From Candidatus Campbellbacteria bacterium (GTDB lineage Bacteria > Patescibacteriota > Minisyncoccia > Phycocordibacterales > EsbW-18), in the NCBI GenBank assembly GCA_016699465.1, contig CP064977.1, forward strand, positions 74,096-138,095: DNA of 64,000 bases. The letters are read 5' to 3'. The position numbers and the translations under genes are program-made. The notes under the pieces are model-generated. The model was given only the letters and a program-made list of their open reading frames with translations, was not told the origin of the DNA and made no database searches. Within the stretch, counting starts at the first letter, position 1, and every line of letters starts with the position of its first letter. Shown here piece after piece: positions 1-64,000 of this stretch.

Positions 1-337
1 AGAGTAATCCTTCGGCTGAACTTTCTCGGTCACCAATAATCTCAAGACGCAACTCGATATCTTTTTTGTAGGGCACTTTACGGGTGTGTGCACGTCGAAC
101 CGTTCCTCCGCGGTGTACTTCGTCAGTAATAAATGAACGTAGCGCGGCAACGTGTTGGGCTGGACAGTGGTGCCTCTTTTCATGTGCGCGGTCTTCTTTT
201 TCGATAGTCAGTGGGCTGGTGAGCCTGAACCCGTAAAAATCAGCAACATCAATTGCTTTTTTTAAATTGCCTGTATATCCATACCACAATGGTTTACTTG
301 ATGCAGTGTCCCGTTGTTGTTGATATGTGTGTGACAT
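1..337 (-). CDS. hypothetical protein, N-terminal 112 codons (gene runs off window edge); weak resemblance to class-II aminoacyl-tRNA-synthetase motif-1 region
   Basis: Open frame on minus strand from ATG at 337..335 to position 2 with no stop; starts 2 nt after lepB stop, consistent with an operon. Not in the ORF track, presumably because it is truncated by the edge; identity not established. Confidence 0.35.
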   Translation of the reverse strand, partial: MSHTYQQQRDTASSKPLWYGYTGNLKKAIDVADFYGFRLTSPLTIEKEDRAHEKRHHCPAQHVAALRSFITDEVHRGGTVRRAHTRKVPYKKDIELRLEIIGDRESSAEGLL

Positions 338-339
338 GG

Positions 340-990
340 TTACTGTGTTGAAGTGGTTGTCGTGTTGGTTTCAAGATAGGTGTGTGAGCCAGGGAAGAGA
401 GATGTGCGTTTGATAGGGAGGAGGCGAACAAGCGCACGACCTGTAATAAATTCTTTTTTAAGTGGTCCCCAAATGCGCGAATCGGAACTTGCGGGACGAT
501 TATCTCCCATGACAAAGTATTCATCTTTTCCGAGAACAATATCCACATTGCCAAATGTTTGATGTGAGAGAAACGCTTCGTCTAAACGAAGCACCTCTGG
601 ATTTTTAGTACTTGTTACAGCGATAGTATTTCCAGTAATGGTAAGGTGTTCTCCTGGAAGTCCGATGATGCGCTTAATAAAATATTTTGATGTGTCCAAC
701 GGATACTTAAAGATGACAACATCTCCGCGTTGTGGGTCTTCAAATCGGTATGATATTTCATCAACAATGAGGTACTCACCATTTTTAAATGTTGGATCCA
801 TGGATGAACCGCTCACAATGAATGGTTGAGCAATAAAAATTCGAATAGGAAGCACAACAAAAACGGCAATAAACACAAAACGAATAATTTCTGATGAAAA
901 ACTACGTGCAATCCAAGAGTGCGCGCTCGTTTCATTTTTTTCAGGAGAATTTTTTTCCGAAGTAATATTTTTTTCGTTTGGATCTAGCAT
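340..990 (-). CDS. lepB: signal peptidase I
   Basis: 216-aa ORF with N-terminal TM segment, catalytic SSMDPTF (Ser) box and GDNRxxSxDSR box. Confidence 0.9.
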   Translation of the reverse strand: MLDPNEKNITSEKNSPEKNETSAHSWIARSFSSEIIRFVFIAVFVVLPIRIFIAQPFIVSGSSMDPTFKNGEYLIVDEISYRFEDPQRGDVVIFKYPLDTSKYFIKRIIGLPGEHLTITGNTIAVTSTKNPEVLRLDEAFLSHQTFGNVDIVLGKDEYFVMGDNRPASSDSRIWGPLKKEFITGRALVRLLPIKRTSLFPGSHTYLETNTTTTSTQ

Positions 991-1108
991 TTCGAGACAA
1001 TTGTATACGCGTGTTCTCCTTGACGCAAGATTTTGTTTCGTGTTGTGGCGTATCTTTTCTTTTTTCTTTAAAAAAGTTGACTGTCTGAAGGTAACAATCT
1101 ACCATGGT

Positions 1109-1708
1109 ATGTGTATGAAATATCTTATTGTTGGTTTAGGTAACCCCGGAGATGAGTACGAACACACGCGACATAATGTTGGACGTGATGTTGTGACGGC
1201 GTTTGCAGAAAAAATGGATTTTAATGCGTTTGAAAAAGAATCAAAAGCCACCGCATTGATTGCAAAAGGAAAAATAACATCCAACATTGTTGAGTGTGTG
1301 CTTCCAGAAACGTTTATGAATAAATCAGGCCTCGCCGTGGCGTATATGGCGAAGGTTCGTAAAATACGACCTGAGTATGTGGTTGTTGTGCACGATGATT
1401 TAGATATTCCGCTAGGATCATTCAAGATTTCATTCGATAGGGGATCGGGAGGACACCGTGGTATTGATTCGGTTATGAAACAATTAAAGACACGCGCGTT
1501 TATTCGTATTCGCGTTGGGGTAACTCCGACAACACCGACAGGAAAATTGCGTAAACCGCAGGGTGAGGAAAAAGTAATAAAATTTATTTTAGGAAAAGTG
1601 GTGAAAGATGACGCACTCGCGCTCAAGAAAGTAACAAAAAAAATAATAGAAGCGTTGGAGAGTATTGTGCTTGAAGGACGTGCACATGCGATGAATGTGT
1701 ACAACTAA
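1109..1708 (+). CDS. pth: peptidyl-tRNA hydrolase
   Basis: MKYLIVGLGNPGxEYxxTRHNVG signature; ORF-track start at 1001 is a TTG far upstream, internal ATGs at 1109/1115 fit the conserved N-terminus. Confidence 0.9.
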   Translation: MCMKYLIVGLGNPGDEYEHTRHNVGRDVVTAFAEKMDFNAFEKESKATALIAKGKITSNIVECVLPETFMNKSGLAVAYMAKVRKIRPEYVVVVHDDLDIPLGSFKISFDRGSGGHRGIDSVMKQLKTRAFIRIRVGVTPTTPTGKLRKPQGEEKVIKFILGKVVKDDALALKKVTKKIIEALESIVLEGRAHAMNVYN

Positions 1709-2012
1709 ATTGTTGCATGAAGTTTTTTTGTGGCGTACAGTCATTTTTAGATTATGTTCATGTGCGCGTTTACAACTCATGGGAGGGTTGGGTGTGAGTG
1801 ATACGCAAGAACTTTGTTTTCATAACGGAGATAAACAGTTTACTCCAGTCTCTATGGAAGATGGTCAATGGGGAATGATTTGGATTGAGTGTGCCATATG
1901 TAAGGCTTTTCTTGTGGCCCGCGCTGTTCCATTCAATCCCTGTGAACACCCTGGGGGTATGGACAAAGCGCTAATTTTTTTGGGGTGTGTTCAAGAACCG
2001 TTCCTTGTATAG
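1695..2012 (+). CDS. hypothetical Cys-rich small protein (doubtful)
   Basis: 105-aa ORF overlapping pth stop by 14 nt and lying before the terminator at 2027; no SD, no recognisable family. Confidence 0.25.
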   Translation: MCTTKLLHEVFLWRTVIFRLCSCARLQLMGGLGVSDTQELCFHNGDKQFTPVSMEDGQWGMIWIECAICKAFLVARAVPFNPCEHPGGMDKALIFLGCVQEPFLV

Positions 2013-2026
2013 GTGCGACAAAACAA

Positions 2027-2052
2027 AACGCCATCTCGGATGAGATGGCGTT
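2027..2052. terminator. bidirectional rho-independent terminator between pth region and rpsA
   Basis: Perfect 11-bp stem aacgccatctc/gagatggcgtt with GGAT loop, T-rich tract on both sides. Confidence 0.7.
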
Positions 2053-2070
2053 CGTTCTTTGTACTACTAA

Positions 2071-3129
2071 TTATTTTGCATTTGCTCCTGTGTAGGAGAG
2101 TGTCATACGTTGATCTTTTGGATCAAAAAGATTGATTTTGAACGCGTATGATTTACCAAGCTCTAATGTTTCGCGTAGTTTTTCGATTGATTCAAACTCT
2201 GAAACGTGGACCAAACCAGCAACACCTTCTTCGATAGATGCGAGTGCACCGTGTTTGTTGTACTTAATGATGACAGCTTGAACAATGTCATCTTTTGCAA
2301 ATTTCTTTGCGGCCGCCCCCCACGGATTTTCTTTGAGTGCTTTGACTGAAAGGGAAATTTTTCCATCCTTCACTTCAATAATACGTGCGCGAACTTTTTC
2401 TCCGACAGTAAATATTTTTCGTGGGTTATCAACGAGACCCCAATCGAGTTCAGAAATGTGTGCAAGACCTTCAAGTCCATCTTCAACTTTTATAAAGACT
2501 CCGAAGTCAACAATGCCTGTAATTTCACCTTCAACATCGTCGCCAACGGCATACTTAGAAACAAGTACTTGTTTTTCTTTTTGGTCAGTGCCTTTTTCTG
2601 AGAAGATAAGTTTTCCTTCTTTTGGATCTGCGGTAATAAGTGTTACTTGGAGTGTTTGACCAACAAGTTTTTGCAATTCATCAAAGATGCGGTCCTTATC
2701 GCCACCTTCAACACGAGGGTAGTTGTCTGTTGAGAGTTGTGATGCAGGGAGAAATCCAGCAATTCCTTGCCATTCAAGAATAAGACCACCTTTGTTTGCT
2801 TCCTTAATAGGAAGCACAAATGAAATTTTTTCTCGGACAGCCTTTTCTGCCTCGCTCCAGATGAGTGCTTGACGCGCCTCGCGGAGAGATAATTCAAAAT
2901 ACCCGTCAGCGTTGTTAATATCAACAACGGTTGCGGTTACTTCATTTCCAATTGAAATGTTTTTGATAATGTCTCGTGCGTTATTGAATTCGCGTCCGAA
3001 AATAATTCCAGTACCAAATGGTGCAATATCGACAAAGACAGATGATTTGTGCAATGCGATAACGTGTCCTTCAACAATATCTCCCACGACTGGTGGGTTT
3101 TTTGTCTGAATGAGAAATTCATTCATCAT
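2071..3129 (-). CDS. rpsA: 30S ribosomal protein S1 (four S1 domains)
   Basis: Repeated S1-domain pattern (GxVxGxV...FGAFV...GLLHISE); start placed at MMNEF with AAGAAGG SD 9 nt upstream; ORF-track start 3213 is probably too far upstream. Confidence 0.88.
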   Translation of the reverse strand: MMNEFLIQTKNPPVVGDIVEGHVIALHKSSVFVDIAPFGTGIIFGREFNNARDIIKNISIGNEVTATVVDINNADGYFELSLREARQALIWSEAEKAVREKISFVLPIKEANKGGLILEWQGIAGFLPASQLSTDNYPRVEGGDKDRIFDELQKLVGQTLQVTLITADPKEGKLIFSEKGTDQKEKQVLVSKYAVGDDVEGEITGIVDFGVFIKVEDGLEGLAHISELDWGLVDNPRKIFTVGEKVRARIIEVKDGKISLSVKALKENPWGAAAKKFAKDDIVQAVIIKYNKHGALASIEEGVAGLVHVSEFESIEKLRETLELGKSYAFKINLFDPKDQRMTLSYTGANAK

Positions 3130-3392
3130 GTGGTCTGCCTTCTTGTCTTTAACATCCCCATCATCTGGTGATGTGTGCGTGCGTGTTGTCATAATATGTC
3201 TAATGTTGTGCAACGTCTTAGTGTGGAATTACGTGTACGTAATTCACTTCCATGTGTCGTTGCAAACAAAAAAGGGGAGTAAGCCCCATGGTGACCCGTC
3301 ATGCGACGGCATTCCTCATATTAGGCTTGTTTAATAATAAATACCTCTATCCCCCTGATAAAGGTTTGAGTATTCTATCACTGAAAAACGCT

Positions 3393-3809
3393 TTAGGCAA
3401 TTAGCCCCTTTTCTTTTGGGAGTACGATATAAAGAATAATGAATGTAAGTAGTGTAAGTTGGATTGAAGGCGTGAGACCGACATGTATGAACGGAAGAAG
3501 GGGCATAGCTTTTGTATATGCCCAGCGTCCTGTGTTGAGTGCATATAGTTCAAGTGCGATTGCAAACATAAATGCAACAAGTGTTGGAAGTACGAGCCTC
3601 CATTTTAATCGTGAGAAAAAAAGAGAGGGAAGTGCGATGAGTGTGATGAAGGTTGCGTCAAAAAGTGCTGCGTGCAAAAGAATGGAGTCTGTTATGGCTC
3701 CACCTTGATAGTGCACATACAACACAGAGTGTGCGTATTCCCACATAAGGTTGAGAAAAAAGGCGAGGAGGAAAATAAGAGGAAAGCGAGCGAGGTGTCT
3801 CATGTTCAT
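3393..3809 (-). CDS. hypothetical polytopic membrane protein
   Basis: 138 aa with four hydrophobic helices; no family recognised. Confidence 0.55.
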   Translation of the reverse strand: MNMRHLARFPLIFLLAFFLNLMWEYAHSVLYVHYQGGAITDSILLHAALFDATFITLIALPSLFFSRLKWRLVLPTLVAFMFAIALELYALNTGRWAYTKAMPLLPFIHVGLTPSIQLTLLTFIILYIVLPKEKGLIA

Positions 3810-3886
3810 AGTATATGTTCAAAATATTTTTTATTAAGAGACACCGTAGGGTATACAATACCACCACAGAAGTTGCTCTGTGGTGG

Positions 3887-4609
3887 TCACAAGATGGCAT
3901 TACGCCGTAGACGAAACCCTCTCCGTTGAAGATTTCTCTGAACCTGAGAGATTTCTTCGTGAGGAAGAACCATCATAACGGGGAACCGCACTTCTTGAGT
4001 GGTGAAAAGATCAAGTTCCATCGCGACGGTTATTTTTCCAGAGAGTGTTCCGAGTATGCTCGGCGCGAAGTTAAGTACTCGGAATCCTGCAATTGGATGT
4101 TCACCAAAAATTGGTGCAAACGTTTTGCACGGCAGGTCAATGGTTTCCATTCCAAGGTGTCCGAGGATACTTTTTTTCGAAAGAGGTCTCGTTTCTCGCC
4201 AGTCCTTCACAACGGAGAAATCGACCAAGAGGCACCATAACGTGTGTTCCGCAAGGAAACGTTGGACAGCCACTTCTTCTGAGTGTGCTGCAAGCTCTGT
4301 TTGTCGTTTACCATCGCGTGTTTGCCGACGATTTTCATACGAAAACAAAGCGTACCAGATTCGCCTAAATGGGAAACTGTTTAATCTTGCGTACTTTTCG
4401 ATTTGGTCCACAGAGAGTCGGAATCCATATGGGCTACGAAACCCCGAGGCTTTCACTTCGATTGATGTTTCTGACCGCCACAGACAGACGTCTCCGTTTG
4501 TGTCTTGTGTCAGATTTCCACCAAATATGTTATGCGCGAGTCGTTCGTAAAAGTTGCCGACTATGGTTTGTTTGTGTCCGAGAACAAAGGTCTCACCTGT
4601 GTCGCTCAT
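3887..4609 (-). CDS. hypothetical protein with possible PD-(D/E)xK nuclease-like motif
   Basis: 240 aa; GAGAGG SD 5 nt before ATG at 4609; motif GDVCLWRSETSIEVK fits D...ExK; GC content (about 48%) higher than flanking host genes. Confidence 0.5.
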   Translation of the reverse strand: MSDTGETFVLGHKQTIVGNFYERLAHNIFGGNLTQDTNGDVCLWRSETSIEVKASGFRSPYGFRLSVDQIEKYARLNSFPFRRIWYALFSYENRRQTRDGKRQTELAAHSEEVAVQRFLAEHTLWCLLVDFSVVKDWRETRPLSKKSILGHLGMETIDLPCKTFAPIFGEHPIAGFRVLNFAPSILGTLSGKITVAMELDLFTTQEVRFPVMMVLPHEEISQVQRNLQRRGFRLRRNAIL

Positions 4610-4869
4610 ACACACCTCTCTTTCTTAATTATTCTTTGGTAAGTGTATCAGAAAAAATTTAAAAGAGGTATTGGCATAGGATAGAAAAATGCGTATACTG
4701 TTACCCAGGTGTACATTATTGTACACCGCACATTCCTCGGTAAGTCCGGCTAACGCCGGCCTTCCTCCGACGGCGCTCGGATAACATGAAAGCAAGCTTT
4801 CGTGTTACTCCTCGTTTGTTGTAGTAGCTCATGACATGAGCCTCGAGGAAAGAATACATGTAGCAATAT

Positions 4870-4942
4870 TCCTCGGTAGCTCAGCGGTAGAGCGGCGCCC
4901 TGTTAAGGCGATGGTCGTAGGTTCGATCCCTACCCGAGGAGC
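4870..4942 (+). tRNA. tRNA-Asn (anticodon GTT)
   Basis: 73-nt cloverleaf: acceptor tcctcgg/ccgagga, D-arm gctc/gagc, anticodon loop cuGUUaa, T-arm gtagg-ttcgatc-cctac; one G-A mismatch at 27:43. Confidence 0.85.
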
Positions 4943-4983
4943 AAATGGTATTACATGGGATTTCTTGGGATAATAGAAATACC

Positions 4984-5414
4984 ATGATGTCGAAAAAAAA
5001 CCAAGTGACTTCAATAAACGATTCGATATCGTTGGATGTTTTATTGAACATGACGGAAATTTTTTACTCTTGTGCCGGCACCCTCACAAAGCAAGCGGTT
5101 GCAAATGGGGTCTTCCTGCCGGCAAAATGGATATAGGCGAAAATACTCTACAAGCAGTACTTCGTGAGACGCAGGAAGAAACTGGACTGGCACTTCCTGG
5201 TGAATCGGTTGAGTATTACGATTCGTTGTACGTTCGAGACGGTGATTTTGATATTGAATGGCACATGTTTGCAACAAAACTAAACGACCGACCGACTGTA
5301 ACGATCAGCCCACATGAACATTCGGACTATCGTTGGGTGACACCCGAGGAAGCATTAGAAATGGACCTCATACACGACCTGGCAGAATCAATCAGATTGT
5401 TCTACCAGAGATAG
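4984..5414 (+). pseudogene. NUDIX hydrolase gene interrupted by a frameshift in an A8 homopolymer (4993-5000)
   Basis: Frame A gives MMSKKNQV...; frame B from 4977 gives RFDIVGCFIEHDGNFLLLCRHPHKASGCKWGLPAGKMDIGENTLQAVLRETQEETGL with a canonical Nudix box. Frame B has no ATG/GTG start; one extra A in the A8 run would fuse both into an intact protein of about 143 aa. Confidence 0.7.
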
Positions 5415-5680
5415 GATTTATACAGCTACAAAGACCCCATTCGCCGTAAAGAAGGTTCGAGGGTTGGAAGTCCCTTCTACTGGGGCTATACCCGCATCAG
5501 AGTCATTCGTGATGGAGAGACGGCAATCTGCTGTGGGTCAACTACAGCTACAGGTAGGGGCTCGTTTTTAAATACTCGAATATTTCAACGATGCGGACAA
5601 CCAGCCCAACAACAAAGACCTACGCACTTAACCTTTAAAAGATGCCTGACCCCATTTCCCAAAAGTATTCAAAGGTATTG

Positions 5681-6643
5681 CTAATGATTTAAACGACCAG
5701 AGTTGATGATTCCGACTGCGCGAGACAATGTGTCATATTTTTTGTGCAGCTCAAGCAATTGTTCCGTTGTAATAGTTGTTCCAGTACCAAGAGTTTTTAG
5801 TTGAGACAAAATCAATGAGAGATCCTTTTTTGCCGCAGACCTTTCCGAACTTTCCATTGCTTCTTTTTCAGTTTGAATAGCAAGAAGAAGTTCCAAATTG
5901 TGGTTTGTTTCAAAGGTAGTGAACAACGTTTCAATGTTTTTGATTTCTGGGTTTTTGATTTCTGGCTCAGTGTCTCTCAAACGCGCACGGTACATCTCCT
6001 TGTGTGCCTTTTTTTCTTCTTCAAATAAAGTGAGCAATCTTTCAAAATGCGTTTTGCACACACCTCGTATTTTTTCGTCGCGCACTCGCCCAATGGCTTC
6101 TAGAAGTGCTTCTTTGTCAAAAAGAAGTTCGAGCTCATCTGGTTGTCCGGGCTTCGGTTCCCATGGTGCAAAGATCTCAAGGTAGTTCACATCCCCCTGT
6201 TCACTTCTAGTATAGTTACCAACATTTTCGTCAATATTAAAACCGAGCCCGATACTTTCAAGTTCTAAAGCGACCTCGGACATCTCCGTCCCCATTTCCT
6301 GGATCATTTTTTTTCCTGCTTCCTCCGAGTCGATACCGAGAAGACGTTCTTTTTGTAATAACGCGTGTCCTGGTGTGTGCGCAACACGTTCTCGGTCAAA
6401 TGTTTGTTGGCCATCAATAGATTCTCCTGCCTGATATATATCTGGCACGTGTTGGGGAAGGAGTAGGTGAACTATTTTTGTTAGGTAAAAAGTACCCTTG
6501 AGTTTGTTCGGTGTGTCTTTTTTCTCTTTTCCTTTTATAACAGAAATAACCTCCTTTGTGTTTGTAGGGTTAACAAAGGTTTCTTTCTCATCTCCCACAC
6601 CAAGTGGTTTTTGGCTTCCTGATTCGAATGAACCCAGTCTCAT
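5681..6643 (-). CDS. hypothetical protein
   Basis: 320-aa ORF with coding-like composition; no family recognised. Confidence 0.55.
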   Translation of the reverse strand: MRLGSFESGSQKPLGVGDEKETFVNPTNTKEVISVIKGKEKKDTPNKLKGTFYLTKIVHLLLPQHVPDIYQAGESIDGQQTFDRERVAHTPGHALLQKERLLGIDSEEAGKKMIQEMGTEMSEVALELESIGLGFNIDENVGNYTRSEQGDVNYLEIFAPWEPKPGQPDELELLFDKEALLEAIGRVRDEKIRGVCKTHFERLLTLFEEEKKAHKEMYRARLRDTEPEIKNPEIKNIETLFTTFETNHNLELLLAIQTEKEAMESSERSAAKKDLSLILSQLKTLGTGTTITTEQLLELHKKYDTLSRAVGIINSGRLNH

Positions 6644-6953
6644 ATCTTTTCATTGTATCGGAATTAGTATTTGAAGTAAAACGTTAGCCACGTTCCTGTG
6701 TGTACCAAGGTTTGTCCGAAATGATATGGAATAGCCAAAAAATAGTGCCAAAGCCCTCCTTAGATGATGGATATTCAAGAACTCTTGCCGTACAAATAGA
6801 CCGCTGATTTTAGTTCTGAAGTGCCACCATTGGAAACATCTCAAAAATCTGAGAAAACTCAATATCTCTTTGTATCTGAATCCAGTTAAGGGTTCTGAAC
6901 TCGTCCATTAGAGGGAGCAAGAAACAGTTAAGTCACCTCCTAGTGTCAGTAAT

Positions 6954-6982
6954 TTGACATATATGGATTATATTTATATGAT
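6954..6982 (+). promoter_or_regulatory. sigma70-like promoter (TTGACA-17-TATGAT) for the GC-rich small gene at 7049
   Basis: Consensus -35 at 6954-6959, 17-nt spacer, -10 TATGAT at 6977-6982. Confidence 0.5.
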
Positions 6983-7048
6983 ACTTACATCGTGGAATGT
7001 TTCTACGGCACGCTTCTGTGAAGCGTAATGAAAGAAGAGGAGCTTATT

Positions 7049-7279
7049 ATGATCGCGAAGTTCGAATACTCGCCGATCTCGGCTGGCACGAAGGTGAGAA
7101 CCACCCAGCCAAACATGAGGCTCCGCAAGGAGTGGAGCGACGAGGCTTGGGAAAAGCGCAAATGGGGTGTTCGAGGGACCGTGGTCATTCATCACGATTC
7201 CCACGGTCTGTGCTACGACGTTCGACACGATGACGGAACCGAGGGTTGTTATGACCCTTCGGAACTGGAAGTCGTGTAG
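7049..7279 (+). CDS. small GC-rich hypothetical protein (76 aa)
   Basis: GAAGAGGAG SD before ATG 7049; followed by terminator; local GC about 58% against a host level of about 42%. The antisense ORF 6974..7318 is rejected. Confidence 0.5.
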   Translation: MIAKFEYSPISAGTKVRTTQPNMRLRKEWSDEAWEKRKWGVRGTVVIHHDSHGLCYDVRHDDGTEGCYDPSELEVV

Positions 7280-7290
7280 ACACGCAACCA

Positions 7291-7335
7291 AAGCAATTCC
7301 GAGCCGCACTGGCAACAAACTGGTGCGGCTCTTTT
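7291..7335 (+). terminator. rho-independent terminator
   Basis: gagccgcac-loop-gtgcggctc followed by TTTTCT. Confidence 0.6.
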
Positions 7336-7422
7336 CTATATTAAAGTTGGTGTTCTTATGGAGTAGGGATCGAACTGTAGGTCCTAATTTTTAATGACTG
7401 CAAGGAATATAAAAGTGGTTTT

Positions 7423-8439
7423 TTACAAAAGATTTTTGCGATCAAAATGTGAACGCTCGGCTTCTTCAACGACACGCACCATTGTCTGTACAGCTTCAAG
7501 AGGATACTCGCCTGACGCCGTTTCGTCCGAAAGCATAACAGCGTCGGTCCCGTCCCATACTGCTTGGGCAATATCAGATACTTCAGCGCGTGTTGGGTGC
7601 GAATGCGTCACCATCGAGAAAAGCATTTGTGTTGCGGTAATACTTGCTTTGTTGTGCCAGATTGCATGTCGAATAAGATTTTTTTGTACAAAGGGAACTT
7701 GTTCGATAGGCATCTCAATTCCAAGATCTCCGCGCGCAATCATGATTGCATCTGATGCCGAAATAATTGCATCAATGTCTTTGAGTGCGAGGTGCGTTTC
7801 TATTTTTGAAATAATCTTTGCTTGTGTATGTACCACTTCACGGAGCATCTGTACGTCTTTTGCACTCTGCACAAATGAAATAGCGACATACTCAACACCT
7901 TCTTGAAGGGCAAACGCGACATCTTTGTAATCTTTGTCGGTAAGTCCTGACATGGTTAGTTTGGTGTGCGGCACATTGACGCCTTTGCGGGAAAAGAGAA
8001 CTCCTTCTCGAACAACTTCGCAGGTGATTCGTCTTTCATCAATACTTCGTACCACAAGCTCCATTTCTCCGTTGGCGAGCAATATGGGATCACCAACACT
8101 AATGTCTGCGTGAAGGTAGGGTTCATCAATATGAATAATGCACTCGTCTGTTTCTTCTGCGGTTGAAAACGTGACCATTTCACCCGTGCGGAGCATACGT
8201 CCTTCTTTTGGAAGAGTTCCGACGCGTATACGAGGACCTTGAAGGTCTTGCATGACCGCTAGAGGTATGCCAAGTTCTTTACTTGCACGTTGAATGTTTC
8301 TTCGACGTTCACGATATTCGTCATACGTACAATGAGAAAAGTTCATACGGAAAATAGAAACACCTGCTTCTGCAAATGCTTTAATCATTTCAAAACTTTC
8401 TGATTTTGGACCGATGGTTGCAATTATTTTTGTACGCAT
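7423..8439 (-). CDS. pyk: pyruvate kinase, short form lacking the C-terminal regulatory domain
   Basis: MRTKIIATIGP N-terminus, MIARGDLGIE active-site region, about 339 aa. Confidence 0.9.
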   Translation of the reverse strand: MRTKIIATIGPKSESFEMIKAFAEAGVSIFRMNFSHCTYDEYRERRRNIQRASKELGIPLAVMQDLQGPRIRVGTLPKEGRMLRTGEMVTFSTAEETDECIIHIDEPYLHADISVGDPILLANGEMELVVRSIDERRITCEVVREGVLFSRKGVNVPHTKLTMSGLTDKDYKDVAFALQEGVEYVAISFVQSAKDVQMLREVVHTQAKIISKIETHLALKDIDAIISASDAIMIARGDLGIEMPIEQVPFVQKNLIRHAIWHNKASITATQMLFSMVTHSHPTRAEVSDIAQAVWDGTDAVMLSDETASGEYPLEAVQTMVRVVEEAERSHFDRKNLL

Positions 8440-8545
8440 AGCTTTTATTTTTATGTATAGGACCATAGATACTACACGAAAATATTAAAAAAAGAAATCT
8501 ACACATAGAGAGCATATAGAATAATGTGTTGTCCTTGGTATATGC

Positions 8546-9757
8546 GTGTATACTGTGTATATGCAAAAGACAAAAATTCTCATTCTGTTAACTGTTTTTA
8601 TTGATGTTATCGGATTGGGGATAGTAATTCCTATTTTGCCGTTTTACGTTGCAACATTCACGAATTCAGCGATTATCATGACGTCACTGTTTGCTATGTA
8701 CGCACTTTTTTCATTTTTGAGTGCGCCTGTTATCGGTGCGCTTTCAGATAGAATTGGTCGTCGGCCGATGCTCATTATGAGTATTTTTAGTACGGCGATT
8801 GGGTGGTTTGTATTTGCAGGGGCAACAAATCTTATATTTTTGTTTTTGGGGCGAATTATTGATGGGGTAATGGCTGGTAATTTTCCTATCGCACAAAGTT
8901 ATTTGTCTGATATCGCGCGAGATGAAAAAGAACGCACGGCAAACATGGGGCTCATTGGTGCTGTGTTTGGTATTGGTTTTATTCTCGGACCGTTTCTTGG
9001 AGGAGTGCTGGGTAGTATTGGACACACTGTTCCGTTTTGGTGTGTGGGTGCCCTTGCACTCTTCAACGGAATCCTCGCACTCTTTATCTTGCCCGAAACA
9101 CATCATGTACGAAGTGCGGCACCAATAAGTATTAATCCATTTACACCACTCTCACGTGCAATTCACAACGGTGCGCTCAGAAGTAACTACCTTGCCTGGT
9201 TTCTGTTTGGTTTAGCTATTGCAAGTTACCAAGCCATTTTCTCACTCTACCTCCGAGATGTGTTTCACTTCACTGAATTAACAGGGGGTTTCATTTTTGG
9301 CGCTATAGGTATTATCATCGCGTTAAATCAAGGTGTTGCAATGAAGCATGTGTGGTTGAAATATTTTAAACGGCCCGCACTTGAGCTGGGCACGCTCGCA
9401 GTATTTGCGGTTGGATTTGTGCTGATGGGGATACCGGTCTTCTTTGTGTTTTGTGCCGCGATACTCTTGACGACCGTTGGGCAATCTATTTTGCGGGGGG
9501 TTATGACAAGTCAGGTGGTTGGCAAAACGCCACCGCTTCAGCGTGGGGAAGTGCTTGGTATTATGTCCTCCATTGCATCGCTCAGTATGGTTATTGGGCC
9601 GTTTCTCTCAGGAGCGTTGTATGAAAAAAGTAGTACACTCCCTTTTATGTTTGGTGCACTGTGCGTAGCATTTGCATTTGTTGTGTTGTACATCAAGAGG
9701 CGTGAATTGAGCGATGGTGAATTGCCTGAAGATGTCGTTTTGGAGTCGGTGGTATAG
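8546..9757 (+). CDS. MFS transporter (TetA/drug-H+ antiporter-like)
   Basis: 12 predicted TM helices, MFS motif GALSDRIGRRP between TM2 and TM3; start uncertain (GTG 8546 or ATG 8561). Confidence 0.85.
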   Translation: MYTVYMQKTKILILLTVFIDVIGLGIVIPILPFYVATFTNSAIIMTSLFAMYALFSFLSAPVIGALSDRIGRRPMLIMSIFSTAIGWFVFAGATNLIFLFLGRIIDGVMAGNFPIAQSYLSDIARDEKERTANMGLIGAVFGIGFILGPFLGGVLGSIGHTVPFWCVGALALFNGILALFILPETHHVRSAAPISINPFTPLSRAIHNGALRSNYLAWFLFGLAIASYQAIFSLYLRDVFHFTELTGGFIFGAIGIIIALNQGVAMKHVWLKYFKRPALELGTLAVFAVGFVLMGIPVFFVFCAAILLTTVGQSILRGVMTSQVVGKTPPLQRGEVLGIMSSIASLSMVIGPFLSGALYEKSSTLPFMFGALCVAFAFVVLYIKRRELSDGELPEDVVLESVV

Positions 9758-9792
9758 TGCGCAGTATGTATTCGTGTAACCAATATATCAAT

Positions 9793-10560
9793 ATGAAAAA
9801 AATACTCATTTGGATTTGTATAATGGTTGTTGTACTTGGATTTTGTATCGTTGGTGCGGGAATATATAGATTTAATTTTACAAATGACGACATCTATCTT
9901 CAGAATGGTGGACAAATAAACTCAAAAGATGGAACATATGCGATAGAGGGGCACACAATTACGCTTCACAACGGTATATCTGAAGTGGAGGTTGCTCCAG
10001 GTTCAGTATCAAAAAGTATCACGCGATATTTTGGTAACGATGTTGTTGGTGATTTTAACGGTGATGGAAAAAATGATACAGCGTTTCTTTTGACACAAGA
10101 AACTGGCGGAAGTGGCACATTTTTTTATGTTGCTGCCTTGATTGGTGACGAAGGAAAAGGAAGCGGAACGAATGCAGTGTTTCTCGGTGATCGTATAGCA
10201 CCTCAAAGTACGGAATTTAGAAATGGAATGATTATTGTTAACTTTGCAGAACGTGCTTTGGGAGAGCCGTTTTCAGTGATACCATCTGTTGGTGTGAGTA
10301 TGTATTTTAAGGTTGTTGATGGTGTACTACAGGAAGTACGCCCACATATATCAGAATCAGATGCTCGCACTATTGCCGAACGCTCATGTATTAAGGGTGG
10401 TGAGGCGTTGAGTGCCGGAATGTATAACGAAGGTACAAAGACGTGGTGGTTTGACGCAAATCTCAATGCAACACGTGAAGGATGCAATCCAGCGTGTGTG
10501 GTGGGTGAAGAAACAAAAACAGCCGAAATTAATTGGCGCTGTACAGGGTTGGTACAATAA
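9793..10560 (+). CDS. hypothetical membrane-anchored/secreted protein
   Basis: N-terminal TM/signal MKKILIWICIMVVVLGF; no family recognised. Confidence 0.55.
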   Translation: MKKILIWICIMVVVLGFCIVGAGIYRFNFTNDDIYLQNGGQINSKDGTYAIEGHTITLHNGISEVEVAPGSVSKSITRYFGNDVVGDFNGDGKNDTAFLLTQETGGSGTFFYVAALIGDEGKGSGTNAVFLGDRIAPQSTEFRNGMIIVNFAERALGEPFSVIPSVGVSMYFKVVDGVLQEVRPHISESDARTIAERSCIKGGEALSAGMYNEGTKTWWFDANLNATREGCNPACVVGEETKTAEINWRCTGLVQ

Positions 10561-10565
10561 AATCT

Positions 10566-10979
10566 CTATCGGTGTTTTGCTGTGGCACAACGGCAACCGT
10601 ATGGTTTGATGTGTTCGTCAAAATATTCTTGCTGGTAGTCGTAGGAGAGCTCTTCTCCAATTTCAATTTTTCTTTTTGCAAAGATATACACACGCCCACG
10701 TCTAATATCTACTTCACAATTTGGTTTGCATGAGTGATTAATATAGCGTGCGGTATTTGTGCGTGAACTTCCATCAATAAACCGGCGCGAGTTTGTTTCA
10801 AACAAATATTTTCCGTTTATTGTGTCAGCGGTTTTTGCATCAACAATTCTTCCTGTGTATTCAATAATAAAACCCTTGCGCTCAATAGGTGCATCGGTGA
10901 ATAATCCTAAACCACTTTTGGAACGTTTAATACGTAATGCACGACGGATAGACCTGTATTTTTTGGGTAGTGGAAACAT
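10566..10979 (-). CDS. SET-domain protein (putative lysine methyltransferase)
   Basis: GxG...Y, NHSCxPNC and ELxxDY SET signature motifs in a 137-aa protein. Confidence 0.75.
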   Translation of the reverse strand: MFPLPKKYRSIRRALRIKRSKSGLGLFTDAPIERKGFIIEYTGRIVDAKTADTINGKYLFETNSRRFIDGSSRTNTARYINHSCKPNCEVDIRRGRVYIFAKRKIEIGEELSYDYQQEYFDEHIKPYGCRCATAKHR

Positions 10980-10990
10980 GGTGCGACTAG

Positions 10991-12208
10991 TTACTCAAAG
11001 ATGTCCCACATCTTCTGATCTTCGTTCCCATCAATCTTGAAGATGGCGACACCCGCAAGACCATATTCTCGAGCGAGATCCACTTTTTGTGCGATGGCCT
11101 CTGCGTCATTCCACGTTGCATAGTAGAACACTGATGGTAATCCTGTTGCGTGTGTGTACGCAAATGATTGCGCAGAAACTTTCAGTGCATCTGGGGTATC
11201 GTGTGGGATTGTTGTGTTGTAAGTAAATTGTGGTGCTGTTGTGATAGGGAAGAACGTAAAACTCAATTCTCCGGCGTTTCCGCGTATTGGTGTAACCTTG
11301 TACTGTTTTGCTGTTTTTATTCCGTAGGATGGATTGAATGCGCCAGTTTTTCCGTATTCTTGATATGTGTCGGAATGCACAATTACTTCGTACTCATGTC
11401 CGTACGTTGAAATGCCAAGAGATATTTTTTCTTTAGGAATACTTTGTAGTGTGAATTCTATCACCTTACGTACCCATGCTGGGTCTGATACGGGAATGTA
11501 CGCTTCGCCGGAATGTGTGTTGTTGAGTGTAAGATCCGCGCGTTGTTGATCGTAGGTCATTATATTTACACGATCACAGTATGTCGCGATTGCGGTGTAG
11601 TCATTTGCATACCGCAGGTCAGTTGGAATTGTTTTGTAGAGTGATTCTGGCGGCGTGCGTGCTTCAATAGTGCATGAGAGAATTTTATTTTTTCCGAGTT
11701 TATTCTTGAGTTCTTTAAGAAATAGTCCAAATGCTTCAAACGTCTCAGCACTTTTTCCTTCATAATCGATATCAACACCATCGAACTTCTGTTTTTGCAC
11801 CATTGTGGTAATGGCTTTGATGTGTTTGGTTCGTAACTCGGGAGTGCTCAACGTGGTGTAGATAGCGGATGTATTGCTCCACATTACTGTTGGAAGTATG
11901 TGTATATCTTTTTTGTGGGCGGACGAAAAAAGATTTTTCCATGCGCTTTTTTGAATTTTTCCAAGGTCAATAAGCGTACCGTCACTTTTCACTGAATAGT
12001 TGAATGGAAAGATGGTAGATAAGTCAGAGAGGTGTTTACGAGCGTCTTTGGTGCCGCTTGATACAGCCCAGTATGGAATCCATCCAGATACTTGGAGAGA
12101 GTCAGCGGCAAGAGTAAGGAGTGGTGTGGAAAAAAGAATAATAATGATGGCGCACAACCACAATGAAGTTGCACGTACAGGCTGTACGATTGTAGTAACG
12201 AGTTTCAT
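10991..12208 (-). CDS. secreted glycoside hydrolase family 18 (chitinase-like)
   Basis: Signal peptide, FDGVDIDYE catalytic motif of GH18. Confidence 0.8.
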   Translation of the reverse strand: MKLVTTIVQPVRATSLWLCAIIIILFSTPLLTLAADSLQVSGWIPYWAVSSGTKDARKHLSDLSTIFPFNYSVKSDGTLIDLGKIQKSAWKNLFSSAHKKDIHILPTVMWSNTSAIYTTLSTPELRTKHIKAITTMVQKQKFDGVDIDYEGKSAETFEAFGLFLKELKNKLGKNKILSCTIEARTPPESLYKTIPTDLRYANDYTAIATYCDRVNIMTYDQQRADLTLNNTHSGEAYIPVSDPAWVRKVIEFTLQSIPKEKISLGISTYGHEYEVIVHSDTYQEYGKTGAFNPSYGIKTAKQYKVTPIRGNAGELSFTFFPITTAPQFTYNTTIPHDTPDALKVSAQSFAYTHATGLPSVFYYATWNDAEAIAQKVDLAREYGLAGVAIFKIDGNEDQKMWDIFE

Positions 12209-12257
12209 ACGAGTAGTATACCGTATGAGCCAGTGATTCGTTACATGGGATAACAAA

Positions 12258-12285
12258 AAAACACCCGTGCGGGTGTTTTTTTGTT
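12258..12285. terminator. bidirectional terminator
   Basis: aaaaaaacacccg-tgc-gggtgttttttt palindrome flanked by A/T runs. Confidence 0.65.
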
Positions 12286-12286
12286 A

Positions 12287-12670
12287 TTATTTCTTGGTAG
12301 TTTTTTTTGCTGGTTTCTTTTTTGCTACTGGTTTTTTTGTAGCAACTTTCAATTCTTTTGAAATATTTTTCCAGTGACCTTTAAGTTCTGTAACAAATGC
12401 TTGTACATCTTTTGGATCAAGCTTCTGGAGTTTTTTGTAGCGCTCCGCGACTTCTTTAATTGTTGTGTGGTATCCTTTCTCGCTTATTGCAGAAGCCTGT
12501 TTAAGTTCTGCTACAACGTCCTTTTTTGCTTTTACAGACCACGCCTTAACTACAGCGCGGTTCTTTTTGGCATCCTTCGATGCATAGAAAAAGTATGTTC
12601 CAGCTGCTGCGGCTGCGAGTGCGGCGATACCTGTTCCAACGGCTACTTTGTTAGTTGTTGTTTTTTTCAT
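12287..12670 (-). CDS. hypothetical Lys-rich protein with N-terminal TM segment
   Basis: 127-aa ORF, basic C-terminal tail. Confidence 0.5.
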   Translation of the reverse strand: MKKTTTNKVAVGTGIAALAAAAAGTYFFYASKDAKKNRAVVKAWSVKAKKDVVAELKQASAISEKGYHTTIKEVAERYKKLQKLDPKDVQAFVTELKGHWKNISKELKVATKKPVAKKKPAKKTTKK

Positions 12671-12743
12671 GTGTGATTTTGCGAAATCATATTACGTAGC
12701 GTCGATTGTTACGTGGCTGAGATCGCGATAAACTTTGTGGTTA

Positions 12744-13055
12744 TCAGTTAGTGTCTTTTGTTTTTTGGACATTCACTGGTTTTCTTTTAATATTTTTTTG
12801 TCTCTTGATAAATAATCCAAGAAAGTAATCAAAAATTGTTTTTATTTTTGTACCTTCTTCTTTTACCGCACCGCGCAGTTCATTGATATCACCAGCGAGT
12901 TTATCACCTTCTTTTCGCGCTATTTCAGAGAGGTGGCGTACATCTCTTAGTACGGGAATGATGTAGTACATCGATATTCCAAACGCAATAGTCAGAAGAA
13001 CAACAAAAATACTTGTAATAAAGAAAAAAATATCTGCGTGGATAAGTGTTTCCAT
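12744..13055 (-). CDS. small membrane protein (DUF948-like architecture)
   Basis: N-terminal TM helix followed by charged coiled region. Confidence 0.5.
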   Translation of the reverse strand: METLIHADIFFFITSIFVVLLTIAFGISMYYIIPVLRDVRHLSEIARKEGDKLAGDINELRGAVKEEGTKIKTIFDYFLGLFIKRQKNIKRKPVNVQKTKDTN

Positions 13056-13230
13056 AGAGAATAGTTTAGCACATGTGCCTGAATATTTTTAAAGAGCATT
13101 TTCCACATCTGTGTATAGGTTGATGGGGAAGATTGCATGTTTTGATGGTAGTTCGTGTTTATAAGTTGTCTGTTGTCTGGTATACTGCCCACGTATCCCT
13201 CTATAAAAAACAGGGGGCATTACTACATAT

Positions 13231-13407
13231 ATGAAAAAGAACACACAACAGTCAGGTTTTCGTTCAGTAGAGCGTCTTTCACATTTTCGATGTGGAGCGT
13301 GTAATAAATGGTGGTCAATCGGTGATGCGCCACTTGGCAAAAAAGAATGGCACTGTCCGTGGTGTGGAGAGAGGCAGGTGATGGAAAGGGCTAAAAGTCC
13401 AAAATAG
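13231..13407 (+). CDS. small zinc-ribbon protein (58 aa, two CxxC pairs)
   Basis: AGGGGG SD 12 nt upstream of ATG; CGAC...CPWC; stop 2 nt before uvrA ATG; absent from the ORF track because it is under 60 aa. Confidence 0.5.
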
Positions 13408-13409
13408 GT

Positions 13410-16067
13410 ATGAAAAAACCAGACAGTGACAAAATAATAGTGAGGGGTGCCCGAACACACAATCTTAAGAATGTGACGGTTGAAATGCCACGTAACAAAA
13501 TGGTTGTGTTTACTGGTTTGTCAGGTTCAGGAAAATCTTCTTTGGCGTTCGATACCATCTTTGCAGAAGGACAGCGCCGATATGTTGAGTCATTGTCTGC
13601 GTATGCGCGACAGTTCATCAGTCAAATGCCAAAGCCGGATGTGGATGAAATTGTTGGGCTTTCTCCCGCAATTTCAATTGACCAAAAATCTCGCTCAAAC
13701 AATCCGCGTTCAACCGTTGCAACGATTACTGAAATTTACGATTATCTCCGTATTTTATATGCACGTATTGGTATTCCGCACTGTTTGGTGTGTGGTGAGC
13801 CAATTAAGCGGTTGACAAACGAAGAGATTCAAAACTTTATTCTTGAAAAAGTAGACGTTGCGTCTGCGAGTGTAAAAAAACGTGGACAGAAAAACCTCTC
13901 TGAAGCAATTGCCGATGCCCAAACGGGTCCTGCACTTGAAATTTTTTCACCAATTGTGCGTGGACGAAAAGGTGAGTACTACCAACAACTCTACGATTTT
14001 CTCAATCGGGGATATACCGAAGTACTTGTGGATGGTGTTCGCAAAAAACTACGAGAACAAATTATTCTTGAAAAAAATAAAAAACACGATATCGATATTC
14101 TCATTGACCGTATTCCACTCGTTGATTTCGTTGAATCACATGACACTGCACTCGAGCGTTTGCGTGAGTCGCTGGAGCGCTCGCTCCATGAAGCACAAGG
14201 ACTTGTTCGTGTGGTGTTTTCAGGTATTGATGAGTTTGCTAAAAAAGGAAGCAACGATATTGGTGTATTGATGTCATCAAAGTTTTCGTGTCCAAATGAC
14301 GGCTATTCGTATCCAGAAATTGAACCACGATTATTTTCTTTCAATAGTCCGTACGGCGCCTGTGCGGAGTGTAATGGACTTGGAACACAAGATTTTTTTG
14401 TGAAGGACGCATGTCTGGTGTGTAACGGAGCACGTCTTCGTCCTGAGGCACTCCATGTACGTCTTAATGGAAAAAATATCGTTGAAGCAACTGCGTTGTC
14501 TGTTGATGATGCTCATGTATTTTTCCGCGTTCTATCTCTTACTGAAAAAGAAAAAGAAATTTCAAATGTTGTTGTTCGTGAGATTATTGATCGACTTAAA
14601 TTTATGCAAGATGTAGGTATTGGGTACCTTACACTTGATCGTCGCGCCAACACACTTTCAGGAGGTGAAGCACAACGTATTCGTCTTGCGTCACAACTAG
14701 GTTCGGGACTTGTGGGGGCACTCTATGTTCTTGACGAACCAACGATTGGACTCCACTCGCGTGACAACGATCGTCTCATTAAAACACTTCAAAATCTTCG
14801 CGATCTCGGTAATACGATTATTGTGGTTGAACATGACGAAGACACCATTTTCTCATCTGATTACATTGTTGATATTGGACCGGGCGCTGGGGTGCACGGA
14901 GGGAAGATTGTGGTTGCTGGTGATTTGGAAGAATTGTTAACGGCCAAAGAGCCTCCGGTAAAAGGGAAGTCGCTCACCCTTGCGTACCTGCGTGGTGAAA
15001 AATATATTCCACTTCCTGACATACGTCGTACTGCGGACAAGGGCGTTATCAAAATTCGTGGTGGAACTATTTTCAACATAAAAAATATGAATGTTGATAT
15101 TCCTCTCGGAAAATTTGTTGTGGTAACAGGAGTGTCTGGTTCCGGAAAATCTTCGTTTATGTATGAGATTTTGTACAAAAATCTTCAGGCGCGTTTGGAG
15201 CGAAAGTATCGAACTGCGCAAACATTCAACTGCGGTTCTATTACGGGAACTGAATACGTGTCTCGAACAATCATGATTGATCAGTCACCGATTGGTCGCA
15301 CTTCACGAAGTAATCCGGCAACGTACACGGGAGCCTTTTCACATATTCGTGACATGTTTGCAGCAACACCTGAAGCACGCGCTCGTGGTTGGAAGGCGAG
15401 TCGATTTTCATTCAACGTAAAAGGTGGCCGATGTGAAGCATGTGAAGGAAAAGGTGAAATTGCTGTTGAAATGCACTTTCTCCCAACAGTGTATGTTGAG
15501 TGTGATGTGTGTGGCGGTAAGCGTTTTATGCGCGAAACACTTGAAGTTGAGTATCGAGATAAAAATATTCACGAGGTGCTTTCGATGACTGTAGAAGAAG
15601 CACTCGCTTTTTTTAACGATATTCCTGCCATTTATGACCGACTCCACACACTTAATGAAGTTGGTCTTGGGTACTTACAACTTGGCCAATCAGCAACAAC
15701 ACTCTCAGGAGGAGAGTCACAGCGCGTTAAAATTTCTTCTGAACTCTATCGCACGCATGTGCAAAAAACACTCTACCTTCTTGATGAGCCGACCATCGGA
15801 CTTCATTATGAGGACGTACGAAAACTTATTGAAATACTTCAGATGCTTACCACAAAAGGAAACTCGGTTATTCTCATTGAGCACAACATGGACATTGTGA
15901 AGAGTGCGGATTACATTATAGATATTGGTCCTGAAGGTGGAACAGAAGGAGGAAAAGTTGTAGCGTTCGGAACTCCAGAAGAAGTTGCTGAATCAGGCAC
16001 GCACACAGGACGCTATTTGCGCAAAGTGTTACGTAAACAGGCAACACATGTATCGTCAAAAGAATAA
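13410..16067 (+). CDS. uvrA: excinuclease ABC subunit A
   Basis: Two ABC ATPase modules (GLSGSGKSS and GVSGSGKSS Walker A), zinc-finger Cys clusters, 885 aa. Confidence 0.95.
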
Positions 16068-16129
16068 TTCTAATACTATGCAGTATGTTTGTTGTCCATT
16101 ACTAGTTTCTAGTACCTAGTTGATCATAT

Positions 16130-17071
16130 ATGTCCAATTTTGATGACACTAAAGGAAAAGAGGACCTTCGTCGGAAAGCGCTTGAAGAAACGGCAAGTGC
16201 ACAGCGACTTATCAAGGCACAAGAAGAAAGGCGGAAACAACAGCATGCGCAAATTGTCCAATTAGAACTTTCGCGTTTAAACCAAGAAATAAAACGTGCA
16301 GAGCAAGAACGAGCGTCACTAGTGCTCGAAGAAGATTCAATTAAACGTCAAGAGGCGGAAGAAAAAAGAACGGTTGAAAGTACCGTAACTCACCAAGCAC
16401 AGGCAAAGACGGAAACGCTTGATATAAGTCGTACACAGCAAAAACTTGAAAGCGAGTTGGCCGAACTCACAAAGAAAAAAGAAACACTCACTGCAACACT
16501 CAAAAAAATGGCACAAGAGCACGTAACACGCCAGCGTGCTAAGCCGACTATTTCTCATATCCAAAAAAATGCAGGGAAAGAAGGCGAGCTAAAGCGTGAG
16601 CTTGTCAAGTTAGAAAAGGATATGGAAACACTCAAAAAAATTATTGCTGCTGATGAGGCGCGTCTGCGTGAAGAAAAGGCGACATGTACTCGTGAAGAAG
16701 CAGAAAAGAAAAAGATTGAATTGGAATTGAGTACCGTACAAAAAGATGCACACAAAGAAGAGGTGGTTGGAGGTTTATCAGCGCAGCAAGAGAAAAAAAT
16801 ACAACAAGAATCTGAACAGATACAAACGGTGCTCGGTGCTGTTGAAAGAAGTATTCAAGATGTTATGAGAAAATTGCGTTTATTTACAACGCGCGGACAG
16901 AAGCAAAAAAGAGATACGCAAGAAAACGAACGTACAAAGAGAATGGCTGAACAAGCGGTGCGTACTGCGGATACAAAATTGCGAGATCGTGAACGACGAC
17001 TTAAACAACTGGATGCTGATATACGTACAAAAAAAGAAAAGAAAGAAAAGTTAGAGGCCGAATTACGCTAG
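16130..17071 (+). CDS. hypothetical highly charged coiled-coil protein
   Basis: 313 aa, E/K/R/Q-rich heptad-like composition. Confidence 0.55.
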   Translation: MSNFDDTKGKEDLRRKALEETASAQRLIKAQEERRKQQHAQIVQLELSRLNQEIKRAEQERASLVLEEDSIKRQEAEEKRTVESTVTHQAQAKTETLDISRTQQKLESELAELTKKKETLTATLKKMAQEHVTRQRAKPTISHIQKNAGKEGELKRELVKLEKDMETLKKIIAADEARLREEKATCTREEAEKKKIELELSTVQKDAHKEEVVGGLSAQQEKKIQQESEQIQTVLGAVERSIQDVMRKLRLFTTRGQKQKRDTQENERTKRMAEQAVRTADTKLRDRERRLKQLDADIRTKKEKKEKLEAELR

Positions 17072-17084
17072 TGGAGTGCATACA

Positions 17085-17112
17085 AAAAGCCAGATGTGCT
17101 ATCTGGCCAGTT
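17085..17112 (+). terminator. rho-independent terminator
   Basis: gccagat-gtgct-atctggc followed by TTTT. Confidence 0.6.
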
Positions 17113-17128
17113 TTGAACACAAGAGAAG

Positions 17129-17326
17129 TTAAGATTCGAAGTCTAGATCGGCGCCATCACTGTCGATGTCGTGATGCCGCAGGGCAGAATCCGAGGGATG
17201 ACCGTTAGCTCCTACATCAGGAAGTGGGGGTGGTGGACACGGGGTTTCGATGTCGAAAGATGAAATTCCAACAATGACGCGTGTCGGCCTTGGCACTCGG
17301 CTGTGCGGTGTATCTTCGGCACTCAT
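17129..17326 (-). CDS. small acidic GC-rich hypothetical protein (65 aa)
   Basis: AAGGAG SD 7 nt before ATG; GC about 57% against AT-rich flanks. Confidence 0.45.
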   Translation of the reverse strand: MSAEDTPHSRVPRPTRVIVGISSFDIETPCPPPPLPDVGANGHPSDSALRHHDIDSDGADLDFES

Positions 17327-17373
17327 ATATTCTCCTTGCTCGTCGTTCGTCTACCTTATAGTATAATCCTATA

Positions 17374-18597
17374 ATGGCGTTACATCTAAAAGATATACAC
17401 ACTCTCCCCGATGCTCCTGGCGTGTACCTTTTTTGTAAAGGTAAAGATATCCTCTATATTGGCAAGGCAACATCGCTTAAAAATCGTGTACGTAGCTATT
17501 TTTCCTCGGATATTATAGAAACGCGTGGCCGGCGTATCGTAAAAATGCTTGATGAAGCAACGCGTGTCCGGTTTGAAGAAACACCCTCCGTCCTTGAGGC
17601 ACTCATTCTTGAGGCGGTGCTGATTAAAAAACATCAACCAAAGTATAACGCAAAAGAGAAGAGCGATACGAGTTTTAACTACGTTGTTATTACCAAAGAA
17701 GATTTTCCGCGTGTTTTTACTCTTCGTGAACGAGAACTCTCCAACATTCCACATACTACATTCCACATTCGTCATTCATTCGGCCCATTTCCTCATGGTA
17801 CACAACTAAAGGAAGCATTACAGATTATTCGTAAAATATTTCCATTTCGAGGAAAAAATGATGCACCATTGGCTTCGGATCGAAGACGTGCATCTCGTTT
17901 GTACGAAGAACTCGGACTTTCTCCACGATCACAAGAAATAAGTGTGCTGGAGTATAAAAAAACAATCCGACATATTGTGCTCTTTTTTGAAGGTAAGAAA
18001 AAACAACTTCTCACTACTCTTACCAGAGAAATGAAGCAGTATGCCCGTGCCCGCAAATTTGAACAGGCTAGCGAAATAAAGAGACGTTTGTATGCCTTGC
18101 AACATATTCAAGATGTAGCGTTGATACGGCCTGAAGTTCAAAGTTCAAAGTTCAAAGCTCAAAAAAGAATAGAGGCATATGATGTGGCGCATATTTCCGA
18201 AACTGCACGTGTTGGTGTAATGACTGTTATAGAAAATGGGGAACCAAACAAAAGAGAGTATCGAACCTTTTCTATTAAAACGAAACAACAGGGAGATATT
18301 GCTGGTCTTTCTGAGATTCTTGAACGCCGTTTGCAACACATGGAGTGGCATCTACCCAAGCTTATTGTTGTGGACGGTGGTATTGCTCAAAAGAATGCAG
18401 CTGAAAAGATTTTAAAAACATTTGGCTTTCAGATTCCTATTGTTGCCGTCACTAAAAATGAACATCACAGACCTGAAAAACTTCTAGGAAATCAAAAAGA
18501 TATACTAGGTAATGAAAAAGAGATTCTTCTTGTCAATAACGAGGCACACCGCTTTGCGCTTAGTCGACATAGAGCAAAAAAGAATCGAATTTTTTGA
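17374..18597 (+). CDS. uvrC: excinuclease ABC subunit C, short form (GIY-YIG plus RNase-H-like endonuclease domain, no C-terminal HhH)
   Basis: GVYLF..ILYIGKAxSLKNRVxSYF GIY-YIG motif; UvrC central and endonuclease domains; 407 aa. Confidence 0.85.
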   Translation: MALHLKDIHTLPDAPGVYLFCKGKDILYIGKATSLKNRVRSYFSSDIIETRGRRIVKMLDEATRVRFEETPSVLEALILEAVLIKKHQPKYNAKEKSDTSFNYVVITKEDFPRVFTLRERELSNIPHTTFHIRHSFGPFPHGTQLKEALQIIRKIFPFRGKNDAPLASDRRRASRLYEELGLSPRSQEISVLEYKKTIRHIVLFFEGKKKQLLTTLTREMKQYARARKFEQASEIKRRLYALQHIQDVALIRPEVQSSKFKAQKRIEAYDVAHISETARVGVMTVIENGEPNKREYRTFSIKTKQQGDIAGLSEILERRLQHMEWHLPKLIVVDGGIAQKNAAEKILKTFGFQIPIVAVTKNEHHRPEKLLGNQKDILGNEKEILLVNNEAHRFALSRHRAKKNRIF

Positions 18598-18609
18598 TAT
18601 ACTAAAGAC

Positions 18610-19503
18610 ATGACCAAAATACGCGTTGGTGTTGTACGTGGTGGAGGAGGTAGTGGATACCAAAATTCTCTTGAAACAGGGAAGGTGGTGTTGAACACGC
18701 TGTCTCAGGAAAAATACGAACCCCACGATATTTTTATAGATACAAATGGCGTGTGGCACGTGGAAGGATTTCCTCTTTTGCCAGAACAAGCGGTCCGACG
18801 TTTCGATGTTATTTTTAATGCGCTTGATGGAAACAATGAAGGTGTCATTAGAACGCTCGAGCGTTTTCATATTCCATTTACCGGATCGGGCTCACTCGCG
18901 ACAAGTATCGCTCAACACAAACTTCGTTCCAAAGAAATATACACACAGAACGCTCTTCGGACACCACTGCACACGATATTTGATGGTAGTGTACACAACG
19001 AAAAAGATATTCGTGAAATTTTTCGAACATTTCCGCATCCAACAACAGTGCACCCCGTTGTGTCTGGCTCGCGAAACAATGAGATTGTGTACACACTTGC
19101 TGAACTTACCGATGCTATTGCGCACGCACAGCAAAAACACGGCACGACGCTCATAGAAATGCACATTCCTGGAAAGAGAGTCTCGTGTTTGGTTACGGAT
19201 GATTTTCGTGGTGAAAAACAACACACGGCTTTCCCTGTACACACGTCAGATGAAAATGCTCAGCTTTCTCGGGAAGAAAAGGAAGAAGTACAACATATGG
19301 CGCGTACCGCACACAATGCACTGGGCGCACGTCACTATTCACTCTCTGATTGCGTTGTGTCTCCGCGAGGTGTATACGTTCTTGAAACAAAAACAGCGCC
19401 GGCATTTGGCGATGATTCTGCGCTCGGGCGTTCTCTTGCTGAAGTGGGGGTTCCACTTTCACATTATTTAGATCACATCGTTTCTCTTTCTTTGAAAAAA
19501 TAG
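18610..19503 (+). CDS. ddl: D-alanine--D-alanine ligase
   Basis: ATP-grasp; N-terminal VGVVRGGxSxE pattern and FxGSGxLAS region. Confidence 0.85.
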   Translation: MTKIRVGVVRGGGGSGYQNSLETGKVVLNTLSQEKYEPHDIFIDTNGVWHVEGFPLLPEQAVRRFDVIFNALDGNNEGVIRTLERFHIPFTGSGSLATSIAQHKLRSKEIYTQNALRTPLHTIFDGSVHNEKDIREIFRTFPHPTTVHPVVSGSRNNEIVYTLAELTDAIAHAQQKHGTTLIEMHIPGKRVSCLVTDDFRGEKQHTAFPVHTSDENAQLSREEKEEVQHMARTAHNALGARHYSLSDCVVSPRGVYVLETKTAPAFGDDSALGRSLAEVGVPLSHYLDHIVSLSLKK

Positions 19504-19525
19504 AACCAAGAGGATTAAAAAACTA

Positions 19526-19558
19526 AGGCCCTTTTCCGTACAACGGAAAAGGGCCTGT
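19526..19558. terminator. terminator hairpin
   Basis: aggcccttttccg-tacaa-cggaaaagggcct perfect 13-bp stem. Confidence 0.6.
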
Positions 19559-19571
19559 GCTGTGTCACCGG

Positions 19572-19826
19572 TTATTGCTCAGGGAGCTTGATTGCTTCTC
19601 GAATCAGCCCACCTTTTATGTACCGGTACTTGAAATACCACCTCGCGTTCCCAGAGTCCACAAGTCGCTTAAAGTGTTGATACACTGTCTGGGGACTTCG
19701 GCCCGTGCACTGTACCACTGAGTCAACTGTAAGAGTTCTGTGAAACTTGAGGCGGTCGAACAGGCATCTGTCCCATCCGAGCTCCTTGAGCTCTTGTTCC
19801 CAAAGACAACGGATCTTTTTGGACAT
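19572..19826 (-). CDS. hypothetical protein
   Basis: 84-aa ORF, coding-like composition. Confidence 0.4.
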   Translation of the reverse strand: MSKKIRCLWEQELKELGWDRCLFDRLKFHRTLTVDSVVQCTGRSPQTVYQHFKRLVDSGNARWYFKYRYIKGGLIREAIKLPEQ

Positions 19827-19904
19827 CAGCCACTCCTTTTTGTTGTGGAAATTGGTTTTATCTGAAATGTAAAATACATCTCAGATTACGTACTGTCAAT
19901 CTTT

Positions 19905-20438
19905 TTATGTGGCGATCTTTTTTGGTCCAAAGAGGTAGTGGGCGCAGTATCCAGTCAAGATTCCTAGGACAATACCACCAAGAATATCGCTTGGGTAGTG
20001 TATGCCAGCAGTAATACGAGCGATGCCTATGAGTAGTCCTGATGCATACAACATCCATGCAAGTTTTTTATTACCAAAAAAGTACATTGCAGTTGCAAGT
20101 GAAAAAACAAACATAGTGTGACCGGACGGAAAAGAGTTTGATGTTTTATCAAACAAGTAGGGAATATTGAGTGTGTGCAGAGGTCGCGGGCTTTCGTATA
20201 TGAAGCGAATGAATTCTGTAAGAAGTTCGGCACCAAGAACACTTGCAATGAGTGCTTTCGTATTTTTCCAAAATGTCAGAAGTGATCCTGTGTAAATGTC
20301 GCGATACCACACAACACCAGCAATGAGTATGATGAGAAAAACGTAATATTGTGCAAAAAAAAGTACTATTCCATCGATGAGGGGGGATGTGCCAAGAATC
20401 CCGTTAAGGGTGAATAGAATTTCTAGGTTAAGGTTCAT
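19905..20438 (-). CDS. PAP2-family membrane phosphatase (undecaprenyl-diphosphatase-like)
   Basis: PAP2 motifs KxxxxxxRP, PSGH and SRxxxxxHxxxD (IARITAGIHYPSD). Confidence 0.8.
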   Translation of the reverse strand: MNLNLEILFTLNGILGTSPLIDGIVLFFAQYYVFLIILIAGVVWYRDIYTGSLLTFWKNTKALIASVLGAELLTEFIRFIYESPRPLHTLNIPYLFDKTSNSFPSGHTMFVFSLATAMYFFGNKKLAWMLYASGLLIGIARITAGIHYPSDILGGIVLGILTGYCAHYLFGPKKIAT

Positions 20439-20613
20439 TGGAGTTTGTTTTTGTGGTCACGAATCACTAAGTATTTTACTTCACTTCGTTCGTAAAATCC
20501 TAAGTGTTCTTGAAGCCTACCCCGGCACGATCTTTTGATCGCCCGTCTCAATGAGCACATTGACCTACTGGGTCGGCGCTCAGACCAATGGCGCGCCTGC
20601 GACTTCCATAAAA

Positions 20614-20640
20614 TAAAAAACCTAGATTCAAGAAGGTTTT
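20614..20640 (-). terminator. terminator downstream of tRNA-Ala
   Basis: aaacct-agattcaag-aaggttt hairpin followed by T-run on the minus strand. Confidence 0.6.
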
Positions 20641-20647
20641 TACTTTG

Positions 20648-20720
20648 TGGACCCGACCGGATTCGAACCGGTGACCTCCTCATTGCAAATGAGGCGCTCT
20701 ACCAACTAAGCTACGGGCCC
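20648..20720 (-). tRNA. tRNA-Ala (anticodon TGC)
   Basis: gggcccg acceptor with G3:U70 wobble identity pair, anticodon loop uuUGCaa, T-loop ttcgaat. Confidence 0.9.
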
Positions 20721-20919
20721 GTATCGAGTAATTGAAGATACTGGGCATGCCTTCAGCGAAGAAAATGATATCATAAAATATCTTCAAAACAAGAAGGATG
20801 TGGAGTAGTATACCGATAGTACCCAGTAGGTACATTAGTAGATTTGTAATGTGGTTGTACTATTGTACTCAATCGTGCGTGGTTTGGGATAGATTGTTCC
20901 TCAAAATTATTTTCTCTGT

Positions 20920-20990
20920 CGGGCCGTAGTATACCGGTAGTACGCGTGCTTCGGGAGCACGTAGACCGAGTTCGATTCTCGGCGGCCCGA
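20920..20990 (+). tRNA. tRNA-Pro (anticodon CGG)
   Basis: 71-nt cloverleaf with perfect 7-bp acceptor starting C1:G70, anticodon loop uuCGGga (G37), T-arm ccgag-ttcgatt-ctcgg, discriminator A. Confidence 0.88.
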
Positions 20991-21277
20991 CAGATGGCGT
21001 AAAAGAAGAATAAGACACCGGAAGTGTGGGGCACTTCCGTGGCTCTGAAAGAGACGTAGACCGAGTTCTGAGTCACAAATAATTTTCTGCTGAAAATTTT
21101 TGCGACCCCGTCTCGCGCCGTCGCGCTCCGACTCTTTGACTGTGCACAGTCAAAGCTCGGCATCCCGACAGAGGGTGTAAAATTAGTATTTAAAATTAAA
21201 AATATTTTTATGCCAGTATTTTTATGTTTACCGACTAAGTAAAAAAGTTATGGGACAGTACCGGAAAGATTTTCCAG

Positions 21278-21535
21278 ATGTACATGATGGACAGAGATTA
21301 TGCACCGTTTAAGTTGACCGATGAGTGGGGAGAATGTGTGCAGGTCTACCTCATGCTTACAAAGAGGGGTAGACAAAAAGGGAAAACCGAGGAAGAAATA
21401 CAAGAAATGCTTAGAGAGAAAATTGCGGACGTGTTTGGGTACTTGCTTCTTTTTGCTGAACAGGAGAACATTGATCTATCTGACGCTTTGAAGAAAAATG
21501 GTTTACTCACATTAAGGAATAATACACACCAATGA
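21278..21535 (+). CDS. MazG-like nucleotide pyrophosphohydrolase domain protein
   Basis: 85 aa; EE..E.LGDV...L..LA...IDL motif pattern of the MazG/YpjD family. Confidence 0.55.
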   Translation: MYMMDRDYAPFKLTDEWGECVQVYLMLTKRGRQKGKTEEEIQEMLREKIADVFGYLLLFAEQENIDLSDALKKNGLLTLRNNTHQ

Positions 21536-22218
21536 AAATTGCATTTGTCACAGCAGATACCGCTCGGTTAGAACAACTTTTAGCACCATACGCGCGCGTG
21601 TGTGAAGTTGTTACTGAAAACCCTGATGTGGTTATTTTGTTTGGTGGAGATGGGACGTTGATGATTGCTGAACACCAGTATCCTGCGGTTCCAAAACTTT
21701 TTTTGAAAAATAGCAAAATTGCAAAGCTTGGTCCTAAAATTCCCAATGAAGAGATTTTGGACAAATTCTTTTCAGGAAAGTGCACAGTAACCGAGCACAT
21801 GAAATTGCGTTTTTCAATCGGGGAGAGGCACGCGGAAGCGCTCAACGATATTGTGGTGCACAACGAAAACCCGCGACATGCTATTCGGTACATTCCGCGT
21901 GTGAATGGAAATGCTTTGTATGATGAAGTCATCGGTGATGGTACGGTGTGTGCAACCCCACTTGGCTCAACTGGTTACTACCGTTCAATCACTGACAGTA
22001 TTTTTGAAACAGGAATTGGTCTTGCGTTCAACAATAGCACCGAGCAAACAGACCATATTGTTCTGAAAGAAGATAGCATTGTGTCTATTGAAATTACCCG
22101 CGGGCCTGCGTTTTGTTATGCGGATAATCAGGAAGAATCATATCCACTTACAATAGGCGACATTCTCACTATCCAAAAATCCTCCGAAACCGCAAAAATA
22201 ATCTCGGTGTCCCAGTAA
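21532..22218 (+). CDS. nadK: NAD(+) kinase
   Basis: GGDGT motif and DGxxVxTPxGSTGY region; overlaps upstream gene by 4 nt. Confidence 0.85.
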   Translation: MKIAFVTADTARLEQLLAPYARVCEVVTENPDVVILFGGDGTLMIAEHQYPAVPKLFLKNSKIAKLGPKIPNEEILDKFFSGKCTVTEHMKLRFSIGERHAEALNDIVVHNENPRHAIRYIPRVNGNALYDEVIGDGTVCATPLGSTGYYRSITDSIFETGIGLAFNNSTEQTDHIVLKEDSIVSIEITRGPAFCYADNQEESYPLTIGDILTIQKSSETAKIISVSQ

Positions 22219-22238
22219 AGTGTTACAATTATGTATAT

Positions 22239-22892
22239 ATGAAAACATTCGACTACATCCTAAAAAGTTTTATGAATGCGGGCGGAGTATGTATCTACGT
22301 GTCTGGTATTGCATGGCTTGGATTTAATACTCAAGGAATTGATAATGTGGCTGGTTTTGCTCTCCCTGTTTTCATGCTTTTGCTTTTTGTTGTTTCTGCA
22401 TCTATAACCGGAGGACTTGTGTTAGGAAAGCCAATTCTTTTGTATCTGGAGGGAATGAAACGTGAAGCACTCATATTGTTTTTTACAACACTTGGCTGGC
22501 TCATTGTGTTTCTCGTCGTCATTGCTTCAACACTGTTTTATTCACAAGCAACACATAATGAAACAGATCAAAAAAAGATTGATGTTTTTGATAACGCAAC
22601 TACAACCGTAGAAAAAACAAATGATTCACCCGCTGTAGATTCAAATAACAATACCAAGTCACTGCCACCTCCAGAAATTCCAAAAGTAGTTAAACAATGT
22701 GTGCCAGCTGGATGTAGTAGCGTGGTATGTGTCGATGCCACTAAAGCAAGCGAGATTGTTACGGCGTGCGAATATGAACCATGGTATGCATGTTATAAAA
22801 GTGCACAATGTGAAGTGCAAACTGACGGCGAGTGTGGATGGACACAAACACCAGAATTAACTGCGTGTAGGGCAAACTCGCCAATACGTTAA
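22239..22892 (+). CDS. hypothetical membrane protein with C-terminal Cys-rich extracellular domain
   Basis: Three TM helices then a 10-Cys C-terminal region. Confidence 0.5.
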   Translation: MKTFDYILKSFMNAGGVCIYVSGIAWLGFNTQGIDNVAGFALPVFMLLLFVVSASITGGLVLGKPILLYLEGMKREALILFFTTLGWLIVFLVVIASTLFYSQATHNETDQKKIDVFDNATTTVEKTNDSPAVDSNNNTKSLPPPEIPKVVKQCVPAGCSSVVCVDATKASEIVTACEYEPWYACYKSAQCEVQTDGECGWTQTPELTACRANSPIR

Positions 22893-22900
22893 TAGGGTAT

Positions 22901-23233
22901 ATGGAATTATCACAACAACATTGCGTGCCGTGTGAAGGTGGTATGTCACCAATGAGCGAAGAGGGAATTACAAAAAATCTTCTACTTATCTCCACGTGGT
23001 CGCTCAAAGAGGGGCGACTTTACAAAAAATTTGAGTTCAAGACATTCCCTGAATCAGTGGCATTTGTGAATGCGATTATGCCTATTGCTGAAAAAGAAGG
23101 GCACCACCCCGATATTGCTATTTTTTATAACATTGTTGAATTAACCCTTTGGACACATGCGATTGGTGGTCTTTCGGTAAATGATTTTATTCTTGCGTCA
23201 AAGATAGATATCTTATATAAAAGTGCCTCTTAA
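22901..23233 (+). CDS. pterin-4a-carbinolamine dehydratase
   Basis: EGHHPDIAIFYNIVELTLWTHAIGGLSVNDF matches PCD/DCoH signature ([EH]-x3-H-H-P-x5-Y...D). Confidence 0.85.
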   Translation: MELSQQHCVPCEGGMSPMSEEGITKNLLLISTWSLKEGRLYKKFEFKTFPESVAFVNAIMPIAEKEGHHPDIAIFYNIVELTLWTHAIGGLSVNDFILASKIDILYKSAS

Positions 23234-23284
23234 AGGCACTGTGGGGACTTGTCATCGCCTATAGAACGTGTATACTAAGTCCCT

Positions 23285-23593
23285 ATGACATTTGCAGTAA
23301 TTGAAACAGGCGGAAAGCAATACCTCGTTTCTGACGACAAGTCAATAGTAACCGAAAAACTTCCTATCGAGGCAGGTGAGAAGGTTGTTTTTGATAAGGT
23401 TGTGCTCATGGACGATGGTTCTACAACAACCCTCGGTGCTCCCTACATTGTAGGTGCAAAAATCGAAGCAACACTCGATGCACAAGGACGTGGTAAAAAG
23501 ATTGAGGTTATTAAATACAAGGCAAAGAGCCGATACTACAAGAAGCGCGGACACCGCCAGCCATTCTCAAAGGTAACCATCAAGAAAGTATAA
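23285..23593 (+). CDS. rplU: 50S ribosomal protein L21
   Basis: MTFAVIETGGKQYLV N-terminus typical of bL21. Confidence 0.9.
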   Translation: MTFAVIETGGKQYLVSDDKSIVTEKLPIEAGEKVVFDKVVLMDDGSTTTLGAPYIVGAKIEATLDAQGRGKKIEVIKYKAKSRYYKKRGHRQPFSKVTIKKV

Positions 23594-23595
23594 AA

Positions 23596-23632
23596 AATCT
23601 CCCCAACATCGAGGAGATTTTTTATTTAGTAC
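23596..23632 (+). terminator. rho-independent terminator after rplU
   Basis: aaatctcc-ccaacatcgag-ggagattt followed by TTTTATTT; a second palindrome at 23655-23672 serves the minus strand. Confidence 0.65.
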
Positions 23633-23713
23633 TTTAATCAAGAAATTTAAAAATGTACCGATATATCGGTACATTTTTGTTATGGACTAATTCGCGCGAA
23701 TAGGAGAATAGTC

Positions 23714-23980
23714 TCAGTCCTTTAGGGATATAATTTTCAAACCTTTTTCTTCAATAGTTTTTTTGGGCCAAAATTTGGTGAGGTCATTCAGTGTCCAGTT
23801 ACCAACAAACCCAACTTGTTTTTCTATTGTTCGTCCCGTGTACTCCTTTGTCTCTGGATTCCACTCTCGCAATACCAATGTGTCGCCTTCGTTTATTTCA
23901 AAATCATTGAGACGTAGCTCGAAAGATTTTCTACCACTCGCTACTTCATCAAAATATTTTGGCCAAATTTTTTTTCTCAA
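23714..23980 (-). CDS. ASCH/DUF3850-like PUA-fold protein
   Basis: KxFELRxND...EGDxLxLRE pattern in an 88-aa protein. Confidence 0.55.
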   Translation of the reverse strand: MRKKIWPKYFDEVASGRKSFELRLNDFEINEGDTLVLREWNPETKEYTGRTIEKQVGFVGNWTLNDLTKFWPKKTIEEKGLKIISLKD

Positions 23981-24047
23981 TACGCATATGATTTCACAAA
24001 ATCACGTCGCGCAAGTGTCAATTAAGGCGCGACGAATATTTGTTGTA

Positions 24048-24656
24048 TTAGCGTCTATTAGTAAACGCGCTTTTAATGGTGTCGGCATCGGAATATTCAA
24101 GTTCAGTTCCTGTGGAGAGTCCGCGTCCGAGCATGGAGATAGTAATACCGTTTTCAGTGGTGATAGGTAAGAGAAGTGACTTCACGTGGTCCGCGGTCAT
24201 TTCACCCTCAGGATGTGCTCCTGTGGCGATAATGATTTCTTTGAGGTTTTTGATATTTTTTTGCACGTACTTCGTGAGCTCGTCTGTTTTAAGATTTGAT
24301 GGTGTTGATTCAAGAAGGGGAACGGTTCCTCCAATGACAAAGTAGTGACCGTTGTATGCGTGTGTTTTTTCAATGGCGTCTAGATCGGCATCTTTTTCAA
24401 CCACCATGAGTAGGTGTGTGTCCCGGTTTGGAGATGAACAGATATCACAGACCTCGGCGTAGCCATCTGCATCAAAGAAGCGGTGGCACTGCGCACAGCG
24501 TGAAATAGACGCTTGGAGTTCTTCAATACGCTCAGACAAACTTTTCACAAATGCCTTGTCTTGGGTAAGGAGAAAGTGCACGAAGCGTTTTGCTTGTCGT
24601 GGTCCGATGCCTGGAAATTTTTGAAAGTATTCAGCTAGTTTTTGTATCGCGTTCAT
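24048..24656 (-). CDS. recR: recombination protein RecR
   Basis: MNAIQKLAEYFQKFPGIGPRQAKR HhH N-terminus, C4 zinc finger (CxxC...CxxC), Toprim region; ORF-track start 24743 is an upstream extension. Confidence 0.9.
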   Translation of the reverse strand: MNAIQKLAEYFQKFPGIGPRQAKRFVHFLLTQDKAFVKSLSERIEELQASISRCAQCHRFFDADGYAEVCDICSSPNRDTHLLMVVEKDADLDAIEKTHAYNGHYFVIGGTVPLLESTPSNLKTDELTKYVQKNIKNLKEIIIATGAHPEGEMTADHVKSLLLPITTENGITISMLGRGLSTGTELEYSDADTIKSAFTNRR

Positions 24657-24694
24657 CTTGTACAGTTTAACAAATTTTGATCCACTATGTGTTT

Positions 24695-24722
24695 CTTGAC
24701 AGAAAAAATGTGCGGTATATAA
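24695..24722 (+). promoter_or_regulatory. consensus sigma70 promoter (TTGACA-16-TATAAT) reading towards tRNA-His
   Basis: Perfect -35 and -10 hexamers; followed by a roughly 430-nt ORF-poor leader before tRNA-His. Confidence 0.5.
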
Positions 24723-25153
24723 TGTTTGTAGATTACATTTCAAACGCGTTTATACAGTGGAATAGTAGGAAGTCTTAGTATGGTTTGAGCGAGTTCGGGA
24801 TAGTGTGAGCCGAACCCTGAAGAGATTTTTGAACACGTCACTGGAGCGGTTAGTGAAAAAGCCCAGCAAAGAAGTAGGGCACAAGCTAGACGGTGGTCAC
24901 ACATCGTGAATCTGTAAATTAAGTGTCCGGATATCCTGCATAAGGAGTTCGGGAAAGAGGATGGAACCGCGGGTAGTCATATCTAAAGACTCTCGTTCCT
25001 TTTGTATCGTCGTATATGACGGTGCACAGGGAATGGGAGTTTTTTGCGTTTATGAAAGGAGAAACGCATGGGCTTCACACGAACCCGTCGTTCTTTTGGC
25101 GGAGCAGGTCCGCACTAACAACCTGTACGGAGAGATAATCTCTCCGTACACAT

Positions 25154-25227
25154 GGTGTCTGTAGCTCAATTGGTAGAGCGCTTCTCTGTGGCAGAAGTGG
25201 TTGCGGGTTCAAGTCCCGTCAGACACC
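25154..25227 (+). tRNA. tRNA-His (anticodon GTG) with genome-encoded G-1
   Basis: Acceptor gtgtctg/cagacac preceded by extra G (G-1), anticodon loop cuGUGgc, T-arm gcggg-ttcaagt-cccgt. Confidence 0.9.
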
Positions 25228-25229
25228 CT

Positions 25230-26177
25230 ATGAGCTATAAAAGTAAAAAACAAAAAAATACGCTCAGAAATCGCATTGGTAATAAGATGCGAACATTTAG
25301 AATTGTTCTTTCAAGACTCGCACAGAACGTGCGGTCTCAGCTCAAAGGTCGAAAGGAAAGCAAAATGTCCCTACCACAGACGAGAAAGGTCATGGCATTT
25401 CTTCGAGATGAGGCTCGGCGTATTCGACCCAACAACAAGAGGATTGACGAATGGGTCGATGAACTTCTCGAGCAGTGTGCTCGAGACGGAAAGCCGGTAG
25501 ACGTACTCACCCAGTGGTGTCTGTCGAAAGATCTCGAAACTCGGAAAATACAACAAGGAGGTCGACTTTCACCCCTTCCTTCCGAGAAGAAGATGATCCT
25601 TGAGGCAATTCCGCGCATTATTGATGTTTTCACCAGTAATGGCTTTCGAGTCAACTGGTGGTTCACATTCAACAAGGCGTTTGTGGACGAGGGGCGGGTG
25701 TCTGATGCATTGGTCGTCGAGTATATCAATCTCATCAGTGCCCTCGTTTCCCAAAATGAGGCAGTGCGCGAAAGTGGTATTCTTATCAACTGGGAGGAAG
25801 AAGTGCTCCAAGGTCGACAACAGCCAAATAGAGAAGTTATGGAAGATTTCTTTCGGTACATTCCGAGGGGCGCGTTTGATATCGAGATGAAAAATCTCCT
25901 TCGACGCGTCCAGAAGTACCCCAACTTTTCAAAGTCAGTTGCCGAGCTCGAGGTAGAAAAGAAGTACAACATTGCTTGTGAGGTGGGGGAGGGGAAGTTT
26001 CTCCTCGGCGAGCAATCGCCGTTTTCCAAGGGAGAGTTTCTCCTCATTCCATTTGAATTTCCGGAGCGGTACGGATTTTTCGAGATACTAGCTCCAGGGT
26101 TTCAACGTCGTATTGCTGCAGTACTTAAACCATACCCATGGCGCATAGATGCCGACGATCTGGTGTATGAATCGTAG
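25230..26177 (+). CDS. hypothetical protein (cassette 1), start uncertain
   Basis: ORF immediately after tRNA-His; the track start at 25152 lies inside the tRNA; GC rises to above 55%. Confidence 0.5.
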   Translation: MSYKSKKQKNTLRNRIGNKMRTFRIVLSRLAQNVRSQLKGRKESKMSLPQTRKVMAFLRDEARRIRPNNKRIDEWVDELLEQCARDGKPVDVLTQWCLSKDLETRKIQQGGRLSPLPSEKKMILEAIPRIIDVFTSNGFRVNWWFTFNKAFVDEGRVSDALVVEYINLISALVSQNEAVRESGILINWEEEVLQGRQQPNREVMEDFFRYIPRGAFDIEMKNLLRRVQKYPNFSKSVAELEVEKKYNIACEVGEGKFLLGEQSPFSKGEFLLIPFEFPERYGFFEILAPGFQRRIAAVLKPYPWRIDADDLVYES

Positions 26178-26192
26178 CGGTTCGCACACATA

Positions 26193-26226
26193 AGGCCCGC
26201 TTCGTTTAACACGAAGCGGGCCTTTC
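26193..26226 (+). terminator. terminator hairpin
   Basis: aaggcccgcttcg-tttaaca-cgaagcgggcctt 13-bp stem. Confidence 0.55.
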
Positions 26227-26231
26227 TCTAA

Positions 26232-26268
26232 TAGTATTCAACTAGTTTTTGGATTGCATTCATAAATT
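26232..26268 (-). pseudogene. recR 5'-end remnant (11 codons MNAIQKLVEYY then stop)
   Basis: Reverse complement atgaatgcaatccaaaaactagttgaatac closely matches the true recR start atgaacgcgatacaaaaactagctgaatac; its ATG overlaps the TGA of the 108-aa gene (ATGA). Confidence 0.6.
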
Positions 26269-26586
26269 TTCAAGTGGATAGACGTCGAAGGCAACTTCTT
26301 CGTATGGGTGTACTGATTTCATCGCCGAAATAATATCAAGCATTTTCTCTCTTTCGCAGACAAATTCAATTCGTTCTTCTGGTACAGATTCTAATGTACC
26401 AACTTCACCTATTGCTGGACGCGCTCCGTCTTCAGGTAGAAATCGTCCGGTTCCTTTTGATGAAAAGGTACAGAATGAATAGTTGCCAATTTTTCCTGCG
26501 CCTGCTTTACCTACAGCATCACGAACAACATCGGCGTGTGATTCAGGAACGAACACAACGATTTTTAGTTTTTTTGTTTGAGACAT
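26260..26586 (-). CDS. small alpha/beta protein; C-terminus HPYEEVAFDVYPLE is CutA/PII-like (weak)
   Basis: 108-aa ORF, GC-rich; translationally coupled (ATGA) to the recR-like remnant. Confidence 0.5.
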   Translation of the reverse strand: MSQTKKLKIVVFVPESHADVVRDAVGKAGAGKIGNYSFCTFSSKGTGRFLPEDGARPAIGEVGTLESVPEERIEFVCEREKMLDIISAMKSVHPYEEVAFDVYPLENL

Positions 26587-26632
26587 GCGACTATTTTAGC
26601 AGATTTTTAGGGCTATTTGGGGTAACTTGACA
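26587..26632 (+). repeat. cassette-array repeat, copy 1 (46 bp promoter-proximal part ending in TTGACA)
   Basis: gcgactattttagcagatttttagggctatttggggtaacttgaca; same sequence at 28286-28332 and 29046-29091. Confidence 0.85.
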
Positions 26633-26656
26633 AGTGGTAATAATATATAGTATAAT
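26627..26656 (+). promoter_or_regulatory. sigma70-like promoter TTGACA-18-TATAAT for cassette 2
   Basis: The -35 box is contributed by the repeat; the -10 box by unique cassette sequence. Confidence 0.55.
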
Positions 26657-26719
26657 ATCTAACAGAAGCTCATCACCAGATCAGCCGTAATGGTTGGTCA
26701 AAACCGAAGGAGAAAAATC

Positions 26720-27256
26720 GTGAAGAAGATTTTCTCATTTGACGCCGAGACCAACGGACTCTGGGGACAGGCGTGGGCGATCGGCGCCCTCGTCTACGAC
26801 GAGAACGGCGTTGAAATTGCCCGATTCGTCGGCCGTCTGCCGGACTCGGCGGTGACCGACTCGTGGAGCCGGGAGAACACTCTGCCCCAGGTGCAGGGAA
26901 TCCCGGTGACCCATGAGGACTACGACTCGCTTCTCGCCTCGTTCGCCGACTTCTACAAGGCGAACAAGGACGGAGCCGACGTCGTCGTGCACATGGGGTA
27001 CATCGTGGAGGCGAAGATTCTTCGTGATCTCCACGATCGCGGCCTTATCGGCGACTGGGAGGGGCCGTACCCGCTCTACGACGTCAGCGGAAACCTGCAG
27101 GCCGCTGGTGCGGACCCCACCTCGGTGGACAAGTTCGCGGACGAGCGAGGTCTTCAGGTGGGAGTGGGTACCGACATCGTCGGAGGAACCCACAATCCGC
27201 TCTGGGATTCTGCCGCCGCGGCGGCAGTCTACCGCTACTTGGTCTACGACAAGTAG
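26720..27256 (+). CDS. DEDDh-family 3'-5' exonuclease (DnaQ/RNase T-like)
   Basis: AAGGAG SD 7 nt before GTG 26720; motif I FDAETNGL, motif III HNPLWDSAAAAAVY (H-x4-D); GC about 62%. Confidence 0.8.
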   Translation: MKKIFSFDAETNGLWGQAWAIGALVYDENGVEIARFVGRLPDSAVTDSWSRENTLPQVQGIPVTHEDYDSLLASFADFYKANKDGADVVVHMGYIVEAKILRDLHDRGLIGDWEGPYPLYDVSGNLQAAGADPTSVDKFADERGLQVGVGTDIVGGTHNPLWDSAAAAAVYRYLVYDK

Positions 27257-27296
27257 CAACGTGGGAGTTTGAGAGGACTCCGTCAACAAAACCTCT

Positions 27297-27346
27297 CCCA
27301 TCGTAGAATGTGTGTTCTACCCGATGAGTCCAAAAGGACGAAATGG
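27297..27346 (+). ncRNA. hammerhead-ribozyme-like motif (type III topology) with U4-to-C deviation; speculative
   Basis: cccaUC | GUAGAA-ugugug-UUCUAC | CCGAUGA | GUCC-aaaa-GGAC | GAAA | UGG: 14 of 15 core positions and all three stems present. Stem III is only 4 bp and competes with an upstream hairpin (gugggag/cucccau). Confidence 0.2.
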
Positions 27347-27364
27347 TTTGTTCTTTGAGAAAAT

Positions 27365-27420
27365 TCTTTCGGTTATCTCAGTGTTTGTGATTTGAAGAGA
27401 GCGTTGAGATAACCGAAAGA
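27365..27420. promoter_or_regulatory. perfect 16-bp-stem hairpin immediately upstream of the SD of the 27435 gene
   Basis: tctttcggttatctca ... tgagataaccgaaaga, exact reverse complements; A-run after, T-rich before. Confidence 0.5.
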
Positions 27421-27434
27421 AAAAAGGAGATACT

Positions 27435-28148
27435 ATGCAAAGGAAAAAAATTGAAGTGAAGAAAGGGAAGTACGCCTTTCTTGTTGACGGACTCAGAAAA
27501 GAGCCCATCAACTTTCTGCGGCATGAGCCGCTGAATGAGATTGAAATCTTACTTGGCAAGGGAGCCAAGAGTGTCGAGTACTACGGCACTTTCGGGGGAG
27601 AGGACGGGGTTCTCCTTCTAGTAGTTGAAGTGTCGTCGGATGGACCAGTTATCACAGAAGGTGGTAATCTCTTCGCGTTCTGCAAAGGGTGCGGAGAACT
27701 CATTCGGAGCGAGCACGGGTGTGTCAGAGGGTCTGATGAACCGTGCAAGGAGAAGTTCCGGTCGGGAACAAGCTTTCTCACCGCCCCGCTGGATCACCCT
27801 TGTGCCGCTCTCTACCACGCGGCACAGGACGGAAAGTTCTTGGTCGGGATTGACAACCCGATGCGAGTTCCAGATGTGCCGAGTTGGGTCTTGATTCAAA
27901 ACAGAAAGACCCACGGCGGTGGTCACCATTATCACTGGTTTGGTCGCTCTGGACTTAGTCCAGAGGGTCTCGCAGACTTCTTTCGGAGGCATCCTGCCAG
28001 TGACGCCGAAGTATCTCTCGAAGGAGAGGTTGTGGTGGTCAAATCATCACAACTCGGACCGTGGATTGGTTCGAGTGGACGTTGGGCGAAGGCCTACCAA
28101 CGTCTTGGAATTCGAGTTCAGTTTCGACCAGTTGTAGCCACCGCCTGA
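27435..28148 (+). CDS. hypothetical protein (cassette 2, second gene) with CxxC/His clusters
   Basis: AAGGAGA SD; 237 aa; GC about 58%; no family recognised. Confidence 0.55.
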   Translation: MQRKKIEVKKGKYAFLVDGLRKEPINFLRHEPLNEIEILLGKGAKSVEYYGTFGGEDGVLLLVVEVSSDGPVITEGGNLFAFCKGCGELIRSEHGCVRGSDEPCKEKFRSGTSFLTAPLDHPCAALYHAAQDGKFLVGIDNPMRVPDVPSWVLIQNRKTHGGGHHYHWFGRSGLSPEGLADFFRRHPASDAEVSLEGEVVVVKSSQLGPWIGSSGRWAKAYQRLGIRVQFRPVVATA

Positions 28149-28332
28149 TGAAACACGGGAGACCGCGCTTTCATCAGGCGGTTTTCTTATTTTTATTTTT
28201 TGAATCTACTCCACTATTCGCGCGAATTAGAGAATGGTTTTTTGGAGCTTTTGAAAGTATTCAGTTAGTTTCTGAATTGTATGCATGCGACTATTTTAGC
28301 AGATTTTTAGGGCTATTTGGGGTAACTTGACA
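28141..28332 (+). repeat. cassette-array repeat, copy 2 (terminator hairpin + recR-5'-like segment + TTGACA)
   Basis: About 93% identical over about 190 bp to 28903-29091; hairpin ccgcctgatgaaa...tttcatcaggcgg plus T-run acts as terminator for the upstream gene. Confidence 0.85.
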
Positions 28333-28408
28333 AAACAAATTATTTTTGCTAAAAAACAGATAGAACACAACATACGCTACTTGGCGTATGAACTTTTGGA
28401 GAAAAATC

Positions 28409-28885
28409 ATGAAACTGTTCCGAGGTGTGCTTATCGTCTTGACGGTAGCGTTGGTTTTCCAGGCCCTTCTCACTGTCTACAAGCATCACAAAAAGGCGGA
28501 GCAGCTGGAGAGGTTTGTGGCCGCAGAAGCGTTGGACGCGGCCGCCTCACTTGCAAACGCTCTGGAAGCCACTTATTACCAGGACGGAGGACTCGATTCT
28601 GTTGTGACCACGTGTGCCTCATCGGAGATCACCTGGACGAAGACGACACACGGGGAGTTCACAACCCGATGCAACGTCACCGGAGATTTCTACGACCCGG
28701 ACACGTACAAGACGATTACGGACGGAAAAGACACAATCCTTCCAGTGAGTCTTTTCACGAGAGTCGACGAGAGGATGCTCGTTCGACTCAAGGATGGTTG
28801 GAGGTTGCGGAGCGCCACCCTTACAGTGCTCGCGGAAGACGCCCGAGGTCGGGTGCTTGCCAAGGCGAGCAAACACCTTCGGTAG
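28409..28885 (+). CDS. hypothetical secreted/membrane-anchored protein (cassette 3)
   Basis: GGAG SD 7 nt before ATG 28409; signal/TM LFRGVLIVLTVALVF; GC-rich. Confidence 0.5.
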   Translation: MKLFRGVLIVLTVALVFQALLTVYKHHKKAEQLERFVAAEALDAAASLANALEATYYQDGGLDSVVTTCASSEITWTKTTHGEFTTRCNVTGDFYDPDTYKTITDGKDTILPVSLFTRVDERMLVRLKDGWRLRSATLTVLAEDARGRVLAKASKHLR

Positions 28886-28902
28886 TGGGCATTCAATCTC
28901 TG

Positions 28903-29091
28903 CCGCCTGACAGACACGGAAAACCGCGCTTTGTCTGGCGGTTTTCTTATTTTTATTTTTTGAATCTACTCCACTATTCGCGCGAATTAGAGAATGGTTT
29001 TTTGGAACTTTTGAAAGTATTCAGCTAGTTTCTGGATTGTATGCATGTGACTATTTTAGCAGATTTTTAGGGCTCTTTGGGGTAACTTGAC
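28903..29091 (+). repeat. cassette-array repeat, copy 3
   Basis: Hairpin ccgcctgacagac...gtctgtctggcgg carries compensatory substitutions relative to copy 2; ends in TTGACG -35 with TATACT -10 17 nt downstream. Confidence 0.85.
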
Positions 29092-29164
29092 GTGGGACGA
29101 TTTATGACTTATACTTTTTACGGAACCGAACGAAAGAACAACTTCGACTCAGGAGGCCGAGACA

Positions 29165-29494
29165 ATGGCGACTCAAGGGGTGGTAAGTGTCGTGAAGAAC
29201 GGGGTGGTGGTGCTCAAGGTTGTCGCAGGCTGCGATGGTTACAACGCGGCCCTGCTCGGCAACACGATTCGGGGAATGGGAATCATTCCAGATGCGGAGA
29301 ACGCCTACGACCTGGCGTTCAAGCTCCGTTTCGGCGAGGTCGAGTGCCTCGTCGCGATGGACCAGAGGACCGAGGTGTTTCGGGGTCACGACGAGATCGA
29401 CTCGACGAGGTATCGAGCCACCTTCAGCGACCCGCGCTTCAACCCAAGGTGGGAGCAGGGAACCGCCGACTTCGTGGAGGTGGTCGAGTTCTAG
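29165..29494 (+). CDS. hypothetical protein (cassette 4), 109 aa
   Basis: GGAGG SD; GC about 62%; antisense ORFs rejected. Confidence 0.5.
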   Translation: MATQGVVSVVKNGVVVLKVVAGCDGYNAALLGNTIRGMGIIPDAENAYDLAFKLRFGEVECLVAMDQRTEVFRGHDEIDSTRYRATFSDPRFNPRWEQGTADFVEVVEF

Positions 29495-29528
29495 AATCAA
29501 CACGATGACCCAGAACGAGCTGAACTAT

Positions 29529-29660
29529 ACCGTCTGACAAACACGGAAAACCGCGCTTTCATCAGGCGGTTTTCTTATTTTTATTTTTGAATCTACTCCA
29601 CTATTCGCGCGAATTAGAGAATGGTTGCCGGGGAATTTCTGAAAATATTCAGTTGTCTTA
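29529..29660 (+). repeat. cassette-array repeat, copy 4 (degenerate)
   Basis: Terminator hairpin plus ttgaatctactccactattcgcgcgaattagagaatggtt shared with copies 2 and 3, then a diverged recR-like segment (gaatattttcagaaattcc). Confidence 0.7.
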
Positions 29661-29732
29661 ATTAAATTTTACAAAAAGAAACCGCCTCGTCTGGGAACGG
29701 GACGGTTCCATGTGACGGGGCGGGGGCAGGTG

Positions 29733-30212
29733 CTACTGCGGGGTTGGGAGCGAAATTGGCGCAGTTCGGTTGACCTGCATCGTGCGGCGCATCCACCACT
29801 CGTCCAGGATGATCTGGACCATACCGCGCTCTCGCTTGCCCGCGACCATTTGCGCTATGGGTGCGAGTGTTCGAATGTCGCGGTGTTCGCGCTGGCCGTC
29901 GGACCACTCGATGAGTACCTCTGTGAACGACGGGTTGTGCTCGTAGCGATCCACGACCCAGAAAATCTCATTGTAATCGGTGATGCAGGTGGCGGGAAGC
30001 TCGACGGTTTTGAGCAGCTCCAGCATCTGCTCTTCGTGCACCTTGCGCTCTGTCGCGGTTCGCGCCTCTTCGGCGTCGGCGGACTTGGAACCAGACGTGT
30101 CCCCGATGAGCATGAAAAGGCTGAAGACGATGATGCATCCGAGGATGAACCCGAAAACGAGGTTCATCCGTTTCGCTGACATGAACTCTCTCTCAGTAAA
30201 GAGGCGCTCCAT
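29733..30212 (-). CDS. hypothetical membrane-anchored protein, GC-rich
   Basis: Own promoter TTGACT-17-TATCAT at 30258-30286 (minus strand) and GAGGAGG SD. Confidence 0.5.
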   Translation of the reverse strand: MERLFTEREFMSAKRMNLVFGFILGCIIVFSLFMLIGDTSGSKSADAEEARTATERKVHEEQMLELLKTVELPATCITDYNEIFWVVDRYEHNPSFTEVLIEWSDGQREHRDIRTLAPIAQMVAGKRERGMVQIILDEWWMRRTMQVNRTAPISLPTPQ

Positions 30213-30298
30213 GTTGAACCTCCTCGGCCGATGGCCTGTAGGTACGTATTTTCTGGAGAGGATGATACTATAAAATCACAAAAAAGTCAACTGACAAA

Positions 30299-30679
30299 TT
30301 ATTCGAGGATATCAGGAATATGAGAACGGGGAACTTTGCGAACATTTACTTTCTCCATTTTTAGAATTGACGCTTTCATGAGGCGGTGTAGTCCGTCTAA
30401 GATTAGCCAACGGCCTTTATTCTCCATAATGTCTATTGGATGTATGAGGTCTGCGTTCATGGTGCGCTCGTACTCTTCTTTGTGCGCGTCAGGATTGGTC
30501 AGGACTTCCTGGGGCGTAAGATTATAGACGCCGTTTTCCCAAAGGAATGGAATATCGAAGTGCCATGTAAGTTCGCTGGTAGGTATTTCTTCAACAGGGA
30601 CATCAAGAGCCCACACCTTTGGTTCACTCCAATCAAAATCAAATCCAACGTCTTTAATTATTTGTGGAATATCACCCAT
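30299..30679 (-). CDS. hypothetical protein with ParB/Srx-like DGxHR motif (ILDGLHRL)
   Basis: 126 aa; motif typical of the ParB-like nuclease superfamily; assignment weak. Confidence 0.4.
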   Translation of the reverse strand: MGDIPQIIKDVGFDFDWSEPKVWALDVPVEEIPTSELTWHFDIPFLWENGVYNLTPQEVLTNPDAHKEEYERTMNADLIHPIDIMENKGRWLILDGLHRLMKASILKMEKVNVRKVPRSHIPDILE

Positions 30680-30750
30680 GTTCTGATTATTTTTGTATTA
30701 TATAAAAAAGTGCCTGACTCCATTGTCCACATTTTTTATTTCGCACATCG

Positions 30751-31485
30751 TTAAAGTACCCCTTTGTTTTGCAATTCCATTACAAAAAACTTACCTTTTT
30801 CACTGAAATCAATTGTCAGCTGTCCGCCCACTTTATCTTTTCGTATAAGTCCTATAACGTCAAGTTTTGAGAAGTAATTAGGATTTAAGTATTCATCGTA
30901 CGGATGAGATGGGCTTGTCGAGTATTTACCGCCATATTGATAAATAATTTGGTTTGCTTTTTTGAGTGCCTCAATATTTTCGGGGTTATAAGAGAATTTT
31001 TTTAGTTCATCCAACCAAGCGACCATGGGATTGCTTTTTTTTATTTGTTTTTCTTGCTTAGTTGTTTTTGCAACCACCTCAATTTTTTTTGCGCGCTGTT
31101 CTTCGAGTGCAGTTTTTTCTTCCTCAATCTTCCTTTTTTCTAGAATACTTATGATAGTTTTTTTTGACTCATACTCCTCATTTTTTCTGTGTGCTTTTAT
31201 AAGAAACAATTCAGGAAATGTCCAAATTACTAAAAATGTTAATAAGAAAGGTAGCGCCCAAAGGCAGACGCTTATTATAGGATGTGTAGGATCTAATAAA
31301 AGATTCTGAAGATATTCTGTTTTTAAAAGTCCTTTAGATTCCCAGATTTTTTCCTCACTTAGAAAGAAAAGAGCAACCATAAATTTCCAATGGATGATTA
31401 TGGAAGATATTAGAAGTGTCCCATAAAATGGGCTTGAAAATCTCTGCTCGACCATCTTTTTTATTGATTCAAAAATTTCTGTCAT
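30751..31485 (-). CDS. hypothetical membrane protein with coiled-coil segment
   Basis: ORF-track start 31830 would overlap dnaB; first in-frame ATG after dnaB stop is at 31485. Confidence 0.5.
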   Translation of the reverse strand: MTEIFESIKKMVEQRFSSPFYGTLLISSIIIHWKFMVALFFLSEEKIWESKGLLKTEYLQNLLLDPTHPIISVCLWALPFLLTFLVIWTFPELFLIKAHRKNEEYESKKTIISILEKRKIEEEKTALEEQRAKKIEVVAKTTKQEKQIKKSNPMVAWLDELKKFSYNPENIEALKKANQIIYQYGGKYSTSPSHPYDEYLNPNYFSKLDVIGLIRKDKVGGQLTIDFSEKGKFFVMELQNKGVL

Positions 31486-31495
31486 GTTTTTGTTT

Positions 31496-32923
31496 CTAAA
31501 ACTCCGCACTTGTTCCTTGAGCGGAAGCGTCGAATTGCTCAACACCGTGGCGTTCAAGTGAACGGAAGGTGGCTTTCTTGTCGTCAAAGTAGAGTTCGAG
31601 CACACCCGTTGGACCGTTACGGTGCTTGGCGATGATGAGTTCCACAATGTTTGAGCGCTCACCAGCTTCTTTGTAGCGGTCTTCACTGTGAATAAACATA
31701 ACCAAGTCAGCGTCCTGTTCAATAGAACCAGAGTCACGAAGGTCGGAGAGTTGTGGTCGTCCACGGCGCTGTTCAATGGCACGTGAAAGCTGTGAGAGGG
31801 CAACGACAGGCACGTCGAGCTCGCGGGCAAGCTGTTTCAGTGAGCGGGAAATTTCGGTCACTTGTTGCACCATGTTGTCTTGCTGGCGGTTTTTACCTGA
31901 TGGAACCATGAGCTGGAGGTAGTCTACAATGATGAGGTCGAGACCTTGCTCACTCTTGAGACGGCGGGCAACAGAGCGCATTTTCAAAATGTTGTTGCCC
32001 GCCTGGTCGTCGATGAATATTTTTGCTTGCGAGAGTTTGTTTGTGGCATCACTAATGCGTTCAAATTCGTCGTCGGTGGAAAGTTTTCCTGTGCGCAAAC
32101 GCCACGCATCCACTTGTGCCTCTGATGCAAGCATGCGGTCTACTAATTGCTGTGCACTCATTTCAAGAGAGAAGATACCAACGGATTTGCCGTAGCGAAT
32201 AGAGGAGTGGCGTGCAATGTCCAATGCGAGGGACGTCTTTCCCATGGAAGGTCGTGCGGCGAGAATGACGAGGTCTGCTTTTTGAAGTCCTGCGATTTTG
32301 TTGTCCAACTCTGGAAAACCTGTTGGCACACCGCGGAGTGTTCCTGAAGATTTTTGCAATTTGTCCAAGCGTTCAAACGCATCGGCGAGCACGTCACTGA
32401 TGGGAATAAATTTCTTTGTTCCTGGGGCAGACGTGATGTTGTAGATTTGCTTCTCCGCTTTATCAAGTAACTCTTCCAACTCTTCTTCTTCGGCAAAGCC
32501 GAGTTCGGTGATGTGGTAGGCGGCTTCAATCAACTGGCGCATCGTGTACTTCTTTTGCACAATTTCAGCGTAGTGCTTTGCGTTCATGGATGAGGGCACC
32601 GTGTCCACCAAGCCAGTGAGGTAGCTCATGCCACCAACCGTCTCTATTTCTTTGAGTTCTTTGAGTCGAGAGGAGAGTGAAACAAGATCAATCGGTTCTC
32701 CTTTTTTGTAGATGTCGAACATCGCGGAAAAAATAATTCCGTGTTTGCGTGCATAAAATGATTCTGCTGAGAGAATATCAATGACGTCGTGCACTGCTTC
32801 AGGACGCAACAAAATAGAACCGAGAAGTGCTTTCTCTGTCTCCACATCTGATGGTGGTGTGCGAACTGGTTTTGTTTGAGGGTGAGTTGCCATGAATATC
32901 TGCATAGTAGCATACGAAAACAA
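31496..32923 (-). CDS. dnaB: replicative DNA helicase DnaB
   Basis: Walker A GARPSMGKTSLAL, DnaB N- and C-terminal domains; exact start (TTG 32923 or ATG 32893) uncertain. Confidence 0.9.
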   Translation of the reverse strand: MFSYATMQIFMATHPQTKPVRTPPSDVETEKALLGSILLRPEAVHDVIDILSAESFYARKHGIIFSAMFDIYKKGEPIDLVSLSSRLKELKEIETVGGMSYLTGLVDTVPSSMNAKHYAEIVQKKYTMRQLIEAAYHITELGFAEEEELEELLDKAEKQIYNITSAPGTKKFIPISDVLADAFERLDKLQKSSGTLRGVPTGFPELDNKIAGLQKADLVILAARPSMGKTSLALDIARHSSIRYGKSVGIFSLEMSAQQLVDRMLASEAQVDAWRLRTGKLSTDDEFERISDATNKLSQAKIFIDDQAGNNILKMRSVARRLKSEQGLDLIIVDYLQLMVPSGKNRQQDNMVQQVTEISRSLKQLARELDVPVVALSQLSRAIEQRRGRPQLSDLRDSGSIEQDADLVMFIHSEDRYKEAGERSNIVELIIAKHRNGPTGVLELYFDDKKATFRSLERHGVEQFDASAQGTSAEF

Positions 32924-33013
32924 TCGCCTTTACATACAAAAGAGGGGAGTACCTGTGTCTACACTGTGGACAAGTGAGTCAAAAAAACGGCTCTATAGAG
33001 CCGTTTTTATGCA

Positions 33014-34390
33014 TTAGGAGTTTTTTGGAATGATTTTCTGGCCGTCAGGCGTGTCTTTAACATCAAATCCTAATTTTTCAATATCAGCACGTAGGTTATC
33101 AGATGTAGTCCAATCTTTTGCTTCGCGCGCTGCTTGTCGTGCGTCAAGGAGTGATTGAATGTCATTTGAGACAGCCACTGCCTCAACGCTATCTAACTTG
33201 AGTCCAAGAACGGTATCAAATGCGAGTGCGGTTACTTTTTTGTCAGCAGGGGATACAGCTTCATCTTTGAGAAGCTCCCACAACACAGCAACTGCCTGAG
33301 GGGTTCCTAAATCGTCATTTACTGCGTCCATGAATCGTTTGTAGTACTCATCGTTGACGGTGCCTCCTTCTTCATCTAGCTCACGAATACGTTCAACTAA
33401 TTTGAGGTATGCATTTTGTCCTGCAAGGAGCGCTTCCATAGTGAAGTTCATTTCACTTCGGTAGTGTCCTGTGAGTAACCAGTAGCGGTAGGCAAGGGGA
33501 GTCACACCTTTCTCTTGTAGTGTTGAGAGAACGAGTACATTACCAAGCGATTTAGAAATCTTTTCATTATCAATATTGAGAAACGCATTGTGCAACCAGT
33601 ATCGTGCAAATACTTTTCCTGTCGCATTCTCTGACTGTGCGATTTCATTGTTGTGGTGCACAGGAATATGATCAATACCACCTGTGTGAATATCAAATGT
33701 CTCACCGAGATACTTCATGCTCATAGCTGAACACTCAATGTGCCACCCAGGAAATCCTTTTCCCCACGGGCTTTCCCAACCAAGCTCGGTGTTGAATTTC
33801 CATAACGCAAAGTCACGGGGACCGTGTTTGTGAGACTCTTCTGCATCCGCACGAACATCTGAGAGTGGAGTGAGTCCGCCAAGTCGTCCATAGTGTGCAT
33901 CTTTTTCTGTATCAAAGTAGACACCATCGCCAGGAATGATGTACGTGAATCCTTTTTCTTCGAGACGTTTGATGATATCGATTTGTTCAGGAATGTTATC
34001 TGTCGCTCGTGGTAATTCTTGTGGGTGCAGAATATTAAGAGAGGCCAAATCTTCTTCAAATACTTTTGTGTATCGTTCTGCAAGTTCACGCATACCAACG
34101 AGCGTCATAGGAAGACCTTCTCGTTTTAAGCCTTTACTCATTTTGTCTTCTCCAGAGTCTGCATCGGAGGTGAGGTGACCAACATCCGTAATGTTCATCA
34201 CTTGGAGTACGTCGAATCCATTTGTGGTGAGTACACGACGAAGCGTATCTGCAAACACATACGCACGGAGGTTGCCAATGTGTACACGGTCGTACACGGT
34301 TGGGCCACAGTTGTACATGCCCACATGTGGCGCAACAAGCGGTTCAAACGGTTCTTTTGTTCGTGAAAGTGTGTTGTAGAAGGTAAGCAT
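33014..34390 (-). CDS. cysS: cysteine--tRNA ligase
   Basis: HIGN (HIGH-class) and KISKSLGN (KMSKS) motifs; start at MLTFYNTL. Confidence 0.9.
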
Positions 34391-34391
34391 A

Positions 34392-35312
34392 TTAGAGCCA
34401 GCGTTTGTGTTTGAAGAAACTGTACATGGAAATCGATAGGATGGCCATAAGCACAATAATAATCCAGAAATCATACGTACTTCCCACAAACGGCGCGTGT
34501 ATTGTGTTCATACCGAAAATACCAGCAACAAGTGTGAGTGGAAAGGTAATAAATGCCATGACGGTAAGTGTTTTGATAACTTCGTTTTGTTTAATACTCA
34601 AGAGTGAGTTGTTTGTTTCGCGTAGTTCGTTGAAAAAAGATTCTTCGCCTTCAAGTTGGTGACGGATACGTCGGTAATCACCAATGCTACTGCGTATGTG
34701 GCGATTAAATGATTCACCTAAGAGTGTTTGACCTGACGTGGCAATTTCTTCGAATGCTTCTTCATGGTATCCGAGGGCCTTTTTAAAATCGGCGAGCTCG
34801 CGTCCAAGAAGCGAGAGTGAGTGCACTACTTTTTTTTCTTGATCTGCAAATATTTTTTCTTCGATACGTTCGAGTGATTTTCCAATGCGTTCTAAATCGT
34901 ACTCAAATGATAAGTACAATTTTTCTATCATGGTGTGTACGAGAGAGCCGACGTCGCGTATTTCGGAGAGAGATGTTGCAGTGGCGTTGTTGGTATCAAA
35001 TAATTCTTTAAATTCTTGGAGTGAGGTATCGCTTGTGTATCGTGCGGTAATGAGCACGTCGGGCATAATAATGAAATCAATTTCGTGGAGCGATTTTCCG
35101 TTGTCATTGTGTTCTTTTTTTGGAAAGTGCAATACGATATAGGCGCACGAGTCGTACATATCACTGTGCGATCGGCGCGTACTGACGAGAAGCTCGGCTC
35201 CCACGAGTGCTGGGATGTGGTAGTGCTCAATCAAAGTTGCAACATCGTCTCTTGTTGGGGAGACAACATCAATCCATGTAAGTTTTTTATGCGTGTGTGT
35301 TGTGAGTGTCAT
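34392..35312 (-). CDS. corA: magnesium/cobalt transporter CorA
   Basis: C-terminal two TM helices with GMN motif (GIFGMNT). Confidence 0.85.
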   Translation of the reverse strand: MTLTTHTHKKLTWIDVVSPTRDDVATLIEHYHIPALVGAELLVSTRRSHSDMYDSCAYIVLHFPKKEHNDNGKSLHEIDFIIMPDVLITARYTSDTSLQEFKELFDTNNATATSLSEIRDVGSLVHTMIEKLYLSFEYDLERIGKSLERIEEKIFADQEKKVVHSLSLLGRELADFKKALGYHEEAFEEIATSGQTLLGESFNRHIRSSIGDYRRIRHQLEGEESFFNELRETNNSLLSIKQNEVIKTLTVMAFITFPLTLVAGIFGMNTIHAPFVGSTYDFWIIIVLMAILSISMYSFFKHKRWL

Positions 35313-35354
35313 GTTTCTTGCATATACATTCTACCGCATGTAATAATACTTGCT

Positions 35355-36563
35355 ATGATTCGTGTTCACAAGATTACGCTCTTTATATGTGCACTCGCTC
35401 TTTTCGGAGTTGGTTTTTTTGTTGGTAAGGATAGCGTTATCCCTGTTTCGTTGGTGACGGATGTAAAAAATGTTGAAAAACCACAAACTGTTTCTGCTGA
35501 TTTCAATCAATTCTGGTCAGTGTGGAATCTTATCAATGATAAATACTTTGCTGCATCATCAAGTGTTTCGCAGGAAAAGGTGTGGGGAGCAATCGGCGGT
35601 CTCGTCGATTCTCTAGGTGATCCACATAGTATTTTCTTTCCACCAGAAGACGCACAGATGTTTCAAGATATGATTCTTGGAAGTTTTGGTGGTGTGGGAA
35701 TGGAAGTAGGCGAGAAAGAGGGTGTTATTACAGTCATTGCACCGCTCAAAGGTTCTCCTGCTGAACGTGCGGGTATTCGTGCAGGTGATACGGTTGTAGA
35801 GATAGGCGCAACCTCAACGGCGAATATGTCTCTCGATGAAGCTGTTAAGCAAATTCGTGGCAAGATTGGAACACAAGTACAACTCACGTTGGCGCGCGAG
35901 GGGAACCCTGAATTTATTATTGTGAAGGTGATGCGTGAAAATATTTCTATTCCCACACTTGATACTAAACTTCGTGACGATGGTATTTTTGTTATTTCCC
36001 TGTATAACTTCGATGCAAAATCTTCTGTAAAAATGCGAGAAGCGTTCGAGGCATTTACGGCATCACAGAGTACTAAACTGATTCTTGATGTGCGTGGAAA
36101 TCCAGGAGGGTTTCTTGATGCGGCCGTTGATATTGCTAGTTACTTTTTACCAGAAGGAGCAATTGTTGTTCGTGAAAAATTTGATCAGGGAAGGGAAGAG
36201 CATGTGTACCGAAGTGCTGGGTATGCTCTTTTGAAGAAGCCGTTTGATATGGTGGTACTTGTTGATGGTGGTTCTGCATCCGCTTCTGAAATTCTTGCTG
36301 GGGCATTTCAAGAACATAATATCGCGAAGCTTGTAGGGCAAAAAACATTTGGAAAGGGTTCTGTACAGGAACTCATTCCTCTTGCGGGAGGCGCTTCTCT
36401 CAAGTTGACTGTTGGGGAATGGACAACACCAAATGGTACTTCTATTTCAAAAAATGGATTGACCCCTGATGTGGTTGTTCCTATGACATTTGAAGATAGT
36501 CAGGCAGGAAAAGATCCTCAAATGGATTCTGCAGTCGGTATTCTCCTCAAAAAAACTCCATAG
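35355..36563 (+). CDS. ctpA: carboxy-terminal processing peptidase (S41)
   Basis: PDZ domain plus S41 core VRGNPGG, Ser/Lys dyad region; N-terminal TM anchor; track start 35085 overlaps divergent corA. Confidence 0.85.
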   Translation: MIRVHKITLFICALALFGVGFFVGKDSVIPVSLVTDVKNVEKPQTVSADFNQFWSVWNLINDKYFAASSSVSQEKVWGAIGGLVDSLGDPHSIFFPPEDAQMFQDMILGSFGGVGMEVGEKEGVITVIAPLKGSPAERAGIRAGDTVVEIGATSTANMSLDEAVKQIRGKIGTQVQLTLAREGNPEFIIVKVMRENISIPTLDTKLRDDGIFVISLYNFDAKSSVKMREAFEAFTASQSTKLILDVRGNPGGFLDAAVDIASYFLPEGAIVVREKFDQGREEHVYRSAGYALLKKPFDMVVLVDGGSASASEILAGAFQEHNIAKLVGQKTFGKGSVQELIPLAGGASLKLTVGEWTTPNGTSISKNGLTPDVVVPMTFEDSQAGKDPQMDSAVGILLKKTP

Positions 36564-36643
36564 GTATAGCGTTTTTTGTTACCTTCAGGCCCTGTGTAAC
36601 CGTGTGGTTGCAGAGGGTTCTTTTTGTAGTATGCTTGGTGTAT

Positions 36644-37096
36644 ATGGAAATTATTTTACTTAAAGATGTGGCAAAAGTGGGTAAAAAGTTGGATATTGTG
36701 CATGTTTCCGAAGGATATGCGATTAACTTTCTCATTCCTAAAGGATTAGCCCGTGCCGCGACTGCATCTGCACGAAAAGCAGTTGAAACACAGAAGGCAA
36801 CTATAGGAGCACAACACCGAGCGCATGATGAGGCTCTTGAGCGTGACATCATGGCTTTAAACGGTGCGAAGATTACGCTCACAGAAAAAGTGAATGCGAA
36901 GGGTCATTTATTTGGTTCATTACATCCAGAACGTATCCTTGATGAAATTCGCGCACAGCTTGGTATATCAATTCCAAAAGAGTGCCTCATGGTGAAAGAG
37001 CCGATTAAGACTGCGGGAGACAACGAGGTTTCTTTGCAATCAGGTAAAGCACAAGCAACACTTATTGTATCTATTCAAGCTCCTGCGAAAAAATAA
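36644..37096 (+). CDS. rplI: 50S ribosomal protein L9
   Basis: MEIILLKDVAKVGKKLDIVHVSEGYAINFLIPKGLA N-domain signature. Confidence 0.85.
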   Translation: MEIILLKDVAKVGKKLDIVHVSEGYAINFLIPKGLARAATASARKAVETQKATIGAQHRAHDEALERDIMALNGAKITLTEKVNAKGHLFGSLHPERILDEIRAQLGISIPKECLMVKEPIKTAGDNEVSLQSGKAQATLIVSIQAPAKK

Positions 37097-37121
37097 AATT
37101 ATTTAAATGCGTCGCGTATCA

Positions 37122-37228
37122 AAAAACACCCGAGCGGGTGTTTTTTGATACAAATATATATTTTTATTTCCGAGCCGAGGAGTCAGAAAAGTAAAAGGAG
37201 AGACACTTGGTCTCTCCTTTTACTTTAT
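37122..37228. terminator. pair of terminator hairpins between rplI and rpmA
   Basis: aaaaaacacccg-agc-gggtgtttttt and gtaaaaggagagac-cactt-ggtctctccttttac. Confidence 0.6.
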
Positions 37229-37231
37229 CTT

Positions 37232-37510
37232 TTATTTAGCTAGAACGTCTACAATCTTCTTTCGTGTAGATGTACCGTCAAATCGTACGGCTCGTTTCAT
37301 GCGAAATTTAACCACACCTTCTGTAATTGCAAAAAGAGTATGATCCTTTCCCATGTCGACATTCTTACCAGGAAGAATGCGGGTACCTCGTTGGCGTACA
37401 ATAATAGCGCCTGGTTTTGCACCTTGTCCGTCACCAATTTTCACACCAAGGAATTTTGGCTTTGAGTCTCGTAGGTTTTTTGCTGTTCCTCCAGCTTTTC
37501 TATGTGCCAT
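37232..37510 (-). CDS. rpmA: 50S ribosomal protein L27
   Basis: [24 protein letters not shown]...[10 protein letters not shown] signature. Confidence 0.9.
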
Positions 37511-37966
37511 ATACGCTCTATGTTATTTAATGAAGTGCTCAATACTATACCGTATTATATTCAAAAAAACAAGCGTTTGGCACGGTTGTGTTTGGGCGGT
37601 ATGGTGACCTTTGTGACGGTGGCTTTTGTTGGTGTATCGTCGTTTTATATGGGTAGGATTGTTACTGGTATGCGGTCCGAGTGCCCCCTGACAATTGATA
37701 TACCGCGTTCTGAAGCGTTTATATTGGCTACCTCTTCTAACGCTACCTCTGTACAAAATTCAGTAGAGAAAAAAATAAAACCACAAAAAACAGAGGTGTC
37801 TATAGTAAACAGGGAAGGGGGAGTTGTTGTTTCAAAGAATGGAACAAAGTATCACTTTCCGTGGTGTGCTGGGGCAGGGCAAATAAAAGAAGAAAATAAA
37901 GTATGGTTTAGAACTGAAGTTGACGCACAATTGGCCGGGTATACAAAAGCAGGAAACTGTCAATGA
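37502..37966 (+). CDS. hypothetical membrane-anchored protein with C-terminal YHxPxC...C motif (Ada-like metal-binding pattern)
   Basis: 154-aa ORF; TM helix near N-terminus; start uncertain. Confidence 0.45.
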
Positions 37967-38086
37967 ACCCTCGAGGGGATGCCTTTATTGGCTGGGGTTT
38001 TAAGATTGTATATGTCGCACAATATATCTTTTCCGACCTATATATCTAGAAATAAAGGTGTTAAAACAAGCTCTAGCAAACGTCCT

Positions 38087-38398
38087 TTAATTGCCAATTT
38101 GTGGAGGTGTTATTGGTAATTGTCCTCCAGTTGTCTTAAGGTTTCCTACACCCTGTAAAAACATATCCCACAAAATTTTTATTAAATGATTCCAAAGCCA
38201 TGTCGCTGGCCCACTCAAGTATGTTGACCATATAGTTGTCAAGAAATTCCAAAACCAAGAAAGGTTTTGTTTAACAATTGGTGACGCAAGGATGTCTCCT
38301 ATATTGAGTCCAAAGTATCCAAGGACAATAAGTGCGATGACAATAATGAGGATTATTTTAATAAATCCTGATTGATGTTTTGTGTGGTGTGAGAACAT
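38087..38398 (-). CDS. small Trp-rich membrane protein
   Basis: 103 aa, one TM helix and W-rich tail. Confidence 0.45.
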   Translation of the reverse strand: MFSHHTKHQSGFIKIILIIVIALIVLGYFGLNIGDILASPIVKQNLSWFWNFLTTIWSTYLSGPATWLWNHLIKILWDMFLQGVGNLKTTGGQLPITPPQIGN

Positions 38399-38542
38399 GG
38401 TTATTGATAATGATTTTATAATGTCTTTTAAGTATAACCTTGATTACATACTAGCTCCAATAGAATCCATTCAACAGTACTTTGCTCGTCTCTGTGTATA
38501 CGAGGGTCTTATAATGTATTTAATTGCGTTATATGGACGTGG

Positions 38543-39847
38543 TTATATTTTTGGAAGATACTCGAATGGGTTTAAGTATGCTTCGTACGGTGCAAATGGA
38601 ACTTTGGTGTTCTTACATCCAACACTCCATGAAAATGGCGAAATTTTAACAGCGTTTCTATCGAATACACTAAAGTGTAAATGCGGTCCAGTTGCGTAGC
38701 CGCTTGCTCCTGCGTATCCAATAATCTGGCCAGTTTTTACCGTATCACCAGCAGAGACGCTCATAACTGACATGTGTGCATACAATGTTGAAAGTCCATT
38801 GTCGTGATCAATAAGAACCCATCTTCCGTACGAATAACACCCTGGAACTGCATCCATATTAACGGCGTCGCGGACCGTTCCTGCGGCCGTCGCAAGAAGC
38901 GGTGTTCCTACGGATGCTTTAAAATCGATTCCTCGGTGAGGATTTGGTTGTCCGTCCTTGTATCCATAAGCACCACTTTTTGCAAAGCTTGTCAATCCGA
39001 AGCCTTGTGTGATGACCGGTATCTCTACAGGCCACGCAAGGACACTACTTCCCTTTTGTGGAAGTTTTGAAGGATCTTGTGCGTACTGGAGTTGTGCTTC
39101 GTAATCTTGTAATTCACTTTCAAATTTTTGTGCCGCTAAACGTTTTTCTTCCAAGAGTTTTTGATACTCAGTTTCTTTGTTTTTTGTGGTACTAAGTAGC
39201 TGGTCCTTTTGTTGCTTGTTTACTTCAATAACTTTCTTTTGACCGTCGAGTTTTGATTTGTACGCACTTAACGAGTCGTGCTCTTTTTGCTCGAGTTCTT
39301 TTTTGTCAGATAAATCAGCTTTGAGTGCGCGGAGTTGCTCTAATTCATCGCGTAATGTGATTTGAATTTGCTCAAGTTGGTCAAATTCAGTCCACATGTC
39401 AGTAAGCGAATTTGTACCGAGGATAATTTCAACAAGAGACTCGTTGTCTGATTCCTGCATCGTTTGGAGTGCAGTTCCTATAACGCTATTATTTTTTTGT
39501 ATTTTTTGCTCTTGTTCTTGAATTGCTGAAGCGAGTTGTTCAATAGAATAGCCTGTTTGTTCAATTTTCTTTTGTGTCAGTGTTATATCACTCAATAATT
39601 TCTGTCGTGTAATATTGAGTTGTGCGATTGCGCTTTCAAGTGTTTTCCGTTCACCTCCTACGGTTTGCAACTCTTTTTCATATCGTGCAATATCTTTTTC
39701 AATTTGGTTAATCTGTTCAGTTTTTTCTTGTATTTTACTTTGTAAATCATCAAGAGAGACCGCCGCACGTACTGGAGATACAAAAAATACATACCCTACA
39801 AGAACGAACGTACATACTCCCAGAACTGTGAGAGGTTTGTGCATCAT
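38543..39847 (-). CDS. M23-family metallopeptidase with N-terminal coiled-coil (EnvC/LytM-like)
   Basis: HRGIDF and GPHLHFSV zinc-ligand motifs; long coiled-coil region. Confidence 0.8.
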   Translation of the reverse strand: MMHKPLTVLGVCTFVLVGYVFFVSPVRAAVSLDDLQSKIQEKTEQINQIEKDIARYEKELQTVGGERKTLESAIAQLNITRQKLLSDITLTQKKIEQTGYSIEQLASAIQEQEQKIQKNNSVIGTALQTMQESDNESLVEIILGTNSLTDMWTEFDQLEQIQITLRDELEQLRALKADLSDKKELEQKEHDSLSAYKSKLDGQKKVIEVNKQQKDQLLSTTKNKETEYQKLLEEKRLAAQKFESELQDYEAQLQYAQDPSKLPQKGSSVLAWPVEIPVITQGFGLTSFAKSGAYGYKDGQPNPHRGIDFKASVGTPLLATAAGTVRDAVNMDAVPGCYSYGRWVLIDHDNGLSTLYAHMSVMSVSAGDTVKTGQIIGYAGASGYATGPHLHFSVFDRNAVKISPFSWSVGCKNTKVPFAPYEAYLNPFEYLPKI

Positions 39848-41184
39848 GTAAGACGTGTGAGAGCATTAGTAACACGAGTAAGTGTTTCTTGTTTTCCTAG
39901 GGTTGCAGCAAGTGTAAAAGGGTCAGGTGATTTTTCAACTCCCGAGAGGGCAAATCGAAACGGCCAGAGCACGCTCCCCTTTCCGTTTGCTTCTGCGTAG
40001 GGCCAGACAGCTTCCTTGAGGCCCTCCAGTGTAAAAGAAGTGTCTGGAAGAGATTCTAGTGTGTTGTGAATCCACGTTAAGTGTTGTTGGGTAGTTTCTT
40101 TCGGGTCAGTTTTCCAAAGAAGCTTCGTCGTGTCGTATACCGGCAATGAAAAAAAGTAGCTTACTTCCCCGCTTTCAAAAAGATGTGTTACGTCACCAAA
40201 TGTTTGTATACGATCAATAATGATGGGTTGTATTTTTGCGAGTATATCCAAATTTGTTCCGTGTGGTGCAAAAGCTGCGATGTGCGCAAGCTGTTCCTCA
40301 GAAGTCATTTGGCGGATGTAGTGTCTATTAATCCAGTTTAATTTTTCAACATTGAACACGGCCCCACCTTTCTGTACTTTTGAAATATCAAACGCTTGAA
40401 TCATTTCATCAAGTGTAAAAAATTCTTGGTCGGTACCAGGATTCCATCCCATGAAAACAACGAAGTTTAAAAGTGCTTCAGGAAGGTAGCCGCGACTTCG
40501 GTAGTATGTGAGCGAAACCGTTTCTCCATGCTTGCGCTTTGATAGTTTTGATTTATCTGTTGCTAGAACAAGTGGTAGGTGTGCGTACACAGGTCTCGTG
40601 AGACCGAGAGCTTCTTGAATAAGAATCTGTCGTGGTGTGTTTGAAAGATGTTCTTCGCCGCGAATAACGTGGGTGATGTGCATGTCGCCGTCATCAACAA
40701 CAACCGCAAAGTGGTACACAGGCTCGTCAATACTTCGAGCTATGACAAAATCACCAAGATCCGTAGTATCAACTGACACTGTTCCTCGAATCATATCTTC
40801 AAAGGTAACAATACTCTTTGGATTTTTAAAACGAATTACTTCGTCACGTTGCCCTGGTTCAGTTGGGGTTTCTTTTGAAATATACGCATGACCAGAGTCA
40901 ATAAGTTTTTGCAAGGACGTTTTGTAGAGTTCGGTTCGTTCGGATTGTTTTGCAAACACATCATGATGTAGACCGAGCCATGCGAGATCCTCGATAAGGC
41001 CTGTGGTCCACTCTTCACGACTACGTTCTTTGTCGGTGTCTTCAATGCGTAGCGCGTAGGTGCCACCATGTTTACGTGCAAATAAAAAATTGAAAAGTGC
41101 ACCGCGCACGCCACCAATATGAAGAAATCCTGTTGGTGAAGGTGCAAAGCGAACAACGACGTTTTGTGAGGAATTATTCTTCAT
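39844..41184 (-). CDS. gltX: glutamate--tRNA ligase
   Basis: SPTGFLHIGG (HIGH) and KLSKR (KMSKS) motifs. Confidence 0.9.
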   Translation of the reverse strand: MKNNSSQNVVVRFAPSPTGFLHIGGVRGALFNFLFARKHGGTYALRIEDTDKERSREEWTTGLIEDLAWLGLHHDVFAKQSERTELYKTSLQKLIDSGHAYISKETPTEPGQRDEVIRFKNPKSIVTFEDMIRGTVSVDTTDLGDFVIARSIDEPVYHFAVVVDDGDMHITHVIRGEEHLSNTPRQILIQEALGLTRPVYAHLPLVLATDKSKLSKRKHGETVSLTYYRSRGYLPEALLNFVVFMGWNPGTDQEFFTLDEMIQAFDISKVQKGGAVFNVEKLNWINRHYIRQMTSEEQLAHIAAFAPHGTNLDILAKIQPIIIDRIQTFGDVTHLFESGEVSYFFSLPVYDTTKLLWKTDPKETTQQHLTWIHNTLESLPDTSFTLEGLKEAVWPYAEANGKGSVLWPFRFALSGVEKSPDPFTLAATLGKQETLTRVTNALTRLT

Positions 41185-42328
41185 GTTCGAGGGCTACATC
41201 GAGAACTTCTCGTGCAATTTTTTCAGCAGCGTCCGGCCGTGCAAATGCTGCAGCCTTTTGTGCCATATGCGTCATTTCGTCAGGCGCACTGATAAGTCGA
41301 TCGATTTCTGATACTAACAAATTTGGCGTGAGATTTGCTTGTTCGATAACGATTGCTGAACCTGTACGAGCATAGGCAAAGGCATTTTTTTCTTGATCAT
41401 GACTGACAAGTGTTGGGATAGGAATAAGAATTGATGGCTTACCCCATGCGGCAATTTCAAAAATAGAACCCGATCCAGCCCGAGAAATAACAAGATCAGC
41501 TGCACCTGCAGACATACGCATGGCAACAACGTTAAGAAATGGAAATGCGTGATAGCGTTCCTTGAGAGGGTTTCCTTCAAGAATAAGAGCTGAGGTACCG
41601 CGTGTTATGTCGTACAACTCTTTTCCTGTTTGATGAAGGATTTGATATTTTTCAACGAGTTGTGGTAGTGCTTCAATAAGTGTTTCATTTATAGCCTGAG
41701 CTCCTTGGGAACCGCCCAAAACAAGAATGGTTGGTATACTTTGTTCAAGTTTCAAAAATTCATGTGCGCCAGCACTCGCAACACTTTGTAGCTCATGACG
41801 AATTGGATTTCCCGTGAGTGCAATGCCCGGTTTTTTCTTTCGTTTTGCAGTGATTGACTCAAAGTACTGTGCTGAGTCAGGGTATGAAATGGCAATACGG
41901 TGTGCATACGTTGCCGCCCACGCATTTGCCCGACCTGGTACCGAATCAGATTCGTGAATAACTAATGGAATACGAAAAAGTCGCGCAGCAAATACAACGG
42001 GTACGCTCGGGTATCCACCTTTGCTGAATATGACATCTGGAAATGAAATAAACACTTTAACAACTGCCTTTACCATCCCCCACCCTATTTTGAACACGTC
42101 GAGAACATTTTTAAACGAAGCATATCGTCGCTGTTTTCCTGCAGTGATGTGTTTAAATTCGATATTATTTTCGAGAAGGGCGTCGGGGTCGTAAGCTTCC
42201 GTTGCCATGTAAATAAGTTCAGGTTCAATGAGGTGATCGCGTTTAGCAATCTCGTGAATTTGCTGAGCAACAGCAATCATGGGATAAAAATGTCCACCCG
42301 AACCCCCACCTGTAAGAATAATGCGCAT
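41174..42328 (-). CDS. murG: undecaprenyldiphospho-muramoylpentapeptide beta-N-acetylglucosaminyltransferase
   Basis: MRIILTGGGSGGHFYP N-terminus, GT28 C-terminal domain. Confidence 0.9.
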   Translation of the reverse strand: MRIILTGGGSGGHFYPMIAVAQQIHEIAKRDHLIEPELIYMATEAYDPDALLENNIEFKHITAGKQRRYASFKNVLDVFKIGWGMVKAVVKVFISFPDVIFSKGGYPSVPVVFAARLFRIPLVIHESDSVPGRANAWAATYAHRIAISYPDSAQYFESITAKRKKKPGIALTGNPIRHELQSVASAGAHEFLKLEQSIPTILVLGGSQGAQAINETLIEALPQLVEKYQILHQTGKELYDITRGTSALILEGNPLKERYHAFPFLNVVAMRMSAGAADLVISRAGSGSIFEIAAWGKPSILIPIPTLVSHDQEKNAFAYARTGSAIVIEQANLTPNLLVSEIDRLISAPDEMTHMAQKAAAFARPDAAEKIAREVLDVALEHEE

Positions 42329-42395
42329 ATATATCAAGAATGCCCGTATACCAGAGCAGTACCTTTTAGTATATCAGAAATACCGCGTTCTGTTA

Positions 42396-43508
42396 CTACT
42401 TTTTTGCTGGGGAAGCTTCTTTTGCGTGTTTTGATATCGCAAGGATAATTCCAATTTCGGCAAGTGTCATAAAGAGCGATGTTCCACCTTTGCTGACAAA
42501 CACCAGTGGATCTCCTGTCAGTGGAAATACGCCAAGCATGGATCCGATATTGATGAAAGATTGTGTGACGATTGCGGTTACGAAACCTAATACAATAAGT
42601 CGTGAGAATGTTGTTTCGGCGCGTATGGCAATGCGATAACCAAAATTTAAAAATGCAATGAATAAAGCAATGAGAACAATTCCTCCAATAAATCCCCACT
42701 CTTCAGCAAATACTGCAAACACAGAGTCTCCCATTGGTTCAGGAAGAAAACTAAATTTTTGTACGCTTTGCCCAAAACCTCTTCCGGTGATTTGACCCGA
42801 GCCTATCGCAATAAGTGATTGGTTAATCTGGTATCCGGCGCCGAGTGGATCTTTATCTGGATTAAGAAATGTGTCTACTCGATCTCCAATATATGGAACA
42901 AAAAAAACGATAAGTGTTGCACACACGCTGCCAATTACGACAAGAGAAAGCAGGTGTTTCCACTGTGCTCCTGCAAAAACGAGCATTGAAAAACCAGTAA
43001 CGCCAATAATGATGAGTGTTCCGTAATCAGGTTGAAAGATTAGTGCGCTACCAACAATAGATAGGAAAACAACAAGCGCGAGTGGCCCATACGTGATGGT
43101 GTGTATACGTTTTCGAGCAGCTGCGCACCACGCAGCAAAATAAAGGATAAAGCCAAACTTTAAAAATTCCGCGGGTTGTATTGATATGAAGCCAAGATTT
43201 ATCCAGCGATGTGCCCCTCCGTGCTCTGAGCCGATAAATGGCGCAAACACAAGAAATGTTGAAAAGAAAGTTACTAGAAAAAAATAAAATGCGTACTTAT
43301 TCCAAAATGTGATTGGTATTTTGATCGTAATACATGCTAGAAGTACACCAATACCCAAAGATATAAGCTGGGTAATGATTTGAGATGAAACATCAATACT
43401 TTCCGGTCGTGCAAGAAGTCCTGTTGATGCAGAAATAAAAATAAATATCCCAGCAACAACGAGAACGCTTGTAACAAAAAGAAAAAATGTATCAACGGTA
43501 CGTTGCAT
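42396..43508 (-). CDS. ftsW: SEDS-family peptidoglycan glycosyltransferase FtsW/RodA
   Basis: 10 TM helices; SEDS conserved loop region. Confidence 0.85.
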   Translation of the reverse strand: MQRTVDTFFLFVTSVLVVAGIFIFISASTGLLARPESIDVSSQIITQLISLGIGVLLACITIKIPITFWNKYAFYFFLVTFFSTFLVFAPFIGSEHGGAHRWINLGFISIQPAEFLKFGFILYFAAWCAAARKRIHTITYGPLALVVFLSIVGSALIFQPDYGTLIIIGVTGFSMLVFAGAQWKHLLSLVVIGSVCATLIVFFVPYIGDRVDTFLNPDKDPLGAGYQINQSLIAIGSGQITGRGFGQSVQKFSFLPEPMGDSVFAVFAEEWGFIGGIVLIALFIAFLNFGYRIAIRAETTFSRLIVLGFVTAIVTQSFINIGSMLGVFPLTGDPLVFVSKGGTSLFMTLAEIGIILAISKHAKEASPAKK

Positions 43509-43569
43509 GGTGTTTAGTATAGCACCGACCTCTCTCTATCGTTGTGCATAAAGGAGTATCCCGACGTCT

Positions 43570-44628
43570 TTATCCCAGGAGGGCCAAGAGAACGCCGATG
43601 GTTGCACAGATAATTGAAATGACCCAGTAGCGCATCACTACCTTGTATGGAGGCCACCCAATAGCTTCAAAGTGGTGATGAATGGGGGCAACGAGAAAAA
43701 TTTTCTTTCCACGGAATTTTTTTGATGCCACCTGCATAATGTTTGTTGTGACCGTGACAAATTGTATACAAGCGATAATGGGAAGTAAGAGGACAGTATC
43801 TGTAAGGAACGCAATGATAGTGAGCGCGACCGCGAGAGGCATGAAGCCAACTTCAGTCATATAAAATCGTGCAGGTGGTATGTTAAACCAAAGGAATGCG
43901 AGTAAGCCACCGACAATAACAAATGAGAATGCTGAAAGGTCTATTTGACTATGAAATGCTGCAATAATACCAAGCGCAGAGAATACGGTTGCCAAAACTC
44001 CACCAGATAGTCCATCAATACCATCGATAACGCCGCTGGCGAGCACGGCAAGTAGCACAACGAGGAAGAATGGAATAAACCAGATACCTAGATCAATATG
44101 GCCATAAAATGGAACAAATACTTCTGACATACCTAGTTTTGCGTAAAACCACCATGCAGCAAAAGCTCCGAAAACAAGAATAGGTAGTACGCGATACTGA
44201 AACGGAAGTCCGTCAGGAAAACGTGGTGATGTTGAAACAACAACGAGGTCTTCTATAAAACCAACAATGGAACCAATAAGAAATCCAGCAAGAGGAAGCC
44301 ACGTTTGAGTGCGTGAGAGAAAATCTATTTTTCCCGAAGGGCCTCCACTATCGAGATATGAGAGAAGCCAAAAAATTCCAATAGTTATAAAGACGGAAAG
44401 TACTATAACAAGCCCGCCCATACGAGGTGTTTTTACCTCACGTTCTTTATGAAGCTCATTAAATATAGGGGTTCCTTTGTTGTCACCAAGGCCGTGTGTA
44501 TTCCCTGACCGTTTTTTCCAAATACTTTTTGAGTAGAGGTAGTGAGTAACAATTGGTGTAATGAGTATCCCAATAAAAAATGAGAATGTTGTTGGACCAA
44601 TAATTTTTATAGCATTGAGTATTTCCAT
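43570..44628 (-). CDS. mraY: phospho-N-acetylmuramoyl-pentapeptide transferase
   Basis: MraY family motifs including DDxxD-like and HHHFE. Confidence 0.9.
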   Translation of the reverse strand: MEILNAIKIIGPTTFSFFIGILITPIVTHYLYSKSIWKKRSGNTHGLGDNKGTPIFNELHKEREVKTPRMGGLVIVLSVFITIGIFWLLSYLDSGGPSGKIDFLSRTQTWLPLAGFLIGSIVGFIEDLVVVSTSPRFPDGLPFQYRVLPILVFGAFAAWWFYAKLGMSEVFVPFYGHIDLGIWFIPFFLVVLLAVLASGVIDGIDGLSGGVLATVFSALGIIAAFHSQIDLSAFSFVIVGGLLAFLWFNIPPARFYMTEVGFMPLAVALTIIAFLTDTVLLLPIIACIQFVTVTTNIMQVASKKFRGKKIFLVAPIHHHFEAIGWPPYKVVMRYWVISIICATIGVLLALLG

Positions 44629-44643
44629 AGGTTTGAGTATATC

Positions 44644-45582
44644 CTACTCTTTTTCTTTGTAATATGCTCGGGTTGCGTTCACAAGTTTTTGTACATCAGT
44701 AAAACGTCCTTCTCGACTTGATCCAAGCACGGTAATAATAATAGGGTGTCCAATACCAACATCAAACGAAAGCACAAGATTCCCTCCCGCAGCATCAGTA
44801 AAACCAGTTTTTGAACCAACGGCGTTTGAAATTGAATCAATCATGGTATTTGTGTTCGATACAGGATGTACCTTATCGAGAGATGCAATACTTCCCTCTT
44901 CTGTGCGCGTTGCGTCAAGAATGTCAGGAATAGCAGTTAGTGTGTGTGCAAATAAGAGTGCCACATCGCGTGCTGATCCAAAGTTCGCAGCTCTACCAGT
45001 AGTAGGTGTATCAAGTCCGGTGGCATTCGTGAAAGAAAAAGAAGATAGGCCGACTGTTTTTGAATATTCGTTCATTGCTCCAACAAAGGTTGTTGTGTGG
45101 TGTTGATCGTACACATCAGCAAGCGCTGACGCGCCATCATTTGATGACACTGTAAGAATATAGCGCAAAAGATCTCGTAGTACCCATCGTTCCCCAACAA
45201 AAAGTCCAGAATCGCCGTCAGTAGCCAGTGCCTCTGGTGAAATAGTAATAATTGTTCCAGGGAGAAATTCGTTTTGAGCGACGACCACTGAGAGTAATTT
45301 TGTAATGGATGCTAGTGGGCGTGGTTCGTAGGCGTTCTGTTCAAAGAGCGCAGATTCTGTTTTTGCATCGTATACGTATACCGCGTGTGCTTCGAGATGG
45401 AGTTCATCAAACGCAGATGATACGTACGGTGCGGGTACCGCAGGTGTCGGCGTGCTACTCAGTGTTTTTTTTGAAAATATAACTGTTGCAATAAGAATTG
45501 TGCAACACACAACAATAAGCCCTCCAACAAGAAGTGGGGTTATGCGTACAAAGGAATCATATTGTGAGGTCTCATTACTCAT
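44644..45582 (-). CDS. D-alanyl-D-alanine carboxypeptidase (S11, PBP5-like)
   Basis: SxxK (SITK), SxN (SSND) and KTG motifs; start moved to MSNETS because it overlaps the scpB stop (ATGAGTAA). Confidence 0.8.
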   Translation of the reverse strand: MSNETSQYDSFVRITPLLVGGLIVVCCTILIATVIFSKKTLSSTPTPAVPAPYVSSAFDELHLEAHAVYVYDAKTESALFEQNAYEPRPLASITKLLSVVVAQNEFLPGTIITISPEALATDGDSGLFVGERWVLRDLLRYILTVSSNDGASALADVYDQHHTTTFVGAMNEYSKTVGLSSFSFTNATGLDTPTTGRAANFGSARDVALLFAHTLTAIPDILDATRTEEGSIASLDKVHPVSNTNTMIDSISNAVGSKTGFTDAAGGNLVLSFDVGIGHPIIITVLGSSREGRFTDVQKLVNATRAYYKEKE

Positions 45583-46162
45583 GCGTTTCTTCTTCGTGCG
45601 GAGCACTAAAGGCCTCTAATGTCTCTGTCGCATGGGTAAATTCTGGTAGTTCAGAAACGCTTGTTACACCGAGGTATGAAAGTAATTCGAATGTTGGTTT
45701 GTACAGATAACTGCGTTGATCACTTGGGTTTTCAACACGCTCAATAAGTCCTCGGATGGCCAGCTGTCGTACAATGAATGACGAATTAACTCCACGGATG
45801 TGATCCACACGAGCACGTGTCACGGGACCGTAATACAAAACGATGGCAAGTGTCTCAAGTCCTGCTTTTCCAAGATCTTTTTCGAGCTCGTCTTTAATAA
45901 GTTGTTCAATGCGTGGTGCCATTTCAGGTGCAGTTGCCAACATGAAAGAATCTCCATTTTCCATGAGTCGGACACCGCGTTTTTCACGTGCAAGGTGCTC
46001 GCGGAGTTCTTGCCCTGCAGTTTTTACTTCGTCTTCTGAAATACTGAGTAAACGTGCAATTTCCGAAATGGAAAGAGGCTCGCCTTTAAAGAACAGAAGT
46101 GATTCAAGTTGTGTAGAGTGTTCGTTCATCCCGTTAGAGATTAGAAACGCGGTGCGTTTCAA
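45575..46162 (-). CDS. scpB: segregation and condensation protein B
   Basis: Tandem winged-helix ScpB pattern. Confidence 0.8.
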   Translation of the reverse strand: MKRTAFLISNGMNEHSTQLESLLFFKGEPLSISEIARLLSISEDEVKTAGQELREHLAREKRGVRLMENGDSFMLATAPEMAPRIEQLIKDELEKDLGKAGLETLAIVLYYGPVTRARVDHIRGVNSSFIVRQLAIRGLIERVENPSDQRSYLYKPTFELLSYLGVTSVSELPEFTHATETLEAFSAPHEEETHE

Positions 46163-46252
46163 AAATTATCACACCGTCGTGTGCGTATGAATAATATACC
46201 AATTTTCCTTGAATTTTGTGCACAAACATACGTGAGTAATCTCTAGCGGGAT

Positions 46253-47011
46253 TCATAGGTGTGCGTATGAAGGTGTCGTCACAGTTTCAGTTTCCATTTC
46301 AATATCAGAAAATGTTTGATGCTGACGTACAGCAAGAACTCCTTGCTTTACTAATTCTAACATGGCGAGAAAGCTAACAATGGTATTAACCCGAACCTCT
46401 CGGTCTGTAGCATCGCCACGAACATGTGATTTTCGCACATCGCTAAAACGCATTTTGAGTGCTTGAGTAATACGCTCCGAAAGGTGGCTCATCATTTCTT
46501 CCAAACTCATAATTTTCTCAACGACAACTTTTTTGAGCACTTCTTTTTTAGGAAGACGCGCAATAACGTTATGAAGTGCATCAATGAGTGTTGTGGTGGT
46601 AATTGATGCGTGTGGTGCAAACACCGCCTCTCGATACAGTGACGTTTGTGCTCGAGGAAACAGTATATGTGTACCGAAGCGCAAACCAATTTCTTTTGAA
46701 AGATGTTGTACACGTTGATAGACGCGGAGGCGCTCTTCAAGGTCGTGTATGTCAGCTTGCTCTTCCTGTGTGAGTGTAAATTCTGGCAATAACGATTTTG
46801 ATTTAATGAGTACCAACGTTGAAGCAATGAGAACAAATTGTGCAGCATCTTTAATCGGAAACTGATCTAACTGCTTCACAAACGCCATGTATTCATCAGC
46901 AACATCGGCAAGGGAGATGTCACTAATAAAAACCTTTCTCTTTTCAATAAGAGACAGAAGTAGTTCGAGTGGTCCCTCGAACACTGGTGTTTTTATATGA
47001 AACTCACTCAT
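46253..47011 (-). CDS. scpA: segregation and condensation protein A
   Basis: ScpA/kleisin family similarity over 252 aa. Confidence 0.8.
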   Translation of the reverse strand: MSEFHIKTPVFEGPLELLLSLIEKRKVFISDISLADVADEYMAFVKQLDQFPIKDAAQFVLIASTLVLIKSKSLLPEFTLTQEEQADIHDLEERLRVYQRVQHLSKEIGLRFGTHILFPRAQTSLYREAVFAPHASITTTTLIDALHNVIARLPKKEVLKKVVVEKIMSLEEMMSHLSERITQALKMRFSDVRKSHVRGDATDREVRVNTIVSFLAMLELVKQGVLAVRQHQTFSDIEMETETVTTPSYAHL

Positions 47012-47019
47012 GATGTACC

Positions 47020-48420
47020 CTACTCTTTTTTCTTTAAAACGGACAATCCAAGATCTCTCAAAACAATTGGATCAATTGGTCCCGGAGCATGCATGACGGC
47101 GGTCTTTCCTTTTCCTGTCATAGGAAACGCCTGCACTTCGCGCAGGTAGGATTCACCTGTGGCAATCATGACACCGCGTTCAATACCCAATCCAATACCA
47201 CCGTGTGGAGGAACTCCGTGTGAAAAAGCCTCAAGCATGTGGCCTACACTGTCTTTAATTTGCTCAGGTGTGTACCCCATGATTTTGTACGTTGCCTCAA
47301 GAATTTCTGGTCGGTGTGCACGAATACTTCCCCCTCCTGTTTCAAATCCGTTACAGACGAGGTCATACTGCTGTGTGACAATGTTTTCAATGTTTTCACC
47401 CTTCATGTGTGATTCGAGGTGATCTTCTCGTGGCATTGAAAAAGGGTTGTGGGTAAATGTCCATTTGCCGTCGTCGGTTTTTTCAAAGAATGGAAAGTCA
47501 GTTACCCAGGCGTACGCAAGAATCCCCTTCTCTTTTTCTTCTGGTGTGCGCATATCAAACTTATCTGCACCATACGTTTTCATGGCTTCTGCATAGGTGA
47601 TACGTGGAAATGGTTTTTGTTTGATGGTCTTACCCAAACTTTCCATGACAAAGGTAATCATACCTTCGATGGTATCCATGACTTCGTCACGTGTGACGAA
47701 TGACATTTCAAAGTCGAGTTGTGTGTGTTCATATCCACGGTCGGCACGAAGGTCTTCATCACGCACACATCGTGCAAGTTGAAAATACTTTTCAAAACCA
47801 GAAGTCATTAAGAGTTGCTTGTACTGTTGTGGTGATTGTGGCAATGCATAAAAGTTTCCTGGGGCGTGACGAGATGGTACTAAGAAGTCACGAGAACCTT
47901 CTGGTGTTGATTGTGTGAGGAGTGGTGTTTCGATTTCAACAAATCCCTGCTTAAACAAGTATTCACGACACTTCTGCACAAACTCACTTCGGATGCGAAT
48001 ATTTTTTTGCATGCGGGCAGAGCGGAGGTCTACATATCGGTATGCTAGTCGCGTTTCCTCATTGAGTCCCATGGTGTCTTGTGTCAAATCAAACGGAGGA
48101 GTCGTTGCTTCTGCAAGAACGGTAATTGATTCAGCGACACACTCGAGTGCACCGTTTTGTTCACCTTCATTGACAAGATTATCAGGACGTTTTTTGATGA
48201 GTCCTGTAAGTGTGATAACCCATTCAGACCTAAGAGTGTTTGCGACAGCGAGTGCCTCGGCATTTTTAGGCGTTACAACCACCTGCACCTTCCCGGTCTC
48301 ATCACGAACATCAATAAAAATAAGCTTTCCATGGTCGCGTCGTACGGAAACCCAACCTGCAATCGTAATACTACTGTCAATATGTTTTTCGAGGTCTTGT
48401 ATGTAAATACGGTTTTTCAT
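47020..48420 (-). CDS. aspS: aspartate--tRNA ligase, short form without GAD insertion domain
   Basis: Class-II motifs including FRDEDLRADR and GGIGLGIER-like; 466 aa. Confidence 0.9.
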   Translation of the reverse strand: MKNRIYIQDLEKHIDSSITIAGWVSVRRDHGKLIFIDVRDETGKVQVVVTPKNAEALAVANTLRSEWVITLTGLIKKRPDNLVNEGEQNGALECVAESITVLAEATTPPFDLTQDTMGLNEETRLAYRYVDLRSARMQKNIRIRSEFVQKCREYLFKQGFVEIETPLLTQSTPEGSRDFLVPSRHAPGNFYALPQSPQQYKQLLMTSGFEKYFQLARCVRDEDLRADRGYEHTQLDFEMSFVTRDEVMDTIEGMITFVMESLGKTIKQKPFPRITYAEAMKTYGADKFDMRTPEEKEKGILAYAWVTDFPFFEKTDDGKWTFTHNPFSMPREDHLESHMKGENIENIVTQQYDLVCNGFETGGGSIRAHRPEILEATYKIMGYTPEQIKDSVGHMLEAFSHGVPPHGGIGLGIERGVMIATGESYLREVQAFPMTGKGKTAVMHAPGPIDPIVLRDLGLSVLKKKE

Positions 48421-48512
48421 ATGTGTTCAAGTATATAGGTTTTGTGCCCATTTCCAAAGAGGATAAAGTAACCTAAAAAATGTAAAACCGCCGGACCTTT
48501 CTCAAGGCCGGC
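48277..48512. repeat. 236-bp direct repeat, copy A (aspS 5' end and its upstream terminator)
   Basis: Identical except 1 nt to 52349-52584. Confidence 0.9.
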
Positions 48513-48546
48513 GGTCAGAATCACGGTAGTTCCTCAGTACCGTGAC

Positions 48547-49782
48547 TTAGAAGAGCAGGTAGGGTCGCCACGCGTCCGGGTTCTGCTTGACCATCATGCA
48601 GAACCCGTAGATGAGGGCTGAGAGAATCAGCCCCACCGTAGCGTACGTACGCGCGTGTTTCATGGGAATGTCGGTGAATTTCTCCAGTAGGTAGAGGGCG
48701 AAGAACGTCCCCCCTATCTTTTGGAGCTCGGGGATGCTCCATGTGGATCCGACGAACAGTGCGAGTACCCCACCGACGATGGTGATGAGCTGTTGTGCAA
48801 CATACCCTTCACCATTTCGGTAGTATCGAGAAGATGCGATGAGGAGACCCAGGAAGCCGATGAAGCTTCCCATAAAGAGGGCTCCGGACTCGAACACCGA
48901 AAGGTACGGGACACTGTTCCCAAACACTCGCAGGAAGACGAATCCCGTCAAGATGACGAGGCTTGCGCCAGTTGCCCGACCCAACGAGTCTTCGTCTTTG
49001 AATCCAAGGACGTACCCCATGGGAATGACTGCCCCAGAGAAACCCAAGGACGCCATGAGTGCAATGACCGCGAAGAACCCCACGAGCGAACTCGTGAAAA
49101 TCATCGCGACCAAGCCCCACATGAGAAACAGAAAGAAAGCGATACCCTCTTCAGAATTCCAGTTACGCCTTGTTGCGGTAAAAGCCACCGCACCACCAAG
49201 GAGGAGGCATCCTGTCAGCGCGACGTACGAAGCGGTGCCGCTTCCGAGTGTGGCCGCGAATGCGATGAGTCCGAGTGAACCCAGGTAGCAAGCTACCTCG
49301 TACACCAACATCGGAATATCGAGAAACCGCTTCACCAGCCATGTGATGAGATCGCGCAACAGATAGAGTAGCGAGAGGACGCCGATGATGATCGCCACGA
49401 GCCACGCGATGTTCACGAAGGTGACGAAACCTGCAAACTTCTGCAGCCTCGTCAGATGCACTGTTGGCGCCGGGGACGGCGTCGACAAGAGGACGTTCAG
49501 CTCCATGAGCTTCACGTCCCGTCCGGTAATCTGCTTCGCCTGGGCGAGATATCGGTCGATTCCCTGCCTCGCCTGTGATTCGGTGATGATGCCGGCGCTG
49601 GCGTTCTCATCGAGGACGCGTACCCCGTACGCGAGCTCTCTGAGCTCGGCCGGCGGCTCGTCGCCCCAGATTGGAGTGACGAATGCAACAAGGGCGAGAA
49701 TGATGGAAAGCAAAAGTCTGTCTCTCATGATGGTCTTCCTTTCTTCTGTTGTTTTTTTGAAGAACGACGAATCCAGCCACAA
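48547..49782 (-). CDS. hypothetical polytopic membrane protein, GC-rich
   Basis: 411 aa, more than 10 TM helices, GC about 57%. Confidence 0.55.
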   Translation of the reverse strand: MWLDSSFFKKTTEERKTIMRDRLLLSIILALVAFVTPIWGDEPPAELRELAYGVRVLDENASAGIITESQARQGIDRYLAQAKQITGRDVKLMELNVLLSTPSPAPTVHLTRLQKFAGFVTFVNIAWLVAIIIGVLSLLYLLRDLITWLVKRFLDIPMLVYEVACYLGSLGLIAFAATLGSGTASYVALTGCLLLGGAVAFTATRRNWNSEEGIAFFLFLMWGLVAMIFTSSLVGFFAVIALMASLGFSGAVIPMGYVLGFKDEDSLGRATGASLVILTGFVFLRVFGNSVPYLSVFESGALFMGSFIGFLGLLIASSRYYRNGEGYVAQQLITIVGGVLALFVGSTWSIPELQKIGGTFFALYLLEKFTDIPMKHARTYATVGLILSALIYGFCMMVKQNPDAWRPYLLF

Positions 49783-49944
49783 TAGCTGGATTTCTGTGAA
49801 TATTTTTACACCATTTTATACATTATGTCAACTATCTTCTTTTTAAAAGTGCTGGTATACCAAGGCATCTATTGTGTCTATCAAAACGCACATATAAAAA
49901 AGCTAAAAAGTGAATTTGATGTGCAAATCAGCTATAAAATAATC

Positions 49945-51771
49945 TCACGCATTTTTTGCATCGAGATATGAACGCGCCTGACTCTCCCACATCTGTGCAT
50001 AGTAGCCGTTTGCAGCTACAAGCTTTGCGTGCGGGCCAATCTCAACAAGCTCACCCTGACGGAAGACGGCGATGCGGTCTGCCCCACGTACGGTATTGAA
50101 TCGATGCGAAACGAGAAAGAGCGTACTACCTTCGACAGCTGTTTCAATCTGACTGAAGAATTTTTCTTCCGCGATGGCGTCCACTGACGCAGTTGGTTCG
50201 TCGAGAATGATGACGAGACCGTTGCGGTAGAGGGTACGTGCGATTGCGAGGCGTTGTTGTTGTCCGTGTGACAACTCAACACCGTGTTCATACTCGACTC
50301 CAATTTGGGCGTCATACTTTTCTGGGAATTCTTCGATGAATGAGTGTGCTCCAGCGAGTTCTGATACAATCCGAGCTCGTTCGGGTGAAATTTTTGCATC
50401 AGAACGCCCCATTGCAATCGCTTCAGTCACAGAAAAATTGTGAATGAAGTACTCTTGGAGAAGAATTGAAAGGTATGAACCCCACTCGTGAAGACCGATC
50501 TTTGTGAGTGGCACGTCATTGATGAGAATTACTCCTTCCGTCGGGTCGTAGATACGAGCCAACAACTTCAGGAGTGTTGTCTTCCCTGCACCATTTTCAC
50601 CAACGAGCGCCATACGTTCGCCTGGTTCAATGGTGAGGTTAACGTGTCTGAGCACCCACACGTCACTGTCCTGGTATCGGAACGATACGTCTCGAAATTC
50701 AATACGAGGAGGAGTCGTGAGTGAAAGGTGTGTTGGATGTGGAGCCTCAATAATCACGGGTTTTGTATCAAGTACGGTGAAGATGTCGTGTGCGTAGAGT
50801 GTTTGTTCGTACTGTTGTGCGATATTGCCAAAGAGGCTTGTAATCATACCGGCAAACTGTCCGAGAACACTCGTCATGAAGACAATGTCACCAATACCTG
50901 CGTTTCCTCCAGCAACCATTTTGACAACGAGAAAGAATGCGTAGCCGATACCACAGGCACCAACGAGTGCCGCAAGGACACTTGTCCACAGACGTGTTCG
51001 GTCAACTCCAATTTGTTCGCGTTTGAACGCCTCAATAATTGATTTTGCGCGCTCGATGAGATGCTCGGCACCTTGAAGGAGCTTTGTTTGAATGACAGGC
51101 TTTCTTCCTTGAAGATGATTGCGAATACTCCCGTATAACTTCTGTCGTGGACTATTCTCAGACCAAATGAACCACTGCTTGTTACCATAGCGCATCTGAA
51201 CATATAGTGTTGGCATGAGACCAACAAGCACGACGACGAAGATGATCGGGTAGCGAACAGCGAGTCCGGCTGAAACAAGAATACCGATGAGCAGTGATAC
51301 GTTGCCGAATTGTTGGTCAGCAACATTGACGATCGGATAGTTTCCTCGGTCGAATGCTCGCGTTATCAGATTTTGAAACTCAGCATTCTCGTAGTGGGCG
51401 ATGTCAATCTCGGCACGCTTACGCATGATTTTGAGATCGATACCTTGCTGTGCCTCCACGAACCATCTCTTGTCGAAGTAGGTCAGGAATGCACCTGCAA
51501 GACGTGACAACGCCCATGAGCTCGCGTACAACATGACCAAGAACACAGGAATGACAAGTCCACGGGAAATTGAACCCGCAACTGCATCAATGATAGAACC
51601 TGTGATTTTTGCCTGTGCCAGTGGCAATACGTTGGTGATGGTTGTCAGTACAAGAATGAGTACTGCGTACCCGGGCTTGAAGCCCCACGCAAACTTACAG
51701 GAACGGATGACCGTTCCCATGAGATTTCGTGCTGTCTGCATGATTTTGTTCTCCTCCTTGGTTTGTGTCAT
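49945..51771 (-). CDS. ABC exporter, fused permease/ATPase (MsbA-like)
   Basis: 6-TM domain plus Walker A GENGAGKTTLLKL, ABC signature LSHGQQQR, Walker B ILDEPT. Confidence 0.85.
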   Translation of the reverse strand: MTQTKEENKIMQTARNLMGTVIRSCKFAWGFKPGYAVLILVLTTITNVLPLAQAKITGSIIDAVAGSISRGLVIPVFLVMLYASSWALSRLAGAFLTYFDKRWFVEAQQGIDLKIMRKRAEIDIAHYENAEFQNLITRAFDRGNYPIVNVADQQFGNVSLLIGILVSAGLAVRYPIIFVVVLVGLMPTLYVQMRYGNKQWFIWSENSPRQKLYGSIRNHLQGRKPVIQTKLLQGAEHLIERAKSIIEAFKREQIGVDRTRLWTSVLAALVGACGIGYAFFLVVKMVAGGNAGIGDIVFMTSVLGQFAGMITSLFGNIAQQYEQTLYAHDIFTVLDTKPVIIEAPHPTHLSLTTPPRIEFRDVSFRYQDSDVWVLRHVNLTIEPGERMALVGENGAGKTTLLKLLARIYDPTEGVILINDVPLTKIGLHEWGSYLSILLQEYFIHNFSVTEAIAMGRSDAKISPERARIVSELAGAHSFIEEFPEKYDAQIGVEYEHGVELSHGQQQRLAIARTLYRNGLVIILDEPTASVDAIAEEKFFSQIETAVEGSTLFLVSHRFNTVRGADRIAVFRQGELVEIGPHAKLVAANGYYAQMWESQARSYLDAKNA

Positions 51772-51798
51772 ATATACATTCTCGGACAGAAGATACTA

Positions 51799-52167
51799 TC
51801 ATACTGACTGTTGGAGTTTGTGATAGTTTGTGTACGAAATTGCGAGGACACCTAGCGCAATGAGTGGAAAAAGTACTGGCGCACCAAATCCATCAACGGC
51901 AATAATACTGAGTCCTGCGAATATAAAATCAAAACCAAACCCTGCGTATGCCCACTCTTTTACACGAGCTGGTACTTTTGGAATCATGAGTGCGAGAGAA
52001 CCGAGAACTTTGAAGACGGTCAAAAGTGTTATGAAATAAATCGGATAGCCGAGGTGTGTGATGCCGTCAATCGACATTTGCGATTGAGATGTTAATGCTG
52101 GCATAACTCCTTCAAAAAGGAAGATTATTGTCGTTGAAATCCAAAATGCTACTTTTGCTTTTTTCAT
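51799..52167 (-). CDS. DoxX-family membrane protein
   Basis: Four TM helices, DoxX-like pattern. Confidence 0.65.
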   Translation of the reverse strand: MKKAKVAFWISTTIIFLFEGVMPALTSQSQMSIDGITHLGYPIYFITLLTVFKVLGSLALMIPKVPARVKEWAYAGFGFDFIFAGLSIIAVDGFGAPVLFPLIALGVLAISYTNYHKLQQSV

Positions 52168-52348
52168 TAGTTATATATGTTATTCGCTTACAATAATCTT
52201 AAAACCTCCGTACGCCATCTTTTTCATATCAAATGGCATGTCGTTCTTCTTTTCTGGGTGTTTCTTCTGGTATTCTTCCATGCCCTTCATCACCTCTTTA
52301 TTAATTCTGTTGCGGTCCGCCTTAGACTTGAAGACAATCCAAGAAAAA

Positions 52349-52584
52349 AACCACCTACACCTTCCCGGTCTCATCACGAACATCAATAAAAATAAGCTTT
52401 CCATGGTCGCGTCGTACGGAAACCCAACCTGCAATCGTAATACTACTGTCAATATGTTTTTCGAGGTCTTGTATGTAAATACGGTTTTTCATATGTGTTC
52501 AAGTATATAGGTTTTGTGCCCATTTCCAAAGAGGATAAAGTAACCTAAAAAATGTAAAACCGCCGGACCTTTCTCAAGGCCGGC
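52349..52584. repeat. 236-bp direct repeat, copy B
   Basis: See copy A. Confidence 0.9.
52352..52489 (-). pseudogene. aspS 5' fragment (46 codons then stop; duplicated with the repeat)
   Basis: Encodes [45 protein letters not shown] then TAG where real aspS continues. Confidence 0.8.
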
Positions 52585-52662
52585 GGTCGAAACCATAACG
52601 GTTTCGCAGTACTGTGGTTAGCTGTGGCGACTAAAAACTGCAATCTGCAAGTAAACCGAAAT

Positions 52663-53310
52663 CTACGACCTTGCGTCTCGAACGAGCTGCGACACGATGG
52701 CGTCTGGAACATCCCCGAACGAATCGTAGAACATTCCCGTCGCGGGTGCTGATGAGAGGGTCGATTGGCGCCAGAAGATGATCTCGTCGACCATGATATC
52801 CGAGGACTTGAGATCCCGCGGAATCACTGGAACAGCGAGAACAATCTCCTTCACACCGAAACGACGTCGCAGCATGAGTGAAGCGGCCAGAGCCGTCCTG
52901 CCGCTGACGATCCCATCGTCACAGAGCAGAACCTTCTCCCCGACCTCAAACGACTCGCCGTTGTAGAGATGCTGACGCTGATGTGCTTTCTCCAGGAGCT
53001 GGTTTGCCCCGGGTATCTTGAGTGTCGAGACGTTTTGAATGTACATCAGCCGCAAGGGCTGCAGGTTCTCCATCTCAACCAACACACCCTCACCGAACGG
53101 AGTCACGATCAATTGGAAGGATTTTCCGTCTCCCATATCGTCGACGACGAGTGCGTTGAGAGAGATACCTGCGTCGGTAGCGATGCGCGCCGCGATAGGT
53201 ACTCCTCCTCGTGCCAGACCAACGGCGACGAAACTCGAAACGTTCGGAAGGTCCTGCAGGACTTCAGCGCTCAGCTTTGCTGCGGCGTCCGTCCGATCTA
53301 CAAAAAACAT
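52663..53310 (-). CDS. type I phosphoribosyltransferase domain protein
   Basis: PRPP-binding motif VLLCDDGIVSGRT. Confidence 0.7.
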   Translation of the reverse strand: MFFVDRTDAAAKLSAEVLQDLPNVSSFVAVGLARGGVPIAARIATDAGISLNALVVDDMGDGKSFQLIVTPFGEGVLVEMENLQPLRLMYIQNVSTLKIPGANQLLEKAHQRQHLYNGESFEVGEKVLLCDDGIVSGRTALAASLMLRRRFGVKEIVLAVPVIPRDLKSSDIMVDEIIFWRQSTLSSAPATGMFYDSFGDVPDAIVSQLVRDARS

Positions 53311-53336
53311 CTCTCTCCCCCCTTTTTTCTAAAAGG

Positions 53337-53365
53337 AAAGGAGGGGCTCGTCACCGAGCCCCTCC
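53337..53365 (-). terminator. terminator for the GC-rich gene upstream of the PRTase gene
   Basis: ggaggggctcg-tcac-cgagcccctcc followed on the minus strand by a T-rich tract. Confidence 0.55.
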
Positions 53366-53392
53366 GGAGTTGTCCTCTGCCGACCGGTGTCG

Positions 53393-53737
53393 CTAGCAGG
53401 AGGAGATGTGGTCGCTGGCCGCGGTCTTCTTGATGCGATCGAGGTCCAGGCCGATGTAGGTGGCGAGCCGCTGGGCGCCGTCGGCGATCACGTGGTTGGC
53501 GATCGAGACGGCGAGCAGCTGCACGCCGGGACGGGCGTGGACGGGGATCGGTTGGCCTGCCAACTGCGCCCGAACGATCAGAGCCGAGTGACCGAGGGCC
53601 TGCTCGGCGGCCGCGTGCTTGTCGAGCCCGTTGGCCTGGAAGTCCCACTCCATCCCGCACTTGTGGATCGGATAGCGCGGATCGATGTTCTTGGTAGCCG
53701 GGACTTCCGGCTTGTGCCCCGCGTTGGACTTCGTCAT
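53393..53737 (-). CDS. GC-rich hypothetical protein (114 aa)
   Basis: GGAGAG SD; GC about 64%; alternative frames give Arg-rich junk and are rejected. Confidence 0.5.
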   Translation of the reverse strand: MTKSNAGHKPEVPATKNIDPRYPIHKCGMEWDFQANGLDKHAAAEQALGHSALIVRAQLAGQPIPVHARPGVQLLAVSIANHVIADGAQRLATYIGLDLDRIKKTAASDHISSC

Positions 53738-54079
53738 GGTGAGTCTCTCCCTGTGACAAGGACCGTCGAGATTGACGTCCGTTTGGAATGCTAGCATGTC
53801 TAATATATTCTGTCAAGTACTCCGGAACGATGTAACAAAGAGCAAAAATTTAGCATTGTTAGTCCCGATTTCAATAGACTAAATAGAAACGGCGCCGCGA
53901 TGACTTCGTCTTGGCTGAGTCGGTTGACTTGGTCAGGCCCAGCGGAGACGTTTTCTTCAGAGAAGGTGGAACCATAAAAAATAAAATTATTCCTGCAACG
54001 TACCTAAAAAGCCACAAAAGAAAACCCCAACCCAACGCATCTTTATAAAGATGTGTATACATAGAGTGTGTACCTTATA

Positions 54080-55012
54080 TTAATATGCTGCGTGCATTGA
54101 TGAATAAACTTCTGCTGTTTTTTCAGTATCTTGTTTACTTTCTAAAAATACATGTGCGTCTGGGCTGTATCTTGCTGCGAGGTCAAGTACGAGTTGATAT
54201 TTTGTATTCAACGTCTCTCCGTAGTGTGATGGTGCATACAAATGAATAACTCGAATCCGTGTTCCAAATATTTTAAACCAGGAAGTAAGTTCAGCTTCCC
54301 AGTCTGCAGGATCAACATCGTGAAGAGCGTGGTTTATATCTAGTGTAATTCCGATATGATCTTCAACAGTTTCGGTGGTAACACCATTTGCCATACAGTA
54401 TTCGGAAATATACTGTACGAGCGTGTGTATATCTTCAGGAGTTTGTCCCCACGCTCCCTCGGCACCTTTTTTCGGCATATTTTCAATCGCAATTGAACAT
54501 GAAGGAGTATTTTCAGTGACGTGATTTGTAAAACTTTGTGCACACAAAGAAGCATAGTGCGTTAGTAGTGCGTGTTGTGCTTCGGCGGATAATTCTTTCC
54601 ATAGTTGGTCGCGGAGTGCCAGTGGGTGCATCGTATACGACTCGATTCCAAGTTCTGAGGCATACTCAAGAGTAGTGCTCATATGTTTTTTGTTTTGTAT
54701 CTCAAGGGTTTCAGGATCTATCTTGGGCGTTTCTCCGTGAATTGAAATATCAACATCTGGATGTGCCTCACGGAACGCACGAAGTGTATCACACGCTTCT
54801 ATAATTTCTTCTTCGCTTCTTTTTCTAAAATCAAATTGCACAGAAGGAAGCCCGAGGGTTTCAGCAAGATGAATGTGGTCTAAAAGACGCGTGTGGGTTC
54901 CGTCTTTTTGTTCTGTACAAAAAACAATACCAAGATTCTCGTGAAGTTCTTGGCGTTTTTCTGCAAACTGTTCTGTTTCGGTGGAATGTGTGGGTACAGA
55001 TTCAAAAGACAT
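54080..55012 (-). CDS. xylose-isomerase-like TIM-barrel protein (sugar-phosphate isomerase/AP-endonuclease-2 fold)
   Basis: His/Glu/Asp metal-ligand pattern (IHGE, LDINHALHDVD); assignment moderate. Confidence 0.55.
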   Translation of the reverse strand: MSFESVPTHSTETEQFAEKRQELHENLGIVFCTEQKDGTHTRLLDHIHLAETLGLPSVQFDFRKRSEEEIIEACDTLRAFREAHPDVDISIHGETPKIDPETLEIQNKKHMSTTLEYASELGIESYTMHPLALRDQLWKELSAEAQHALLTHYASLCAQSFTNHVTENTPSCSIAIENMPKKGAEGAWGQTPEDIHTLVQYISEYCMANGVTTETVEDHIGITLDINHALHDVDPADWEAELTSWFKIFGTRIRVIHLYAPSHYGETLNTKYQLVLDLAARYSPDAHVFLESKQDTEKTAEVYSSMHAAY

Positions 55013-55016
55013 ACAA

Positions 55017-55982
55017 TTACAAAATCCCTACCTTTTCGCGGATTTCTTTCATTTTTTCTTGTGCGTGGGGACGGATTTTATCTCGTCCCTCAGAAATAAC
55101 GCGGTTTACCAACTTAGTATCGCTTGCAATTGTTGCTCGTTTCTCTCGAAGAGGGGCAATAAATGCGTCAAGGTCTTCGATTAATGTTTCCTTAAGTGTC
55201 TTAAAGCTAGATATATTCGCTTCGTAGAAAGGTTTGAGTTCGGCTTCTGGTTTAAAAAGTGTATGAATTGCAAAAAGGTTCTGTGGAAATTCTCCTCCCG
55301 AATTTGTCACGATAGACATAACTGCCTTTATGATTTCTTCGCGTGTCGCAAAGAGTGGAATGGTATTGTTGTAGCTTTTGCTCATCTTTTGTCCGTCAGT
55401 ACCAAGTACAATTCCCTGCTCTTTCAAAATAAGAGGCTCAGGAACAGTAAACGTCTCACCAAAGGTAAGGTTAAACTTCTGTGCGATGTCACGGGCATAC
55501 TCCACGTGCTGTTTTTGGTCTGCGCCAACAGGTACAACATCTGCATTAGGAAGCAAAATATCTGCCGCCATAAGAACCGGGTAATCAAAAAGTCCCACTG
55601 TCGCTTCCTTTCCTTTTGCGACTGCATCTTTGTATGCGTGAGCGCGTTGCAAATATGGAACAGTGACCAGTGTATTAAAAATCCACGTCAGCTCAGTTAC
55701 TTCTGGAATATCTGATTGAATGAAGAGTGTTGTTTTCTCTGGATCAATGCCAATTGCCAAGTAATCAATAATCACATCACGCGTATCTTGTGCGAGCGTT
55801 TGTGCATCCTGTACGCCAATGAGTGCGTGATAGTTGGCAACAAAAATATAATTCTCATGTGTTTCTTGCAGTTCAACAAATTGCTTCATCGCGCCAAAAT
55901 AGTTTCCGATATGTGGTCGTCCTGTTGGTTTTACACCAGAGAGTGCAACTTTCTTTTCTTTTGTTGAACCGATACCAAACAT
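55017..55982 (-). CDS. trpS: tryptophan--tRNA ligase
   Basis: GVKPTGRPHIGN (HIGH) and KMSKS motifs. Confidence 0.9.
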   Translation of the reverse strand: MFGIGSTKEKKVALSGVKPTGRPHIGNYFGAMKQFVELQETHENYIFVANYHALIGVQDAQTLAQDTRDVIIDYLAIGIDPEKTTLFIQSDIPEVTELTWIFNTLVTVPYLQRAHAYKDAVAKGKEATVGLFDYPVLMAADILLPNADVVPVGADQKQHVEYARDIAQKFNLTFGETFTVPEPLILKEQGIVLGTDGQKMSKSYNNTIPLFATREEIIKAVMSIVTNSGGEFPQNLFAIHTLFKPEAELKPFYEANISSFKTLKETLIEDLDAFIAPLREKRATIASDTKLVNRVISEGRDKIRPHAQEKMKEIREKVGIL

Positions 55983-56018
55983 AGAATAGCTTGTTAGTTG
56001 ATTAGCTGGTTAGCTTTA

Positions 56019-57299
56019 TTAGCTTATAGAAATGTGAGAAAGTAAGTCACCCGCGGATACGCGCTCTTGTTTCATAGTATCGCGATCACGAATGGTAAGT
56101 GTTCCATCTTCAAGTGTTTGGTGATCAACAGTAACACACACAGGTGTTCCAATCTCATCTTGTCGGCGGTAGCGCTTTCCTATTGAACCGGATTCGTCGT
56201 ACAACACGCGTGCACTCTTGGAGAGTTCTTTGTATATTTCTTGTGCTTTTTCAGACAACCCATCTTTCTTCATTAAAGGCAATACAGCCACTTGGTAGGG
56301 CGCAATTGCTGCTGGTAGACCCAACACCACTCGAACATCATCTTCAACAGGTTCCTCTCGGTATGCATCACACAAGACGGCAAGAACAGTTCTATCAACG
56401 CCAAGAGAAGGTTCAATAACATGTGGAATAAAGCGTTTTTTTGCTTCCTCATCAAAATAACTCAAATCAACACTCGAGTGTTCAGCGTGAGCTCCGAGGT
56501 CGTAGTCGGTGCGGTATGCAAGTCCGTAAAGTTCTTTCTGACCAAATGGATAGTCAAATTCAAAGTCAATGGTGCGTTTTGAATAGAATGCAAGATCTTC
56601 AGGAGCGATTTCGTGTTCGTGGACATGTTCACTTTTGAGTCCGATTTCAGCGGTCCATGCAAGCATCTGCTTTCTCCAATCTTCAAATGCTGCTTCCCAA
56701 TACTCAGGTGCAACAAAGTACTCCACTTCCATTTGCTCAAATTCACGCACACGGAACAAAAAGTCGCGCGGAGCAATTTCATTGCGGAATGCTTTTCCAA
56801 TTTGTCCCAATCCAAACGGCAACTTAGGATGCAGGGAGTCCATCACGTTCTTGAAGTTTACAAACATTCCTCCAGCAGTTTCAGGACGAAGATATACATC
56901 AGATGAAGAGTCGTCATCAGCACCAATGGCTGTCTTAAACATCATGTTAAATTGCTTCACATCACCAAGTGCTCCCCCACAGTCGGGACATTTCTTTGCG
57001 TCATCAAGCTGATCAGCACGAAATCGGTGTTTACACTTTGTACACGCAACGAGTGGGTCTGAAAATCCAGACACGTGTCCAGACGCTACCCACACTTTTG
57101 GATTCATTAAAATAGCAGCATCCACACCGTACATATCATTTCGGTCATGAATAAATCGTTTCCACCAGAGTGCTTTGATGTTGTTTTTGAGCTCTACACC
57201 TAAAGGTCCGTAATCAAATGTTCCTGCAAGACCGCCGTAAATTTCGGAACCTTGGAAGATAAAGCCGCGCCGTTTGCACAGCGATACTATCTTTTCCAT
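56019..57299 (-). CDS. glyQS: glycine--tRNA ligase (alpha2 dimeric type)
   Basis: Class-II GlyRS N-terminus IVSLCKRRGFIFQGSEIYGG; start at MEKIV with GAAGG SD. Confidence 0.9.
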   Translation of the reverse strand: MEKIVSLCKRRGFIFQGSEIYGGLAGTFDYGPLGVELKNNIKALWWKRFIHDRNDMYGVDAAILMNPKVWVASGHVSGFSDPLVACTKCKHRFRADQLDDAKKCPDCGGALGDVKQFNMMFKTAIGADDDSSSDVYLRPETAGGMFVNFKNVMDSLHPKLPFGLGQIGKAFRNEIAPRDFLFRVREFEQMEVEYFVAPEYWEAAFEDWRKQMLAWTAEIGLKSEHVHEHEIAPEDLAFYSKRTIDFEFDYPFGQKELYGLAYRTDYDLGAHAEHSSVDLSYFDEEAKKRFIPHVIEPSLGVDRTVLAVLCDAYREEPVEDDVRVVLGLPAAIAPYQVAVLPLMKKDGLSEKAQEIYKELSKSARVLYDESGSIGKRYRRQDEIGTPVCVTVDHQTLEDGTLTIRDRDTMKQERVSAGDLLSHISIS

Positions 57300-57535
57300 C
57301 ACGTTAGAGCCTTCGTCTTTGGTCATCCCATTAGAGATAGGAAATGGAATACATTTCCGTATCGGTTAGATTTTTAAAACAAAACTAGATATATTCGTTG
57401 CCCTGTTTCCCATTCGAATCCAAAACTGTGGAATCTCTAACGGGACCAGTACAAAAATAATACCATACGGAACGTAAAAAGCCCGCCATGGAAATGGTGG
57501 GCTCGAGTTGCGAAAAGAACATCTGAGAAAGTTGG

Positions 57536-57838
57536 ACGAGACGAGGGCTTGGGGTCGGTACTAAGGACCGTTGGGACACAATCGCGGTGGTGGTGTGCCC
57601 GTAGTTACGGCCGATGCGGTCGATTTATCGAACTATACTTCCCGGTACGACCCCTTGAACCGTGCCAGAGGATTACGTAAGCCACACACAGGCACCTGTA
57701 CCTGCTGTGCTCTTGATCGACGCAATCATGATCTGTCGCTCTCTTATTTTGTCGTGGGAGCTCCCTCCTCACGATATAGCGACCTAGCGCCCTGCGCAGG
57801 GTTTTTCCACCTAATGGACCCCCTTCGCCCTCGTCTCG
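57536..57838. other. 303-bp GC-rich ORF-free element bounded by a perfect 14-bp inverted repeat (gacgagacgagggc / gccctcgtctcgtc); structured ncRNA or MITE-like remnant
   Basis: Long-range complementary ends; second nested helix ggggtcggtac/gtac-gacccc; many internal palindromes; terminator-like ccctgcgcaggg+TTTTT at 57795-57811; GC about 58%. Confidence 0.45.
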
Positions 57839-57904
57839 TCCGCATGTACCTTACCAAAACGTACTTTTTTGGTCAATTGACTTTTCTACTATATGTAGCA
57901 TACA

Positions 57905-57957
57905 AAAAGCCCCGCCAACGCACGGTGGTGCGTTAGACGGGGCGAAGGTGGCGTTTT
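57905..57957 (-). terminator. terminator for the 57958 gene
   Basis: Nested palindrome gccccg...aacgcac-ggtg-gtgcgtt...cggggc followed by a T-run on the minus strand. Confidence 0.55.
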
Positions 57958-58242
57958 CTAGGCGGTGTTGATGTCCTGAATGAATTCGCTGAATGTCACC
58001 CATTCTTGAACTGCACATCGGAGCTTTTCACCAGTGAGGCGTACGTCCCCGAGTTCCATGCAGTTTCTCCAAAAACAACAGTGGACGATACTATTTTTGT
58101 CGTCAAAACGAATCCGTAGTGCCCACCACGAACCAAGAGTCATAAGGTTTCCATTACGGAAAATACCAAATTGACGACCTCTCTTGAAATTAAAAAGATG
58201 AATCTCTCGGGCAACGCCAGTGCCATTCGGTTGCTTCTTCAT
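57958..58242 (-). CDS. hypothetical protein
   Basis: 94-aa ORF; no family recognised. Confidence 0.4.
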   Translation of the reverse strand: MKKQPNGTGVAREIHLFNFKRGRQFGIFRNGNLMTLGSWWALRIRFDDKNSIVHCCFWRNCMELGDVRLTGEKLRCAVQEWVTFSEFIQDINTA

Positions 58243-58349
58243 GCATCCCCCCTCTCAAAAAAGAACATTAGGACTCTACGCAAACTATACACTTACTATC
58301 AACATAAATCTATTGAATACGTTGAGTCTAAAAGCCTGGTACGCGTTTA

Positions 58350-58378
58350 TTGACAATGTTTTAAGTAACGGGTAGTAT
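58350..58378 (+). promoter_or_regulatory. sigma70-like promoter TTGACA-17-TAGTAT driving the ncRNA
   Basis: Consensus -35, 17-nt spacer, good -10. Confidence 0.55.
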
Positions 58379-58385
58379 CTTCTCC

Positions 58386-58644
58386 GGTTCAGGCAACGTC
58401 TGGCGAAATCGAGGGTTCGAACCCCTCGGGAGAAACCTCGGAGTGAGTAAATTTGTTTCTCTGGGCGTACTGATAGCTATCCCAAGATGCGTAGAATAGG
58501 TGGGAGACTGCGACATTCGATCTCCGGGTCGAATTGAGTCGATGTGAAATACCACCCAATCTGGGAGACAGAGCGTTCCTCCGAACGCTGCTATCAGTTG
58601 CTTGAACCACTCGGGTCCACGATTACGCATCGCGGACCTTTTTT
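58386..58644 (+). ncRNA. unclassified structured ncRNA of about 260 nt (promoter to intrinsic terminator)
   Basis: No ORF. 12-bp P1 helix pairs the 5' and 3' ends (GGUUCAGGCAAC at 58386 with GUUGCUUGAACC at 58597). Adjacent 8-bp P2 helix (CUGAUAGC with GCUAUCAG). T-loop-like hairpin GAGGGUUCGAACCCCUC. Terminator ggtccacgat-tacgc-atcgcggacc+TTTTTT at 58614-58644. Confidence 0.55.
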
Positions 58645-58984
58645 ATACATGCAACAAACAGTCACATGGTTTTTCTTTGAGAATTATCCTCTGTTCTTTG
58701 ATAGTGTTGATGAACACTTTTTGACTACCAGAACCAGTTGCTAATCGTTTATCAAGTGGTGTGTGGTGTTGGTATCCTCGGCGAGAGAATTCTTTTACCA
58801 ACGCTTCATGGCGTGTGTAGAGCGCCTTTTTCTTTCCTACCCAACGCAGTGTTTCTGGATGATGTGCGTACCCACCCTTCCCTTTGTGTTTTGTGAGAAT
58901 GTTCCATAGACCATGAAGCTCGCGATGTTCGGCGAGCAAATGTTTTCTGCATAAATGTTGTGGATGTATGTCCCAAACGCGCAT
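58643..58984 (-). CDS. pyrimidine-dimer DNA glycosylase (T4 endonuclease V / DenV family)
   Basis: N-terminus MRVWDIHPQHLCRKHLLAEHRELHGLW parallels T4 DenV MTRINLxxxxELxDQHLLAEHRELPRIF. Confidence 0.75.
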   Translation of the reverse strand: MRVWDIHPQHLCRKHLLAEHRELHGLWNILTKHKGKGGYAHHPETLRWVGKKKALYTRHEALVKEFSRRGYQHHTPLDKRLATGSGSQKVFINTIKEQRIILKEKPCDCLLHV

Positions 58985-59001
58985 GCGATTCTGCAGAATC
59001 G

Positions 59002-59030
59002 CGCCACGTACTGTTGATTGTTACGTGGCG
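59002..59030 (-). promoter_or_regulatory. conserved palindromic element CGCCACGTA-N11-TACGTGGCG upstream of the denV-like gene
   Basis: 9-bp inverted repeat; related copies at 59961-59989 and a half-site at 59047-59060. Confidence 0.45.
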
Positions 59031-59088
59031 TAATTCCAAAATTAAAGTTGGTAAAGCGTGTTACGCGGCGAAATCGTATTTTTGTATT

Positions 59089-59541
59089 TTATAACCTTTG
59101 TACGATATACCAAACAAGAAGAGCGAGTCCTCCCCACCAGCCGATGTCGGAAAGTATCAAACCAACAATAATTTTATTTTGAAGAGATGTTGGTAAGAGT
59201 TCTGTCTGCCGTCCTTCGCGTTCGCGTGCGAGTAAAAACGGGCTGACGTAAAACGATAGAAAAATACCGTTCACTATGAGCACGCACGCAATAAGTGCAT
59301 GGTAGAGAGGAATACCAGTAAATGACTCATTTCGATAGAAAATAACTCCTCCTATGATTGCGAGGGTGATACCAAGCCAAATAAGAGGTTTGGTGACTTT
59401 GTGTGTGCGTGTGGTAGCCTCTGTCCAATATGACGATTTTCTTCCTAAAAACCCATGAATATCAATAACGGTAACTGCCCCCAGCCCCACGATGAAGCCC
59501 GAAATAAAGATAAATAATCCAATAGCATCCAACATAATCAA
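59089..59541 (-). CDS. hypothetical membrane protein
   Basis: 150 aa, four TM helices. Confidence 0.5.
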   Translation of the reverse strand: MIMLDAIGLFIFISGFIVGLGAVTVIDIHGFLGRKSSYWTEATTRTHKVTKPLIWLGITLAIIGGVIFYRNESFTGIPLYHALIACVLIVNGIFLSFYVSPFLLAREREGRQTELLPTSLQNKIIVGLILSDIGWWGGLALLVWYIVQRL

Positions 59542-59544
59542 AAA

Positions 59545-59943
59545 TTATTTAAGTGCAGTAAGTATGAAGTATGCAATAACGCTTGTGAGTGCAGTAACTA
59601 GTACTCCCCACCCCATATCAATGAGTGTCATAGACGTAGGCCATCCAGCAATAGTTGCATGATTGGTGAGATCGTATGCACCGTATGCGACGAGTCCCAA
59701 GAGTGCCCCTCGCCAGAGTGCTTCAATCCAGGATGCAGATGAAATAGCCGGCATAACTGCGAGTAGGAGTACACCAAGTGCATAGAGAGGATAAAAGAAC
59801 GCGACCGGAATGAGGTTGATTGATTTGCTAAAAAGAAATCCCATGTGTTCTGCATAAAACTTTTTTGCCAACACAAGAATCCAGAGTGCATCAAGTGCAG
59901 TGAGTGGTAACAGTGTTGCAAGATAGGCTAGGAGTGTTTGCAT
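59545..59943 (-). CDS. membrane protein (DUF2177-like)
   Basis: Start moved to MQTLL (59943) because the longer start would overlap the conserved palindromic element. Confidence 0.5.
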   Translation of the reverse strand: MQTLLAYLATLLPLTALDALWILVLAKKFYAEHMGFLFSKSINLIPVAFFYPLYALGVLLLAVMPAISSASWIEALWRGALLGLVAYGAYDLTNHATIAGWPTSMTLIDMGWGVLVTALTSVIAYFILTALK

Positions 59944-59979
59944 ACGATTTAGTGAAATCGCGCCGTGTATCATCAATTG

Positions 59980-60393
59980 TTACGCGGCGGAATTTAGGTA
60001 CGTTATGGTTAGTTGTAATGTTGTCGCGAAAGAAACCCAGAGAAGATATGGAATATTCGCGTACACAATCCAGCGTAAATCTGCTGAAGCGTGCCAGAGT
60101 GACCATAGTGCCCAAATCAATGTTGCGAGCACAAGCAGCACGTCCACTGCCGCGAGAAGGTTGTTCCTTAGACCAAACTGGAGTGGTGTAAATGCAAAAT
60201 TAAAAACAAGATTGAGTGCGAATGGTAGCGCAATCATCCAAGGAAGTTGTTTAGTGAATGCTTTGTAGAATACGGTACTGAACGTAACTGCAATAATTGC
60301 GTACAAAAAAGTCCACGCTGGGCCAAAGAGCCAACTCGGTGGCGCCCATGATGGTTTGATTAACGTTGAGTACCAGGTGTAGGTTGGATTCAT
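59980..60393 (-). CDS. tspO: TspO/MBR tryptophan-rich sensory protein
   Basis: IKPSWAPPSWLFGPAWTFLY N-terminal signature, five TM helices. Confidence 0.8.
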   Translation of the reverse strand: MNPTYTWYSTLIKPSWAPPSWLFGPAWTFLYAIIAVTFSTVFYKAFTKQLPWMIALPFALNLVFNFAFTPLQFGLRNNLLAAVDVLLVLATLIWALWSLWHASADLRWIVYANIPYLLWVSFATTLQLTITYLNSAA

Positions 60394-60549
60394 ATGTGAT
60401 TGAGTACAATCATGCCGTGAGGCCGATGTAACAAAATTAGATTATTACGTGACCTCATTCTAGCACTTTTTGTAAGAAAAGTTTTTAATTTCAAAAATGT
60501 AAAGAGCCCCAGCAACTGTGCTGGGACTCGGATGTCCGAATGCGTCGGA
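60394..60549. repeat. 156-bp terminator+promoter+5'UTR module, copy A (upstream of tspO)
   Basis: About 95% identical to 63315-63465; contains hairpin cccagca-actg-tgctggg, extended -10 TGcTAGAAT (minus strand) and GTAACA-N9-TGTTAC palindrome. Confidence 0.85.
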
Positions 60550-60562
60550 CGCGCGTACAGGG

Positions 60563-61330
60563 TTACGGAGTGGTCGCCGGGGGTCGCGCCGTGAGGCGGA
60601 CCTCCAGGGTGGTGGCGCCGTCAGCCCCCACACCGCTCTCGATGGTACTCGCCACGAGGGCAGTGTCCCACTCCACGCTCCCGTTTCGGATGGTCCAGAG
60701 AAACAGCGGGTGCGCGGAGGGTGTCAGAGGTGGGGTGATCGTCGGAGCCGGAGAAACCGTTCCGGGAGCGGGCGACACCAGAGGCGTCACGCGCGGTGCC
60801 GGTGCGGGAGCGGGCGGTGAAGTCCTCCGCCGGCCACCCGAGAGTGCCCCGAGGTAGGTGATTCCAGCGACGAGCGCTGCGGCCAGAAGCAGTAGCAGCA
60901 GGGCGAGGATGATCTTGCCCTTGGTCGTGATGAACGACCAGAGGCTGTCACCGAAGCTTGCTGCCGGAAGCGCCTTTGCGATCGGCGGTGCCGGCTGCGT
61001 CGGAGCGATGACGGTCACCTTGATCGGCAGCGCCTCGATCCGGTTCCCACAACTCGCTTTGTAGCGAGGGGTCCCGTCGCGATCGACGAGGACCACGTCG
61101 CCCGGCTCGAGCCGAGCGAACTTGTAGCTCGACGGGCCGACGCGGTTGAGGACCTCCAAGGGCTCCCTCAGGATCTTGGCGGAGAGGCCCAGGTGGGCCT
61201 GCTCGGCGGCCGTCAATGGGTGGTTGAAGGTCGGGTAGGTGGACTCGTCGATGAACGTGGGCGTGTCCGCCCACGAGGCGCCGACGATGGTCAGCAGACA
61301 GAGGGCGAACAACAACGCGATTCTCTTCAT
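60563..61330 (-). CDS. GC-rich secreted Pro-rich protein with C-terminal TM segment
   Basis: Signal peptide, Pro/Ala/Thr-rich low-complexity tail, GC about 66%. Confidence 0.55.
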   Translation of the reverse strand: MKRIALLFALCLLTIVGASWADTPTFIDESTYPTFNHPLTAAEQAHLGLSAKILREPLEVLNRVGPSSYKFARLEPGDVVLVDRDGTPRYKASCGNRIEALPIKVTVIAPTQPAPPIAKALPAASFGDSLWSFITTKGKIILALLLLLLAAALVAGITYLGALSGGRRRTSPPAPAPAPRVTPLVSPAPGTVSPAPTITPPLTPSAHPLFLWTIRNGSVEWDTALVASTIESGVGADGATTLEVRLTARPPATTP

Positions 61331-61427
61331 TTCTCGATCTCCTTGTGGAGCGGGTTGTCTGAGACACCGGACAGGAACAATTCCTGTCTATGTTCTGTTG
61401 ACTATTATAGCAAACTTAAAACATTTG

Positions 61428-61877
61428 TCAAGTACTATTTTTCAACCCTTTTCTGATTTCCATCCAGAGTCGCCCAATGTGATTTAAACCCTTCCCATCT
61501 TCCCCATCATCCCAAAAACCATCTCCAGGTGGATAGGTAACGATGTGCTTCACAATCTGTAGTTCTCCAGAGTCAAGAAGTGCCTGCCGTATTTCTTCGT
61601 GTTGCTCCGCTTTCAAGCGCATGAGCTTCTCCATGATGTGGAGCTTATGTTCTTCACTTTTAAATTCTGGAATTTGAAGATGTTTATACTTTGACGATAC
61701 TTGCCATGCTTGTACTGGACTGTGCGCTGTACGAATTTCTTCAATGATCTGTGAGTCCGTGTATCGCATACATTGGTATGCGTGTTCAAGTGTTGGATAA
61801 ACCACACCCTCAATCTCAAGTGCGTGAGCAGTGTATGGAGAGAAGTATATGTAGAATTTTTCTAGTGGGTATTTCAT
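61428..61877 (-). CDS. NADAR/YbiA-family (DUF1768) protein
   Basis: FYxxxxxxS...YPTxEHAYQ pattern characteristic of the NADAR domain. Confidence 0.7.
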   Translation of the reverse strand: MKYPLEKFYIYFSPYTAHALEIEGVVYPTLEHAYQCMRYTDSQIIEEIRTAHSPVQAWQVSSKYKHLQIPEFKSEEHKLHIMEKLMRLKAEQHEEIRQALLDSGELQIVKHIVTYPPGDGFWDDGEDGKGLNHIGRLWMEIRKGLKNST

Positions 61878-61895
61878 CGGGGTTGTAGTTTCTTT

Positions 61896-62654
61896 TTATT
61901 TTTCAGCACGGACAACAAGAAAAAGATCTCGCGTAACACTTTTCTCTTTCAACGTCTCATATTTTTGAAGCTCATCAGCGCCCATGTTTCTTCTGTGGTC
62001 CTCAGAGAGTTCAACAACTTTTGGAACGTGATACGAAATATTTTTGAAATGAGCATGTTCTACACTTTCAATAATGGATTCTTCATTCGGGTGGTTGTAG
62101 TAGACAATCTTGATGTTTCCTAGCATCGCCGTGTGTTTCGTGAGTGTTACTCCACGCGTGTTTGTTACAGGATCACCTGCAGACTCTTTCGTACCCCAGT
62201 ATGCCGGGTGGTGGGTTGAAAACACAAGCATTCCCTGTGGTTTTAGGACGGTGTGAATACCTGCAAGGAGTACATCCCAATCAGATGCGTAGTGAAATGC
62301 GAGGCTTGAATATACAACATTAAAAGATTCTTTCTCAAACGAGGTGCCAATATCAATCATGTCCAATATGAAAAACTCTACTTGAGGAAATTTTGCACGA
62401 GCGGATGCAAGTAACTGCTCCGAGATATCAATACCCACAATCTTTGCCGCTCCCCTTTTCTGTATTTCGTCTATTTCCTCCCCACTTCCAACACCAATAC
62501 ACAGCACCGACATGCCCGAGAGATCTGCTGGAAGGAGTGCTTCCATGGCAGGTTTTTCCATGTATTTATGTGCGACGTTTGTTTTGAGTGCATCTTCCCA
62601 CTCAAGCGCGTGTTCGTCGTACTGACCTGCGTTGTGTTGTGTGTCTTTATTCAC
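61896..62654 (-). CDS. class I SAM-dependent methyltransferase
   Basis: Motif I VLCIGVGSGEE and downstream acidic motif II. Confidence 0.75.
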   Translation of the reverse strand: MNKDTQHNAGQYDEHALEWEDALKTNVAHKYMEKPAMEALLPADLSGMSVLCIGVGSGEEIDEIQKRGAAKIVGIDISEQLLASARAKFPQVEFFILDMIDIGTSFEKESFNVVYSSLAFHYASDWDVLLAGIHTVLKPQGMLVFSTHHPAYWGTKESAGDPVTNTRGVTLTKHTAMLGNIKIVYYNHPNEESIIESVEHAHFKNISYHVPKVVELSEDHRRNMGADELQKYETLKEKSVTRDLFLVVRAEK

Positions 62655-62660
62655 CTGATT

Positions 62661-63314
62661 TTAGTTAAACCTTTTCCATATTCCCTGGGTAACAACTTCT
62701 ACGTTGTCGCCAACAACTTGCACCGCTGACTGATCATCAAGCGCATACAGAGGTACATCAACACCTTGTGCTACCTCGTCTATCAATTCAGATGCTCTTG
62801 GAAAGTAAGGAGAGTTCATATGTGGCACCACAAGAAAATCAACGAACCCAAGACCTTCATTACTTGCACCATCAAGAATAGGTTCATTGTAGAGTCGTTG
62901 CATTTCTTTCTCTAGTAGATTCGGAGAAGTAACCATGCTACCGGCACTGATACCTACATATACACGGCTCTTTAATAATTCAGGTAGAGCTTCAATTAAG
63001 CCAGATTTTTTTATTTGAGCCATCAAGTACGAGGTATTACCTCCACCAAACAACAACACGTCGGCGTGTTGCAATCGTGGAAGCCAGACTTCTTTTGACA
63101 CGGCTGCGATATCTACAATATCAACTTCCTTAAAACCAAGTTCTGTGCATTTTGCCAAGTCACTGATGAGCCACTCTTTATCTCCTTCTTCAACATTTGC
63201 AGCGGTTGGTATAAAGGCCAGTGTTGCGTCAATAAAATCTTTCCCGACGAGTTTACGTAGAGTGTCAATAATCGTTTTGTTTGTAAATCCACCTGAAGTT
63301 AGTAAGAGTTTCAT
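62661..63314 (-). CDS. S51-family peptidase (dipeptidase E-like)
   Basis: MKLLLTSGGF start, GGGNT and SAGS catalytic-region motifs; track start 63434 lies in the repeated leader. Confidence 0.75.
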   Translation of the reverse strand: MKLLLTSGGFTNKTIIDTLRKLVGKDFIDATLAFIPTAANVEEGDKEWLISDLAKCTELGFKEVDIVDIAAVSKEVWLPRLQHADVLLFGGGNTSYLMAQIKKSGLIEALPELLKSRVYVGISAGSMVTSPNLLEKEMQRLYNEPILDGASNEGLGFVDFLVVPHMNSPYFPRASELIDEVAQGVDVPLYALDDQSAVQVVGDNVEVVTQGIWKRFN

Positions 63315-63465
63315 GTGATTGAGCACAATCATGCCGTGAGGCCGATGTAACAAAATTAGATTGTTACGTGACCTCATTCTAGCACTTTTTGTAGGAAAAG
63401 TTTTTAATTTCAAAAATGTAAAGAGCCCCAGCAACTGTGCTGAGGTTTTGGTGTCCGAATGCGTC
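63315..63465. repeat. 156-bp terminator+promoter+5'UTR module, copy B (upstream of the S51 peptidase gene)
   Basis: See copy A. Confidence 0.85.
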
Positions 63466-63585
63466 AGAAGTAGGTTTTTAATAGAAAAAAGTGTGACCTC
63501 AAGAATTTTTTATCATTTTTGACAAAAGTATATATTCAAAGTATATTTATAAAAGAACCGTTCTTGTCAACAAAGGAGAAATCAT

Positions 63586-63930
63586 ATGGATTCAACCACA
63601 AGGGGCCTTATAAGACAAGTTGGAAACCACCATGGCCTTGATTCCAATCAGATGGAGAATCTCCTCAGGGCTATGGGGGAACACTTCGCCGATGTTGAGT
63701 TTTATATGCACCTCGAGGAAGAAGAACGTCTCTTCCCTCCCACGGAAGAGGAATTGGCAGCAGAAAGATTTGATTTCCTTTCTCAAGATGATTCTTTCGA
63801 AGAGGAATCGTGTACTCCCACGCTCGATAAGATCATCGAGCGTGGGATGGAGCAAACCAATCCGCTCTTCGAGGCACTGTCCGAGTGCCTTATGCGTTTT
63901 GCTCGGGTCGCAGCCTCTAAGGAGGCGTAG
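63586..63930 (+). CDS. hypothetical acidic protein
   Basis: AAAGGAGA SD 7 nt before ATG; 114 aa. Confidence 0.5.
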   Translation: MDSTTRGLIRQVGNHHGLDSNQMENLLRAMGEHFADVEFYMHLEEEERLFPPTEEELAAERFDFLSQDDSFEEESCTPTLDKIIERGMEQTNPLFEALSECLMRFARVAASKEA

Positions 63931-64000
63931 CAATTCATTCCCGCTCGTGTTGTAACGTTTCGGCCAGCCGTCTCTGATGGCTGGCCGTTTCACTTTATAT

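Follow-up and report, generated by a model that had tools for sequence, protein, structure and literature searches.

The window, meaning the whole 64-kb stretch of DNA that was analysed, contains a GC-rich element delimited by an inverted repeat and located immediately upstream of glyS. Read along the minus strand, a 94-aa gene without a known family (57958-58242) and its terminator are followed by the element, the class II glycyl-tRNA synthetase gene glyS (56019-57326, minus strand) and trpS. A repeat search placed the arms of a perfect 15-bp inverted repeat at 57534-57548 (GGACGAGACGAGGGC) and 57827-57841 (GCCCTCGTCTCGTCC), 100% complementary and separated by a 278-nt spacer. The earlier note on this DNA had reported a perfect repeat of 14 bp; the perfection holds, but the length is 15 bp and the arm starts it gave (57536 and 57825) are off by 1-2 nt. 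Its figure of about 58% GC agrees well with the measured 57.1%, against 44.2% for the window. The nested complementary segments that it listed, ggggtcggtac (57551-57561) and gtacgacccc (57645-57654), are present but not conserved in relatives. Among perfect inverted repeats of at least 14 nt, the element's is the only one in the window with arms more than 50 nt apart, the remaining 18 matches being local hairpins, and block shuffles gave a mean of 0.07 such long-range repeats per window (maximum 2), which together exclude a chance origin.

Orthologous contigs were reached via close GlyRS relatives in a protein collection; the best relatives in the genome collection are Patescibacteria/Parcubacteria. 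In contigs L161 and L162, GlyRS is 95% identical and the corresponding RNA, of 294 nt, is 80% identical to that of the window. In L163, the values are 93% for GlyRS and 56% for an RNA of 258 nt. Comparison of orthologous loci, which had been recommended earlier, thus found the element in the same place beside glyS in several species. The statement that the element contains no ORF is literally incorrect, since a 121-aa ORF with a TTG start (57571-57936, plus strand) overlaps it. Its non-coding character nevertheless stands, because neither the strand nor the frame of the longest stop-free stretch is constant among relatives, and most indels have lengths that are not divisible by three. The relatives, in which the note had envisaged that the element might prove to be coding, have no conserved reading frame.

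One of the two readings proposed earlier was a MITE-like or other mobile-element remnant with terminal inverted repeats, and the perfect 15-bp terminal repeats and a GC content unlike that of the surroundings would suit one. The element is, however, a single copy: its arm sequence has no other occurrence in the window with up to 3 mismatches allowed, and no further copy was found in related CPR loci (170 loci; about 1.2 Mb) or in viral, phage and plasmid collections, where two motif scans of viral contigs gave chance matches only and BLAST against phages and plasmids gave no match. As stated earlier, no target-site duplication is present, the flanks (aagtt and gcatg) being different. The locus is orthologous across species, and the arms covary through G·U pairs, which are meaningful only in RNA. 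Given the lack of a conserved ORF, a second copy or a target-site duplication, we regard an origin as a MITE as scarcely credible.

Signals for transcription of the element were identified on the minus strand, as follows.

57848-57876, minus strand: predicted promoter of the RNA gene, with -35 TTGACC (57876 to 57871), a 17-nt spacer and extended -10 TGgTAAGGT (57856 to 57848)
57505-57533, minus strand: 3' trailer (57533 to 57505) with conserved AGAUGUUCUUUUC, aligned in L161, L162 and L163
57474-57504, minus strand: intrinsic terminator, hairpin 57504 to 57479 and U5 run 57478 to 57474, fold of -15.2 kcal/mol, aligned in L161, L162 and L163
57457-57465, minus strand: glyS promoter, extended -10 TGgTATTAT (57465 to 57457) directly after the terminator, conserved in the window, L161-L164 and L165
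57327-57465, minus strand: glyS promoter and structured leader, context outside the RNA

The G at 57841, the seventh base past the -10, is both the predicted transcription start and the first base of the closing helix, so that a sigma-70-type promoter is predicted to start the RNA at the first base of the 15-bp helix P1. This promoter is absent from the list of a consensus scanner because TAAGGT matches TATAAT at only 3/6 positions. Equivalent promoters, in which 17 nt separate the -35 from the -10 and the predicted start is the base that opens the closing helix, are found in L161/L162, L163, L164, L001, L165 and L297. Trailer and terminator together span 57474-57533 (minus strand), with the terminator about 30 nt beyond the 3' arm. 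The plus strand had been assumed in the note, but promoter, terminator and G·U pairs place the RNA on the minus strand, which is the strand of glyS, since its G·U pairs would be A·C mismatches on the opposite strand; in silico folding found both strands about equally stable. The "hairpin + T5" described earlier is a real hairpin, at about 57790-57806, but not a terminator, as the minus strand reads A5 and then CCC-UGCGCA-GGG. Because glyS has its own conserved extended -10 after the terminator, the element would form a separate transcription unit.

The features of the predicted RNA are listed below.

57534-57841, minus strand: structured RNA, 308 nt long with both strands of the closing helix included
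57827-57841, minus strand: 5' strand of P1, GGACGAGACGAGGGC
57534-57548, minus strand: 3' strand of P1, GCCCUCGUCUCGUCC
57790-57806, minus strand: A-rich run and hairpin with a 3-bp stem (CCC/GGG) and palindromic loop UGCGCA, the hallmark of the family
57735-57783, minus strand: P3 (GUCGCU/AGCGAC) around the variable hairpin P3.1; in L163 a G-C pair becomes G·U
57671-57727, minus strand: P4 (GAUUGCG/CGUAAUC) around hairpin P4.1
57657-57674, minus strand: conserved block AAUCCUCUGGCACGGUUC, in which AUCCUCU and ACGGUUC do not vary between the window, L161 and L163
57565-57613, minus strand: split hairpin resembling 23S helix 69, made up of CGGCCGUAACUA (57613 to 57602), a 29-nt hairpin insert (57601 to 57573) and AACGGUCC (57572 to 57565)

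The minimum free energy of the RNA is -129.5 kcal/mol (z = -4.75 against shuffles), and both the minimum free energy and the centroid folds are multi-branched. Covariation was read from only three distinct and close sequences (window, L161/L162 and L163); MAFFT mis-aligns the split and intact helix-69 versions of the RNA. In P1, L163 replaces G2-C by A-U and A6-U by G-C, and turns two further pairs into G·U. Comparison of the orthologues revealed a G-C to G·U change in P2 and a C-G to U-A change in P2a. In P4, a G·U pair of the window is A-U in L161 and a U-A pair is C-G in L163, while P4.1 differs between window and L161 by U·G to C-G and G-C to G·U. Each of the three sequences has its own version of the P3.1 stem, paired in every case. 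The inserted hairpin shows a G·U to A-U change, its stem being GGGCAC/GUGUCC in the window and GGACAC/GUGUCC in L161. The predicted helices P1, P2, P2a, P3, P4 and P4.1 and the inserted hairpin thus keep their pairing through compensatory or wobble changes, on this strand only. The alternative reading in the note, a large structured RNA closed by P1, is therefore well supported by the minus-strand promoter and terminator, by the retention of P1 in L161/L162 and L163, and by five other helices with wobble or compensatory changes. The element is very probably an independent structured RNA gene, for which sequence comparison establishes the main helices, the gene structure and the strand.

With nhmmer and blastn, the element had no sequence homologue outside the closest clade among 160 GlyRS loci taken from genome and metagenome scans. 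RNAs of the same layout were found directly upstream of glyS at loci where GlyRS is 75-87% identical, with the following lengths.

L164: 188 nt
L001: 211 nt
L165: 201 nt
L297-L299: about 133 nt

These RNAs cannot be aligned to that of the window by sequence. What they share is a -35 and a -10 spaced by 17 nt, a predicted start at the closing helix, and a terminator; the helix spans 8-15 bp, with 8 bp in L297 and 13-15 bp in L161/L162, L163, L001 and L165. The window clade, L001, L165 and L297-L299 also have in common a hairpin preceded by an A-rich run, the loop variant of L164 being uncertain. The hairpin loop, UGCGCR, is invariant in four lineages and retained where GlyRS is only 75-77% identical, whereas the stem covaries (CCC/GGG in the window, L161 and L163; CCU/AGG in L001 and L165; CUC/GAG in L297). 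The window has every trait by which we propose to recognise the family: a promoter of its own with its start at a long closing helix, an A-rich run leading into the UGCGCR palindromic-loop hairpin, a separate terminator, and glyS as the next gene on the same strand. Within this one small clade, RNA length ranges from 133 to 308 nt, and contigs L166-L170 and L300 have no gap at this position.

The gene upstream of the RNA varies by lineage and is the 94-aa gene, a 178-aa gene, dnaJ or another RNA. In L001 (5453-5605) and L297 (1549-1690, plus strand), a further RNA-like gene lies between dnaJ and the glyS-upstream RNA; both genes are closed by helices of 11 bp or more (14 bp in L297), end in their own terminators and fold with z values of -3.5 to -4.4, and neither gave an Rfam or rRNA match. 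In L162 (1913-1986, plus strand), ARAGORN reports a "tRNA-???" with a 6-nt anticodon loop (CUGCAA), followed by a 3' trailer and terminator (CAACUUCUAGACGUUCUUUCGC ... AUGGCGAGUUUUUU) resembling those of the element, as if a trailer-terminator cassette were common to such RNA genes. About 1 kb upstream of the L164 RNA lies a gene for a PemK/MazF-family toxin (2211-2597, minus strand), for which PADLOC gave no match and no link to the RNA was established; some MazF toxins cut 23S rRNA near helix 70. Exact-protein look-up of two neighbouring window proteins found nothing on record, and Pfam, NCBIfam and PADLOC assigned no family to the neighbouring small proteins. Elsewhere in the window, a patch of about 57-62% GC in the 44% GC genome (53390-53740, minus strand) encodes a protein of 115-134 aa (MTKSNAGHKPEV...) without a Pfam family, and was probably acquired horizontally. 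A 68% GC stretch at 60500-61000 is not an RNA: it encodes the low-complexity tail, rich in Pro, Ala and Thr, of a predicted secreted or membrane protein of 255 aa (60563-61330, minus strand).

We next consider known RNA families. Rfam gave nothing for the element, either over the whole window at gathering thresholds or over 57300-58700 at E<=10, and in four relatives it returned only sub-threshold matches of terminator-containing sRNA models to the trailers. Nor did it find an rRNA gene in the window. The cmsearch proposed in the note as a check thus assigned the element to no known family, even at E<=10, here or in the four relatives, and literature searches found no described CPR RNA of this kind. 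Several specific candidates were rejected. For RNase P RNA, manual reading found no P4 strands, CR-I (GGAAAGUCC) or CR-V (ACAGAA..GGCUUA) near the ends, GGCUUA alone occurring in the middle of the molecule, and the covariance models gave a single match in the relatives, of 8.3 bits and on the wrong strand of a different RNA. For 6S RNA there is no Rfam match, and the fold has several branches where a rod with a large central bubble would be expected. SRP RNA and tmRNA were dropped for want of a match at E<=10, as was a group I intron (no Intron_gpI match at E<=10). A retron msr-msd does not fit a downstream gene that encodes GlyRS, and not a reverse transcriptase, in all loci. An IVS reading was also considered and dropped.

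A highly divergent housekeeping RNA missed by Rfam, such as a 6S-like or a reduced RNase P RNA, has some arguments on its side. In E. coli rnpB, transcription begins where the closing helix begins, and the short terminator-bearing 3' trailer is removed; the element has the same stable-RNA architecture, its predicted start being the outermost 5' base of P1 and its terminator following a short trailer. Rapid sequence evolution with retained helices is also seen in 6S RNA, and divergent RNAs are frequent in CPR. Unlike rnpB-type genes, however, the element has neither the RNase P conserved regions (CR-I, CR-V and P4-type long-range pairing) nor a covariance-model match, and models of RNase P, 6S, SRP and tmRNA found nothing at E<=10 in the window or the four relatives. 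Together with the multi-branched fold and the length range of 133 to 308 nt inside one small clade, this makes a housekeeping RNA improbable.

The main rival to a stand-alone gene is a cis-regulatory role, kept alive by the constant position beside glyS. The RNA would then be a leader or attenuator of glyS(-trpS) that senses, for example, tRNA-Gly and controls read-through as in a T-box. In every lineage that has the RNA, it lies directly upstream of glyS on the same strand, despite the varied upstream neighbour, and a terminator separates the two, an arrangement shared with T-box leaders; moreover, helix 69, a copy of which is described below, contacts tRNA in the ribosome. Against this, all relatives keep an extended -10 (TGnTATNAT) just past the terminator, with a distinct and likewise conserved glyS leader downstream of it, so that glyS has a promoter of its own. 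A T-box proper was rejected: no Rfam T-box match was obtained at E<=10, no conserved T-box sequence is present, and the candidate specifier triplet varies among orthologues (GGC in the window, GAC in L161 and AAG in L163). The 15-bp helix that joins the 5' and 3' ends is also unlike T-box architecture. We consider a cis-acting leader unlikely, if somewhat less so than a housekeeping RNA. The glyS leader itself contains a 13-nt helix (57433-57445 with 57326-57338) that pairs the start-codon region with an upstream segment; L161 and L165 retain this helix, and in L164 it covaries (ATCCCGATAGTG/CACTATCGGGAT). The leader, in which no Shine-Dalgarno sequence can be seen, may be a translational control element.

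Part of the RNA resembles helix 69 of 23S rRNA (E. coli 1906-1924), which lies in domain IV. Positions 229-240 of the window RNA are identical to E. coli 23S 1905-1916 (12/12), and both the window and L161 retain CGGCCGUAACUA and AACGGUCC, with a 25-29-nt hairpin in place of U1917. In L163, helix 69 is uninterrupted: the 3' part of the RNA reads CGGCCGUAACUAUAACGGUC, then A, then CCUAAG. Aligned to E. coli rrlH (L171), the L163 RNA is 92.6% identical over 27 nt (23S 1905-1929, E = 1.6e-4) and outscores 40/40 dinucleotide shuffles. The likeness to the ribosomal helix extends to identical stem strands (GGCCGU/ACGGUC) and flanking bases, and the L163 hairpin GGCCGUAACUAUAACGGUC is identical at 19/19 positions and followed by CCUAAG, as in 23S. 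Removal of P1 extends the L163 match to 23S from 27 to 36 nt. By alignment score alone, the window RNA does not match 23S significantly, and a profile of the three RNAs searched against 23S found nothing; the case for helix 69 is made by the L163 match plus the two flanking identical blocks in the window.

The setting of this hairpin differs from that in the ribosome. It lies inside an unrelated RNA of 250-300 nt with its own promoter and closing helix, the loop in the window is split by the 29-nt hairpin, and the rest of domain IV has no significant similarity. A circular permutation of domain IV, in which P1 would sit near 1934, gained no support, as the remainder of the RNA matched 23S 1760-2020 no better than shuffles, and a second helix-69-like match in the window (52581-52602) is an ordinary terminator. 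The 29-nt insert falls at 23S position 1917, which is a recurrent intron insertion site in CPR 23S genes (PMC11270868). The hairpin is absent from L164, L001, L165 and L297, so the rRNA-like part is not a constant of the family. The L164 RNA resembles 23S 2300-2333 instead, with a score reached by 0/40 shuffles. We consider it likely that the helix-69 module was derived from rDNA. No helix-69-binding protein is encoded near the element.

A second RNA gene, mentioned in the earlier note as another ncRNA of the same gene-poor stretch, is located at 58350-58645 (plus strand), with a promoter (TTGACA-17-TAGTAT) at 58350. Its RNA (58385-58612, plus strand) has a 12-bp closing helix (GGUUCAGGCAAC/GUUGCUUGAACC) with one G·U pair, and the terminator is at about 58613-58645. 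Its core (58470-58559) is homologous to the L1 stalk of 23S rRNA (E. coli 2091-2181), with GUAGAAUAGGUGGGAG and GAAAUACCACCC retained and the H78 stem covarying; the RNA has no Rfam match at E<=10. Another CPR contig, L067, encodes a stand-alone RNA (7618-7760, plus strand) in the interval from rpmG to tRNA-Trp that likewise resembles the L1 stalk, is about 110 nt long and has a terminator of its own. Immediately after it the contig has homopolymer runs and a scaffold gap. By binding uL1, this RNA might regulate the operon that follows.

The presence of helix-69 and L1-stalk sequences raises the question of whether the element is a separately encoded piece of a fragmented 23S rRNA, covering the helix-69 region of domain IV, with the closing helix as a processing stem. 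The neighbouring RNA holds a complete L1-stalk homologue, each of the two RNAs has its own promoter, flanking complementary arms and terminator, and some Parcubacteria have reduced ribosomes (PMC9297842). On the other hand, similarity ends at about 27-36 nt in L163 and is not significant by score in the window, the nearly universal H70-H71 sequence is absent, and 29 nt interrupt the helix-69 loop of the window. The RNA is moreover 56% identical where GlyRS is 93% identical, far too variable for core rRNA, and family members at the same locus lack helix 69. A split 23S was rejected on these grounds as very improbable. Nearly as improbable is a decaying, non-functional fragment of duplicated rDNA. 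Short rRNA-like segments and fast evolution would be expected of such a fragment, but a promoter, a terminator and at least 7 helices maintained by compensatory or wobble changes across species would not, nor would an invariant UGCGCR loop common to lineages at 75-77% GlyRS identity.

The best overall explanation, which we favour with somewhat better than even confidence, is a gene for a stable structured ncRNA on the minus strand, directly upstream of glyS, that belongs to an undescribed, fast-evolving family of Campbellbacteria-like Parcubacteria. The absence of a match to any described RNA family, the fast evolution and the helix-69 hairpin copy argue for a new orphan RNA and not a mobile-element scar. 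Like the orphan large structured bacterial ncRNAs OLE, ROOL, GOLLD and the raiA motif, the element is an RNA gene with many helices that stands out by its GC content from an AT-richer genome and is recognised through covariation; it differs from them in matching none of their Rfam models, in being smaller and far less conserved in sequence, and in being confined to one small CPR clade. Homo-oligomers have reportedly been seen for several RNAs of that type in recent cryo-EM work, and the palindromic loop of the element could give the same. Ribosomal-protein leaders and the 23S-methyl motif likewise hold copies of rRNA structure, but are cis-acting mRNA leaders for rRNA-binding proteins, whereas the element is a stand-alone gene beside glyS.

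In analogy to rnpB-type stable RNAs, we propose a model in which P1 protects the ends of a long-lived RNA whose trailer is trimmed. The palindromic UGCGCR loop could mediate kissing-loop homodimers, although we rate dimerisation at somewhat less than an even chance. The helix-69 module, once acquired from rDNA, might let the RNA act in trans by mimicking that part of the 50S subunit and binding the usual partner of helix 69. We infer a stable and trans-acting RNA, and hold its function as an rRNA mimic to be doubtful: the helix-69 loop is interrupted in the window and L161, which speaks against any role requiring it intact, and the absence of helix 69 from distant family members also weakens the idea. 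More speculative still is a broader proposal, that Campbellbacteria-like CPR encode stand-alone RNAs made of ribosomal modules that touch tRNA or the subunit interface, acting in trans as rRNA mimics. Examples would be helix 69 in the element, the L1 stalk at 58385-58612 and the 23S 2300-2333-like part of the orthologous RNA in L164; such RNAs might serve as sensors, as decoys that bind tRNA or factors, or to complement a reduced ribosome.

CPR make up a large and barely studied share of bacterial diversity, with reduced and unusual ribosomes, and to our knowledge almost nothing is known of their non-coding RNAs. The locus described here offers a concrete and testable family of RNA genes, whose ends are defined and whose fold covaries; it includes a loop that may serve dimerisation and, within the RNA, a copy of helix 69. 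If the rRNA-like modules are not functional, the locus is still an example of a fast-evolving RNA gene that has taken up fragments of rDNA and an insertion at a hot spot for rRNA introns. We know of no stand-alone bacterial RNAs that mimic functional parts of the large subunit; if the modules are functional, these would be the first, and RNAs made of ribosomal modules would constitute a previously undescribed class of rRNA-derived regulatory RNA.

Follow-up and report, generated by a model that had tools for sequence, protein, structure and literature searches.

The window, by which we mean the whole 64,000-nt stretch of DNA that was analysed, derives from a genome of Candidatus Campbellbacteria, a member of the Parcubacteria group. 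Positions 58350-58644 of its + strand hold a small RNA gene, here named RNA-B, whose neighbours are Pyr_excise, ORF94, GlyRS, TrpRS, DUF2177 and TspO. ORF94 was assigned to no Pfam, PHROG or PADLOC family, and its AlphaFold2 model (pLDDT 63) matched no fold in the PDB. The predicted RNA-B transcript is about 260 nt long including its terminator and is followed by a convergent gene, with no + strand gene downstream. Table 1 gives the features of the gene.

Table 1. Features of RNA-B in the order of their first position in the window
Feature	Positions	Strand	Sequence or character	Basis or remark
Sigma-70-type promoter	58350-58378	+	TTGACA-17-TAGTAT	Match 10/12
P1, 5' strand	58386-58396 (to 58397 with C)	+	GGUUCAGGCAA (+C)	Pairs with 58598-58608
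P1b, 5' strand (tentative)	58397-58402	+	CGUCUG	Pairs with 58462-58467; MFE and RNAalifold
Segment like a tRNA 3' half	58402-58437	+		Pattern matches to tRNA-Glu 3' halves, weak Rfam matches
T hairpin	58409-58429	+	7-bp stem UCGAGGG/CCCUCGG, T-loop UUCGAAC (58416-58422)	
Acceptor-like hairpin	58430-58461	+	GAGAAAC/GUUUCUC, 18-nt loop, abuts T stem	Alternative folds
P1b, 3' strand (tentative)	58462-58467	+	UGGGCG	Alternatively a GG-containing D-loop analogue
P2, 5' strand	58470-58477	+	CUGAUAGC	H75 position at stalk base; pairs with 58590-58597
L1-stalk homologue (H76-H78)	58480-58566	+	87 nt	Rfam LSU_rRNA_bacteria match
H76-like helix	58480-89/58557-66	+		
Loop A, first T-loop	58490-98	+	CGUAGAAUA	
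H77	58499-503/58552-56	+	GGUGG/CCACC	
H78	58506-40	+	UCCG tetraloop	
Loop B, second T-loop	58541-51	+		
P6 hairpin	58572-58589	+	AGCGUUC-CUCC-GAACGCU	H79 position; compensatory change in L092
P2, 3' strand	58590-58597	+	GCUAUCAG	Pairs with 58470-58477
P1, 3' strand	58598-58608 (from 58597 with G)	+	UUGCUUGAACC (preceded by G)	Continuous with P2 3' strand
Intrinsic terminator	58614-58644	+	Hairpin GGUCCACGAU/AUCGCGGACC, then U6	MFE fold

The promoter was the top-scoring promoter-like site in a 2-kb scan, and the P1 5' strand begins at the G predicted as transcription start, 8 nt downstream of the -10 hexamer. At the syntenic place in a related metagenomic genome (L092), both hexamers are unchanged, with two substitutions in the spacer between them, and the terminator (hairpin 58614-58638, U6 58639-58644) is 100 % identical. 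Promoter and canonical terminator had both been proposed in an earlier note on this DNA and were confirmed. A simple terminator scan did not list the RNA-B terminator, probably because of an internal A.C mismatch in the hairpin. The folding energy z-score was -4.9 for RNA-B and -5.4 for the opposite strand; as both strands fold equally well, the + strand was assigned on the evidence of promoter, terminator, G.U pairs and T-loop. The description of the transcript as free of ORFs does not hold literally, as two mechanically called ORFs cross the region, one of 89 aa (- strand) and one of 66 aa (+ strand), but the 89-aa product found no homologue other than itself among 5.8 billion proteins and its ORF is destroyed by a 1-nt deletion in L092, where no gene is called. 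RNA-B is well supported as a real, independently transcribed small RNA with a core of about 223 nt followed by a terminator, its expression being predicted from sequence. These results support the earlier proposal of a discrete and structured ncRNA bounded by a promoter and a terminator of its own, and no Rfam family covers the whole RNA.

Two long-range helices that had been proposed to organize the molecule were both recovered. P1 (11-12 bp) is a terminal clamp in which the first transcribed nucleotides pair with the final ones ahead of the terminator; L092 retains 11 of 11 pairs, and the sole G.U, at pair 7, becomes A-U. P2 is complete in the window (8/8 pairs) and carries one A.G mismatch in L092 (7/8). 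P6 shows a compensatory change from C-G to U-A in L092 together with a change from A-U to G.U, and one U.G pair of the tentative helix P1b becomes U-A. The predicted fold of the 5' domain is ambiguous: the GAGAAAC/GUUUCUC helix is perfect in the window and has its top pair broken in L092, and RNAalifold favours a competing GAAAU (58405-09)/GUUUC (58455-59) pairing over it. Three pairs in all are broken in L092: besides this top pair, P2 and the H76-like helix each lose one. Comparison of the two sequences shows two double-compensatory changes and three single-consistent ones, with 97.9 % of cells paired, and the probability of two or more double-compensatory changes was 0.013 in simulation. 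Covariation is nevertheless weak, as 124 of the 500 control shuffles made by the covariation tool reached the values of the real alignment (n=2 sequences).

The defining feature of RNA-B, which the earlier note overlooked, is its 87-nt core. This core is well supported, by its similarity, as a homologue of helices H76-H78 of 23S rRNA, the L1 stalk. The Rfam model LSU_rRNA_bacteria matched it at model positions 2127-2214 of 2925 (43 bits, E=2.8e-12) and followed the consensus structure of H76, H77 and H78, a partial match below the 50-bit gathering score and not that of a full-length 23S rRNA. It arose only with a 136-nt query; no LSU match was obtained in the whole window at the gathering score or in 501 nt around RNA-B at E≤10. 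Comparison of RNA-B with E. coli 23S rRNA by nhmmer gave E=4e-7, and a 24-nt two-block signature identical to the E. coli sequence has a single occurrence in the window, whereas 0 of 100 shuffles contained it. Direct blastn of RNA-B against E. coli genomes gave no match because the similarity is too short.

The whole stalk module is represented, with H76, H77, H78 and the interdigitated T-loops (GUAGNAUA..., UGAAAUA). Shared with 23S rRNA are GUAGNAUAGGUGGGAG...UGAAAUACCACCC, the H77 pairing, both T-loops and the build of H78, where an internal loop separates a 3-bp base from an 8-bp stem with its tetraloop. All highly conserved (upper-case) nucleotides of the Rfam LSU consensus are kept in both T-loops and at the H77/H78 junction, and none of the L092 substitutions falls on a highly conserved position of the stalk core. 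Loops A and B and H77 were also intact in an alignment with 23S sequences and with isolated stalks from other loci. In our own assignment of E. coli numbering, 58491 is the equivalent of G2112 and 58547 that of A2169. At loop-A position 2116, where every 23S rRNA compared has G, the window has A and L092 has U. The uL1 site at the H77/H78 junction, GGUGG-GA-GAC ... GUC ... AAAUA-CCACC, is intact at the sequence level. The stalk stands in a three-way junction of P2, stalk and P6, with the same topology as H75/H76/H79, and no similarity to 23S rRNA was detectable in P1, P2 or P6, the Rfam match being confined to H76-H78. In the ribosome the stalk belongs to a ~2.9-kb rRNA; in RNA-B it makes up 87 nt of a 260-nt transcript that has a promoter and terminator of its own, is joined to a tRNA-like arm and varies at position 2116. 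No published description of a stand-alone RNA copy of the L1 stalk was found.

The 5' third of RNA-B looks like the 3' half of a tRNA in which the T arm stacks against a closed stem of acceptor type. The tRNA-like segment consists of UGGCGA, similar to the 3' strand of an anticodon stem, AAUC at the place of the variable region, the T arm, and GGGAGAA-A-CC, which was likened to an acceptor 3' strand, discriminator and CC. The pattern GGCGAAA-N4-GGGTTCGAACCC matches tRNA-Glu genes of viral contigs in their 3' halves, and RNA-B gives weak matches to tRNA-derived Rfam models; neither ARAGORN nor Rfam found a full tRNA at the site. The T-loop-like hairpin noticed earlier was found to be a tRNA-like T arm. 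Its stem is invariant in L092 and its loop reads UUCAAAU, changed at positions 57 and 60 only, substitutions that retain the T-loop consensus on the + strand only. The tRNA-like part is truncated, with neither anticodon arm nor D arm, and as the D arm is missing a canonical elbow (G19-C56 face) is not evident. A chimeric make-up from two modules of the translation machinery, a tRNA-like arm and an L1 stalk, is well supported by these comparisons.

Rfam searches of the whole window at the gathering score, and of 501 and 1151 nt at E≤10, gave chance matches only, and the covariance search that the earlier note had suggested returned no family for the whole RNA, the LSU match being a partial one. 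The likeness to RNase P RNA seen in that note was not upheld: RNaseP_bact_a and RNaseP_bact_b gave no match at the gathering score or at E≤10, the P4 strands GGAAAGUCC/ACAGAANNCGGCUUA are absent (the lack of GGAAAGUCC had been noted correctly), and the supposedly RNase-P-like 3' layout ACAGAG-P2-P1 is merely the junction preceding hairpin P6. The view that RNA-B is not a tmRNA, standard or permuted, was sustained, as ARAGORN reported four tRNAs and no tmRNA in the window, Rfam reported none, and there is no G3:U70 in either acceptor register and no tag ORF. RNA-B resembles tmRNA and permuted tmRNA in having a T arm that comes first, then an acceptor-type stem, and no D stem, but it lacks G3:U70, an encoded CCA, a tag reading frame and pseudoknots. 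A tRNA or intron-containing tRNA was rejected on the grounds that there is a 3'-half-like segment only and that RF00005, Intron_gpI and ARAGORN gave nothing; a group I intron at position 35/36 has been described in Patescibacteria tRNAs (PMC13011429). Permuted, split and minus-strand tRNAs were rejected, as was a tRNA interrupted by a group I intron, since no register yields a cloverleaf; an att-site remnant of a tRNA gene was rejected as far as the 64-kb window goes, in which there is no matching tRNA. A T-box riboswitch was rejected with no RF00230 match and no + strand gene downstream. For RNA-A, neither a T-box nor an rRNA-like identity found support.

The T-box Stem I platform and RNase P J11/12-J12/13 share with RNA-B the interdigitated double T-loop module (PMC4810234), but in RNA-B this is the L1-stalk version by sequence homology and not by convergence, and a specifier loop, T-box sequence, catalytic P4 core and regulated downstream gene are all lacking. 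The Y-RNA-like tRNA mimic suggested earlier holds in part. YrlA RNAs have paired ends, a T hairpin and a closed acceptor-like stem in this order, then a D stem-loop, with a motif GNCGAAN0-1G close to the 5' end (PMC4201824), and are encoded on the same strand as a Ro60 (TROVE) gene at a distance of up to about 4 kb; RNA-B has the same order of elements, with its ends paired in a long helix, a T stem-loop and a closed acceptor-like stem-loop, and its GGCGAAA upstream of the T arm resembles the motif. However, the exact motif is not present (GGCGAAAUC has G-N-C-G-A-A and then A-U instead of N0-1 and then G), P2 and the L1-stalk domain (128 nt, 58470-58597) take the place of the D stem-loop, and RNA-B is about twice as long. 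No TROVE (Ro60) match was found in the 30 window ORFs scanned, nor any within ~5 kb of RNA-B. A YrlA or other bacterial Y RNA was rejected.

RNA-B was found only in two closely related genomes, the source and L092. The L092 homologue, 92.4-93 % identical and syntenic, was reached only via ORF94. RNA-B is less conserved between the two (92.4 %) than the flanking spacers (97-100 %), so that the rates give no ground for claiming purifying selection. In the next relative (L093) the syntenic slot lacks RNA-B and holds a tRNA gene and a 200-aa gene. Among eight contigs encoding relatives of Pyr_excise, RNA-B occurred only on the window's own contig (L001), and among 80 GlyRS-anchored genome loci none was found by blastn, nhmmer or CM search. 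A first metagenome pattern scan found no homologue; each of the four matches of a second was a tRNA or tRNA-like sequence with a chance match behind it. Blastn of phages and plasmids returned nothing, and a viral scan for a T-loop followed by an L1 block gave one chance match. Isolated copies of the L1 stalk were found elsewhere, at one other CPR locus (L076) and in several viral contigs. The L076 stalk adjoins tRNA-Trp in an rpmG/tRNA-Trp neighbourhood, the viral stalks of L109 and L117 lie within tRNA arrays, and those of the viral contigs L108/L113/L115 and L116 lie directly upstream of ORFs. Compensatory changes were seen in H77 of L076 and in H76 between L108 and L111.

The uL1 status of the host bears on what such a stalk could bind. 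Paceibacteria are reported to keep H78 and to lack rplA and der (PMC12641178), the OD1-L1 group is without rpL1 (PMC5220378), and particular CPR lineages have lost H78, uL1 and bL9 from their ribosomes (PMC9297842, PMC12641178). Neither rplK nor rplA is present in the window, the search for uL1 covering the window and the fetched loci. Shine-Dalgarno-like motifs precede 10 of 61 ORFs against a background of 10 %, a near-absence that fits the uL1-lacking subgroup (PMC9297842). This near-absence and the naming of the source as Candidatus Campbellbacteria, within the Parcubacteria group, give indirect support for placing the source genome in the uL1-lacking group.

On the ribosome, the ligand face of the L1 stalk stacks on the elbow formed by the T-loop and D-loop of E-site tRNA; the uL1 site lies on this face as well. 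Binding of the tRNA elbow by interdigitated T-loops is described for the L1 stalk, RNase P and T-box RNAs (PMC4810234). RNA-B may display this face away from the ribosome, and because its clade is reported to keep H78 and to lack rplA, its most likely ligand would be a tRNA-type elbow. Our best guess, with a probability of about 40 %, is that RNA-B is an off-ribosome L1-stalk decoy for a tRNA or tRNA-like elbow, putative in its ligand and its role alike. Free tRNA could be the ligand, with RNA-B acting as a decoy, sponge or sensor, or the T arm of RNA-B could dock in cis, producing a self-contained imitation of the contact between E-site tRNA and the L1 stalk. A broader and rather doubtful reading is that RNA-B and the isolated stalks of L076 and the viruses form an undescribed class of off-ribosome L1-stalk RNAs that capture tRNA elbows, or structures like them, in trans. 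If so, the interdigitated T-loop device of the ribosome, RNase P and T-boxes would have a fourth use, this one derived by homology, and in a uL1-lacking bacterium such an RNA might provide a tRNA sensor, a sponge or a stand-in for the E-site contact.

The intact H77/H78 junction also raises the possibility, which we think unlikely, that the ligand is uL1: RNA-B would be a trans-encoded, high-affinity mimic that titrates free uL1 and so tunes uL1-dependent translational feedback, a classical r-protein/rRNA mimicry in which a separate small RNA takes the role of the mRNA leader. The viral stalks placed directly upstream of ORFs fit this, as does the rpmG/tRNA-Trp neighbourhood of the L076 stalk, a neighbourhood that commonly precedes secE-nusG-rplKA. 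Furthermore, uL1 recognizes one motif in both rRNA and mRNA, and leaders that bind L1 occur widely (PMC3616713); at the sequence level RNA-B is likewise an off-ribosome imitation of the 23S uL1 site. However, the L1 operators known to date are stems of 37-41 nt that have a single G-A/A bulge, need no T-loops and lie in the rplK/rplA 5' UTR, where they overlap translation signals (PMC3616713), whereas RNA-B has the full stalk with both T-loops, ends in a terminator before a convergent gene, and is not beside rplK or rplA, neither of which is in the window. The reports of Paceibacteria and OD1-L1 without rplA (PMC12641178, PMC5220378) and the scarce Shine-Dalgarno motifs, which fit a uL1-lacking subgroup (PMC9297842), argue against a uL1 ligand, and the tRNA-like arm would be left unexplained.

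RNA-B could alternatively be a young, functionless chimera, in which illegitimate recombination at a variable intergenic hotspot brought together fragments of rDNA and of a tRNA gene, with a fortuitous or captured promoter and with selection not yet, or no longer, acting. This accounts for the occurrence in two close genomes only, the different content of the L093 slot, the faster change relative to neighbouring spacers, the three helix pairs disrupted in L092 and the truncation of the tRNA part, anticodon and D arms missing. It does not readily account for P1 and P2, which are perfect in the window and not detectably derived from 23S rRNA, for the exact coincidence of the P1 start with the predicted transcription start, or for consensus promoter hexamers and a strong terminator that are both unchanged in L092. 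The two double-compensatory changes (P=0.013), the lack of substitutions on highly conserved Rfam positions of the stalk core, and the compensatory changes in independent isolated stalks (H77 of L076; H76 of L108 against L111) also point away from it, and we judge it improbable. It is most improbable that RNA-B is a ribosome-associated piece that supplies or replaces the L1 stalk in trans or docks through its tRNA-like arm: although the copy spans the whole stalk, its three-way junction has stalk-base topology and CPR ribosomes show lineage-specific losses of H78, uL1 and bL9 (PMC9297842, PMC12641178), Paceibacteria are reported to retain 23S H78 (PMC12641178), the helices of RNA-B are all closed intramolecularly and leave nothing free to pair with the remainder of 23S rRNA, L093 lacks RNA-B at the syntenic site, and position 2116 departs from the G of the compared 23S rRNAs.

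The reading of RNA-B as an elbow decoy is preferred. In RNA-B an entire functional rRNA module, the tRNA-elbow-binding L1 stalk with both T-loops, has been copied into an independent small-RNA gene and joined to a tRNA-like arm. To our knowledge, the only regulatory RNAs so far seen to imitate rRNA are short operator hairpins within r-protein mRNAs. With a host clade that has reportedly lost uL1, RNA-B makes testable both the handling of E-site tRNA by uL1-less CPR ribosomes and the possible action of L1-stalk copies on tRNA off the ribosome. It illustrates how fragments of rRNA and tRNA genes can come together as a new small-RNA gene. The isolated stalks of viral contigs, some of them within tRNA arrays, suggest a broader phenomenon and possible viral use.

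The sequence stems from the genome of a member of the Parcubacteria group (Patescibacteria, CPR), and the best relatives of the neighbouring proteins were from Paceibacterota/Parcubacteria MAGs. RNA-B, the small RNA under study, is on the plus strand, flanked by Pyr_excise and the small protein gene ORF94, in a local gene order of TspO, DUF2177, a 150-aa protein, Pyr_excise, ORF94, GlyRS and TrpRS, all on the minus strand. The promoter proposed in the earlier note (TTGACA-17-TAGTAT) was the best promoter-like site of the region, with a predicted transcript start at G58386, the first base of the terminal helix P1. The claimed pairing of the two transcript ends was confirmed as P1, the 3′ strand of the second long-range helix (P2) runs on from that of P1, the hairpin described as T-loop-like has a canonical T-loop (UUCGAAC), and the terminator, a hairpin followed by U6, closes the unit. 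The description as ORF-free held in part: a mechanical 89-aa ORF overlaps on the minus strand, but its product had no homologs among 5.8 billion proteins, and a 1-nt deletion would disrupt it in L092, a related metagenomic genome with a copy of RNA-B. Folding z-scores were −4.9 and −5.4 for the two strands of RNA-B. Since both strands fold well, the strand call rests on the promoter, terminator, G.U pairs and T-loop.

Coordinates of RNA-B elements, neighbouring features and comparison loci
Feature	Sequence	Coordinates	Strand
RNA-B promoter	window	58350-58378	+
P1	window	58386-58396 with 58598-58608	+
P1b (tentative helix)	window	58397-58402/58462-58467	+
tRNA-like segment	window	58402-58437	+
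T-loop hairpin	window	58409-58429	+
P2	window	58470-77 with 58590-97	+
P6 (hairpin)	window	58572-58589	+
RNA-B terminator	window	58614-58644	+
Pyr_excise	window	58643-58984	-
ORF94	window	57958-58242	-
RNA-A (ORF-free, structured, about 365 nt, directly upstream of GlyRS)	window	57476-57842	-
RNA-A terminator	window	57476-57505	-
GlyRS	window	56019-57326	-
Stretch of higher G+C	window	26000-30200	
ORFs in this stretch	window	27435-28148; 28327-29028	
Isolated stalk, CPR	L076	5610-5760	+
Isolated stalk, viral	L108	2335-2436	-
Isolated stalk, viral	L113		
Isolated stalk, viral	L115		
Isolated stalk, viral	L111	2478-2580	+
Isolated stalk, viral	L114		
Isolated stalk, viral	L116	1223-1326	+
Isolated stalk, viral	L109	4700-4812	-
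Isolated stalk, viral	L117	366-477	-
Isolated stalk, viral	L118	1-92	-
tRNA-Glu-like sequence	L104	1700-1800	+
tRNA in the RNA-B slot	L093	1962-2035	+
Tandem ORF-free elements	L010	3443-3640; 3673-3955	+

RNA-B is very probably a chimeric small RNA in which a tRNA-like arm is combined with an L1 stalk, the 23S rRNA helices H76-H78 with their two interdigitated T-loops (A and B). A covariance model built from two RNA-B sequences gave a 70-nt match in an unrelated CPR locus (L076), which was recognised as L1-stalk sequence. In Rfam, 136 nt of RNA-B alone matched LSU_rRNA_bacteria at model positions 2127-2214 of 2925 (43 bits, E=2.8e-12), with an alignment that tracks consensus H76, H77 and H78. 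The core was also aligned by nhmmer with E. coli 23S at about 2085-2174 (E=4e-7); the E. coli L1-stalk comparison sequence was a 100 % match to annotated 23S rRNA. Common to both is the two-block signature ATAGGTGGGAG-N(25-50)-TGAAATACCACCC, which had a single occurrence in the window and none in 100 shuffles. In a multiple alignment, loops A (CGUAGAAUA) and B (GAUGUGAAAUA), H77 (GGUGG/CCACC), the GA and the base of H78 (GAC/GUC) are retained in RNA-B, as are equivalents of G2112 and A2169 (E. coli numbering by our own assignment), which in ribosome structures form the platform stacking on the tRNA elbow. The stalk rises from a three-way junction with P2 and P6, the topology of H75/H76/H79; similarity of P1, P2 and P6 to 23S was undetectable, and the Rfam alignment ends at H76.

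The 5′ part contains a segment (UGGCGA-AAUC-GAGGG-UUCGAAC-CCCUC-GGGAGAA-A-CC) that resembles the 3′ half of a tRNA: an anticodon-stem 3′ strand is followed by a variable region of 4 nt, the T arm, the 3′ strand of an acceptor, the discriminator and CC. A pattern made from this segment found the 3′ halves of tRNA-Glu genes, and the weak Rfam matches of RNA-B were to tRNA-derived models. The acceptor-like strand can pair downstream (GAGAAAC/GUUUCUC), and the closed stem so formed directly adjoins the T stem; the top pair of this helix is lost in L092, and RNAalifold favours a different pairing, of GAAAU with GUUUC, which extends P1b. The suggestion of a Y-RNA-like molecule survived as regards element order, the T stem and closed acceptor-like stem being arranged as in YrlA (PMC4201824), but RNA-B lacks the D arm and the exact GNCGAAN0-1G motif of YrlA, and no Ro60 gene was found nearby. 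L104, a contig with very few ORFs, has a tRNA-Glu-like sequence whose anticodon loop is 6 nt long and which ARAGORN did not call; the trailer of this sequence (UCUCGGAGUGAGAUAAAUUU) resembles the loop of the acceptor-like hairpin of RNA-B, possibly by chance.

The RNase P RNA reading was abandoned, as the Rfam RNase P models gave no match. The Rfam models for tmRNA, SRP, 6S, T-box, Y RNA, tRNA and group I intron were silent, and ARAGORN found neither a tRNA nor a tmRNA at this site. Group I introns are known in Patescibacteria tRNA genes (PMC13011429); an intron-bearing tRNA was rejected because no cloverleaf assembles on either strand. No Rfam family matched RNA-B in its entirety.

Isolated L1-stalk elements were also detected elsewhere, and a literature search found no published description of them. 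In L076, one lies between the L33 gene and tRNA-Trp, with an H77 (GGCUU/GAGCC) that differs from GGUGG/CCACC by three compensatory pair changes. This element is closed by a helix of its own and has a hairpin resembling a terminator, with an assembly gap downstream. A scan of viral contigs (IMG/VR) with the two-block signature gave 13 loci. By Rfam, one (L119) was most of a 23S gene, ended by the contig end, and three (L112, L107 and L110) were longer partial 23S-like stretches. The isolated copies were outside any rRNA gene. At gathering score, the LSU match of L109 and L111 was limited to about model positions 2129-2212; L117 and L114, which are near-identical to these two, and L108/L113/L115, L116 and L118 had the signature without an LSU match at this score. 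The stalk is inside a tRNA array in L109 and L117, where a tRNA in the same orientation follows after about 50 nt, and directly upstream of a small ORF in L108/L113/L115 and L116. H76 shows a compensatory difference between L108 and L111.

One known ligand of the L1 stalk, uL1, also binds short mimics in rplK/rplA leaders (PMC3616713). The second, the E-site tRNA elbow, is contacted via the interdigitated T-loops, a device that RNase P and T-box RNAs share by convergence (PMC4810234). According to published surveys, a large subgroup of Parcubacteria, 'OD1-L1', has no uL1 (PMC5220378, PMC9297842), and Paceibacteria keep H78 and lack rplA and der (PMC12641178); no rplA was found in the window or in any fetched locus. 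SD-like motifs were located 5′ of 10 of the 61 long ORFs of the whole window (background 10 %). SD-led initiation appears to be little used by the source genome, and the few motifs fit a subgroup without the anti-SD motif, which overlaps most uL1-lacking lineages (PMC9297842). Probabilities were given to the possible roles of RNA-B from the two ligands, the surveys of uL1 loss and the SD pattern. Tentatively favoured, at roughly 0.4, is an off-ribosome L1-stalk decoy that would bind a tRNA-type elbow, either of free tRNA or of its own T arm in cis. A uL1 sponge would accord with the leader mimics and is unlikely given the reported loss of uL1 in the clade. It is similarly doubtful that RNA-B is a young chimera with no role in particular. 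The comparison of RNA-B covers two sequences only (window and L092), and its known distribution is very narrow. The remaining probability falls mostly to something else altogether, a ribosome-associated or trans-stalk piece being highly improbable.

Pyr_excise and GlyRS anchors gave 89 loci, in which the sole match was the window's own contig. ORF94 has very few relatives, and these gave two syntenic loci, L092 and L093. The L092 copy of RNA-B was 93 % identical, with identical promoter hexamers and terminator, while L093 has ORF94 and RNA-A without RNA-B, its slot being occupied by a gene of 200 aa and a tRNA gene. ARAGORN gave no definite anticodon for this tRNA ('gc'), which on visual inspection resembles tRNA-Cys(GCA). 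Over the 224 nt of RNA-B, the window and L092 differed by 16 substitutions and a single indel. Two changes were double-compensatory (C-G to U-A in P6 and in the CGAC/GUCG pairing of the H78-like arm), three single changes preserved pairing (in P1 G.U to A-U, in P1b U.G to U-A, in P6 A-U to G.U) and three broke pairs (one each at the top of the acceptor-like stem, in P2 and in the H76-like helix). At least two double-compensatory events had P=0.013 in a random-placement simulation; the covariation tool's shuffle control, in which 124 of 500 shuffles reached the observed values, is uninformative for two sequences only. The L092 T-loop (UUCAAAU) is changed at positions 57 and 60 only; read on the plus strand it is still a T-loop, and on the minus strand C56 would be lost.

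Identity between the window and L092 was 97–100 % in flanking spacers, 92.4 % in RNA-B, 92.7 % in RNA-A, 87 % (nt) in ORF94, 86.8 % (nt) in Pyr_excise and 60–83 % at four-fold degenerate sites. A 149-nt stretch upstream of GlyRS was 100 % identical, with GlyRS sharply divergent directly after. These identities point to a breakpoint of recombination where GlyRS begins and to an odd pattern of change inside block 57327-58650. Because spacers are more conserved than genes and RNAs and GlyRS diverges, the history of the block is unusual, possibly through recombination, so substitution rates are unusable as an argument for selection on RNA-B.

RNA-A, the second structured RNA, combines a promoter-like TTGACC-17-TAAGGT with a terminal helix of 15 bp (GGACGAGACGAGGGC/GCCCUCGUCUCGUCC) and its own terminator, and has a folding z-score of −4.0. 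It was conserved in L092 (93 %) and L093 (82 %) and had no Rfam match or similarity to E. coli rRNA. ORF94, which always adjoins RNA-A, had relatives in four clusters among 1.84 billion representatives, with invariant motifs GSWW and F..N..E..D. It matched no Pfam, PHROG or PADLOC family, and its weak AlphaFold2 model (pLDDT 63) gave no PDB fold match. With 82 % aa identity to L092 and 83 % at four-fold sites, ORF94 evolves at a roughly neutral rate. In L010, the closest GlyRS relative (77 % identity), two tandem ORF-free elements were seen upstream of GlyRS; they were similar in sequence to neither RNA-A nor RNA-B, had no Rfam match, and both have a terminator and a GGUGG/CCACC-rich terminal helix. 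The stretch of higher G+C in the window (0.51, compared with about 0.42), which had no Rfam hit and two ORFs of which gave no Pfam match, contains overlapping long ORFs on both strands.
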